DNA of 64,000 nt from Pelomyxa schiedti (taxonomy: Eukaryota > Protista > Evosea): the NCBI GenBank assembly GCA_020536535.1, contig JAHLWZ010000406.1:69531-133530 (forward strand), in the 5' to 3' direction. Positions 1 through 64,000 of this stretch are shown here, piece by piece. The position numbers and the translations under genes are program-made. Positions within the stretch are counted from its first letter, which is position 1. Each line of letters starts with the position of its first letter. Below the pieces are notes generated by a model, which was given only the letters and a program-made list of their open reading frames with translations, was not told where the DNA came from and did no database searches.

Positions 1-876
1 ACGATCAGCGGTCTTTTCTTCTGGCTTTGACTCTACAGCATCCTCCATCTGGGAATATTAAGATAAAATCTGTGTTTAACAAGGAGTTCACCTTCCCTGT
101 GACTATTCCATCCAAAATCTGAATCTTAGTATGCTTTTTGTTGATCGTGAGTCCAAGACGTGAGCTAATCTCTTTCAGGAGCTCTCTTCCAGCCTCCAGC
201 GGTATTAGTGACAAAGAACGGAGAAACGTGACTTACACACACCATGTTCAGAATGCAGAGTGCTCCCTCAGCGACAACCTGCTCATACACACTTTCTCTC
301 ACTTTGCTCATATCGGCGCCTCTAAAATCATCAATCAGTAACACAAATAGGACAGCAGAGCTCTCACTTGCTCTCTATTCCCAGCTCCGCAGCCAAAACG
401 CACACATCCTCATCAGTGGCCTTGTGTGAAATCCATTCCTTGGTTCCTACTCTAGCAACTTCACGCAAAAGGCCTTTCTGACAAGCAAGCTTAGTCTTCT
501 CCTTCACCGGGGTCACAGTCTTCAACTCCCGCGCATTCATTCTAGATGTCACTCCCTCCATTCCCTTGTACACCATAGCAGTAGTCTGCGATTTAATTTG
601 AAGAGGTACAGTTAATCCAACCAATTCCGGAATACATTCCTAATAATCTAGCTCCTGGCTCATCTAGCCTCTATTCACAAGTACCAGCCCAAATCCATTC
701 TAACACCACCAATTAGGCAAAAATACCAGTATACTGGTTGGATCCTTAGGCTTTTCTGCCAATTCCTCGTCCGGCAGATTTGACCCACCCTGCAACCTTG
801 ACGCCTCCACAAGTTTCCTCTTATCATCCTCGGGAAGACCCACAATTCTCTCCAACAGGCCCGTCTTTTCTGTCAT
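1..876 (-). CDS. Hypothetical multi-exon protein, 3' end outside the window
   Basis: ATG at 876 (MTEKTGLLERIVGLPEDDKRKLVE...). GT-AG introns join helical exons (HKATDEDVCVLAAELGIES; GRELLKEISSRLGLTINKKHTKIQILDGI). No family recognised. Confidence 0.6.
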
Positions 877-1068
877 TAAATTACTGCCGAAGACGCTTCG
901 CCTGGTGCTGTATTTTTTTTTTTATGTTGGCTGTTGTCGTGCCACTATCTTTAATGCACGTTATCACAGGCATTTTTCTGCTCACGTCATCAAAATTTTA
1001 TTTTTTGGTGCCTTTTCGGAAATGAGGGGCCCCTAAGAGCAGAATAATGCCAAAACCAAGAGTTCCAC

Positions 1069-2737
1069 TCAGGGAAGAGAAATAGAAGTAAGGGATGGCC
1101 AGTAGTGTGTTTTGGGGTCAAGTTTGCCTCTTTTTGATAGTTGTATTGAGCGCAACGGCGCTTCCCCAAAGTGGAATGTTCCTAGTCTGTAGTACGATAT
1201 TAGGCTGGTTTTTGTTGGTAGTATGGGGAAATTACTGTGCCAGGATCGTCCTTGCGTCGAAGGAGATTCTTTCCGGCTCCTCGTGCTGTTGCTGTGGTTG
1301 TTGTGATTGGGGAGGTGGTCTCCCTGGCTGGAATGCCGGCTCCTTCGGTTCACTGGAAGCATCTTCAACAGTGTCTCTTGGAAACCGTCACTGAGGGGAA
1401 AAAAGAAAAAAATACCTGGTGTCAATATGTTACCTGTATCTTGTGTTGATCACTGTAGCATGCAACTGCATGGATGTAAGCCGATTGAGTGAGAGTGCAT
1501 AGGAATGCTTATGTGTAGAGGACCTTCAAAGATTTCTCTTGTTCTGGAACAAGCTCAACATCAACAAATTTCTGTATTATGAGTTCTTACTCACTTAGTT
1601 TGTCGAAGACTTTATTGGAACTTACCGCACGCTTGGGTGAGTCTATCATCCACTGGGTGAACTTTCACATACAAAACGTCTACCTCAGAAGGATCGTCAT
1701 TCATATATTCTAATTCCTCCAATCTCACCACCTGCACATTTCAGAATAACAAAGAAACATCTCGACTACTTGAGATCTTGTGCTAAAGACATCATAAATC
1801 CGTGAAGAGAGACTTTTCAGTGTCTCAACAGCTTTTTCCAGAGCTTTGTCAGTGTATAACCTCAGCATTACAACCGTGAGGTCTTGAAATGCCGTAAAAA
1901 AGTTGTATCCACAATTAAAACAAGTACTCACGGAAAGTAGAAGGTGGACAAAGAATGCTGGGGTCCATTCCCCTTACATTCATGAATCGTGTTTCTAATT
2001 CTCTGTTCGTGAATTAAAGGGGTTTTCAACTGAAAATATAAATACTTTTTGAAGGAAACCACACCAGCAGAAAAAGCTGGGTCTGTCAACGGGATGGAAA
2101 TGAAATGTGTGTATGGAAGCTTTGGGAATACCTAGAAGAACATTAAAAAACAAAATTCATTAATTGTCACTTACAGAAGCCATCAAAAGCTCAATCCTCG
2201 TGTTGGCAGCAACTATGGATGCCTCAGTCTGCCCCCTGAGAACTAAATACTTTAGACGCCAGTACGAACGACAAAATAACCCACTTATTGTAGTAGGGCT
2301 CGAAGCTACACGTGAAGGAGTAATCTGTTGATGAAACCGTTTTGTTGGCATACAAATAGTAGCTCCAGTTTCCGTTTGTATTTTGTCCTTGGTCAAACCA
2401 CGTTTGCCAACTATTCAAAACCTGTATCAGTCACAAAAAAAAAATCGTGATAAAACACAAAAACGAGCAAACCAATAAACTTGTGATACACTTCTGGCAC
2501 ATCAATTTCGGCAGTGAAGTTCCTTTCCTCGTCCACCTTTATTTGCAACCCACTGACTTCGCGCTCGTCAGTTGCACCTCCACCATCTCCAGATCTAGAT
2601 CTGCCTGCGGACGCAGAGAGATTCGCGGGTCCGCGCGTGGGCGTTGTTCCGGAGAGCACTGCCTTACGGTACACCCTCCCTTTCACATGTATCAGTGTAA
2701 TATGGGGATCTGTCGACGGTAATAATGCGTGTTGCAT
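1069..2737 (-). CDS. ASCC1: Activating signal cointegrator 1 complex subunit 1 (KH domain + 2H phosphoesterase/AKAP7-like)
   Basis: Spliced product has a KH motif (VYHKFIVGKRGLTKDKIQTETGATI), PYTHFISIPL, two HxT motifs (FHLTVVML, LHATVINTR), MNDDPSEVDVLYVKV and ERISFDARTIL..LGTFHFG, all in ASCC1 order. Confidence 0.9.
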
Positions 2738-2829
2738 TCCCACGACGAGTTTTTGACTCTAGAGGAAATAAAAAAATTTTCGTCAATCAAGATACTGGTT
2801 TGAGTGTGAAAAAAAAAGGGGAACAAACA

Positions 2830-4369
2830 ATGGCCACCAACACTGTCGGTGACTTACTCACGGCCGCAGATGCCGCTACTGCTGAGGTTCACCGCATTGC
2901 GGCAGAGCTTTGTGTTTGTTCAGACCTCTTGTAGTCGTTGCCGCTCCTCTTGTAGTCGCTGCCGCTCGGCCCGTTGCCGCTCGGCAATTGCATCCCCTAA
3001 TGGTGTCAACTGCTCGCGGCAGCGACTACAAGAGGAGTGCCAACGACTACAACGAGAACAAGCCAGAATGCATGAGGAGTCGCAAGTGAAGTGGTATAAC
3101 TGTTCTCATGGTATACTATCACGCCTCTTTCGTACACTGACATCTCCAAAATAAAATTACCCAGAGCACCCTTACTATCGCAACCAAGCAAAGGGGGATG
3201 TTACGATGTTATTTGGTGAATTGAAGCCCCTACCCGCACCAATCGATATTTACACTGTTTTTGCTATCATCAAATGTCTTCGAGATCACTCTATCTCGCC
3301 ACTCATCAAGGATTCCATCTTGTTACTAGATCTTCAGGGCACAATAGTCAATATTGAAACATACTCAGATATGACCTGCACCCCAGATGGTATTCCAGAG
3401 CTTACAGAGTTTCAGGGCGAACTTCTAAACTTTTGTTTGCCTCTGCCCGACGGGAGGGTCAAAGTTATCCGCTGGCTTTCCCCATTCAAAACCCAATTAC
3501 TGCTACTTCTATGGGCTAATGCAGGTGGAGATATTGCCCTGTTCTCCAAGGAACGTGATACTGTTGTAATGGCTTGCAAAACTGTACTGTCAGGCGCGCT
3601 TAAGCGTAACGTGAGTGTGTTAAGTCAGCATGGAGTCACTGGAAAAGTGGTACCAATAAGCCTGCTTGCTGCCTACAAGGAGATAGTGGTTCTAGATGAC
3701 CAGGTCAAGAATATTCGAGTGGAAGAGAAGACCGACCGCATTTACGTGACTGCTGAATCAGTTGAGGCCCATCCAACTGTAAGTGTGGAGACCTGCTCAG
3801 TAATTACTGCAACTACTACCCAAACTGCTTTCACTATAACAACACCACCGAAGTGCCGTGTGTTGAATGCTGCCCCTTCTTATGTCACACCTTTACGCGG
3901 CGTTGTACTGGAGCGTGTTGATGCTGCCAGGCCTGCACTTATGCCTATTTTAACCACCCTATACCCTGTTTTCGATGCTCTTCTTGGTGCCGATTTTCCT
4001 GCAGCATACTGCTCACACTGCGAAGGAATATCCTACATATGGAAAGAAGCTTGCTTGCACTGCTTGCTGCCAATAAAAGTTCACCATGCCGTTCCAGATA
4101 GTAGTGGCGGAAGCAAAACAGAAGCAAACAAGTTGCATACACGAAATACCAGTGAAGAAATAGCTGCACTCCATAGAGCCACAAAAGCGCACAAGAACGT
4201 CGAGGCCGATGTATTTACTCTACAATGTTGCGTTTGTATGAATGCCGAGGCCAACTGCTGCCTTACCCCATGTGGCCACATTTGTTGCTTAGCCTGCGCA
4301 GAAGTGGCACTCACATGCCCTGTGTGTTCGACCAAGATAGTTGGCAGACAACAATTTTACATACCCTGA
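2830..4369 (+). CDS. Coiled-coil protein with C-terminal C3HC4 RING finger (probable E3 ligase)
   Basis: Two GT-AG introns join MATNTVG... and the coiled-coil exon in frame to the 3206-4369 ORF, which ends CCVCMNAEANCCLTPCGHICCLACAEVALTCPVC. Confidence 0.75.
2927..2986 (+). repeat. Short tandem duplication in the first intron of the RING gene
   Basis: ctcttgtagtcg(t/c)tgccgctc occurs twice, followed by a partial third copy. Confidence 0.7.
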
Positions 4370-4709
4370 TCAACAACTTGACCTTGCCAATGTGAATGCT
4401 CTAAGAGATGTGTAGCGAGGTGACCTGAATTTTGGATAGAAAAGCTAGACCCTCTGTGACACCTACCAATTACCTCACCCGTTTGACACCACTTCCTGCC
4501 TCCGTTCCTTTATAAACCCTGTTTTCCCAGGATCCATGTAGCGCATTAACGTTAAAGAAAACTCGTGTCTACGAAGGCACGTATCTCCCGTTCTTCTTTT
4601 TCTCTATTCTCTTTACTCTATTAGCACCGCCTATGGCATTTCAAATTTTAAATGTTCTAGCACTGGTTTTTTAAGACATCTCGTTGCAAAGAAAAAACTG
4701 TTTTTATGG

Positions 4710-7700
4710 ATGGTAGATGGTATGGACAAGCGGGGAATGTGGCCAAGGTCGTTGTGGCCACTGTGTGGGTGGGACTATTCGCAACCCACATTCTCAAGTG
4801 AGTGACGTTGGTGATTCGGACTGGCTTATTGTTTTCATTTGATTTGGTTTGTGGTGTAGAGCTAAGTTATTTCAATGAAATAAACAGAGCATGGGTGAGA
4901 CGGAAGGAGGACCGTGAACAACACACCAAACTCATATTGGAGAAACGTGACTCGAAGAGGGTATCTTACACTACAACTGTTTTTTTTTCTTCTTAAAAAA
5001 AAAAACAACCCAATCTCGAAGGTAGTGACTGAAATCCGCCGGTTGATTCTCTCGCAACCAATTATTACATCGCCAACTGACCCTGATGCTACTGACTCTT
5101 TGTGCAATTTGTCGAATTCCGCGTCTATGGATGACTCCCCAGATAGCACCTGGGAATTGCAAGATGAACTTTCCAAGTCATCCATATCTCTGTCTCTTTT
5201 TCATCCCTAACATTAAGAACAGGGATGCAGAGTTGATTAACTTTTCCTCATACTATTCTGCACCTTCACAACTCCACACACATCCATGTGCATCATATCA
5301 ACAGGGTTCGTATCAGCAGGTTGCATATCAACAGCTCGCTCATCCACAACCTGCGTACCCACAGCCTCCATTTCCCCTATCCCCACTTCCCCCTGTCACA
5401 ACAACTTCTGTGGGAACGGTGACAGCTAGTGCTCTCCATACAACAATACCTACTTTCATGCAAGCTCCACTTACACACTCTACAACAACATCTTCTCCGC
5501 TCTCACCAAGACTAACCACTGCACCCCTGCCACACGCATTAACACCATCAGCACTTCCACCTCCAACTACAACTATAACTACCACTCCACTGACTGCTCC
5601 TACTTCGTCAGTTTCAACTATGCCCTCTGCCCCCGCAAAACCAGATTTATCTCTTTACAGCCGATTTGGCGTGTATTATAATAATCACTACTACGATACT
5701 GCTCCCAATGAAGGTTGATAACAACCCAAAAAGCCTCTAAATCTAAATTCAGATGCATCTGCGTCTTTACAGAGAGATCATGATGATACCTCTGATGAGG
5801 ATGACTTGTTTTTTCACGGTATCTGCTCACTACAAACACCTCGAAAAAGATTAAGAACAGTTTTTTAGAATCCGAATCTGAGAAATTAGCCCATATGGGA
5901 GATTGGAATTATCGGTTTCAAAAATGTATAGAACAAATGCGCAGCTTTCAAGCAAATAGTCCGCATCAAGTGAATATCCCTGTGAATAGAGAACTCATTA
6001 ACCTGGTAATATTTAGTTAAAAAAAAAATTCTTACTTTTCCCACATAGGCACAAGATTTCTTATACACCTCCACAACATTTGGGAAAATCATCATTGCTG
6101 AGGTACTTTCCTTTCTTAGCTTCTTCTCTGCCAAGTACGTTTAAGCGATATATCTCTGAAGAAAGGAAAACCATCAAGCCTGTTAAGCTAGGAGGAATTG
6201 CAGGAGGAGAGAAGTATATAGTTCATAATATCTTATTCAAATTTGCTATGGGTACTGTTTGCTTCCAGTTTTTTTGTAGTACTTTTTTTTTTTACCTTCA
6301 TAATGTGTAGACCACAAGGGACTGTATGGTTCTGACGAAGCGGCAGCTAAAGCAGGAGGCAACTTTTCCTCTGGAAAATTTTCAGCATCAATACTATTCT
6401 AGGTCACGAACTGAAAGGAGTGACCGCCTACTTCAACAGTGGAATAAGAGGACTATGCCTACCTCTTATGGCTCTTGTGGATTACCGAGGTGCATGTTCA
6501 GCATGACAGAATGACAATTTTCTCATAAACAAAAGGTTTTCGTCTTATTGCCATGTCAATGCTTCCTATTAGCAAGGATACAATTTCTTATGGGTACACT
6601 TAACTTTTTATTTTGATTTATTTTTATTGTTCTCAGATCGAATGACTATGGGAGAACAATACATGCTGATAATAAGCATCTGAACCTATTAGTACGAAAT
6701 GCTGCGAAACAGATGAACATAAAGGCATTTAATTGCATTATTATTCTTCTCAATCTAAAGGAATAAGGGTCATGCCTGTGGCACAAAAGAATATCCCCAG
6801 TTTTTGTGGTCTCCTGCAGATCTTGAGGGCCATATTGGGAGTGTAGCCTTCCAATCTTTCCCCTTGTAGTACCAATTTTATCTTTCAGGATGGCAGATTT
6901 TACCTTCTTGACTTTGCCCGAGTGATGCCACCTGAGGCACCAAAAGAAGGGTATGTGTAAAGTACAAGCTTTTTTTTTTGTTCTTATCAAGGTAGAATAA
7001 AAAATGCTCATTTATTCCGATTACTTCGACCTGAATTTGTCAAATCTTTTCATACTCCTCTATGCAGGTTTTTTAATGCCACCACTGGACCTCTAACTCA
7101 AAATCGCAGTGATGCTTTTTCGTCCTTTGTCCAGCATCATAAGCACCAAAAGCACAATACTGAAATTGTGGAAGCAACAGTATTTCTAAAGGAAGTAGTG
7201 ATCCCTCGCTTTGCAGAAGAGTTAAGCATGTCTGTCTCACAATTCTTGTCGTCAGGTTATCTATTTTCTGGATAGTATTACACGTAACAATTTCTGCAGG
7301 GCAAAGTTTGTACCAATTCAGACTCACTGAGGCAATGCACCGAAGAGGAATAAATATGAGATTCACGGACCTTGTTCGTATGCATGCAACTGGTACAGAT
7401 TGTAAGACCTTGTTGTTTGTTGAGATGGTTGCAAGAGTAATAAAGGCAAGAATAGGCTTCCAAATGAATTTTTCTCAATTTTGATATAGAACAACATTCG
7501 TGCCAAACTGAGACAAGTGATGGAGCGCCTCAAACTACCCTTAGAAGAGCCATATCGGCGAGTAATTGTCGACTACATGAACTTAGTACTTGGAAGTTCA
7601 GAAGAGAGCGCCGAATTCTGGCACCCACCACCAAAAACTGAAAGTTTACGTAAGTTTGAGCTCTGGCACATACCATTGAAGACTGAGTTACTACGCAAAT

Positions 7701-8949
7701 TTGAGTTTGCACTGACTCGGGAGGAGGAAGACCAGGACTTAAGGTTTATTATTCAATTGTTCATCGATCCTTACGCATAAAAAGAACGTTACTAAGTAAC
7801 TTCTCGTCTGTGTGGATGGATGGTATTTCTCACCCTGAAAACACAAGGCTAACTGCTCCTAGGGAAAGTTTTACTCTTCCAACGAATCCAAAAAATGACT
7901 GGTTTAAAATTTACCAAAAGTAAGTATTGAGATGGTCAAAACAAGATGTGAAACTTTACAGGGGTGAACGAGGAATTCGAGCAACATCCAAACCAGTGGT
8001 TACTGAGAGGTGACTCTCCAATGGATATTTCTGATTTGGAAGAGATAGGACAACATGTGAAGCATATGAATATTATCTCCTATGCCCAGGGGTATCTATT
8101 TAAACATCAGGGCAGCTTACTTTTTGCAACTGATCCACTTGCTGGTACAATTGCTTGCGCTCAATCATTCGGTAACAGTTCTTCCAGCTCAACGATTTTT
8201 TTCCATGTCTATGGCCAAATTTGAGGAATCGCTTGACACTGACCCAAGCAATGCAGCAACTTTGTGTAACTATGGTCAGTGCACCTTTTCTTCGATAAGG
8301 AAATGCTCAAAATTTTTTTAGGAGATGTCCTCAGCCTCAGTATTGAAGGAGAAGCTAAGCACTTGTCCTCTATAAGATACACTCTCAGCAACCCCAAGGT
8401 TCAGCAAGCCAGATCCTATTATAAGCGTGCCATAAAGTACTTCCACTCCCCCAAAGGAATCTCACTTAACGTCAAATAAGGTTGAAACCAAATGACTCTC
8501 ACTTCCTCTTCCGATATGCACAATTCTACGAGAAATGTGACAAACCTCTACGTGCTGAGCAGCTTTACCTGAAGTCCCTGAAAGCAAATCCCAACAACTT
8601 CGCGTGCTTACAAGAGGCATGCACCCACTTGTTTTTCTACTCACTAACCACTCACTTGCAGTACGGCAATTTTCTCACTGAGCAAGGTGAACCCGATGTA
8701 GCCGAGCTTTTCTTCAAACGGTGTTCCATGTGCTCCTCGGAAGCCACCCCTGCTGCACCCACAAGTTCAACTACAAACACACCAACCCCCTCGTCATTAA
8801 CAGAAGCCCCTGAGGATATCACAACCACAACTACTACAACATCCACGACCAATTCAGAGGATTATGTGCCTCTGGACAAGGAGAAAGAGAAAGAGGAAAA
8901 GGAAACCACAAAAGATGAAGAACCAGAAGGTGGACCACAACAATCATAA
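4710..8949 (+). CDS. Clu-domain protein with C-terminal TPR-like repeats (about 20 introns)
   Basis: Motifs GGIAGGEKYIVHNILFKFA, AAKAGGHELKG, PLMALVDYRGFRLIAMS, DLEGHIGSDGRFYLLDFARVMPPE, LLRPEFV and EAMHRRGINMR. TPR-like YG/YA helices lie near the end. Confidence 0.85.
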
Positions 8950-9065
8950 AAAGTTTCTTTTATTGTCCAACTGGTTTGTGTGCAAGTGGAAAGTTGTCTC
9001 TATTGTGGCCTGGTGTTTGGTTTTTCTTGTTTTGGGAGGCACTTTCTTTTGAGAGGAAGGGTTTT

Positions 9066-9134
9066 GAGGTGCTAAGACATCAACCACATTGCGTCACTAG
9101 TGTGTTATTTGCAATGCGGAATCACAGTAGCCCC
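9066..9134 (-). promoter_or_regulatory. Eukaryotic type-2 SECIS element in the 3' UTR of the FrnE/DsbA gene
   Basis: RNA: ggggcuacu-GUGAU-uccgcauugc-AAA-uaa-CAC-acua-GUG-ac-gcaauguggu-UGAU-gucuuagcacc. It has the UGA/GA quartet, 9 consecutive pairs in helix II, unpaired AAA 11 nt above the core GUGA, an apical mini-stem and a lower helix (gcua/uagc). Confidence 0.9.
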
Positions 9135-9191
9135 AAAATATTCCCCTCACAAATAGAGTGTCCAAAGCAGGAAAGAAAACCGGCACAATGG

Positions 9192-10157
9192 TTAGAACAC
9201 TGTTTCCAATGCTTCAACAAAATCCTGTGGAGAGCAGGCACCAGATAACTCGAGCTTCCCGCGGCCAGAAAGAATGAAATGTGGAACACCATGAATTCCT
9301 TTTGATACCTTGGTAAAAAAAAACAGAAATTTGGGAAGAATGAACCTCTTCGAGAAGCCTCATGGCTCAACTGCAATATGGTATCATAGTCATCATGGGA
9401 GAGCAGGTAGTTGCGGATTGCAGTAGCATCTTCGCCCAAAGCAACAGCAACACTCACCAAAGTTTCAATGTCTCCAACATTAGCCCCTTGCTGTTGTATT
9501 CAGTAAGATATCGGCATTATGAGCTGGTTACCTCATAATTCTTCTGGAACAAATGTGAGTAGGCTTGCGTTCTCTTTTCCTTTGGCAAGTGATACACTAG
9601 GCGATGTGCATTAATCTGAGGTGCGTAACCACACATCGAAGCGTAATGGAAATGAATTAAAGAGGCCATACAGTGTTTGGAACATAGAGCCAACTAGCGA
9701 ATGGCAGTCCGTCCTGAGCTCTGCCAATATTATAAACGGGGTGCTGCTCATGTTTTGTCCACCCTTTATAAGCACTGAAAATAAAGTCATGCGTGCAGAG
9801 TCGAAAAAAACAGACCAAACGACAATAGTAGGTAATTCCGGTGCACATAATGCACATATACATAAAGTGGGAAAAACACACTTGTAGAAAGTAGCCCAGT
9901 CTTGCCCCAGAGGCGGTAAATCCGGCCTCAGAACAAACGGAGCCCATTCGACCTGCACTTGTGCTGTGGGATGCGCTTCCTTGAACAAACCTATTCCTTT
10001 GTTCATGCGCGCCTGCGTGTTTGCCAGCTGAGTTGAACAAACAAAACAGAGGTGGAATAGGAAACGGGATAAAAAAAATATGTACCTCTCCCACGTAACA
10101 CCAAGGTCAAATTACATCCGAGTACACCAGTATCTTCACCGTACCAACCGACGACAT
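9192..10157 (-). CDS. FrnE/DsbA-like thioredoxin-fold oxidoreductase, predicted selenoprotein (Sec17, UPWC)
   Basis: Exon 1 reads MSSVGTVKILVYSDVI-TGA(10109-10107)-PWCYVGE. Later exons give VEWAPFVLRPDLP, PNTINAHRL, GANVGDIETL, GIHGVPHF and LSGAC. All five introns are GT-AG and the frame is otherwise intact. Confidence 0.92.
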
Positions 10158-10252
10158 GCTCCCCTTCTTTACGTTTCAATTCGCGGTATTTTTTTTTTTC
10201 GCCAACACCGAAAACAGGTCTTCGCGGAGCTTGCGCGTGCCGATTGATTCTA

Positions 10253-13075
10253 ATGCAGAGTCCCACGCCGGAGGAGCCACCCACCGTCGTCGTTGATCCC
10301 AGTGCGAGATCCACTTCGTCGTCCGCGTGTATTGTCGCGTCGCCTGCCGTTGCAACAGAAACAACAACAGCATCAGCAGCGTCGGCATCGCGTGTCCGCT
10401 ACGAAACAACCAACAGCAGCAGTTGTAGCATTAGTTGTGCTTGTGCCAGCAGTACAACCAATTCCCCCGGGGGCACCACTACAACCACAACCACCTCAAC
10501 CGCCAGTGCTGCCACGGACACGGCGGCGAGGAGGAGGAGCTGCGCGTCCATAGGAGGCGACGTAGCCAGCAGGAGCACAACCACAGGCTCAACTGCCAGT
10601 GCCAGTGGGAGCGGGGGCGTGGAGACGGACGACGGCGGGGAGGAGGGGGAGGAGGAGGAAGAGGAGGAAGGAGAGCGAGAGCGAGAGGGAGAGGGAGAGG
10701 GAGAAGGAGAAGGGGAGGCGGTATTGCCGCTGGCCACAATCCCCATGGGGGTGACAGTCACTTACCATTGGATGGTGGATGTGCGTGAGAATGAGAATGG
10801 GAATGGAGATGGGAATGGGAATGGGAATGGGAATGGGAATGGAGATGGGCAGGTGGCCCCGAGGGCTGATGCTGATGCTGCGGTTGTGGCTATTATTGGT
10901 ATACCGGAAAACTCCCATAATGCCAACTTGGCCAAACCGCTTGGAATACTTTTTATTTAATTTTGTTGCTGCTGCTGTTGTTATTATTATTATTAGGTAA
11001 CCTGTAAACAAAGAAACAATGCAGCGGAACAGTGTTATTGGCTTGGATTTGGAGTGGAGCACAACCTCTGGTGCATCCACTATTGGTAAGAAGTTTTCTT
11101 CAATACCTACTTCAGGTAACATAATTGCTGCAGCCACTATTCAGCTCTGTGGCGATTGCCACTGCCTTGTATTGGGGGTTGAAACCCTTCATGTTTTACC
11201 GGTTTCATTGATAAATCTATTACAAAGTGAAAGGTTTTTTATACATTTTTCTTCTTTGTCAGTGTTCTAACTTACACAGTGTCATTAAAGTCGGTGTTGG
11301 AATACATGGAGATGTCAAACGATTGTGGGGGAAATTTCAGGTTGGAGATGCAGGAAATTGCATTATTCACACCTCTCAGGTAGCCACCCACCCTTGCGTT
11401 GACTTGCAGCTTGTTGCTGTGCATTGTTTGACTGAGAGTGAGCTTATTGGAACCAGTTTAAAGAGTCTAACACGATCTATTCTTGGAGTAGATTTACTTA
11501 AAGACCGAGCCATAAGGCCTCACTTCTCTTAATTTTCCACTTGACTCACTCTCACAGGTGTGGTAATTGGGCAACAGAAGCACTTTCCCAGCAACAAATC
11601 ACTTACGCCGCCACTGATGCTTGGGTGAGTCTTCTCCTTGCTAGTACTGCTTATTTTATTCACTCTAGGTATCAAGAGAACTTTTGTTTCGTCTTTTTAG
11701 CAATTACAAACAACCTGAGGAGGATATCTTCCACTTTTGTCTACGTTATGCTGGCATGGCCCCTCCAAAGTTATTGAATTGTTCAAAAACGTTAAAAAAG
11801 GTTTTCCTATACTTCTGCTGTATGTATTACTTACCTCGTATAGGCACATTTCACACTTCCAACACCTGGGGTATGAATTACAAGAAAACCGCTTTATCTC
11901 ACTCTACCCAGGATAGCCCTAGTGCCTCAAAAAAACAGTTAGCATTTAAGAAGGTTTGTAAATTGCTGGCAAGTACTGGAGACTTTCTCTGCTACTGTGA
12001 TGAAAAACGTCTTCATTGGTATCAATCTCGTGGCCTTGCAGGTTTTTCAACTGCATTTCCAAACCTATAAATGACCTCCTTGTGTTATGAAGTCCTTGTC
12101 TCCAACGAACCTTTGACAGCACAACTCACTTTTAGCCAAACAGCTCGTTTCCCTGAAAACGAACTGTTTTTCATTTGGACCAAAGAAGCCCAGTTAATAA
12201 CAATCATAGTATCTAAGCTTCGTATGTATTAGGTTATAACCTTTGTTAGTTGTGCTGTCTGTGGGAAAACCGAGTATCTGAGCCGATATAATATTGTCCC
12301 ACCTAAGTACAGAAAGCAAATCCCCAAAGAATTTAAAGTAGAAATCAAACCAATCCGTATCTCCAATAATCCTAAAAATTAGGATGATCATACACCGAAT
12401 ATTGTATTGTTATGCAGTTTGTGCCATAACAGAGCCATAGAGGTGTTTAGTTGGTTGCATCCTCTTAATTTTACAAGCCCAGGGTTTGAACAAACTTGAT
12501 CGCGAACTCGAAAAGGAGACTGGCTTACCTTTGAGTGCAGTTTCCAATCAGAAGTACATTGAAGGATTGCGGAATGTAACAATGTCATGTTATAGGCATG
12601 CCAAACTTAAACGGTTTAACTAGACCCAAAAAGCAGCACATGCCCTGAAACTATACAGTGACGTGATGAGCTCCGAGGTCAGTATTTAACTCAAATGACA
12701 AAACAACCTGAACCACTGGGGGAAAACAAAAAAAATAAAAAAAGAAAAGGAACCAATTCCATGCAGTGGTTTCAGAATTCCTTGGGAAGCCTCATGATGA
12801 AACTCTCACACGAGAAGACCTTGACAAGACACTACACCAAATTGAATCCCAACTGCACGAGGCGAGCACTGCAAAGGCCACCCTTACCAGTTTTACTTCT
12901 AGAGAACAGTTTGAGCAGTTTTGCCAAAGGTGTGCCGTTTCATTTCGTTTTACTTCTGGTCACCAACTTTGGAATATCCAGATGGCGGCAGAACTTTGTA
13001 GATACCATGAATCCCCAACACCTACCAAGCTACTGGAACCTGTGTTCCATAGTACCGGAAGCCAAAAGTAGCTAG
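10253..13075 (+). CDS. EXD2: Exonuclease 3'-5' domain-containing protein 2 (DEDDy exonuclease + HNH-like domain)
   Basis: VIGLDLEW, IKVGVGIHGD, CGNWATEALSQQQITYAATDA, CKLLASTGDFLCYCDEKRLHWY, CAVCGK..YNIVPPKYRKQIP..VLLCSLCH and WRQNFVDTMNPQHLPSYW. The N-terminus is long and low-complexity. Confidence 0.85.
10640..10848 (+). repeat. Coding microsatellites (poly-E, (EG)n, (GN)n from GGGAAT repeats)
   Basis: Directly visible GAG, GAGGGA and GGGAAT runs in EXD2 exon 1. Confidence 0.85.
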
Positions 13076-13261
13076 CCAACCAAAAGGAAACGTAATAAAA
13101 ACAGGAAACAACAAAGTAAATCAACAAAAAGTCAGAGTTCTTTCTTGCTTGTATGTATACATCGAGGTGGGAAATCCCCACCAGGTTTATAATGATGAAT
13201 TGTTACAATCCGTGTGAGTGCATGATCAGAACCCAAAATAACTCTAACTTGTTCTCTGGTC

Positions 13262-15549
<2,288 letters not shown>

Positions 15550-15660
15550 TTTTGTTTTCCTTTCTTTCGTGCACCTTCTGGTATTTGATTTCCTATTTTT
15601 TCTCCGATACGTAATTTACATAAAGAAAGAGATCCAAGGCACCAGCTTTTGATTTGATTG

Positions 15661-15951
15661 ATGTCGCAGAGCACCAGCGCGCACCAAGTTGGGGGCAACG
15701 GCTCCGCTGCAGGCACCCAACCTGGAACAGTGGGTGGCCAGCCCAAGTTGGAACAGGAAGACAAGGGTATCCCCGTGATTGTTAAACAAGTCGTAAATAA
15801 ACTCACTGTACAACTCGTTGTTGGTGACTTCTCTCTAGGAGAAGGAAGTACCCCTCCTCTGCCAGAAAAATACTTTGGCTACGACTACGATACACTGTTA
15901 AGAATGCACGTCGATGAAAATTTTGGGCTAGGTGGGTCTAACTGGAGTTGA
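15661..15951 (+). CDS. Small intronless hypothetical protein (96 aa)
   Basis: ATG-TGA ORF with coding-like composition in an intergenic gap. No family recognised. Confidence 0.45.
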   Translation: MSQSTSAHQVGGNGSAAGTQPGTVGGQPKLEQEDKGIPVIVKQVVNKLTVQLVVGDFSLGEGSTPPLPEKYFGYDYDTLLRMHVDENFGLGGSNWS

Positions 15952-16149
15952 CCGTTGAAGGCGATCAAAATGCCAAAATAGAACCCACGTGTTTTTCATC
16001 ACATTAGGGGAAGATAAATTTCGGAGGCCGAAGGGACGTTCCCCTAACCGCCTGAGCCTTTAAAATGCGGTTGGTGACCAAACGGCACAAATAAAAAAAA
16101 AAAAAAAAACCTCAAAGCAGTAGTTGGTTGATACATCTCAACAACAACA

Positions 16150-16543
16150 ATGTCTCTCACAGCCGAAGAAACCGCCAAGTTCAAGAAATGGTTCGAGACG
16201 TATGTTTCTAGAAACTTTTTTTTTTCCCGCCGCTGTGTCAACCAACAATAACCAATAGAGCCGATGTTGACCACAACGGACTCTTGACCCCTGAGGAACT
16301 CTCTACTGCCCTCACCCTTATCATTGGCGACAACATCCCCGCCTCAGCCCTTAAGCCAGTTACTTTCCCTCCCCTCTTTTCTCCCAATCAATCTCACCCG
16401 TCACATAGTTCATTGACCCAATTGACACCAACCACGACGGAATGATCGATTGGGCTGAATTCTCCACCGCCATCACTGAAATGAAGGCTGGCGTTCGCAC
16501 AGGACCCCTTGCTCAGCGCATTAAGCCAAAACTCGGCTGGTAA
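16150..16543 (+). CDS. Small two-EF-hand calcium-binding protein (3 exons)
   Basis: Spliced: MSLTAEETAKFKKWFETA-DVDHNGLLTPEE-...I-DTNHDGMIDWAE-F..., which gives two canonical EF loops. Absent from the ORF track. Confidence 0.9.
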
Positions 16544-16691
16544 AATAGCCATTGTGTGCTTTTTGGGAAAGAAAAAACCTCCTTCTGTTGGGGGTTTTTT
16601 TTTTTTAAAAAAAAAAGAGAAAATTTTGCATCGCTTTGTTTGTTTCCACACAGAAGCTCTCCTCCTTTTTACCCACAGAGTTACTGTTAAA

Positions 16692-18477
16692 ATGAAGCTT
16701 TGGTTGTTTGCTTGTTTACTTTCTCTTGCTGGGGCATTTACTGTGCCCCAATTCCGACCAACTCTTTCCCACAAGTCACGTGGTGTTCCTGTTGTTGGCG
16801 ATTTATTCTGGTACCAGTGGGGCTGTGTGCCTTCCCCTCTTTCTGTTGGAGTAGTACCTATACTTTATTATTCTCCTTTCGACTTGTATTTCGAACTGGC
16901 TCATATATGCCACAAAATAGATGTTAATGCTAGGGATGCTCCCTACAATGCCACTGGTGATGGTGCCTCAGATGACACTGCGGCGATTCAAAGTGCGCTG
17001 AATTCAGTCGGCGCCTCTGGTGGTGGGATTGTGTTCTTGCCTGCTGGAAATTATGCCATCTATTCTCACCTGACCATCCCACCAGGTACTACATTGCTTT
17101 CCATCTCACAATGATTTTTGTGTTAAACTATGCAGATACTACTCTGAAGGGTGTTGCTTCTGCACCATCACGGTATTCTTTATAATTGAGATTTCTTTCA
17201 TTAATTCACTCATTGTTAAGCTCTTGTGGAACCCTCACCGAAGTGCATGGTACAACACTATTTGCCTATGAAGGGAAAGGCTCTGATGCCGGAACTCCCT
17301 TTATTTTCCTTCAAGGTTCTAATTCTGGAGTTGAAGGATTTAGCGTGAGTAGAGCTTCAAACACTCGCTGCTTCCTTATGGCATTGCAGATTTTTTATCC
17401 CGAGCAGATTGAAGCAAATCCTCCTTATTCGTATCCCTGGACAATAGGTACAATGCTAAAGATGTTGTTGTCCATCACAATGTAAAAGGTGGCTCGGGAG
17501 ATGACTTATCTGTACAAAATATGCTACTTTTGAATTCCTATCAAGGAATCGACTTCGCCACAAATCCCTGTGGTCGCCATTGGATACGGGCTGTGTAAGT
17601 TTGATATTTTTCCTCCATCTCTGAACAAGACAGGTATGGCCAACCACTTAAGACTGGAATAGTTGTGGACCAATGCTATGACATTGGCCGTATTATGGAC
17701 ATCCACTTCTGGCCTTTTTGGTCCATGAGTGATGCCATTTTTAAATATCAGCATGATAACGCTGTTACCTTTGCCTTCTACCGCACAGACTGGGAGGAAA
17801 ATCCCTCTTTCTTTCATGCATACCATTCTTATTTTTTTATTTACAATAGGTCGTGGAGGATGTATTTTCCTGGGGCTATAATATTGGAATGCAATTTGCT
17901 CAAAGCGCAAATGGAGCCTGCAATGGGCAGTTCACTGATATAAACTTTGATGATGTGGATATTGGACTCGATATTCAAACCACACAGGAACCCGGTATTA
18001 TTTTCGATAACTTGAACCTGGCAAATGCAGGAGATGGAAGCCATAAAATTGGTGTGTGGGGTCACAATGGAGATAGTAGCGTAGTAATCCGTGGAGCCAG
18101 TGTGAGTTTCTCACCAAGTTTTTGATTTCTGAAGTATTTACAACCTCCAAGGTATGGGGAGTGTTCAATCAGTTTGTTCTTTGGCAATCAGCAGGTCATA
18201 TTTTGGTATCTGCATCCCTCATTAACAGCTGGAACTCTGCTTATCCGGCCATTCAAATTGATTCTGGTACTTCTAAATTTTTGTTACAGGTAGAGATATT
18301 CACACCATTTATGCAGGACGTGCAATGATACAAGGAAACTACTTTCATGATGTAGTAGGTACAGCCATAAAAATAGGGTCTGGTACTGATAGAGTTATGG
18401 TGACTGACAACGAGCTGGTTGGCAACTCAGTATCCAATAGCGGTACTCTTGTTCTAATGGCTGACAATCACAACTAA
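16692..18477 (+). CDS. Secreted pectate-lyase-superfamily (beta-helix, GH55/Pectate_lyase_3-like) carbohydrate-active protein
   Basis: Signal peptide MKLWLFACLLSLAGA, then ATGDGASDDTAAIQSAL..GGGIVFLPAGNY, LLNPYQGIDF, GRHWIRAVYGQPLKTGI, DIGRIMDIHFWPFW and RTDWEVV. Confidence 0.85.
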
Positions 18478-18532
18478 AACCAAATACCCACATGGAGCAT
18501 GTACTTTGAATGATTGCAAAAAAAAAATTTTT

Positions 18533-20569
18533 TTATTGATTTAGCTCAGCGTTAATTTCTGCTATCCATTCATTCAAAATTCCTTCTTCCTGCTGACGTG
18601 CTTTTACAACCGATACTGGGTCGTTGACTGGGTCCGAGCCGTAGAAGTCAAGGTGATGTGCCTAAGGAGAATGAGGGTTTTTTTTGCAATTTTACGGAAA
18701 CTCATACTGCTTGTGGAATAATGATGCTGTACTGTTCTAGTGCTACACTGGTCTGAAGTACACCACCGGGCCACCTAGGAAAAAATAAATTTGAGGTTAG
18801 AGAGAAGATGCGGCTGTGAGTACCATGGATCAATTAGTCCATTGCTGAAAATGATTCTGGTGGAGTTGCTCCAATCGAAACGAGTTGACAATCCAAGAGG
18901 GTCTGTAGTGTCACAAGTTTTACCAGATTTCACTTAACTGGAGGAATAGATTACCAGGAGTTGCACCCCATGTCTCCGCACAGTACTCGCAACTAAAGTA
19001 AAGTTAAGAAAATAAATTTGGTATTTGTTCAAATGCACACAGTTCCTCGTAGTCATAGGGATATGGGGGGAACATGTCTATGGAATTGGTTTCAACTAAC
19101 CAAGAGTAAGAGCTCTACCTGTTACATTGTTTGTGTCAACATTGGATATAAGCTCTGTGCAACTTTGGTAGTCCCAGCTCATGGCGTTGGGGTCTCCTGT
19201 CCCACCACCACATCCAGTAAGGTCAGCACAATAAGCATCTAGCATATGTTAGGATAGGAACAAGGTGAGTGGGAAATTGCAACATTCTTCAGTGATATTG
19301 AAGCATTTGAGATCCAATGTATTGTTGTACAAAACTCCAATTGATTGCCCAAGGAGATAAGTCAAAGACCCGGTACCGAGCATAACATCACACGATACAT
19401 CGATTGGCCACGCGGGTCTAAGAAGAGTCACTCAGAGCATTCTAAATAGGACGGGACGTACAGAACTGCCCCACTGTTTGGCCAGGGGTAGTCCAACATT
19501 GCTAACTGCGCATAGGCATTTTCTATCCAAAGAGCAACAAGTCTGAGAGCATCTTCTCCTTCCTCCAGAGGCGAGCAAAGGCGCAGTTGTTCAGTGATCC
19601 ATTGGCGGCCATCGGGTGTGGAATCTTTGGCAATGATCTCGTTGAATGCAGAGCGAACAAGATTGGGGCAATTCTACTATGTATAAGTCATAATGAGAAA
19701 GTTATTGAGTGTACTTGATTCTTGTGCCCAAAGTCTCTGGTGGTGACGGCAAAGTAGTCACCATTTTTGACATCCCCAAATGTGTGATAGCGTACAGGAG
19801 CACTACCAGCGACACTAGCATGAATTATGTCAGGATACGCCACTCGCATGTAACTACTAGGACTTAGTGTGTTGAATGACAGAATAAGTTCGTACGTTAC
19901 AAGTTCCCCAGCATAACTTCCTCCCCAAGCAATGATTGGCATATTTGCTGGAAGCCCGTAGAGGGTCTTGACATACTGGATAACTGCAACGTTGTCTGCC
20001 ATGGCCTTTCAGAGCAGAAAAAGGTTAGGGAGAAAGCAATGTGTCTTCGTATCACCTGTTCGATGGACAACCGTTTTATGTTATCCCAGGTGTAAGTCTC
20101 CTCCATACTGAAAGGAAGAGATTCCCCATAGAAACGGTGCTCCACGTACTTTTTTTGTAAAAAAAGTGAACCTTACATTTGGGAACATACAAGAATGAAT
20201 GCCCCTACACGTGAAGCAACCTTTCAAAGCGGACGTAAGATACAAGTATATAAATATCACACACTTCAAATTGGAACCCGTTGTGGTGGTAGCCTCCATA
20301 AACATCACTTTCACCGCCAGCAGTGAAAAACATAGGCCCACCTGCCCTATAGTAGTCCGCATACACCAAAAACCTCTAACAAATATAAACGATGAGAAAA
20401 AACCACAAAAAGGATAGAAGCTAACCTGCTGAAACATGCGATCGTCAGTCTCAAAATGGTCAAATATTTGTGTGTACCACAGTTCAACGGGGTCAGGGTT
20501 TGGGCCGGGCTGGGCGATAACAGAGTACAAACAACAAGCCAATAACAACGCTACACCGCAGATCTTCAT
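18533..20569 (-). CDS. Serine carboxypeptidase family S28 (lysosomal Pro-X carboxypeptidase/DPP2-like)
   Basis: Signal peptide, [27 protein letters not shown], catalytic [17 protein letters not shown] and AHHLDF. Confidence 0.9.
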
Positions 20570-20662
20570 TCCTTCCAACTCCCCGAGATCTCCTCTTTTT
20601 TGTGTTTGATCAAAAACAGCAAAAAAAAAAACCGATAAATCCGTTTCGATCAATTTTCTTCT

Positions 20663-21927
20663 TCAGATGTAAACGAGACTGAGAGGGCAGGTGCCACCAA
20701 AAGAACAAATGAAGGGGGAATAGACCTCCTCAAACGTATCAATGTTGATTGTGACAAGCATCCAACCTTGGGTCTAAAGAGTAAATGAGTGAGTGGGAGG
20801 TTTATTCAAGTGACAAGGGATGTGGTATCACACAGAATCTTTCATGAAAAGTCCAGTAAGGGTGCGGGACTTGCTATCTATTGAAGTCACTTCAGATAGT
20901 GCATCAAGCCAGTCTTACATTTCGAAACCATTCAGATGGCAAAAGGAATAAGTGTTTGTTTCATCGAACCTGTTGAAAAGGCCAGTTTTGGCATTCCGGT
21001 CTTGCTGTCAAAGGTAATTATCTGTACGCTATTGAGGGCTAAGTGGAAAGAAATTGACACAGTATGACTACTTACCCCCCATCTTTTAGTGCAAGCGCGT
21101 ATATTTGGTGATTTCCTGAATCGTAGTCGAGAGAAATCACACCGTAATTGTCTTTCATATTGAAAATTACAGCTCCGTTTGCTGCACTGAAACCCTTTAT
21201 CCAGGGTATATCATTGTAATCTAATATTGCTACCTTTTTTCCCCAGTTAAAAAAGAAGGAGGGTTCCAAACTCGCATTACCCAGAACATGTCATACTCAG
21301 GATCATAAGCTGAAACTGAATTAATATTGAACCACACGTGGTTCATTGATGGTCCCACATCTCTTATTGAAAGTTATATCGAATTCGTGAGATTTTTTTG
21401 CTTACTCTGTCTTCTTTGAGGTAGTGTCAACTCTTTTAAACTGGTAGTACGTATTATTATCCTTCCTTGGCCCAAATGCATTTATTTCCCCTCTTGTTGA
21501 GTCCCACTGAATAGCAGTCGTTGCTCCACCATATGGCAGTGGCATCTACCATGTGCAGTCATTCACCAATAACCTAACAAGTAAGTTCCAGCGGTATCTG
21601 AAAGCATAAATTTATCAAAATTGCACGCACATAAAGTTCCCTGTTTGCAGTTGCAGTTTCATATGCCACCAGGTAAATAATTGAATTGGTGTCATTCGCC
21701 CCAACAGCGTAGACCAAATTCTGCTCTGGGTCGGCAGTTATTGACCCCTGCCCGAACGCAAGTGGCCCAATTGGGCCCACTGCAGACACGGCGCCAGTGA
21801 CTGGTGATATCTGGTACAGATTCGGCTGCTCAGGCATCAACCCATACAGCTGAGCACATTGACCCAGGCCAATCACCACAACAAACCAAACGCCAACGAC
21901 TACGAAAGATGTCCCGCCAACCGCCAT
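20663..21927 (-). CDS. Secreted hypothetical protein, beta-rich (possible propeller)
   Basis: Hydrophobic leader and multi-exon GT-AG structure, with repeated aromatic-x-D-x-x motifs. Ends ...GGTCPLSLVYI*. Confidence 0.65.
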
Positions 21928-22163
21928 CAACAGTTTTGCTGATTTTAATTTATCGAACAACAACAAGCCAGAATAAAGATATCCATTCCCCACTTTAGGC
22001 AAAATTGGGCTACGGACTCAACAGTGGACGCTGGGGGCAAACATTTTTTGGCGGTTGTCCTCGCGGACTTCCCAGAAAAACTTAAACAAAACGGGAAGGT
22101 CGGTGTGTGTTTTTTTTTCTTCTTTGCCCGATAGGTACCTCTTTCACCACCTTCCTGCGGGTA

Positions 22164-22239
22164 GTGACGTGGGCCATTGTGGCGACAAGTGAATGTACAG
22201 TCGTGTGCCCCCTAGACCGGTGTTACCGGATATGCGACA
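22164..22239 (+). repeat. 76-bp fixed-spacing element, copy 1
   Basis: GTGACGTGG-N4-TTGT-N22-GTKTGCCCCC-N4-CCGGTG-N3-CCGGATWTGCGACA, followed by an AAGARGAAA tract. Confidence 0.85.
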
Positions 22240-22440
22240 CTAGAAGAAGAAAAAAAAATGTTTTTTTTCCCTTAAACACCCATCAATGCCTCCCCTACAC
22301 TCACACTTCAGAGCCTGGGAAACAACACTCGTGCAGGTAATCGTCGGCTGCACAAGGGGAAGGCTCGTGCCGCTTCAGGAGCCACTGTCCCTCTGATGGC
22401 AACTTTCCAGAAAACCAGGTTTATTTGTTTCCTCTTTGAC

Positions 22441-22516
22441 TGTCGCAAATCCGGCACCACCGGCTTTGGGGGCAAACTACTCCTCTTGTACCCGCGATCA
22501 CAACGGGCCACGTCAC
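22441..22516 (-). repeat. 76-bp fixed-spacing element, copy 2
   Basis: Same blocks and spacing as copy 1, with different spacer sequences. Confidence 0.85.
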
Positions 22517-22752
22517 GGATCACAGTTTGCAGCCCGAGGAGTCTCGGTCAGGGAAAAGGAAAGAAAAAAGCATTTTTTTTTCGCTAACATCAGATCACCC
22601 AATCACTCGTAGCCGGAGGAAGTGAAGCACCCAAGCCCTCTGCGTTCAGATGCACGTGCACTCTCATTTCATGCATTGCGCCTCCCAGCTCCTCAAGTCT
22701 CAAGCTGGACTGTGATTGTAGCGGAAGCAGACCTTTTTTTTTCCTCTTCAGG

Positions 22753-22828
22753 TGTCGCAAATCCGGCATCACCGGTCATGGGGGCAAACAGCTCCGCTTT
22801 GAGATGCGAATACAATGCCCCACGTCAC
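22753..22828 (-). repeat. 76-bp fixed-spacing element, copy 3
   Basis: Same blocks and spacing as copies 1 and 2. Confidence 0.85.
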
Positions 22829-23069
22829 CACCCACAGTTTGGTGTCCTCGGCTAGACCCGAGAACCTTTCACCGAACAGATCTAGCCTGAGGCTCAGTTC
22901 CGGACTTAGACTTTTAGGTTAAGAGCTTTCTATTGGTAAGTCTATTGGATAGATGTCTTTCCGGACACTTCTAAGAGTTTTTTTGCCCCCAGTGGGCAAT
23001 GGATATGTTTCACAAGTTTATTTAAATGTATTACATGGTTGTATGGATACAAGGGACTTTCCGGCACAG

Positions 23070-24223
23070 TCACGGATAAGACGAAAACAGTGAGTCCAAG
23101 TCCGGCAAGTCGGAATCGCCCGGCATGTACTCAAGTGATGGTTGAAGAAGGGGTGGCTGTTGTCCCTGGAGTTGGACATGCATCGGTGGTGGGAGCAAGT
23201 GGGGATCCTGGTCATAAGCAGCAGGCGGGTGGGACGGCACATTTGCGGGATACAGGTGGGGGTGTTCATGCAACGTTGTGGATGGCTGCAGTTGTACCTG
23301 CATCGGTGGTGGTAGTGGTAGTGAGAGCAAGTGGGGAGCCTGGCCATAAGCAGGCATCTGTAGTGGAAAGAGATTCTCGCCGGGGCTGATGCTCATTTGG
23401 GAGTAGTTGCCGGCTTGTTGATTGTCAGGTAGGGATGGAGAGCCAACAGAGAAAGAGGAAACAGAAGGTTGATCCGGGAGTGCGTTGTAAGGTGGGGATA
23501 CATAGGATCCCAAAGCTTGATAAGACGTGGATGCAGCTGCAGTGCCAACACCAGTAGGAAGAACGGCTGGAGGAACAGAAGGGCCATTGTCATAGTCGCG
23601 GCTGGGGGTTTGGGTGTTCCAAGCACTCAGAGTCTGGCTGCTTGTAGTCGTCTGGACATCCGTCTCGGTTGGAGGTGATGTATCTAGTATCTTCGATCAG
23701 AGAGAATTTAACTCAACTAAAAACGTACGAAGGACATATGGGGAGAAGAACCACTCTCTGCCAACTTGGACAAGAAATCTGAGGGTAAGATTTCCCTCAG
23801 ACACACGCTTGTTGCCGCGTTTGGTGACATTAACGAGACAGAATGATGCTGTACCTACTGTTGCCTAAGTGGAAAAAATGAAGAATGAAGAAATATACCA
23901 GACGCAGGGATATACCAAGAGCAGAACACCTCCCCCTCTGTCACAAGAGGATCCATCGCAATACCAGTAACAGTGGGTGCCGGCCAACGTTCCAAGTCGC
24001 GGGGAGCCCTGGGCCTCAGGCCATATTCTCTCAGGCCAGAGTTTATACGTACACAGCCATAATCCAGTAACATCTGATGGACGACGCCAGGCTGGTGGTA
24101 AGTTGTGTGTGTCGTACTAGTAAAGGGTCAAAAAATAAATAAATAAAATAAACCACGAACAAATGTTTTCGAAAAAGGAAAAACAAACCTGGTGGTTTGG
24201 CGGTCGCTTCTTCGCGATAACAT
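23070..24223 (-). CDS. Hypothetical protein with small beta-rich domain and Pro/Gln/Ser-rich tail
   Basis: GT-AG introns join MLSRRSDRQTT..., EVFCSWYIPASVGTASFCLVNV..LTLRFLVQVG and a tail with a duplicated AY.Q.PHLL..PPPM.VQLQ unit. The third intron boundary is uncertain. Confidence 0.6.
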
Positions 24224-24755
24224 TTTAGTAGCCGATGGTGTAGGTTTTGATATGTGTTGTTTTTTTTTTTTTGTGTGTGTGGTGTATTTTGTTCGTCGTG
24301 TTTAAAAGCTTGTAAACCGCTCTCCGTTCGCCGTAGCCCTTTTCGCTTATGTCACCAAACACAGTAGCAGAGATTTGGCGACAATCATATGACTGACTCG
24401 GGGGGGACGAAATGATAGCCGCATACAATACCAACACAACCCCAATGTTGTCCCTGAGTTTATTTTCTTGCTTTGAGCGCAGAACCCCCACAATAGACAT
24501 CAGAGGCCTTTTCGCCTAACCCTGTGTTGTCTGTTGGTGAAACCCAAGTTAAAGACGGGACTTGGGCGCGCGGAGGTGTGTCTTTTTCGAAACAAACCCC
24601 CCTTTGCGCGATGACGTTCGTGCAAACTAACAACAGGTGGTCATTGAGAGAACGAGTCACTCCTGAATCTCACTCGGCCAAGAACAGGGCCGGGTCTTGA
24701 AAGATCTGGCAAACAATTTTTTGATTCAATCGTCGGGCTGCGTACAGGCGTGTGG

Positions 24756-25905
24756 ATGACGAGTGCCGACGTGGGGGTTTCTCAGTCCCGCGACAGCGTA
24801 TGTTCCTCAGTTGTTGACTATTGGGTGTCTAACTCACTGACTTGTTTTTTGGGGTACTGTTTTTTTTTTTTTTTTTTTTTCCCCTCGTAGGTGTGGCAGC
24901 TGCCTCAACAAACGAATCAGGTGCCACAACACTTTTCAAATGACGAGGAGGAACGATACAAAGGTTTGCACCCTTTTTTTTTTCCCCCTCCAGTGCTCAC
25001 GTGGGCAATTTTAAGCATTGTTGGGGAAGGAAGAAGAAAACCTCACGGAAGAGGAGAGGGATTTCATGAAACGACACCAAAAGTTCTTTCAAGCTCACTT
25101 GGCACTTACCTTAACATTACATAACAGGTTACTTCGGAACAGAGAGGCAGCACAGTTATTTAGAGCACGGCAGCGGCAGCACTATACTGTGTCTTCCATT
25201 CGTTCATGGCTTTATTTGTTCTTATTAAATCAGGAACTAAAAACTCGTTGTAATGGCTTGGAGTACCTTACAGCGAGCATGAGAGAAAAAATATCTGAAA
25301 AAGAGTCCGAAAATATGCAAATAAGAGATCAATTAGCGTACCTCCGGCAATTTATTAAAGAAGTACTGCTGCTCTTCAGAAACAAAATTTCTGACTTTTT
25401 TCAGGCTGTTGACTACTCGTGTCAATTCGCTTCCATGTCTTCCTCTGGATTCTCTAACAATTTTGTTCACCAGGCCACAGCCCCTGTTTTCACTGCATCT
25501 GCGGCAGTAAGTGCTGCCGCATTCGTAATGCAGCGACCCACCACATCAGCACATGCACCCACAGTACCCCCACCCATGGCTAACACTCAGTATTCCCTAC
25601 AGCAACCGATATTTGCCCCACCGCCACACCCAACCCCACAATACACACCCACAAACTACCCTCCCTCTCAAGCTCCGCAAACCTACACCGCAACAACAGG
25701 GGCAACAGGCACCTCCCAAATATACAACCCACAACCAGCACCAACCTACCCCCCGCAAACCCCACCCTCTGCACAATATCCTGACTACAATTCTAGCCAA
25801 ACCCAACACCAGCCCCTACCCCTACTTCAACAACAAAGCTACAGCAACACCTCACCTACTTTCGGCTCACCGTTACTAATGCCTGCTCTCAACACCAACA
25901 TATGA
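24756..25905 (+). CDS. bZIP transcription factor
   Basis: Basic region KRHQK-LLRNREAAQLFRARQRQ, then heptad leucines (ELKTRCNGLEYLTASMREK..IRDQLAYL) and a P/Q/T-rich tail. Confidence 0.88.
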
Positions 25906-26178
25906 CCCATGCCTTAACTCTCTCCACATTCATTCTCAATCCTCTTTTCTGTGTATCCTGTTGTAATCCTTGTAAAAAAAAAAAAAAAGCAAAACAGCAA
26001 AGCCTGTCACATTGTGAGAAATTTCTGTTTTTTTCTAACTGGCTTGCTTTTCCAACCGAAAAGCCCTTCGTGACAACAGTTCCCTGCTTTATTGGTTATC
26101 TGGCGTTGAACAACGACGAAGACAAGAAAACGCACAAACAAGAAAAAGAAAAAAAGAAACCGATCAACCAACAGCACA

Positions 26179-27447
26179 ATGGCCACCCGCGAACACTTCA
26201 ACATCGACATCTTCGACACTGCTTCCGATTCCCACGACGATGCTTCGTGCGGCCGTCTGTTGCCGGCGCGACTTACGGCGCGCGACCAGTTCCTCGCTCT
26301 CGCGGCGTCGTCGCTCCCTCGCTGCGGCCGCCGGAGCCCCGCGAGGCACCTATCGCTGGCGTGCGCGCCGATGCTGCGGGCATTATGGGACTGGTGCACG
26401 GCGACCGAGCGCGGCGCCCTGGTCGACGTCACCATGCGCACCGCCCGCGGCGTCGCGTGCGCGCGGCTCGCGATCGGCGTATCCCACGTGCTCGCCAGCC
26501 TCACGTCTGTTGCGGAGAGGCACTCTGTGGAGCCGCTGCAGGGCGCAGTTTCTAAATTGTGGGTGGACCCCGACCGCTACTTGGCGCAGGTTGGGGACTC
26601 GAATCCTACTACTTTCTCGTATAGGCTCAGGGACCGCTTTGGCAGCCCGGAGCGGGACTTGATTGATGCGGCAGTGAGGATGAAGTGCGCCACGTGCGAG
26701 AGATGGTGCGTGGTGTGCGGCTCCGGAGTGGCGGCGATGCAGATAGTCATACTTGCGCTTGCTCCTCAGCTGCGAGAAGCTTGTTGTGCTCTGGGCGGCG
26801 TGGAGCAAACTACAATCACAGTTCCTGCGGTAGATCGCTGGGAACATATTCAGTGCGTCGTTTTTAACAAGTCTAACCCAAACGAAGTCATGCTTGCAAT
26901 AGCCTCAACTAACAGAATGGTAACCAAATCCTCTGTTTTCTCCTTCGTGTTCTTCGATGTGTCACAGACATTTATGGCAAAATGTCTTGTGGAGACACGG
27001 CAGAAAATTGAAGGTGACTTCCCTTCCTTGAAAGTCATCAAATGCGCATTACTTATGAAGCAAAAATCTGGTGAGCCCATGTTGATTGTTCAAGACTGCT
27101 TGTTTCAGGTTTTTAAGATTACTGCCAACCCTGCAAAGGTGGAACTCTTTGCTGAATCAACTGACAGCTTGGTTCAAGTTAGTCACACCTCACTTTTCTG
27201 TATAGGTTACACTTCCCATTACGAGCTATGGGACTGCAATGAAAGACAACAACCACTGCGGATTATTCACTTCAATGGCCCCTACACAAAAATCGAAGGA
27301 GATGCCAGTGGATTACTCCTTATAACACACAAAAACAGCAAGAAAAGGTGTAACAAGGTTGAACTCATCGAGCCAATAACAGGCACTGTTGTTCTACAGC
27401 TAGATGTGGAATACCGCTCCAAAGTACAAATATTCTCCTTCTATTAA
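26179..27447 (+). CDS. Intronless 422-aa hypothetical protein of a lineage-expanded family
   Basis: Uninterrupted ORF. The N-terminal ARDQFLALAASSLPRCG..SPAR..LWDW motif resembles (from recall) an expanded Pelomyxa family, and the C-terminus is beta-strand-rich. Confidence 0.75.
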   Translation: MATREHFNIDIFDTASDSHDDASCGRLLPARLTARDQFLALAASSLPRCGRRSPARHLSLACAPMLRALWDWCTATERGALVDVTMRTARGVACARLAIGVSHVLASLTSVAERHSVEPLQGAVSKLWVDPDRYLAQVGDSNPTTFSYRLRDRFGSPERDLIDAAVRMKCATCERWCVVCGSGVAAMQIVILALAPQLREACCALGGVEQTTITVPAVDRWEHIQCVVFNKSNPNEVMLAIASTNRMVTKSSVFSFVFFDVSQTFMAKCLVETRQKIEGDFPSLKVIKCALLMKQKSGEPMLIVQDCLFQVFKITANPAKVELFAESTDSLVQVSHTSLFCIGYTSHYELWDCNERQQPLRIIHFNGPYTKIEGDASGLLLITHKNSKKRCNKVELIEPITGTVVLQLDVEYRSKVQIFSFY

Positions 27448-27611
27448 CATTCCATTCCATTACAATCACAGTCCCACCCAGCACCCCCAGTGCATCAAAT
27501 GATCACAAATCTGTACCACCAAACATGCACATTCTTCTCACACCACAGCCTACCAAAAACGAAAAACCTCTCCAAAAAGAACAAAAAAAATAATTTCGTG
27601 ATTCATCGCCC

Positions 27612-29353
27612 ATGGGCCAAGGTGGCTCGTCTTCGTCGTCCACACCACCCGTGGTGGACACCCACAACAAGCCGCCCACAGCAACGCCAACGGCAGAAAA
27701 CAGCAGAAGGAGCCGCTGGTGGCTGCTGGGGGGGGGAGGAGGAGCGGCCCGGCAGCAGGAGACGGCAGCGGCAGCGGCAGCGGCAGGGGGAGCGGGGACG
27801 GCGGCGGCGGCCAGGCGGGGGGGCCGCGTGGGGCTGAGGAGGGCGGCGGGCGCGGGCGTGGTTGCGGCCGCGGTCGCCGCCGTGGTCGCCGCGTCCCGCG
27901 CCGCCAAGCGCAGGAGGACGGCGGCGGCCCCGAGGGAGGACGACGCGGACGAGGAGGACGAGCACGACGAGGACGAGCGCGAGCCGGGGAGGGGCGGCCG
28001 CAAGACTGGCGAGGCTGGAGATGGCGGAGAGGAGGAGGAGGATGAGGAGCAACAAACAACGAACCCGGGAAGGCTGGACGAGCTCAACAAGGAGTGCAAG
28101 GCCATATTGGGAGCTGATACTTATGACGGAATGAGGTACACTTACATTTACTCTTGGACCTCGCACTTGCACTTCAAGCAATCTCTTCCCTTATTGAAAC
28201 GAAAAATAAAAAAATGATCAGTGACGGCTGGTATCTTCCTAACTTGAACAAATTGAAGGTGTGAGTTCACCAAGCAACTGTTTGGAGGAGACCTTCTTGT
28301 GACACATCTCTTGAATATTAATGGTCGCAGGCCCATTAAGATATGTGGCAATATTGAATATCCTGAGGGTTACATATTTGCCACTCAGTGGACCCCAAGT
28401 ACAGTGAGTAAATTCCCCCTTTTTTTCTTATTTGTTCTATTTTATGTTGACAACTCTTTTTTTTTCCCTTCCAGAGCATATCTATGACTGGAAGAGTAGA
28501 TAATAAAAAGGTAGTGTTTGGCTCTGTGGCCTATTCACCCTTCAAATGGTTACAAGGACGAGTGGCAGCTGAGGTACAACCGTCCTGATCTATCAGTATC
28601 ACCTAAATAAACAATTCAGGCCTACCCAGATGGAAGGCCCACACACTCTTCTGTGGATTTGCACTTGATACGGCCTGCCTCAACTTCTTACCTCAAAGTC
28701 CATACAGGCCGGATGATGTCTATAGGGCATCTCCATGTTGACTTTGAACTTCTGTATTTTTCTCATCAACTAACTTGCTCCCAACAGGCTGTGACTCCCA
28801 GATTGTCAGTTGCTTGTGAAAACCTCTTCTCGGGAAGAAATGCCATTAATGCATTTACTCTAGCATTTAGGTAACTTAGCCAATACCACACTCTGAGCCT
28901 ACAACCTTCTCAGGTATGCTCGGGATTTTGCAACAATGTCTGGCCTCTGGGTACTTAAGCGTGGAGTTGACTTGTCCTACGCCTATCAGCTAACTCCCAC
29001 CATTTCCGCCGCTTCTCAATTAGTGGTATGAACATGAACTGCCTGCTCTTTCAATCAACTCACTCCCCGTTCCACAACCAGGTTAAAAGGAATCCGACCA
29101 GTGGCCGGTATGAAACAACGGCAGTCGCCGGTTGGGAGTACCGATTTGCGGACTCTCTTGTCAAGGTATTTTTGCCACAAATACAAAATACAAAATGTTT
29201 ACAAACGAACAGGGAAAAATAAACAACAAACTGGGATTAACCATGGTGGTGGAGGAACCCCTTGGTGAGACTGTCAAGTTGAACCTGTGTGCTGAAGCGG
29301 ACTTCAGAAGGCACACTTATGGATGGGGAATGGGAATGCAACTCGATAGTTGA
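27612..29353 (+). CDS. TOM40: Mitochondrial/MRO outer membrane import channel Tom40
   Basis: NPGRLDELNKECK..YDGMRCEFTK, MTGRVD, AVTPRLSVACE, TTAVAGWEYRFADSLVKGKIN, VVEEPL and a C-terminal beta-signal YGWGMGMQL. Confidence 0.85.
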
Positions 29354-29446
29354 AAAATAAAACCCAGTGGAACAAAAAAATGTGGGGCTTGCTTATGTTA
29401 CAAAGACAATAAAGGATAGAGTCGCAACTGAATTCCAGCAAAAAAA

Positions 29447-32400
29447 TTAGTCTCCTCCGGATGTAGATAGTCCCTGTTGTGGGCAAGTGTAAGTTTGGTT
29501 GCTGGGCAGAAGGCAGTGGTACTTTATCTTTTTTCATTGCCTCACTCTGGGTGGAGGCATCGATCCTTCTTTGTAGGTACTGTTCAAGTTTGGTTGTTGT
29601 AGCATTGGAAAGAAACATTTCTCCGGACATGGAAGAAATGAGTTGGGAAGCAACTGTTTGTCCACCCAAAGCAAGGGAAATGTTCACTGTTTACAGTTGG
29701 CGAAATATAGAGCATGACAGAAAAAACTTACACAAACGAATGATTGCCCTGAACACACTTTCTTCCTCAAGTTGTACACTGGCTTTTTGTTGTTCAGGAG
29801 AGAGTGAGTTCCAGTCGTTTGTTGTAGATTGAATGTGCTTTGGTAAAGAGGTTCTCAGTATTCTCAGTTCGCCTTGGTGAGTGTTAGAGGTGATAAGACC
29901 CACAATTCTAAGTACAGTAGAGGGCATATTCCCAGAATCGATTATTTTTCCAGAAAAAGTCATGTGAAGCCAGGGGTGTCTTTTTGAGTAGTTAAAGCTC
30001 TGCAAAGAGCAACCGTTGGTACATACATATAGAAATTCTAAGAAATTATTAACTTTGTGGTAGTAAACAGATACAATTCGGATTAACTCGGCTACTGGCC
30101 TAAAGAAGATCAAGGGAAATGAGAGAACTAAGCTGATTACCGAAAATCCATCTTTTCTTTAGAACATGATATTACATTCTTGCAGGTGTCCAGAAGTGTG
30201 GAGAAAGCCCATTCAGAGAGTCCACAGTCGGGGTCCTACTAATATTTTAAGATTAAAAAAAGGTGTCACACTTATTCACCTTTGTAAAGGTAAAGGTGGT
30301 AAGAGTTTTGGTGTAAGTCAATGTCTCATTGAGGGTTATCAATCGACTGAAGTAATCTGCGTCCTCTATTCCCCTTGGCTAAGCATAAGAATTGTGATAC
30401 TATTCAACTCATTCATATTCACTTGGGAGGAATTTTGGCTGATACTACGGTATTAATAATTTCTTGCCACTCTGACATTGTCTTCCCAGTTTCAAAAACT
30501 GGAAGTTTAGGATCGTTCTAACCCATATTAAACACAACCAAAGTGCAACTGTATTACATTGTAATAAGACAACTCGACATTTTTTTTAAGTGCCTCCAGT
30601 ACTACAGGGGTTCTATTTTTATTCTGGAATGTATCAGATAATGTATGAAACGATGCAGAATCTTTTCAAACTGTGAGTTTTGAGGGTGTGGTGGCAAAAA
30701 GAAAGTGAAATTAGAAAAAAAATTACCTTCATGGGAAATTGGTAACATAGGAGGCACAACATAGGTTTCAGAAATTTTACTGTGGAAGATCCCGGAAGTT
30801 AGGAAGGCAAGCTCATAATCTAGAAGTTGTTACAATAATCCACTTTCAGCAGGGCATACCCCCTTGAGAATAACGAAAAACAGATAAATCAAATATATTC
30901 TCCGATTCAAGGTAAAATTGACGATAAAATTGAGGGAAAAAAGTGCTGTCATGGAGTAGCTTTGCAAAGTCCTGGGAGGAGTTAAAGCTAAATACATTCT
31001 TTTAGTGGTACCCTATTTAAGGGATCCTGGTGCTGCAGAAATTTCGCTGTTTCAAAATTTAGCACAGGGGAAGGGTATTTTCTTAATTCTTTTGTCAAAA
31101 AGAAAGAATAGATCCCGTAGATACCTGGCTATTTGGTAGCATTGCCGGTAGTATTGTAAGATTGGAAGGAAAACAAGCATAAAAGCGCTTGTTTGCATTT
31201 AACATATTTGAAATTCAGTTGGGGGTGTACCATTGGATTCTGGTATTTATGGATGGTGCGGGATGTGGCACCGCCGTTGTGGGATCCTTTAAAAAGTTTC
31301 TGTGGTGAAAGATGCAACTAGGCAAATACTTCTTCATAAAAAGCAATATCAAGGACATCCATTGGGTGCAGAGTAAATATGTCTTTAAGTCTACCAATCA
31401 AAGCTGAGCGTATAGCACTTGGTAAAATGGAGGGTATTTTATTTAATACTTCCCCTGTATCTAAATCTATTGTGATAACCTGTTTTACGGTAAGGTAGAA
31501 AAGGCATAGACTTGCTTGCCTCAGGAATGTTTGGTACAGGCTCGTTGCAATCTCTCATTAGTCCCATGATGTAAGGTGTTGGGGCATGCCAGTACTCTCT
31601 CACAGATAAAGGAAGTATAGGGATATATGTATGGCACCACTGGAAGGGATAAATTAATGTCATTATCGTTCCTGAGGCTGTTTGAAAGAACTTTGCATGA
31701 GTGAGGTTAAAGGTCCTTGCAGAGAAAAAATCCTCACCGATTGTAAGGACTGATCTTCTTGACGAGACAAATAAAATGTGACTCTCCACCAGAACCCAGC
31801 TTAACAGGTCCACAACTGTCTCAATACCAATCAAGTCAAAAAGTAACTTGAGATCCATCTGGGTAAAGGTGAAAGGAATGAGTTCTGTACTAAATTCGGT
31901 ACAACACACATCAACATTATCAAAAAAGCACTTGGATGATTTGCAAAGTTCAAGGGTCTTTGTTGGCATTGGGACTTGAATAAGCATTTCTTATGTTGTG
32001 AGAAACGACTCTAAATGATATGTGTTTACCTGGAAGAGGCAAAGGAACGTCATAGAGTATACGCTCTAGTGTTGCCTCCATAGAAGCAGGGGATGCTGGC
32101 AAGGAAGCCTAAGAAGGAAAAATAGAGTACCGTTTAGGAAACACTTATCCAAACCCATTGATATTTTCTATGCAAATGTAGAGAAAATTACCCGATAAAG
32201 TTCTTTAAGACAGTCCTTGAAGAATGGCAGGAAAGAATAATGCGAAAATAGGCACATGCATATCGGAACATAAACCTAGGAAATGGGAGTTACATAAGAG
32301 TAGAAACTCTAGAGTTAGAAACTTCTTGCTGTGAGCTGTCGTCTGAAAAATCGGGTGGTAGATCCAAGTTGCAGCTTTGACACTGCTGATATGACTTTTT

Positions 32401-33309
32401 GAAAAAAAAAAAAAAACAAACAATAAGTGCATTGTGGAAATTTCTGAGAGATACAATCAGGCCATAGACATAAGAGCGCTTCCCTTCTACATTTGTCATT
32501 ACAAAAGTGGTGAATTGAGGTGCCGGTTCTGTTTTTTCCAACTTCAACCCATTTGGGAAACAGAACTGAGGTTTTTAAAAACATTCCAACAAAACATTAG
32601 CTTGACAACAAACCGATAGACAGAGTACCATCCATATGCTTTGAAGGCACTCCGTCACTTTCGCATCCTTGTAATCTGTTTTAGGTACTCTGACGGCCAT
32701 AGTCCCCTCAAACCTTGTTTCCCAGACTTGCCGTTTTGGTGGTAATGTGACCGAAGGCAAAGACGGCGTTGAACTTGAGGTGTTAGAAGGTGACATTTGA
32801 GAAACTGGTAACGATGGTGTAGTTGACACAACAACAGCACTGGAAAGAGGAGTCACAGGTACTCCACCAGCAGAAAACGCTCCAACTGAAGCGGATCTCT
32901 GGTGACGTGTAGTAGCTGCCCCTCTTGGCGGCTTCGAAGTCACTGTGAGCGGTATCACAGGCGGAGGGTGCTGGCCCGGGACCTGTGGGGGCGAAGTTAC
33001 CCCCGACAGAGGCGGAGTCTGTGGCAAAACCACCGGCGACACTGGCGGCGTTACTGAGGCTCTTAGAGGAACGCCCACAAACGGCCGCGGCGAAGTAGGT
33101 GGAGGTGTGGAAGTGCCCGTAGCACTCGGTGGTTGCGGTAGATCGAGAAGATCTTTGGCAGGAAGTGGCTGCGGAGGAAACGCGATGTTGGGGAAATTCT
33201 CCTCCCACTCTTTGTGGATCTTGGCCGGCCTTGCGATGCTCACAATTACGAAGTAATCCACAAGTCTATTCGGTAACGCCGTCACACGAGCACCCCGTTT
33301 ACCCTCCAT
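29447..33309 (-). CDS. DENN-domain Rab GEF (uDENN-DENN-dDENN, SBF2/MADD-like tail)
   Basis: RLVDYFVIV, MFCFPNG, FTTFVMTNVEGKRSYVYGL, LVESHILFVS, LIYPFQWCHTYIPILP..APTPYIMGL and VITIDLD. Confidence 0.88.
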
Positions 33310-33907
33310 CACATCCACCTCTTCGATTTTTTTTGATTTGTGGTTTTCTGCGACTTTCGGATACAAACACAAAAAGAAAAAAAAAACAAAATGGTGTCAA
33401 CTTCAGAGAGGTAAGGGTGACATGTGTCAAGTGATTCCGCGGCAATTTAATTAAACGAAAACAATGTGGCTGTCACAACTCAAATTGCAAAACAAATCAC
33501 GACAAGTAACTTCGTGTGGGCAGAGTGATCAAGGGTCTGGTGCGAAAGTCAGTGAGTGACTGGTGCACTACAAATGGTCAAATATGTGATCACAAACTTG
33601 TGCAGGTGGCGTGCTTTTTTTAATTCCTTATGTTGACTTGTTCTTTTTTTTTTTTGTTTGTTTGGGTGTAGTTTATAGCTGATCCTATTACAACATCTCT
33701 GGGTATCCTTTAACAACTTGCATTTCCCTATCTCATTATGCTTAGTTGTTGAAAATCTCATCAGCAGAGTGGAGGCAGATGGCGCTCAAAATTCTGCTCT
33801 CCTAAGTAACTTCTTAAACCTATTGAAGTTATCTCTACCCAAGTATTCTTTTTTTCTCTTGTCCACAAGTCAGAGTAGAGCAGAGTTTGATACGATATAG
33901 GTACCCA

Positions 33908-36900
33908 ATGAAACCTGAAACACTTATAGCTATTGACCAATTCTGTATAAAAATGGCTGTCACCACTCCTGCTGCCTCAAAAGTTTGCACTTCACTTCAC
34001 TTTTAGACACTCTACTAATGACAACAAGTCCTTCTTTTACTTGAGGCATGTGGTGTCAAGTATTCTTGGAACTGTAAGGCCCTCTAGTGCTCCAAAGTCA
34101 ACAAATACACGTATAATAATAAAAAGCTTACCAAAGTAATCATGATTTGCATTAGAGACAACTGCAGCTGCACCAGCTACTCCTGCGACTCCTGCGTCCA
34201 ATCTCAGTGCTACAACTGCAACTTCCTCGCCATCACCATCATATGAATCCCATGCTGGGAGAAGACGTCAAAAGAAAGTATCAACAAAACGTGAAGGCCT
34301 TCCCGGAGTTGGTGCATTGTCTGCCCACGATAGTGGTACGATAATAATCTCCGACATGCTCCTACATAGGGTAGGTGAATGTATGTTTTCAATACTTTCA
34401 GAATCCATGTTCAGTTCTTTTCAGTAGAACCTGGGGGATTCCCAGATTTGGGACTGACACTCTTTGCAAATTGTCAGTTTGGCATAACAACCACCAAGTC
34501 CAAAAGACGATGTACATGTCTATTTTCACACCCCTTTTGGTTCTAACATAACTTGCAAGTGGAATCCTCTAATATACTCGCATGCAATGAAAGTGCCTCT
34601 GCAGACCCTTTTGCCATGGTTTGCAAGTCAATGAAAACGTAATCTCTCTGCCCCCCCCCCTCCCCCCCCTTTTTTTGTTTTTTGTTTTTTGTTTTTGCTC
34701 AAATTTGACTTCAAGAGAAGAAGCTACCCAAATTGCCAATCGCTCAATACGGCGCCGCCGTGCCCAACTATTCAACTATAAATGTTACAATGAACAAACA
34801 GAGTTGGATCTAAGTGGACAACAAGTCCAAATTGTGGTTGCTGCAATTATGGAACCACCTATTGATGAGCCAACTCGCGAATTGCGCCTCATGGCCACAA
34901 AGATTCTTATAAAGGTCCATATTCACTCTTTTTTTTTATAATGCTCATGGAATCTAGCTTCTTGCCGATATCTATTGTCGGAGGCCATCAGGTACTGAAG
35001 CTCATACAGTGCTATTGAATTTGCTGTACCAAATGCTCGAGGCATCTCATTTGGACACCAAAATTCACGCGTTCAACTTGCTGTTTAATCTCAGCGTACA
35101 CATGCACATGGTTACACATGTTTCTATATTATTGGAAGATAACAATCGTATGCATACTTCTCCTCTTGAGTAACTTCAAAATTACCCCCTTTTTAGCAAG
35201 ATCCAGTCAAATTGATGAAATCCAAGAAGACTTATTCAAACTACTTACAGAGGTTTTTCCTCTAAAAGAGGGCAGGACCCTGAGTAATGTTTTTTTTCCT
35301 GATAGATGTTAAACTGGATGGTGGACCGAGAAACTTCATTTGACCCAAAGGTCTGGGAAATGGCCTTGAATTGCACCATATTCTTCATTACTCACGTTGG
35401 CCATATCATCAAATCTAAGTAGACCGTTCAAGTCTTGCTACCGATTCAATTGCTTACATAATATATAAGGTTGATGATGCTTTCCCCACGTGTAGTGGCT
35501 GCCTTCCTCCGGTATTGCGACCGAATGAGCAATGACACCCACAGAAAGGTTATTCATATGCTAATAAACCGAATGTATGGCCTTCTTGGAGAATTACACA
35601 CTAAAAAGTTTTGAAAAGATATACCCCTCAGGCACTACTGAACCGCAAGTTACTCCAAGAATGCTTCAATGGCATAGAATTCATCATCAGCCAATACATT
35701 AATACACCCTCTATCGAGGACAGGAACAACTTGTTCCTCATTTTATTTGATTATGCTGCTCATGCTGCTGATCTCTCGTCGACGGATCCAGATGTTTGGC
35801 ATCCCTTATTCTTGTGCACTTAAAAAAACCCAACAAATAGGTGAAATTACTTCTGGAGACCCTAGTAAAAATGAATGCCCCTTTTTACTTCCCACAATTG
35901 TTCAAGGTCTCCTTTCCAAAAAAAAAAAAAAAATTCTAAAACACTTTAGTATGCGTCTGCCAGCTTCGTTTCCTCTGTTCTAAGTTCTTTACCTGCTGAC
36001 TGTAATACCACATTACGGCAGAACTGCGAAGCAATTCTGTCTCAATTCTGCAAAATGTCCACTGACTTTTATAAAGTACTAGTTTTCTATAGAAAGTGGC
36101 TTTTTACTATTGTTAGATCGACCAACAATATGAGGCCAATGTTTCTAATATGATTTCAAGAGAATTGCAGGAGCACATTCATCAATTAGTTGAGTTACTC
36201 AAATCATCCAAAGAAAAATCAAGGAGGAATGGTGAGGTATACAAAGTTAGCCGTGATTTCTCAAAAAAAACCGATTCTATCAGGCATGGCTATTTCGTCT
36301 TATGTGTGCAGCACAAGAAACCACTGAAACTAAGAAATCAGCAGCCAATTCATCGAATTCCAGTCCCACTACACCTCCCGCAGTTACACCTACTGTATCG
36401 TCACTTCCTACTATAGTGGAAAGTGTTACACAGCAGTTGCTTTCTTTACACAATTCAGAAGTCATACACTCATACCTCATAGTAACCCAACGACTACTTG
36501 TTTACATGAAGAGTAAGGTAAGAGTACACAACAAATTCAAAACGCACTGAAAGTATCATACAGTTCCAAACATTTGGTGACACCGGCCGCCTCTCATCCC
36601 TCCTCCAACTTTTAAATAAGAATCTTGCTAGTGTTTGCAGTACCAATGACCAAACTGAAAAGAACTTGCTTCTCATGTTTGATATTGTTTTTGAGACTAT
36701 TACAATCAGAACAGGTCATACTCTTTTTTTCTACTTACATCTGAGTCATTCCCTCATTCCATTTGTAGACATCGCTGAAGGTGGCTCCGCCCCCCCCTTT
36801 CCGACCTCTGGTTTAAATATGATACCAATTGGGGACTCTATCTACACGCGATTTTTAAGGGGGAGAATAGCTGCATCATTGGCCTTACTTGACGAAATAA

Positions 36901-37387
36901 ATATAAGTATGGCCCCTTCTTGTAAAAAAACCTTCCTAAAAACTGTAAGCACCTTTGGAACAGGTAGCGAGACACCTTCGGCACCAAAACTATGTAGAAG
37001 TTCGAGCAATTGCCGTTAAGTTGTTAGCGGAGAGATGTAAAAGACTCAATGGGAAAAAGTTGCTTGAATCACTTGGAGGTAAGAGCTATTCATCTGTATG
37101 AAGACTGAATCTTGCACCACTAGGTACTGTGTTCTTCATTAACTTCGTGTCGGATACGAACCCCATTGTTGCCTAGTGAGTGCCACACATTCCCTTCTAA
37201 CTCGCTGATACCCCCAAACAGTTATGCAAGCCAATTCCTTGTTGATCACATAGGGCACGAGCAACCCGAAGACTACCGCGTTTTCATGACAAGGATGTTG
37301 GCCAAAGCACGACTCACCAATGACGAGAACCTTGTCTCCAATCCCTATTATCAAATGAAAGCCATTATGAGCGGCCAGAACGGCTGA
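33908..37387 (+). CDS. Conserved helical protein similar to plant/algal CLoG1 (At3g12590-like)
   Basis: REEATQIAN, LLYQMLEAS..KIHAFNLLFNLSVH and the C-terminus VAYYASQFL..EQPEDYR..MLAKARLTNDENLVSNPYYQM match recalled family motifs. Confidence 0.65.
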
Positions 37388-37664
37388 TTACCACCTGGTA
37401 CCGTTCCCTTCACCTTCAAAGCTGTAGTTTTGTTTCATACACTAACACAAAGCACCCTTTTGTTTTGACCTGAAACACCGCAACTTCTCTAACGTAACCC
37501 CCGAACCCACAATAACCAACCAAACAAAGCACACCACGCAAGACCCGATCTGTCTCTGAGACGATAATCAACTGTCCGTTCCTCTCCCAAGGAGACGTAG
37601 TGATCGAAAAAACGAAAGAAGGAGAAAAACAAATAAAAAAAAGGAAAATAAAAAAAGAGAGGAG

Positions 37665-39029
37665 ATGGCAGCGGTGGACCTGGGCGCGTTGTCTCACTTT
37701 GGCAAGGTGGGTTTGTTTCCACAGTCATTCACTCATTCTTTTTACGTGCGTGCAACTCTGACATGGGCTTTTTTTTTTTTCTTCTTTTTCTTTTTCTTGT
37801 GCTGGGGATCTCTTCTTTGTGAAGGCACCATCTCGCCAAGCAATTGATGAAATCATTGGCATCACGTTCCGTAAGAGGTCAGAGGGTCTGTCTCAGGCCG
37901 AAATGGCAACAATTGCAAAGACCCTTAGTTTGGCGCAGCCTGAAGTAGACGCTGTATGTTGTTGGTCTTTTTTTCCCTTCCCCATAATGAGGGTATTCTG
38001 GTGTTTATTTGACTTTGTTTTACTTTAGCTGCTGGCTGCTATTAAGATTTTCATTCGCCTTGGTCTTCGAAAGGTAGCCCTCTCTTTCTTACAACACAAA
38101 AACTCAAAAAAAAAAAAAAAACCAACAGCCTGCCGATCAAGTTTCAAGCGACTTCCCGGCAGATTTTGAACCGCGTTTGAAGTACTTGGGGTTACACCGT
38201 GTTTCAAACAGTCTTACTTTGTTCCAGGGCTTTCCTTCTCAAGGTGCTTGAAAATCGTGTTCCTCTCTGGAAAGAAGCTCTCGCCAAAGACCGCGCTGCC
38301 GCAACAGGGTCACCATCCCCCTCCCCAGCAACGCCTGCGTCACCATCACCTGCTGAGAAGCCAGCAAGTCCGGCCGAAAAGGCACCAGCAAGCCCCCAAC
38401 CACAACAGCAGAGAGCGCAGCCCAAGCCCACTGCCGTGCAGCCCGCGCCACAACCTGCCACCCCCACACAAAGGACTGCAGCACAAGCCACTCCAACACC
38501 AGCCGCCACGGCCACAACAACATCAACAACGGCCAAGGCACCTACCCAGCCACCAACACCACAACAAACCTCAACACCCAAACAACGCGTGCCCCCTCAA
38601 AGGGTACCAGAAACTGTACCACCACCAACCCAAGCACAACCACCGGCCCAACAACAGCAACTACCACCAACCCAGCAACAGCCTCGCTCAACACCAGTGC
38701 CCCCAACACGCCCAACAACAACAGCAGCAGCAGCAACAGCAAGCAGCCAGCTTCTGCAGCCGTCGCTACCAAAGCTTCGCAAGTTTGACTGGAGGATTGA
38801 TGTGAGAAGTGCCTCTGATACAATGGCCAGGATGAGTGTCCCTTGCGTTCTGGTGCAAATGGAGGTTGAAACGCCAAAGACCCACGTCACACCCGCAAAT
38901 GCAACTGCAGCGGCAGCCGAGCAGCCGGATCACAACCGCGTGGTTACTTTCGAACTAACCAAGGAATCACTGAATGCCATGCTTGAGGGTTTGCAGTTTG
39001 TCAGAAACCAGCTCTCTTCCATCCATTAA
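37665..39029 (+). CDS. COMMD9: COMM domain-containing protein 9
   Basis: LPKLRKFDWRIDVRSASDTMARMSVPCVLVQM...VTFELTKESLNAMLEGLQFVRNQLSSI follows the COMMD9 signature. Confidence 0.85.
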
Positions 39030-39452
39030 AACTACTAATCACTTATCTTGCAAGTAATAAAAGGGCCCTTTTCTTCCAGTGTCTTTGTGGTGAGAAGAGA
39101 AGGGCCGTCAGTACTCTTTTCTGTGTTTTCCACTTTGTCTTTCGATCTGTATGTTCTGTAAAGGAAGTGAACCTAAAACATCAAAAGCCTGCTAAAGTGT
39201 TCAAAGGAAGAAAGGCACACAACGTAGATATTGGACGTTTCAGTCAAAAACCAGCCACACAAACAAAAAACGAAAACTATCATCAAAATCAAACGAAATG
39301 CACTGGGTGCGCCCAGTGGATAAACTTGTTTTTTGTTGGTTGTTTTTATTTTTCATTCATTATGCCGTTTTTTGACTGAAACGTCCAATACAGATTTTTT
39401 GTCACACAAAAACGAAAAAAACAAAACAACAAAAAAAAAAAGCGAGGAGTTG

Positions 39453-42400
39453 ATGTCGTCCCCTGGTGCGACGCCACCGGTGCTGGTCAAGGCCAAACAC
39501 GCCTTCAAAGCCACATCTGAGAATGAACTGGATTTCCCAAAGGTTGTGATGCTTCTACGACCACTACTCAACACACACCACACATCGTTTTGTTTTTGTT
39601 GCATGACTCGTGACACTGCTACTACTACAAGGGAGCGATGATTATTTTTTTGGGGAAAATTGAGGCTGGATGGGCGCAGGTACTCGCTGCTGTGCGTGGG
39701 AAAGGCCTTTCCTTCTAAACTTGACACAGGGTGAATATGAAGGAAAGAAAGGGTGGTTTCCTGCCAATTTCGTAAGCATGCCTGGTGATCCAAAGAAGAA
39801 AACAAAACGGCATCCTGGTATTTTGAATGTGTGATAATGTATTATTGTTCACTTTAAGCATGAAGGCGATCATAAAAGTAATGAACCTGCATCCTCACCA
39901 CCACCTTCAACACCAACAAATTCAAATTCAACTACACCGACACCAACTCCAACGCCAACACCAACAACAACACCAACCTCACCATCAAATTCAACTGCAC
40001 AAACACCGGCACTAACTCCGACTGCAACTCCAGCACCTGACTCCACCCCTGCAGCTTCTTTGCAACCTGGGACGAACAGTACATCTCCAACTTCAACCAA
40101 TACCACTAGTGATGGGGTTCCTCCAACTGAGCCCAACCCTTCTCTCACAGTATCAGGCACCCCTTCAACAACATCTTCTAGTACTTCCCCAGAGCCCACT
40201 CCCAGCGCACCCCCCTCCCCTACTGCCACCCCATTGTCTTCCGTACCAGCATCCTCCCCCACCCCTTCAGTCACAGTGACTACAAGCAATACCACAATTA
40301 ATACCCCTTCCACACCAACACCTTCACGTTCTCCTACGCCAACACAACCACCACCGTTATTGCCTGTACCTCCTCTTTCAACTCCCTTGAAAAATTCATC
40401 CAGTCCTTCACTCTCTCGCGTTCCCCCACTTTCACAGTCTCACACTGGCTCACCAATTCCTCCAAAGAAGGAACTTCCTGTTGTACTTCATAGCTCACCA
40501 AGTCCCAAGCCAGATCCTCCAGCAAAGCCTCCAAAACCTCTTCCAAAACCAGAGAGCCTCACTGTTCGTACTGCACTGTCAAATTCTGGGTCTAACTCGC
40601 CAGTTCCCACTTCAGTGTCACCACTATCTACAACGCCAACAAATGTCTCACCTGCTTTGTCTCCTGCTTTAGGAGAACCAACGGACCAGGCACCAACATC
40701 TCCCTCTGTTTCTCCACCTCTGCCAACAGTGGCAAGCCTTCCAAATAAACCTGACTCTACACCAACAAAAACACCTGTGCAACAACCCTCAGGTCTGGTA
40801 AAACCAGAACTAAGCATGCCCCCACCAATGCATATTCCTCCAGTCACCCCTTTAACTGGGTCTCCTCTTGTTCCTGTCAAGGTTGCGCCTCCAAAAAAAC
40901 CAGAAAGGCCAAATATGCCTGACAAGCCAGCTTGCCCTCCTCCAGTTATGAAGAAGGAATTGGCTGTTGTAAGTTACAATCCTTCTCTCTTTAGGTAACT
41001 GACAACCGCAGGCAAGTGCATCCTTGTACTCTAAGGCTAATGTTTCTCTGAGCAACTGCTTAATTGCATCTGATGAACTGCAGCTATCACGATTCCTCTC
41101 AGTAGGTATCACATCAAGTACCTCTGACATGAGGTGTTCCTTTCTTCTAAAATAACCTTTTCCTTTTTTCTTTTTTTTAGATGCACAGGACCCTGAAGCT
41201 GACAAACCTGCATCTATGAGTACTGTAATTAGGTTAGTTGCAAAAAAAAAAAAATCTTCAACCCTCTTAACTCTGAAGGGACTTCTGGACCCAAATGGAA
41301 CTCCTCCTACTCAAACACAAGGCAGAAATTGATGGTGCTGCAATAAAGCTCAGTGAAGGAGCTGCTGTTCATAATGACCAACTAGTCAGGGTGCGTTTCA
41401 GCCTTTACTTCATACCTTCCTCATATGGGGAATTTCAGGCCCAGGGGTTGAGCAGAGCAGCTTCTTTGCGAGCACTCAATACCCTTAGTAATATCCTTGT
41501 TTTACATTCTCAATTTGGAGAAAATCTTGTTTCTGTCTGCGATACTCTTGTTAAACTAGCCGGTTTTCTCATTATATAAAATCTATTGTACCTCACGGTT
41601 CCGTATCTCATCCCACAGAAAGAGTAAAGCATATAGCAACTCATGTAAAACCTCCTTCATCCAAGGACAAAGAGGAAGCAGTTCAATGTGAACCTGATTC
41701 AGAAGATTTTCCTTTTTATTTCTGCCTCAAGACACTTCATTTGTGCATCACTTCTTCAATTAAAGCTCTAAAAATGTATGTCTCACTTTGTTATCTTCTA
41801 TTCAACCTTTAAAGAGATGAGGTCGGTCATTTGAACCCAAAAATAAGAGAGTTTCTTTTTGAACACTTGCACTTCACAAATAAGTATTGTATGTCAGATA
41901 TTCCATTTCATGAGGCAACTAACAGGTGAAAGGTATTCGTAAAATTGCTGCTGAAAATCTTGGTGTTATCTCTGGGCAGCAGTTAGACCCTGTGGTGAGA
42001 TTATTTACTGGCAAGCTTATTGCATGCAAAAGTGATGACCAACTCCGAGAGTATGTGACCTACCAGAATGCTGCTGTATGCTACTATTTTCTTTCTTTTT
42101 TTTTTCCCCTGAACAGTATTATTGATAGGTACATTTGCACTTGGGTTTATCAAATTCAGCGCAAGTGGACTCAACAAACCACTACATGAGCACAATTGCT
42201 ACTGCTGCTGAACGGATATCAAGAGGGGTAATCTCTTCTCTTTCATTGGTTAAGTTGATCATGTTACTTTGTAGGTACTTCGCAAAGTTATGTGCACAAC
42301 ACTTGGCCCTATTTTGAGGCAAATAATGATAAGTTCCCATTGCCCCGAGTTCGAAGGTGCAGCATCAAAGCAATTTGTCAATTGCTACCATAGTATGGAG

Positions 42401-45400
42401 TTCATGCGTGTTCATTGCAGCCTTTCAACACCAAAAAAGGAATTTATGATAATGTGAAGAAATGGGCAAAAACTGAGAAAGCAAGAATACCTAGCATCAA
42501 TTTATTGGGTACTATGTTGTTCCTTGATCCCGCCCTACTGCAGTCCAAATTGGACGAATTCCTGCCCCTGTTGTTCAGTGGCTTCAAGGTTGAGGCAGTT
42601 CGTTATTCCATTTTCCTCATTTTTTGCAGGAGAAGAAAACTGAGATGCTTCAAGCAATTCTTTCTTTTATCACTAATCAATTCCAACCAAAGAGTATTCC
42701 TTCAAGGTTTGTTATACAGGCTAACCTCTGCTCATGATATTTTTAGTTATGTTACTTTCTACAAAGACGAATGTGATTTCATTGTATCCAAGATTCTTCC
42801 ATCTCGTCAGGAGTTAAAGGGATCTAAATTTCCCGTTCCTGGAGAACTGCAATTGATCTCTGATATTCTACTCGCCATGGTAATCCACGTTATGTCTTTT
42901 TTTTAATGATGTAACGTTTTACCATTTCAGGGTAGAAAGTCTCCATATCACATAGCTGATGTAAAACATATAAATTTAATACTCAAAGGTGGCACACCAC
43001 AAATGGAATTTCCCATTGAGGCAAGGGGTGTAATCTTCCGTGTTTTGGCACTGATATCTACAGAGACACCAGAAAACGTTGTCTTCCCCAAAAAAGAAAA
43101 AAGAAATTCACCTAAATGCAGCTTACTGAGAATATGGACACTGTAAGAAATGTAATGCAGCGGCACTTTGAAGACCTGAGTAATGGAATCACACTTTCTA
43201 TGAATATTTTGTTATGCTTTCCCAATCTTTGCCAACCTGAGATTCGAGACAAAGTACGTTTTTCCCTTTTTGTCTTTCTCTAAGCCCCAATAGTGTCTTC
43301 CTAATATTTGCAAGTACCTATCTGAAGGAAGGTAATAAGACAAAGAAAAAAAATCCTTTCATACTTCTTACAACCTATAGCCCTGATGTTTCCTCAATGG
43401 CCCACAGTGCTGTTGTACGGTTTATGACAATGGATCCGAGCAAGCACCTCCCTACCGTTGTTTGGCTGCTCGTACGTGGCATGCAGCCTATTGTGTCTAG
43501 AGTAAGTCTACTGGAACTCTGCTGAATATGTTTCTTATAGTATACAGACTGCGGAAGAGATTCTACAGTTTATAAAGCCACTATGCAGTCTTCTTGACAT
43601 GTGGCAAAATCATATGCAATCCAACAACCTAACGGCATCAATACCAATTGAAGCTTGGGTTGATCTTCGAGCTTGTCTTGAAGGTACCATTACAGTGTTG
43701 TGTGCCCATCTGAGTTTCACCAGGGCTATGCCTTCTACTTTTTTGCTACAACGAACCTGTGGTCTGGACCAAAGCCCTTTTCCTTTTGGATTTATTAACC
43801 AAGCCAGCTTTTGTGTATGCACCTGGAAATGTTAATTGTGTATAATCTTTGGCAGTGAAATTGAAACCGGTTCTTCATGTGAAGGTCACTTTTCTCCCTC
43901 CTTCAGAGGTGTTGATACATCAGCTGCTGTCTGGTTTCAGAATTTATCTGATTTTCTGAGAACCAAAGGGGGCACATGTGAGGTGTGGTCTGCCGAAAAG
44001 TTTAGCATGTAACATGTATACAGGCATATGGCAGAGCAGTTTCGTGGTGTTGGGATACCTTAAATTCTAGTAAAACTTGGCTTTCTGGTCAAGTACCCCA
44101 TTGGAAGAACCTATTAAGATTCATGCTGTTAAGTACAAGGGTCAAGACAGAGAATGGTATTCGTAACCAAGTGGGCCTTCCTAAAAACAAAAAGACCCAG
44201 GCCAAATTTTTATGAAAGATATAGTCACTCATTACTTCACTGGTACTCCTGATATGGAGTTCGCTATCTCTGATAGCATACCTGAGATCCACCCTTCCTG
44301 GTGAGGTTTCCACTTCATTGTCATTGTTTCACATCCACTCCACATTAGCATGGGGGCTGTGATGTCCGCCATCATGGACCAAGAAAAGCAACAGAGGGAC
44401 AGTTCAAAGAGAAAAAGAAAAGAGCAATTTTATCATCAAGTTGGTCCGGTAATAACTGAACGTACCCTTACCCTACCACAGGAGCCAGTCATTACACTCC
44501 ACTCACGCATTATGTCCTCTCTTCCTCGAGATGTGTACTCAACTACTCCCGTAATTCGCGAAGTACCTCCTACTACTACAACAGCAGGGAATTAACCATA
44601 CAAATAAGGCCTTCAGAGCCATTGTTTTATTCTGGAATACAAACCCAACTGGTCTTGAGAATCACCACTACACATTGAAATGTCAAATCGCAGGGTGCAT
44701 TGAGAAATTCATCAGAAATGAAGGCATTTGCTTGCCAATTCAATTGATTACTAAAAGTCCCTTAATTTTCCTTTCCCTTGCCTCTTGTAGGAGAATTTTT
44801 CCTCCGTAAGTTATTGAGCTCCCCACAAAGTGTTTACTGATTTCTTTAATAGGTCTCTCTGGTGATTCAACAGCTACATTCCCTATAAGGGATCCCGAGT
44901 TTTCAACAACAATGTTTCTCAATCTTAAGCGCTTGTTGGGTGTACAATCTGGGGCTGGTGGCTCCAAATCAAGTACATTTGAACAAAGCGTTGTAAAAAC
45001 TGTTGCTCTTCTTATACAATTCTGCGAGTTTTCTCCAGAATTCTTTAAAACAAAGGTAGCGAACCAGTCCTAAAGAAAATCTCATGGGTGTTAGATATAC
45101 CCTTTCCTTTTGGAAGCTCTTGACCTTGGGCCACATATGCAAGAGGACGTCATGAGCACTCTTGTTTTCCTCCTTCAGTTTGTTGATCCGAGTGAGCTCT
45201 CTGAGAAATTATTTATGACTCTTTATTAGGCGATGCACAGAATTTGCTGAAACTTTTGTTGAGAGGAGTTTCTCGAATTTCCCTCCAGTTGGTGAACCTC
45301 CTGATCTACTGAAAATGATGTCACCGTTAGTTCATATGCAAGCTCTGGTGAAAAATTTCTCCAATTTATTTGACTACTGGGCTTCGTTATGGACACCTGC

Positions 45401-48400
45401 AAAAATGTGATACCTACTGCCCCTTTCACATAGCCTAAACAAGAACTTCTAGGGCGTGCCTGACAATGTTTCACATGGCAGTGAATCCTTGCGTAGATGC
45501 TCAGAAGGTCTGCTCATTGTTGTACAACCACTTTGTACTTACATTGTTAGAGTGCTATCGAATTTGCCAACTTCTTGGCCCTTGCAACTTCTTCTAAACC
45601 AACATCTCCAAACTACACTCCCAGTGTGCACCTCCCCTCTCTCTTTTACCCGAGTGTGTATTCTTACAATCACATGGCCTTAAGGTAAATTATCGACTTT
45701 TTCCTTCCTAATACTTTCAGATATTCTGCATCTCTTGCCGATTCCTTGTTAACTGAGACGCCACTCATTTTCTCCCATTTTGACAAATATATTGAGAACT
45801 TTGATACCAATAGGCGTAGTACACTCCTAAATGTTGTTTATCAGTCATTCCGTGTCTTTCCCTCACCTGGCACATAGCTACTCCCACATTGGGCCAGAAA
45901 TTTCAGCTCTCTGGTAAAAGTAGATTCTAGGGCTGCAGAGTATGAATAACTCATTAATTTCTTCAGTAAACACACTTCAGACATGTACTCCAATCACTTT
46001 TTTCCATATCTTCCAAGTGTTTTCAACCCGAACTGTTCCTACCATTACAAGAAATCTGGCAAGGAGTTATGTATTCTGCCTCCAACGAGGTAAGAAAACG
46101 AATTAACAACGCAAATTCTTGTGTGACACCAACAAGGTGGCAAATTTGATTGTTGAATTTGTTGTTACTAAGTCCGTAGAAAAGCTAGATGATAGAGCTG
46201 CATTTGAAGTCTGCAGCACTTGCTTACTTTGTACTTATCTGGAAACTTGAACACTGTTATCTTTACTAATCCTAGTCAGTTGTTTGTAGAACAAATAGTG
46301 CTGAAAACGTGATTTCAAACCTTGTGAACCGTATACACAGTTATCCAGCAGCACCTCTCTCGCCTGAAGATTTCCTTTCTCACGTTCTTCTGGAAGGTTT
46401 TTTTTCCTTCCAAGACTTTTCACCTGTTAACTTGCTGTGGAGGGCTTCCTCAGTCTGAAGTGCAAAGTTGCGAGAAGAAAGCTTTTTCACTTCTTTCAAA
46501 ACCAATGTACGAAAACTTCGAAGTTTGTGGGAAGCATCTTCCCCTCATTTTCCAAAACGCTTGTATTCTGTTCTCCCCCCCGCATCCCCATGCGGTATCC
46601 AGCTCTTTCTTTTTTTTTCCCTGTTAATTTGAACCCAGGTATCTGAAGCTGACTTCGTTCTGAATTCCGCTCTATTGTCTGTGATAACACCACATCCAGG
46701 AGATACAGAGTGGTCAAATGTCCGGAAGCAAGCCGAAGCTTTACTCCCTAAAAAATCGAAATGGAGCACGCCTGATTTGCAGTGCCTTGTGGAAGTGCTA
46801 GCTCCCAAATTGTAACGCAATGGTTTTCCCCTTTTTGTGATCACTGATTTCCCCCAATTCAGCCCTGATCTACGTGAGTCTTGGGCTGATCTTTGTCTTG
46901 ACTGGGCCGTACAGCTCGCCGACGAGGAGGCAGCCATAGATAGTGTACACTTGTTCACTTTACTATGTCTGCAATACAATCTTCCTCGTAAGTCTCCATT
47001 GTCATTTCCCCTTCGCTTAGTCCTTTACAGGCATTAACAAGCTTGTATTGGGTTTGCTCAAGGCAGTAATTTACAACCAAGATCTGCTTCGCGATGCCTA
47101 CTTTGAGGCTCTCCTTAACGTGCCACTGGAGGTATACCACTTGTACATGTAATAGCTGACATTGACAGGTACAAAAAAATTGGCAATGCTGGCGCCTATT
47201 GGGTGTTGCTGGAGGATCGATGTGCGTGACGTGCAACATCGACCAGTATTTGTATGGCTGTAGGTTGCTAAAAAAGGTTTTATCTTGTGAGCAGTCTGTT
47301 AAGCTGGCTGTGGAGCTAGATAGTCTTTGGAACCAACCTCTGGACATGGAAGCAGTTATACTGAGGTTTGGTGTAACAACACTTTTTTACGTTCTCACCA
47401 ATTCAGGGGCCTTTCATACCCTGAGACTGTCTCAGATGGGTTGTGGCTCTGTGATACTTGGATAAAGACTCATCAAAACGCCCCAGTCAATCTTGTTATC
47501 ATTTCGGTACTTGTTCACACCATTCAGTGCATCACAAAGTCACCAGTTACTGCCGCATTTCAAGCTCTGCAATTTATTCATGCCGCAGGTTGTTGGCATT
47601 CACTTTCCCTCCATCCTCTGAAATCTTTGAAATAGGGAACGAAACTCTTATGCAGTTTGAAGACGTCTTCACACATATGGATCTCCGAGATGTCCCCTTG
47701 CAGAAACAACCCGATCCTCATTCATTGTTATCTGAGTTTTTCACTGTTTTTTGTGGTGTGTTTCCGGAGGACAACCACCATCAGCTTGTACTCGATACCT
47801 TGCTTGTACTTTTACACAGGGGGCAGAAAAAATGGAGGGTTACGTTATTGTATCTCATGACTTCTGTTTTAACCAGGTACACATTTCTTTGTTTGGTGAA
47901 AAAAAAAAACCTCACCCTAACACAGTTGGGGATCTTCATTGTGCGATTTGAGTACAACTCGCCGTATAGTTGAAGTTATAGTGTATTTCAGTCAGGCACA
48001 AGAAAGTATTGAACATTTTTGGTACTTCATCATTATAATCGCTTCTCAGCTGAAACAGCGAATGCCGCAACAGCACTTCTACCATTTGTTCTACAAAATA
48101 TACCTGAAGGCATACCAGTGAAGGTTAGACATGCAATTTTCTTTCTGCAGTACTCACAATTACCAGTACTTTGAGTACCTGCGACCATCTCCCCCAGAAA
48201 TAACCACTGCTAGCGGCAGGAGATTTTTGGGAGAGACCGAGGCCAACACAATGTAACAACCTCTACTAAGCTGTCAACAAATTAACCGTTTCCAGTGCTG
48301 AAAAGCTGCATTGTGGGAAAAAGGTCATGCAAGTTGCATTTGGCCTCCACGACGATGTTCCCCAGCTCCAAAATTTTACCACGGAGGTTATTATACAACG

Positions 48401-48541
48401 TGCAGAGAGTAGGCCGACTGACGCTCCTCCACACAAGAACGCCCGTATGAACACTTTTTTTTTAAAATGAGTAACCCTTGAACAGAACGCAGACCCTATG
48501 CCCCACCCCCAATCCCAAAGGACACAGACAGCAACATGTGA
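39453..48541 (+). CDS. SH3 domain + Pro-rich linker + Furry/Tao3/MOR2-PAG1-like helical repeat scaffold
   Basis: SH3 motifs AKHAFKATSENELDF..GWAQGEYEGKKGWFPANF. Then IRKIAAENLGVIS..F and LRESWADLCLDWAVQ..LYRAL, which resemble the MOR2-PAG1 N and C regions. Many introns, not all junctions resolved. Confidence 0.65.
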
Positions 48542-48765
48542 GGGAATCCTTTTTACAAACGGGCACAGTGTAAAAACAGAATTAAAAAATAAAGAGTTTT
48601 GTCAGGGCAACCGTTGTTCCCGTTGCCACTGGAACAGACTTCAGATCGCCGGATTAGAATGGTAAGAGATTCACCCAGGCTAAGCAGGACACTTGGGGCA
48701 CCCTTCCCCTGCGTAGCATTTACAAGATAGCGGCGTCAACGAGAAGTTGGTTCTAGGTGCGGCGA

Positions 48766-51700
48766 ATGAGCACCCCCAGAAAACGCCTCCCAGCGGGCTC
48801 TTGGCTCCCCCTGGGGTATACCCTCCCCAACAAAAGAGGTCGCGTCGAGGTCGGTGCCGTGTGCCCCTGCCGCCACTTGTTCTCTCCCGCGGGCCGCCCG
48901 TCCCCCCACGCGCCCTCGTCTCCTCGTGCTGCCGCCTCTGCCGCGTGCCCTCTGCCGCTCGCCAAGCACCACCCCCTGCGTGCCCGTTCCTCGCTCGGCG
49001 CCATGGCTTGGTGGCGCGGACAGAGGGCCAGGGCCAGGGCCAGCAGGAAGCGGCGCGGCCCGCTCTCCGAGGATGCACTGTCCAACCCTTTTTCGGAAGG
49101 TGCTGGTGCCGCCGCCGCCGCCGCCGCCACTACACGACGTGACGCAAAGTCAACTGAGGAATCTGCCACTGTCGAGCTTCACCAAGAAAGTGCGGCCGCA
49201 ATGCCGGTTCCGGGTGCCCCACGACGCCAACTTCTTTTGGAAAGAAGACACTTGTTGGACTTTATGCTGAGTCACGTTGCTTCGATGAATCCCTCCTCTC
49301 TGCAGGGGGCTGATATTGTGAAGCTTGTGAGCTACCTTAAGAGTGTGGAAGACCAAGAACGGCAAAGACGCTCTGCTCTGGTGAAAGCGGCTACAAATAT
49401 CCATGAAGCTCCAGCACGTACATCAAATTGTTACCAGGTGCTGCGTTTTATGCTTCAGCATCCCGAACAACAGATCAGTTTAGATGCAAAACCTGAAGAT
49501 GTCTTGAGGTGGGCCGCAGAGGCAATGGATGCTGATGTTGCATTTGAAGACTACAGGAGAACGAATGTATGTGCCGTGTGATTATACGAGTATGTGGTTA
49601 ATAAACCCACAGATGGAAACAGCACTGGAGAGGCTCCTGACCTGCATCAAAGATCCTGAATTCAACAGAGCTTTAACAAATGAACACGAAACCTTGGAGA
49701 CTATTGTGCCATTCATGGTTAACAACACCGCACTCTTTACACCAGAAATGCTTTTGCGCCAGCCTGAAGAGCTAGTCCGCTCCATTAGCCAGAAGATAGC
49801 TGAAGAGAAGACCAGGATTATTGCTGTGAGTCCCTAAGAATTTTATTTGGGTTAATTCTTTCTTCCCCAGATTTCTTCTGCAGCCAAGGTTCTCCTCTCA
49901 GAAGTCCCACATGCACAATTGTTTAGGACTCTGGTTTTGAATATATTTTCTCCTGAAGGCTTGTGTGAATCTATGTCGAACTTCAGTGAGAACTTTCAGC
50001 TTCTTGGGCTTAGGTTGCAACCAAAAGATAACACCCAAGCCAACCGGCTTGTAGAAGAACCCATATTTCCTCTTAAGGATAGAGACGATGTACTTGCCAA
50101 AATACTCAAATCACTCAGGACTCAACCAGTTAAACATACTGACAAGAACACCAAAAAACCCCTTATTTTTGTTTGTGGAGCCCCTGGAAGTGGCAAGGTT
50201 TTTCCCCAAAACAAAACGTGTAACCTCATTTACAACAAAAAAGTCCAGGGTGTTGGACGAACTGATGAATACTTTTGAAGAAAATCTCTCTGGAAAAAGG
50301 GGTGCTTTGTCAGATTTGGTAGGCCCCAAGGTAGGTCGCCAGACCAGTTGCACATCTGTAACCTGGAATGGTAACACTCCATACAACCAAGCAATTGATA
50401 AGAATGGCCTTAGTGGCCTTTTTCTCCGACTTCTATTTTCGTAAGACATGTGCTTAGGCCACAGTGTGTATCCTGTTCTGATATTAACATATATTACTAG
50501 GCATTGGTTTCAAACGAAGGAGTCCGACTATGAGACATTTTTCCAGTGTATTGCTAATTGGGATCAAATTGAAGCAAACATTGACACAGCACTGGACACG
50601 CTAATACAAGCCATGGCGCTTCAGAGTCGAAAAAAATATCTGCTGTTGTGTGTCGATGAAATTCTGAAAACAGATGAGAATCTTCGAGATGACGGAAACT
50701 CACGCAAAATATGTCACAAATTGGCTTCTCTGCTAGATAAATACTCCAAGAAAAAGCACAAGAAGGAAGAAGACAAGAAGTACATTGTTCTCATGATTGT
50801 GATGTCATGCCTCAATGAAGGTTGGGTTGCAGAGAGAAAGACCGAGTCTGTGCGTCTTATTTCTCACAAGTTGGAACCACTTGTATTTGATTCACGACAA
50901 AAGCTTTTCAAGTCCCATTTCCGCCATCCCGGAGTGAAAGCTGGTCTTATGAAAGCACTCAGTGACACTGGTGGCCATGCTTGCTTGCTTGTTGGACTGC
51001 AGGGATGGCTGACAATGGAAAGTGAGTCTGCTTATTCACTTCTTCAAAGAAAAGTCTACTGCTTGAACGCGATTGTCAGCAGAACCCGATCCATTTTTCA
51101 AATGTCGTTGTACCCATATGAGATAATCAGTGCTGTTATCAGTGCCAAACAGCTTGCCTCATCGAGTTTGATTGGAAGACGCACTTTCTCAGAGCTCATC
51201 GCCAGTGGGGTCATTTTTTCTAAGGGCTCTGTTCCCTGTCTGAGTGTCATGAACTTACTTTGCTTCTCCAATGAAAACTTAGAATATCGGCCCAGTGTGG
51301 ACAAAGACAATCCTAAAGAGTTTACTGCAATTGCCCACCGTCTAGTTACAGTTTATAAAGACCCTCTCCCTGCCATTAAAACACTGCTGAAGGTTATGCT
51401 TAACCCTGAGTCAGACTGGTCAACTGGGAAGCCACTAGAAGACTTTCTTTCTCTCCACCCACTTCTGCTGACCCTTTGCAACTCCAAACAGGATGACAGA
51501 ACATTCTCCTTATCTGAGATGTTTGGGAACCCTTTCTTCATTACGGAAGACTTTCCGGATCTAGAAGTGAACTTTCCAAGGACCCCAAAATTCTTATGTT
51601 GGAACGTTGAAGTGCCAGTATCACCTGGCATGTCTCGGAAGCACTCATTTGTCTGGTGGGCAAAAAAAAAAGTTGATTCACTCACCACCGGAACTGTCAT

Positions 51701-52173
51701 ACGTTGTAATCACACAAACCCCGGGTATTATCTACCCATAACATAATTTCCCTTCTCTCAAACACCAATCAACAACTTATCAAACTCAGGTTTGAAACAG
51801 CGTTTCTGTTGAACTCAGTTACCGGAAAGAAGGTGGTTGTGTGCCTGGAGACCAAGTATTATGAGATTGGAAGCACATCTTCCCTGTCGCCTAGAGAAAT
51901 CCGTAACAAATGGGACAAGACAAAGAAACAAATGCAACCACTCATGGAGAATCCAGAATGGGAGGGCCTCACACTCGTTCTGATATGTGTTGCCTTGGGG
52001 AAATTAGCTTCCCGGTTCCGGATGCCAAATGACCTTGACCCTGGTGCCAACATTGTAGTTGTGGACAGAGCTGGTTTGATAAGCTATCTAGGGCCAACTA
52101 TGTCTTGCCGCCTCGATGCCATTGTGGTATTGTTCCTTTTAACTCTTACGTTTCACTGATTTAGGTAGAATAA
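48766..52173 (+). CDS. Crinkler/RHS-type P-loop NTPase with C-terminal restriction-endonuclease-like domain
   Basis: Walker A IFVCGAPGSGKS, Walker B LLLCVDE, TGGH motif and C-terminal NPGFE...VVVCLETKY. Start codon uncertain. Confidence 0.7.
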
Positions 52174-52299
52174 TAACCCAGCCTTGCTGAAGCATAAGGG
52201 ACGCGCTTTGGTGCATGGAAGAAGGTAGCTTTCAGAGGAAAAACAACAAGTGAAAAAACCCTTTTGCAAGAAAATCTTTTGGGTTGGAGACAGGAGGTA

Positions 52300-53988
52300 T
52301 CAGTCATAGAGGGACTTGGTGACAAATTCCTGGAAAGAGAGCCCATTCATCTCATCAGAGGTTACTGTGTCAACAATGTCAAACTTGGTGTCCAGTTTGT
52401 CGTCTAGTAGTTTCAAGAAGTCATGTGCCCCGCTGTCATTGCCGATTTGGATAAATGTAAGGCTCAGCTCTTCTTCACATTTCACTTTGTTTGCGGCTTT
52501 CTTAATGGTGGCAATAACAGCATCAGTCGAGTCTGTTTATTTTATGGTCAGGGATAAATGAGTAACAGAAACAATGGTTGGAATGTATTGCGTTAAGGAA
52601 TACCTGGGCTCCCATCAGTGATGCAGAGAATGGTGGTTTTGCGTCTAGTTCCTCCAAAATGCTCAGAAAATGCTGCCTCCAGCACGGACGCCAAGTCCGT
52701 GGATCCATCGGGTGAGTTCTTCTTGAAAATCTGCGTAGAGGAAGGATTGGAATGTTGCCATGGACCATGGAATGAGGTGCATTTCGTACCGCTTGGACTT
52801 TGTTCTTGTCCATAATGTTTTCATGCTTTGTGTATGTGTTGCTGAAGAGGTACAGTGTTATGCCGTCAGGATCAGCTCCACAGACCCACGGACCTGAGGA
52901 AAGAAGTTGTATTAGATATGACAAGATAAGAATTTGTCAGGGACATGCCAAGTGTTTGGAGAGTGGTGCCAACATCCCTCCACTTGTTATCGGAACCCAT
53001 GGAGCTAAAGGGAGAACAAGTTAAGACTGAAATCACAAGCAAAAACTCGTACCCACTCTTGTCAATGATAACAATGTAGTCCCGGGCCAAGTCGACATTG
53101 TTTGGATCCTGCCTTCCTGCCTGTACATCAGCAAAGAATTTTGTTTTGCCGAATCCTTCAAATTCCTTTGCAAGAGCTGCCTCAACATATGTAAGCTGAA
53201 TGTGGATTTTCCCTTCAGTTATGTCTGTGAGGTAGTGCTGTCAACCACATGTTGCGAAGTTGTAACAGTAATTAAACCTTGCAGGTCCACCCACATTTCT
53301 TTGGGCTCATTCTTTGGCTCAATATCAGTAACTTAGTTGAAGTCAAATGAAAGTCCACTGTAAGTAACGGCATGTTATACTTGGAATTTGGTACTGTCCC
53401 AGAGACACCCCGCTATGTGCTGAATCAGAAACCCTGATGGTAATTCGTGCATCAGCCGTATCCACAGGAATAATAAAGTGCTCGTCCCACTTTGGAGCAA
53501 CAGCTGCACACAACCATCATAAGCTCAATTTTGCACAACACAATACGTGAGAGTGAATTTAATAAGTGAGGGATAAATATCCGCACTATTTGAAACAGGC
53601 TTTGTAGAGAAGAATGATCCTTCAACACCCTCAACACCAACAGCCGCCCTCGCAGTGGGCTCAGCCCCTGGTTCCGCCCTCAACTCCTTCGCCTCTATCA
53701 CCTGTATAATCAACCACAGTCTTACTCATACGGCATTTCAACAAGCAAGGGGGCGAAAGAACAACAACAGCAACAGCAACAAACAACAAACAACCCAAAA
53801 AAAAAAAAAAAAAAAAGGCCAAACAAGAGAGAAGCAGACTTGGCACTTACCTTAACGTGAATATCAGCTACGGTGCCGTGTTTGACTGTGGGTTTGGGAG
53901 CAGGTCTGGGTGTGGATGCGGCCGTCGACGGCGGGGCCGACGATGACGACGGTGACGACGACTTGGGTTTGCTTGAATCACCTCCCAT
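52300..53988 (-). CDS. C2 domain + von Willebrand A domain protein, possibly N-myristoylated
   Basis: MGGDSS start, C2 strands (VKVIEAKEL, WVDL..GKIHIQLTY), MIDAS IIDKSGSM, DPDGITLYLF, GSTDL, ITDGSPD, TFIQIGND..FLKLLDDKL..KFDIVDT. Confidence 0.85.
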
Positions 53989-54191
53989 CTCAAATACGAA
54001 AGCCTGCGACCGTCGAGCGGTTGTTTCTTGTTTGTTTGTGAGAAATTTCCAGTATTTTCCTGTTGTCGACAAGCCAACAGCACGACAGTGCAGCACCTGA
54101 AAGAGGAAACTAAAAAAACCACACTTCCTGTGAAGCGGCGGCACTGTTCATGGGACTCTCTACCTTCAGGTAGGAATCAGGAGCCCAAGGG

Positions 54192-57100
54192 ATGGCCGTA
54201 GATTTCCCAGAAATCAGTGCTGAGACCCTGACTTTCGGATACATCGCCAAAAAGTAGGAATTTTTAAGAATGGCAAGTCCTTGCACGAAAGAGAAACAAT
54301 CAACCACAACGACGGGTCACTTGGTGCCATTTGTTGTGCCTTGACCCACCCGCGTTGCTCTTGCAAATACCTGGATCTCAGCAGTATGCACAGTCACACT
54401 CTCATTGAGTGTTGTTCTTAACATCCAATTATTTCTTCACTCCACCCAACAACATAACACAAAAAAGAGCAGAGAATCGCTGCTGACGGGGCGCTGAGGG
54501 TAGCACAGGCACTTTCAACTAACAATTCACTGCTGAGCCTGGACCTCAGCTGTATGTGAATTGGCATTCTCTCGTTGTCTGCACCTCACCAATGGCTCAA
54601 GAACACAAAAACCAAACAAACAAGGTAACGACTTTCGCGATGAGGGAGCAGTGAGTTTCGCACCCATAATTGTAACAGACTCGCCACTGATTAGTCTGAA
54701 TCTGAGTGGTGTGTGAATTGGCCTTTTTTCCCCCTCCAACTATCATCTAATAAAGCCAACTTAACTTAATCAAGGCAACAATATTAACCTCAGGGGGGCA
54801 ATGCATATTGCGCAAGCGATTTCAACAAACAAATCTCTGGTGAATCTGGATCTTTATTGTACGTCAGTTAAACTGGCATCAACAACCAATTAACTAACCA
54901 ATGAAACAAGCAAACAGTATTGGTGATGAGGGAGCAACGAGGATTTTCGAAGCGCTTTCAACCAATAAGTCACTTGTGTATCTGAATCTTGGCTGTATGT
55001 CAATTAATTTTCTTAAAGCAATCAAATAAAAAACAAACAAGGCAACAATATCGGGTCTGAGGGAGCAATGAGTATTGCACAAGCCCTTAAAGCAAACAAG
55101 TCACTGGTGAGTCTGGATCTTAGTGGTATGCCAATTTCGCTTTCATAGTTCTTTTAACAAAAAGAAACGAAGAGAATGAAATTGGTGACAATGGAGCAGC
55201 AATTATTGCCCTGGCAATTTCCTCACACGAGTCACTGCTTAATTTGAAGCTTCAAAGTAGGTCTTGATGACCAATCCTCGGCTAATAAATACAAAACAAA
55301 TAGTGTGTGGTATTTCCGTGAAGGGAGCAGCAAGTATTGCACAAGCCATTATGACAAACAAGGTACTGGCGTGTCTTAATATCGATGGTATGTAATTTAC
55401 TGATGTCACCGATTTCCAGTAACCACAAACTAGACAACAAAATTGGTGATGAAGGGGCAATGAGTATTGCACACGCAATTTCAACCAACAATTCACTAGT
55501 GTGCCTGCATCTCGGCCGTATGTACTTTGCATCATGACATTTTCCTTGACCACCCAAACAAATAAGACAACAATATTGATGATACTGGAGCCATGGAATT
55601 TGCACGTGGAATTGTAGTCAATAGCTCTCTCATGAATTTGCATCTTAAAGGTATTCCGTCAGTTTACTTGCCACCATCCTCCATTTCACTAATCAAAAAA
55701 TAATAAGACAATAAATTTGGTAATCAGGGAGCACAGAGGATTTTAGAGGCACTTTTAACTAACAAGTCACTGGTAAGTCTTGATCTGAGCTGTATGTATT
55801 TCACTTGCCATCATCCTCCCTTTGCCAGACACTTAGTAACAAACAAGGCACTTATATTGATAATGAAATAAAAGAAAGGGTTATGCAATTACTTTCAACA
55901 AAGAAGTCACTGGGGAGATCTGGGAGAATAATTGGGGGTATTCTTTTTTTCGCCCCTAGTTTTGCGTCTGACATTTCACAGAAACACTCTTCTTTTGGTT
56001 TACCTGGCTGATACACCCTATTACCCATGGTGCTTCCCTTTTGCTCTTAATAGAGACCAAATCAAAACGTACTTCGGCTATTGTGGGTGGTGCTCAGTCC
56101 CAGGCAATCCCCTTGTGTCAGAAGAATTTCTTAGTTCAACTGGATAACCATCCTCTGACGCAAACCCCCTCAAAGGATCTGTTCAATATTCCCTTTGAGG
56201 TGTTGGATTGGAATGATTGTCAACCATGTTAGTTACTTTTATTTCTGGATATGAATCACTATCTTCAAGGTTCATATCCCAGTCAAATGGCCGTATCCAT
56301 TGGTGTGTACTGGGAAATAAGGCAGGATAACTTGTTTTGTGTTGCCTCAACAAGAAATACTTACATTATCCCTCCCTTAACAGGAAAGGCATACTTTGAG
56401 TGCAATCTCTCCCCGGTACTAAGTCCTCAACCACTGCCGCCGTCACGGAGCTTACTGTCAGTACTCACCCAAGAGCTTGCTTGGTGGTGGTGGAAGCAAC
56501 CATCTGAGCAGGCACCAACAGAGCCACAACCCACGCAGCCACATTCTAGTGTGGTGACATCGGCATCACCAACAGTTGCCCCAAAATCAAATTTGGCTCC
56601 AAGTCCCAAACAAACAACCACTTCTAGCATCAACAACAGCCAACTTATTACGAAATCTGGGATTGCTGTGGAAGGAAATAATTTACCACCTATTGATGGC
56701 ATCTCAATACGAAAGCAGGTGCTTAGATTTTGGTTTTCTTGCTTTCTTTTTCTCCCTAATATCATTGGCAGGAAAGGGAGCTTCAAATGGCATGTGTTCA
56801 TTTTCTTGAGGCCAAAAAAAAAAAAAAGCGAAATTAACCAAGAACCATATATAGGTTCAAACTATTGAAGAACTCAACCGAGAGATCAGTGTCCTTCAAA
56901 ACAGTTCCACTCCATTCCTTGTGGCTTGTTCTCTTACACCATTCTATCAAAGGGAATTCAGAGTTAAAAGCGCAAATCACAACACTAGAGGAAGCGAGAA
57001 GAAAGGATAGGGAAGAAAGAACACTTGAACAACAAGAATTTCACGAACTACAAACCTGTATTTTGTTAGCCAGTAACACACTCGTCATATTGATCAACCT

Positions 57101-58882
57101 CTTGATGAGATAACGATCACGTTTTATCACATGTCGAGCTAGGCAGATGGAGCAACGTTCTCACTAACAACACCTGTAAGCAATCTCAAATCAGGATCAC
57201 CTTTGAAGAACTACCATATTTTGATGAAGTCGTTTGCAGCTCTTGCCCTCTTGACATGGTTGAAAACCCAATTCCTTCTTTCTTTTTAATTTCCTGGCAG
57301 GTTGTGACGATCATCATTGCAAGAAAGTTTGGCGTCGAGTCAACTCAACAAGTTGTCTCAGTTGTTGTTTCGGACACAAAAGAAGACTTGTTGACCAACA
57401 CATCCAGAACCTTGTTGGAGCTGAAGACTATATGTACCCTTGGCATAGGGTCTTTTGGATCTGTTTTTAAGTGCCTCCACACTCCTTCAGGCATTCACGT
57501 TGCTGTGAAAGCTCTCCATGAAAGTATTATGTCCGAGTTCAACATTACAAAGTTCCAAGAGGAAGCAATGGTATGCGCCCCATGCTAAAACAATACCCAC
57601 CACCGACTTATCCCGCTCCCCCCTCCAAAACTGTATCTCACTCATTCCAAGATTTCAGCAAAATTCAGGCATCCAAACATTGTGAGTTGCCTTGGGACAT
57701 GCACACATCATACCAGGGGGCTCTGAATTGTGTCTGAGCTCATGGAGTTGAGTTTGAGGAAGCTTCTTGACTATGTTAATCGAGAAAACACAAAAATGCC
57801 AGCCAACCATAAGTAACCACATGCAGAAAAGCTTATCCTTCCTGGAAGTTGTTGCACTTGCTTCAGGGATTGCTAAAGGGATGACTGCACTTCATGAGTC
57901 TGGCTATCTTTTTTAAAGTTGCCTCTGCTAATGTTACATGTACAGGAGGGGTTATATGCACCACGACCTCAGTAGCAACAATGTTCTCCTGGATTCTCGT
58001 AGTAATCCCAAAATTGCGGATTTTGGTAGAATTTTTTGTTTTCATTTGTTGCATTCTAACACTTGTGCCTTGTAATTGGGGGCATCCAGGACTATCAAGA
58101 GTGCTCAATAGTTATGGTGGAATTTCCACAATCCTTTACCTGCCACCACAGATGCACACACGTCATTATGGAATCAAAGGTATGGGACAGCCTTCTATTG
58201 AGACAAAATTGATGAACCTGTACAGGAGATGTCTGGGAGTTTGCAGTGTTGCTGAGCGAGATTATGAGAGGCCTTCCACCAGACTCCAGACTGGGGGGCA
58301 CAGCTGAAATTACCCAGTTTCTGAGTGTGCAGAGAACTTTACTCTCTGCCCCCAACATTTGTGGTTTCTACATTCGTGCCTCATCATGCCAGACCCTCAC
58401 ACCTCCTCTCTGCTATTTACTTATATTCTTCCCATCACACAGAACTGGACCGGCTTTTTAAGGAACTGTCAGATATTACCGTTGCCCAGTGCCTAAGCCG
58501 AAGGACTTGCATCATTGATGCACTCCATAATGAGCCCAAGTTCACCCATGTGCACCCAGCATGTGTTGGACTGTTCTCATTTGTTGTTGAGTCCAGCCTC
58601 TCAATCATTGGTGTGTCCTCACTACTCTTTCCTACCTTCACCACTGGAGGTTCACATTTGAGGCTTACCATTCATTCCCACACAAACACAGAGGACAACT
58701 GGCCACCCTTTTCCACAATTGAAAAGGAGCTGATGACCTGTGCGCAGCTTGTGTTTTCCCGCGCCTCCTTGGGTGCTGATGAAGATAAAGTTACTGCTGG
58801 AATCAGTGAGTGCCTGTCTGTGATTGCTTCCACATTCTCTTCACATAATGCAACCCCAGCACCTCACCCTCAGCGCCTGTGA
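54192..58882 (+). pseudogene. RI/NLRC3-type LRR + coiled coil + TKL-like kinase with one in-frame TGA
   Basis: Ten 28-aa LRR exons. Kinase motifs LGIGSFGSV, VAVK, RHPNIV, L*IVSELM (TGA 57724-57726), HHDLSSNN and ADFG. It could be a pseudogene, a null allele or an assembly error. Confidence 0.65.
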
Positions 58883-59675
58883 TGTGAACACCGCTAGACA
58901 CTGGTTTTTTCAATACTGTTCAAACTTTGTTCTCCTTTTCCCAAGCAGTTCCTACAACACCGACAACAAAAGACACTGAATTGGTCATGGAGAGGGTGGT
59001 GAAAGGGGGTGCAGAACAACAGTAGGCCACAAAGAAGATACCCTGTTGTTTTTCATCAGATTTTCACCATCAATGATATTCACCATAAGTATTTGACACG
59101 CCACCACACTTTGTACTTGAAACTGAAGCTGGAACAAACTAATGTAATGTTGTTCACTGGGCAGGTGCATAAGGCCTGACCCACTTGGCCGCCTTCTGTA
59201 TCCGCCAATGTACACTCGGGCAGCACGACAATGGTTTGTGAATCGTGCCAAGGATTGCTGCTGCTTTCCGTTGCTGAGAGAATCTCAGGTTATGGCTCCC
59301 TGGCCCCTCAATCCTGAAATGAATTTTTACCAAGTAACCCTGTCAAATTAATTGCTCAGTCTCACGAATATTTAAATGCAGGAAGTGGGAAAGGGAGAGA
59401 GTCTTGCATGCCCTTCTCCCTGGGGAAAGCACTGCGACAGTTCTCCCATTTTGGCAGTTAGTTCCCCCCAAACAAATTGGCAAAAACCCACCCTGTGGTA
59501 CCTGCCATTCTCATCTCCGCTTGTGTGACTGTGACAGTTTGATTGTTGCCACGACTCACACTCCACTGGAAATTGTTAACTTGGTGATGGCACTCAAACC
59601 AGCCCAGGCTATTTTGCATTGTATGCATATCTCGCCCTAAGAAGTTTTGGGTTGATTAAATCTTCTTTTGTTTGT

Positions 59676-62600
59676 TCAGGTGTTGTTGTTGGTTCCTGCC
59701 TGCAGATCTCTCAGTGTGGCAACGGCACCAGCATGGCCCAAGTCGGCTGCACGACGCCACAATCCAACTGCCTTGTCAATGTCTTTGTCGACACCCTCGG
59801 TGCCCTGGTAGTAACGCCATGCAAGGTTGTTCATTGCGTGTGCACTGCCACCATCAGCAGCCCTCTGGTACAGTGACACTGCCTTGTTGATGTCCTTGTC
59901 AACACCATCACCCTTGTAATAACACACACCAAGGTTGCAAATTGCCTCGGCATGACCAGCATCAGCAGCCCTCTGATACAGTGACACTGCCTTGTGAGTG
60001 TCCTTGTCAACACCATCACCATTTTCATAACACACACCAAGGTCGAACATTGCCCTTGCCTGGCCAGCATCAACAGCCCTCTGATACAGTGCCACTGCCT
60101 TGTTAACATCCTTGTCAACACCATCACCATTTTGATAACACACAGCAAGGTTGCACATTGATCTGGCATCACCAGCATCAGCAGCCCTCTGCCACAGTGT
60201 CACTGCCCTGTTAACGTACCTCTCCACACCAATGCCATTTTGATAACACACACCAAGGTTAGACATTGCCCTGGCATCACCAGCATCAGCAGCCATCTGA
60301 TACAGTGTCACGGCCTTGTGAATGTCCTTGTCAACACCATCACCATTTGCATAACACCAACCAAGGTTGCACATTGCCCTTGTATCACCAGCATCAGCAG
60401 CCATCCGATACAGTGATACTGCCTTGTGAATGTCCTTGTCGACACCACCAACACCACAGTCATAGCAGATGCCCAGAGATGCGATGGAGGAAGAACCCCA
60501 GTGAATTGAACCCAGAGAGCAAGTGATTGCAATGGTGGGTTTTCCACCAGTGGAAACACTGCCAGGTGATACCGCTGGTGGTGGTGCCATTTCAACAAAA
60601 ATGTGTGCTGCTGATGAACCTTGTTGGGGGTTGTTGTCAGTGGATGAAGAGCAGCAGAACAGCCTCCACAGAGCAACAAAGTACATGCAAGACCACAACC
60701 GTTCTGATGATGATGTTGTTGTGGACGATGCTGATTGTGGCTGCTGATGAATGTTGCATTTCAATGATGCTGTTGAGACAAGGTCAGTCCATTCAGAAAC
60801 AACTTCTTCTTTGTTGTTGTTGTGGCATGGAGTCTCGTGCTGTGGGTCTGATGTCACGTTGGTTGTTTCATTCAGCACAAGCACGCAATGTGCTCTCATT
60901 TCCTCTGTTGAGGAGGAGAGAGCACAAGAGAAAGCCGGCAACAGGCACGTTGGAATGCGATGATGAAGTGACACGTGGTCATTGATGCACTGACAGAGAC
61001 AAACAAGGAACAATAGACCAGGCAGGTAATCACAGTCAATATGTGACAGTTGTGATTCACCTGATTTATGTTGTTTGGTTGGATGAAAGAAGAAACACAT
61101 CAGCACACCGATTTTGATCATCTCAGATTCAAACAGAGACAAGGCATTGGCAACAAGGCCAAGGGCAGAGTCAATGTTTCCCACTTCCAGCTGCACAAGC
61201 GCTTCCATCATCATCTCATTTCGTGTGTACATCACACTCCTCATAAAAATTGAGACTGCTGTTGAGTCGCCTGAACCTGGTTGATAAATTCTTACTGCTG
61301 TTGGGCTCGTTTTCAAAAGCAACAACGAGGTGGTGAACCTTTCAGCCTCCTGTGAAATGTGCTTTGTCCAGAGTGCTGTCAACACCAATTCAGGGAGTGT
61401 GTTTCTGTGTTTTTGGTTGATGATGGCTCTTGTGAATTCCACATCTGTTGGTGTGAATGATGCCGTCTTGCCTCTCAGTGATGCTTGAACTGCAGAAAAA
61501 TTAACGGTCATTTGCTGTTGGCAAGGAGAAAGATAATGCAAAAGCAACAAAGCAGGTGAAAAAAAGGGGTCAACATTCAGGGCTTTTTGGAGGGTGTCAA
61601 CACAGTCTTCTGTGGAGGATCCACTGAGAATCTGACACGTTGCTTTGATTGTCAGTGTTCCTGCAAATTGAGGAGTGTCATTGAAAAAAACCCCACTTTT
61701 GCCAATTAATTACAAACCTGCATCATTTGTCAGAGGAGGCACAACACAAGAGTAAAATGAGAGGAGTTCAGAAGGGCTTGGTGAATCAATGTTCAACAGA
61801 ACCTTGAAGGCCTCTAAGAGTGGCATTCTTTTGTCAGGGTCACATTGCAGCAACGAACGAACAAGGTCACAGAATTCCTTTGGGAACTGTGGTGGTTTCA
61901 TGGGGAACAGATCCTCACTCTCAAATGAAAAAGTGACCTCTCCACTTGGACCATAACCAACTGGGTATCCTGGAAGTGGGTGCTTTCCACACATGGCAAG
62001 TTCAAACAGGATGCACCCAAGTTCAAATGATGGTTGCTGTTTTGGTGTTTTAGTGAGAGAGGGATGCATATTAAAAAAATACCTTGTCGCAGCACAACGT
62101 TGGAGATTTATCAGGGTTCTGCCTGTATTTTGCCATTCCATTGAGGATCTCAGGTGCTCTGTGACTCAGGTTTCCCGTTGCTGAAATGACAAACTCAGTT
62201 GCGGCCTCAAATTCCCTGCTTGTTGTGGCTCTTGGAATTGTTGTGGCACAACCAAAATCAATCAGAACCACTTGCTCTTGGTTCTGTTGTTTGTGTGTAA
62301 AAAAAGAAATAGAAATGCTTGAGCAAACGAGATCGATGGGGGGAACAACACACACCAAAGAAACAAGGATGTTGTCCAGTTTGATGTCAAAGTGAACTGT
62401 TTTGTTCACGAAAAGATGAACAAGAGCAGCACAGATATCCCTTGAATACTTGTGAACAATAGGCCATGGTGTGGTTGTGCAGGGGCAAAGTTTTCGTGCC
62501 GTGGTTTTGTTGGTGATGTGTGTCAGGAACTGTGCCAATGTCTCAGAGTGATGCTCGAGGACAATCCACATACACACACGGATCCTATTCTGCACTTGGT

Positions 62601-63196
62601 CAAAGGCAAGTTCCTTGACCGCGGGTGGGAGGTGGTTGTAATAATCTTGTGGCATGTGGTCAATAAAGTGACAGAAATACCGGTTGATGTTTGGGTGTGG
62701 TTCCAATGTTGAGGCAACAACGTACTCACTCTGAGAAACGAAATATTCAGACAAGGCAGAGAGGTGGGAACAACCAGGAGAGAAGAGAGACCTTGAAGGC
62801 ATTCTGAACACTTGTTGTTGTGACTCCATAATTGAAGATAGCCTTGAGTACGTAAGACTGGTCCCTGAACAACGCAGGGTGCCCCTCCCCAATGCACTTC
62901 ACCTCGTAAACAATCCCTGATACGACCAATCAACTTTAACTTGTTTTTGTTGTGTGTTTGTGGGGAAGGGTCGAACCGCTGCAGCCGTGTGAGATGCATC
63001 CCACAAGCCTGAAGTTTTTCCACACGATTATGCTCTCCCCAGAGGAGTTTTGCACGTCATCGACTGTGGCCGACCGGCCCAGCCCCGCAAAGAATGCGTC
63101 GCGGTCACGGATCACCCTCTGAAAGTCGTCGTAGCCAACAACAACCCCAGGTAGCGTCGTCTGGCTCGCGACGGTCGTGGTGGGTGTGTTGCCCAT
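59676..63196 (-). CDS. PINK1-like protein kinase fused to C-terminal Sel1-like repeats
   Basis: VLKAIFNY, PHPNI, HFDIKLDNIL, IDFG, GNLSHRAPEI and FELGCILFE..HP. About 7 36-aa repeats NLGVCYxNGDGVDKDxxKAVxLYQRAADAG follow. The MGN start suggests myristoylation. Confidence 0.85.
59730..60475 (-). repeat. 108-bp tandem Sel1 repeat array
   Basis: Near-identical units containing ccttgtcaacaccatcacc / cagcatcagcagccctctgatacagtg. Confidence 0.9.
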
Positions 63197-63281
63197 TGCA
63201 ACGAAGAAACAAAAAAGTGATGAGTTCTGGTGAGTTGTGTGGGCCTGTGTTTTTTTGTCATCAGTGGTGTGGTGACACCAT

Positions 63282-63455
63282 CCACGACGCTGCAATCCAA
63301 CTGCATTGTCAATGTATTTGTCGACACCGTCGGTGCCCTTGTAGTACCGCCATGCAATGTTGTCATTACCAGCATCAGAAGCTCTCTGATACAGTGTCAC
63401 TGCCTTGTGAATGTCCTTGTCGACACCATCACCGTTTTCATAACACACACCAAGC
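63282..63455 (-). pseudogene. Truncated duplicate of the last Sel1 repeats
   Basis: LGVCYENGDGVDKDIHKAVTLYQRASDAG-NDNIAWRYYKGTDGVDKYIDNAVGL parallels 59750-59930, with an internal deletion and an abrupt end. Confidence 0.7.
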
Positions 63456-64000
63456 CAGCACAATAGACTAGGTAGGTTTTTCTGCACCAAAAAGCTTTTT
63501 AAGGTCTGTAATGTGTGTGTAACCCGCAACAACCACAGCCAACAGCCAACACTGTCAATAAAAAGCGGGGCGGCAAACATGTGGATGCAAAAAAAGAAAT
63601 TTTTTTTTTTTGTGGTTGTGCCTGGCACCCACGCGGACGCTGACGCCGATTGTGCCCACGCCCACGCCCACGCCCGCGCCCGCGCCTGCACTCACACCCA
63701 GCGATCCATCCGCTGTTCTCTCCATCACACACTCCTCCCTGGTGGGTGGGTCGACGCAGGTAAAAAAAAATGTTACGATACCACATGGGACGAAACACAG
63801 AACCACAACAGCAAAAAAAAAAGATGCATGTTTGATCAAACATTTTTTTTTTATTTACACCGGAATGCGTTTGCCACTGGAAAAATTTGAACGCGAATCG
63901 TGTTTTTTTTTGAAACACAAATCGAAACCGTGTTGTGGAATTGAATCGGGCTCCTTTTAAGCGTTGGGTTTTTTTGAAAAAAAATATGGCAAAGCAAGGG

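Follow-up and report, generated by a model that had tools for sequence, protein, structure and literature searches.

A FrnE-like DsbA gene of the anaerobic archamoeba Pelomyxa schiedti with a predicted selenocysteine codon and a 3′ UTR SECIS element

Selenocysteine (Sec)-containing members of the DsbA family have been reported in bacteria, Micromonas, Ciona, and amphioxus (Branchiostoma) (PMC2874816) and belong to the most widely distributed selenoproteins of algae (PMC7539508); FrnE is also a family in SelenoDB (PMC3965025). Both the protein family and the mechanism of Sec insertion are already known, and neither is new here. The Pelomyxa schiedti gene described below shares with the eukaryotic Sec-DsbA/FrnE proteins of algae, Ciona, and Branchiostoma a UxxC motif with Sec in place of the first Cys, a form II SECIS in the 3′ untranslated region (UTR), and a first exon misannotated as UTR. 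It differs from them in its host, an anaerobic archamoeba, in the GUGA core of its SECIS, and in the presence of two diverged Sec paralogues; the likeness is one of described features.

Use of Sec in Archamoebae seems to be unreported so far; in the limited literature covered on Pelomyxa, on Mastigamoeba, and on archamoeba comparisons, no mention of selenium was found, and such a report may have been published elsewhere. The sequence-only reading of the locus had considered a Sec pathway notable for an anaerobic archamoeba, which holds for the group itself but less so in a broader context, because Sec is known in other amoebae, namely Dictyostelium (PMC2375036) and Acanthamoeba (PMC8038987), and in the anaerobic protists Monocercomonoides, Paratrimastix, Trimastix, and Spironucleus (PMC6759080, PMC10703272). 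The finding puts Archamoebae on the map of Sec-using eukaryotes. To our knowledge, Entamoeba is regarded as Sec-free, so that the Sec trait would have been lost within Archamoebae and not upon turning anaerobic.

The window analyzed is a 64,000-nucleotide stretch of the P. schiedti genome, and positions without a contig name refer to it. The gene is located on the minus strand (10157-9192) and comprises six exons and five GT-AG introns, giving a reading frame of 642 nt and 213 codons that ends in TAA. Exon 1 (10086..10157, codons 1-24) contains the start ATG, the first beta strand, and the U-P-W-C motif, and matches positions 2-17 of the bacterial FrnE profile (E 1.9e-6); an in-frame stop lies directly upstream of the ATG at 10157, so that no earlier ATG is possible. 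Exons 2 (9882..10012), 3 (9672..9774), 4 (9532..9615, with the NAHRL motif of FrnE), 5 (9346..9490), and 6 (9192..9298, with the G-V-P cis-proline loop at 9290-9282 and the TAA at 9194-9192) are all present in the gene model and in cDNA, with additional support from the public protein for exon 2, from paralogue identity for exon 3, and from the FrnE profile for exons 4 and 5. The sole internal stop of the 213-codon frame is a TGA at codon 17 (10107..10109), in the context D-V-I-U-P-W-C, and the second residue of the UxxC motif is Cys20 (TGT, 10098..10100). In an alignment with a profile of 119 bacterial relatives, exons 1, 2, 4, 5, and 6 align in order. Of these relatives, 107 have a CP[FW]C motif at the site of the TGA, which falls opposite its first Cys. 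Exon 3 matches the bacterial profile poorly; against exon 3 of a paralogue on contig C999, 22 of 30 residues are identical. The UGA is thus aligned with a conserved catalytic Cys and has homology on both flanks, the pattern by which selenoproteins are recognized. The homology searches used single exons, the natural cDNA contig, or the public protein, the joined exon model being only frame-checked. A DNA search of the P. schiedti assembly (52,367,397 bases in 5337 contigs; published as 52.4 Mb in 5337 scaffolds [PMC8887013]) showed that the locus is single copy.

A type II SECIS was identified on the same strand, at 9067..9134. Its helix I (9134-9128/9074-9067) begins 57 nt past the TAA and is followed by the GUGA core (9125-9122, 66 nt past the TAA), with the quartet UGAU at 9124-9121/9082-9079 and an adjoining U-U pair, a helix II of 9 bp (9119-9111/9092-9084), an AAA bulge (9110-9108), and a 3-bp apical mini-stem (9104-9102/9097-9095). 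The resulting geometry, GUGA-N11-AA-N27-GA, agrees with the arrangement used to recognize SECIS elements (RUGA, 11-12 nt, AA, 18-27 nt, GA, and two helices, in the 3′ UTR of the same transcript), and the hairpin is the top of 5 strict SECIS matches in 128 kb of window sequence. Among 5000 dinucleotide shuffles of the 250 nt past the stop, none equaled its score and 23 gave any match. The folding energy of the hairpin alone is unremarkable (z -1.5), the Rfam model SECIS_1 (RF00031) left the hairpin unscored and found no match at the locus or genome-wide, and custom SECIS models and patterns applied to the genome were too narrow or too loose for a listing of the selenoproteome. GUGA cores are known from other SECIS elements, for example, in Ostreococcus (PMC11227280). 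The three Pelomyxa SECIS that were checked (at this locus, in the C999 paralogue, and in SPS2) have the U-GUGA...UGAUG core in common, and their helix II sequences differ. The SECIS elements of Dictyostelium discoideum (PMC2375036) are likewise type II and also show the AAA bulge and the U-U pair that adjoins the core, but they have UGUA before the core, and DsbA is absent from the five selenoproteins of that amoeba. The hairpin is situated, on the selenoprotein gene's own strand, between the stop of this gene and position 8949, where the reading frame of a convergent gene ends. The last exons of the convergent gene (8482-8949, plus strand) encode a helical stretch that resembles a repeat and a tail rich in Thr, Glu, and Lys, with no NCBIfam match; because the two stops are 243 nt apart, the two 3′ UTRs may overlap.

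Transcript evidence comes from one assembled cDNA contig (L035), of the Logan assembly of run SRR23919873, which belongs to a set of single-cell transcriptomes of P. schiedti whose libraries were polyadenylated in vitro (PMC10579272). The contig carries both the TGA at codon 17, not TGT or TGC, and the SECIS, its 3′ part extending past 9134 and through the hairpin to 9035; its one coding single-nucleotide difference is synonymous. At the 5′ end, a template-switch adapter is followed by gene sequence from inside codon 6, so that the ATG at 10157 is not reached. Introns 1, 3, 4, and 5 are spliced exactly as in the model and intron 2 (9775..9881, 107 nt) is retained, such that the contig represents no fully spliced, full-length mRNA. 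Nevertheless, intron 2 is real, because it is spliced in the public model and the C999 paralogue has an intron at the same position and in the same phase. Because of the in vitro polyadenylation, such libraries should contain unfinished transcripts, and they do not reveal the native poly(A) site. The retention of intron 2 (L035:200-307), with the other four introns spliced, could reflect an intermediate or regulated retention.

Considered together with the paralogues and the Sec machinery described below, these observations make it very likely that the locus is a real, expressed gene for a FrnE-like DsbA selenoprotein, with predicted Sec insertion at codon 17. Most of what the sequence-only reading had claimed is borne out by the gene model, the profile alignment, and the cDNA: a TGA at the first Cys of the CPWC motif, at codon 17 of an otherwise intact six-exon gene; and a type II SECIS with a GUGA core 57 nt past the TAA. 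The check that it had called for, that the TGA and the hairpin be present in the mRNA, came out positive on one assembled contig.

The same reading had predicted that gene callers would truncate the gene, and this is the case in the public annotation. The public protein KAH3763192.1 corresponds to codons 27-213 of the model; it has 187 residues, starts at Met27 in exon 2, and lacks the redox motif and hence the active site, which the present model restores. That only this 187-residue form is made, with exon 1 being 5′ UTR and the TGA irrelevant, is what the public model implies, and the cDNA contig, which stops short of the ATG at 10157, is compatible with it. We nonetheless regard such a truncated product as very improbable. 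Exon 1 matches the N terminus of FrnE and is identical to exon 1 of the C999 paralogue at 15 of 23 residues, with synonymous changes between them; exon 1 supplies both the active site and the first beta strand of the fold; and the SECIS would serve no purpose. Moreover, the same annotation error was made for the DsbA genes of Ciona and amphioxus, where the first exon was lost or taken as UTR (PMC2874816).

The paralogues bear on whether the TGA is a nonsense mutation. The C999 paralogue (L037:1075-1989) has 208 codons, is 57% identical, carries a TGA at the same site and five introns at the same positions, and terminates in TGA. Its own SECIS (L037:2048-2098) lies 59 nt past its stop and has a different helix II sequence. 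This SECIS has UUCCAA in place of AAA, with the AA 15 nt past the core, an apical motif of the CC/CCAA type; apical AA and CC motifs both occur in the eukaryotic Sec-DsbA/FrnE family. A partial near-copy of this paralogue on contig C2679 (L042) keeps the TGA but lacks two bases in exon 1, which breaks the frame; it is a broken copy, an allele, or an amplification error. The broken frame of this copy, together with the frameshift that the retained intron 2 introduces into the cDNA contig, would fit a pseudogene or nonsense allele in which TGC or TGT had become TGA and the transcript, with intron 2, was non-productive. However, a nonsense mutation is very unlikely, because two genes that have diverged this far and are otherwise intact both keep the TGA and both have a SECIS of their own; furthermore, the Sec machinery looks complete, and a library polyadenylated in vitro also catches unfinished transcripts (PMC10579272). 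The probability of a pseudogene is put slightly below even that of the truncated product.

Searches of the genome for the Sec machinery recovered most of its components. A tRNA-Sec on contig C1146 (67.9 bits) has the anticodon UCA, a 9-bp acceptor stem and a 4-bp T stem (9/4 fold), a 6-bp D stem, a long variable arm, and G73 followed by oligo-T. SepSecS is encoded on C80 (E 7e-27), split into exons, and further SepSecS pieces were seen on C80 (C-terminal) and C3592 (N-terminal). Two similar copies of eEFSec lie about 8 kb apart on C87 (23500-35000), with domain III over the cut-off (PF21208). The top TIGR00475 matches were rejected as eEFSec, being HBS1, EF1a, eIF2g, and EF2. A PSTK-like gene on C857 has selen_PSTK_euk as its best family, with weak partial matches (E 1e-6 and 1.6e-5). 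A PF08433 match on C583 is a KTI12-family gene. SPS2, on C4, is of the Sec type, with the active site L-K-G-TGA-G followed by an intron, and a SECIS with a GUGA core about 100 nt past its stop (C4:373181-373232, minus strand; L046:1682-1733). In addition, an intron-rich NifS-SelD fusion gene on C853 (about 67500-69800, minus strand) has a Cys active site (GCAC) and a NifS part resembling cysteine desulfurase/Sec lyase; the pairing of SPS2 with a NifS-SPS fusion is shared with Acanthamoeba castellanii and Naegleria (PMC4561486). An origin of this machinery from a symbiont was rejected, the genes being split into exons and the tRNA having a 9/4 fold with an oligo-T tail.

The working Sec pathway proposed from the sequence alone therefore stands as far as tRNA-Sec, SepSecS, the PSTK-like gene, eEFSec, and SPS2 are concerned, but SBP2 was not found: a genome search with PF01248 (L7Ae) gave only S12, NHP2, 15.5K, L7a, and L30, and a motif scan was blank, in a search that is insensitive on intron-rich DNA (the same exon-wise approach missed PF01323 at the present gene) and in an assembly that is about 82% BUSCO-complete. 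There is a slim chance that Sec insertion in Pelomyxa, and perhaps in other Archamoebae, proceeds without a recognizable SBP2, with another SECIS-binding factor acting at the GUGA SECIS; if so, the FrnE pair would be a ready reporter for it. The ribosomal proteins L7a (C340, L029:600-1500) and L30 (C834) carry long Lys/Glu/Ala/Pro-rich repeat extensions, at the N terminus and the C terminus, respectively.

Reassignments of UGA to Cys or Trp exist in some protists. Decoding of the codon as Cys, through reassignment or leaky read-through, would restore a CPWC motif as well, yet decoding as Cys or Trp is about as improbable as a pseudogene: reassignment of the code is disfavored because the paralogue ends in TGA where this gene has TAA and because ordinary Cys codons are TGT and TGC (for example, at Cys20 and the NifS-SelD site), and, in addition, the conserved exons of other genes contain no TGA, the tRNA recovered with the anticodon UCA is folded as a tRNA-Sec, and internal TGAs were seen only at known Sec positions accompanied by a SECIS.

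If the codon is read as Sec, translation of the spliced mRNA would begin at the ATG at 10157. Once the ribosome reached the UGA at codon 17, the SECIS in the 3′ UTR, some 660 nt downstream on the mRNA, would let eEFSec bring in Sec-tRNA(UCA), which the host would make with its PSTK, SepSecS, and SPS2/NifS-SelD. Translation would then continue to the TAA, yielding a product of 213 residues. In the resulting U17-P-W-C20 motif, the chemistry of the thioredoxin fold would have the Sec17 selenolate attack a substrate disulfide and Cys20 resolve the mixed bond.

By its sequence, the protein belongs to the DsbA family and, within it, to the FrnE-like branch. The public 187-residue form matches PF01323 (DSBA) with 53.2 bits (cut-off, 25.6; E 4e-14), and its best sequence match in the PDB is Deinococcus FrnE (E 7e-12). 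The predicted fold (pLDDT 82; modeled without residues 1-26) also has Deinococcus FrnE as the nearest solved structure (TM 0.84) and is a thioredoxin fold with a helical insert and the GVP cis-Pro loop, to which exon 1 adds the [C/U]PxC motif near the N terminus. Single exons scored poorly against Pfam and PDB, and a six-frame search of the genome with PF01323 gave no match, this gene included, because the exons are short. In common with Deinococcus radiodurans FrnE (PDB 5cnw, 5xwh) and the bacterial FrnE-like DsbA proteins (PF01323), the Pelomyxa protein has the CPxC position, NAHRL, GVP, and no signal peptide; the full 213-residue protein begins directly with the first strand, which leaves no room for one. 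It differs from them in having Sec for Cys, in an identity of only about 27-35%, and in lacking the C-terminal second Cys pair, given that it stops right past the last helix. In Deinococcus FrnE, the tail with this Cys pair relays electrons. Such a tail is present in 93 of the 120 bacterial relatives retrieved and is not family-wide. The only Cys of the Pelomyxa protein besides Cys20 is C200, which is not conserved in the C999 paralogue. We infer that the active site would be re-reduced by an outside partner, a reductase.

Periplasmic DsbA of the E. coli type belongs to the same Pfam family and fold class, but its structural match to the Pelomyxa protein is far weaker (TM about 0.4, E > 0.1); the latter has no export signal, and a role as an oxidase of secreted proteins is not expected of it. 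Most likely, it is instead a cytosolic disulfide reductase or isomerase that repairs proteins after exposure to oxygen, its location and redox direction both being predictions. The gene also indicates an under-counted antioxidant inventory in the amoeba. Searches for close or eukaryotic relatives returned only distant bacterial FrnE proteins (28-41% identity), and Atlas feature matches included eukaryotic DSBA clusters.
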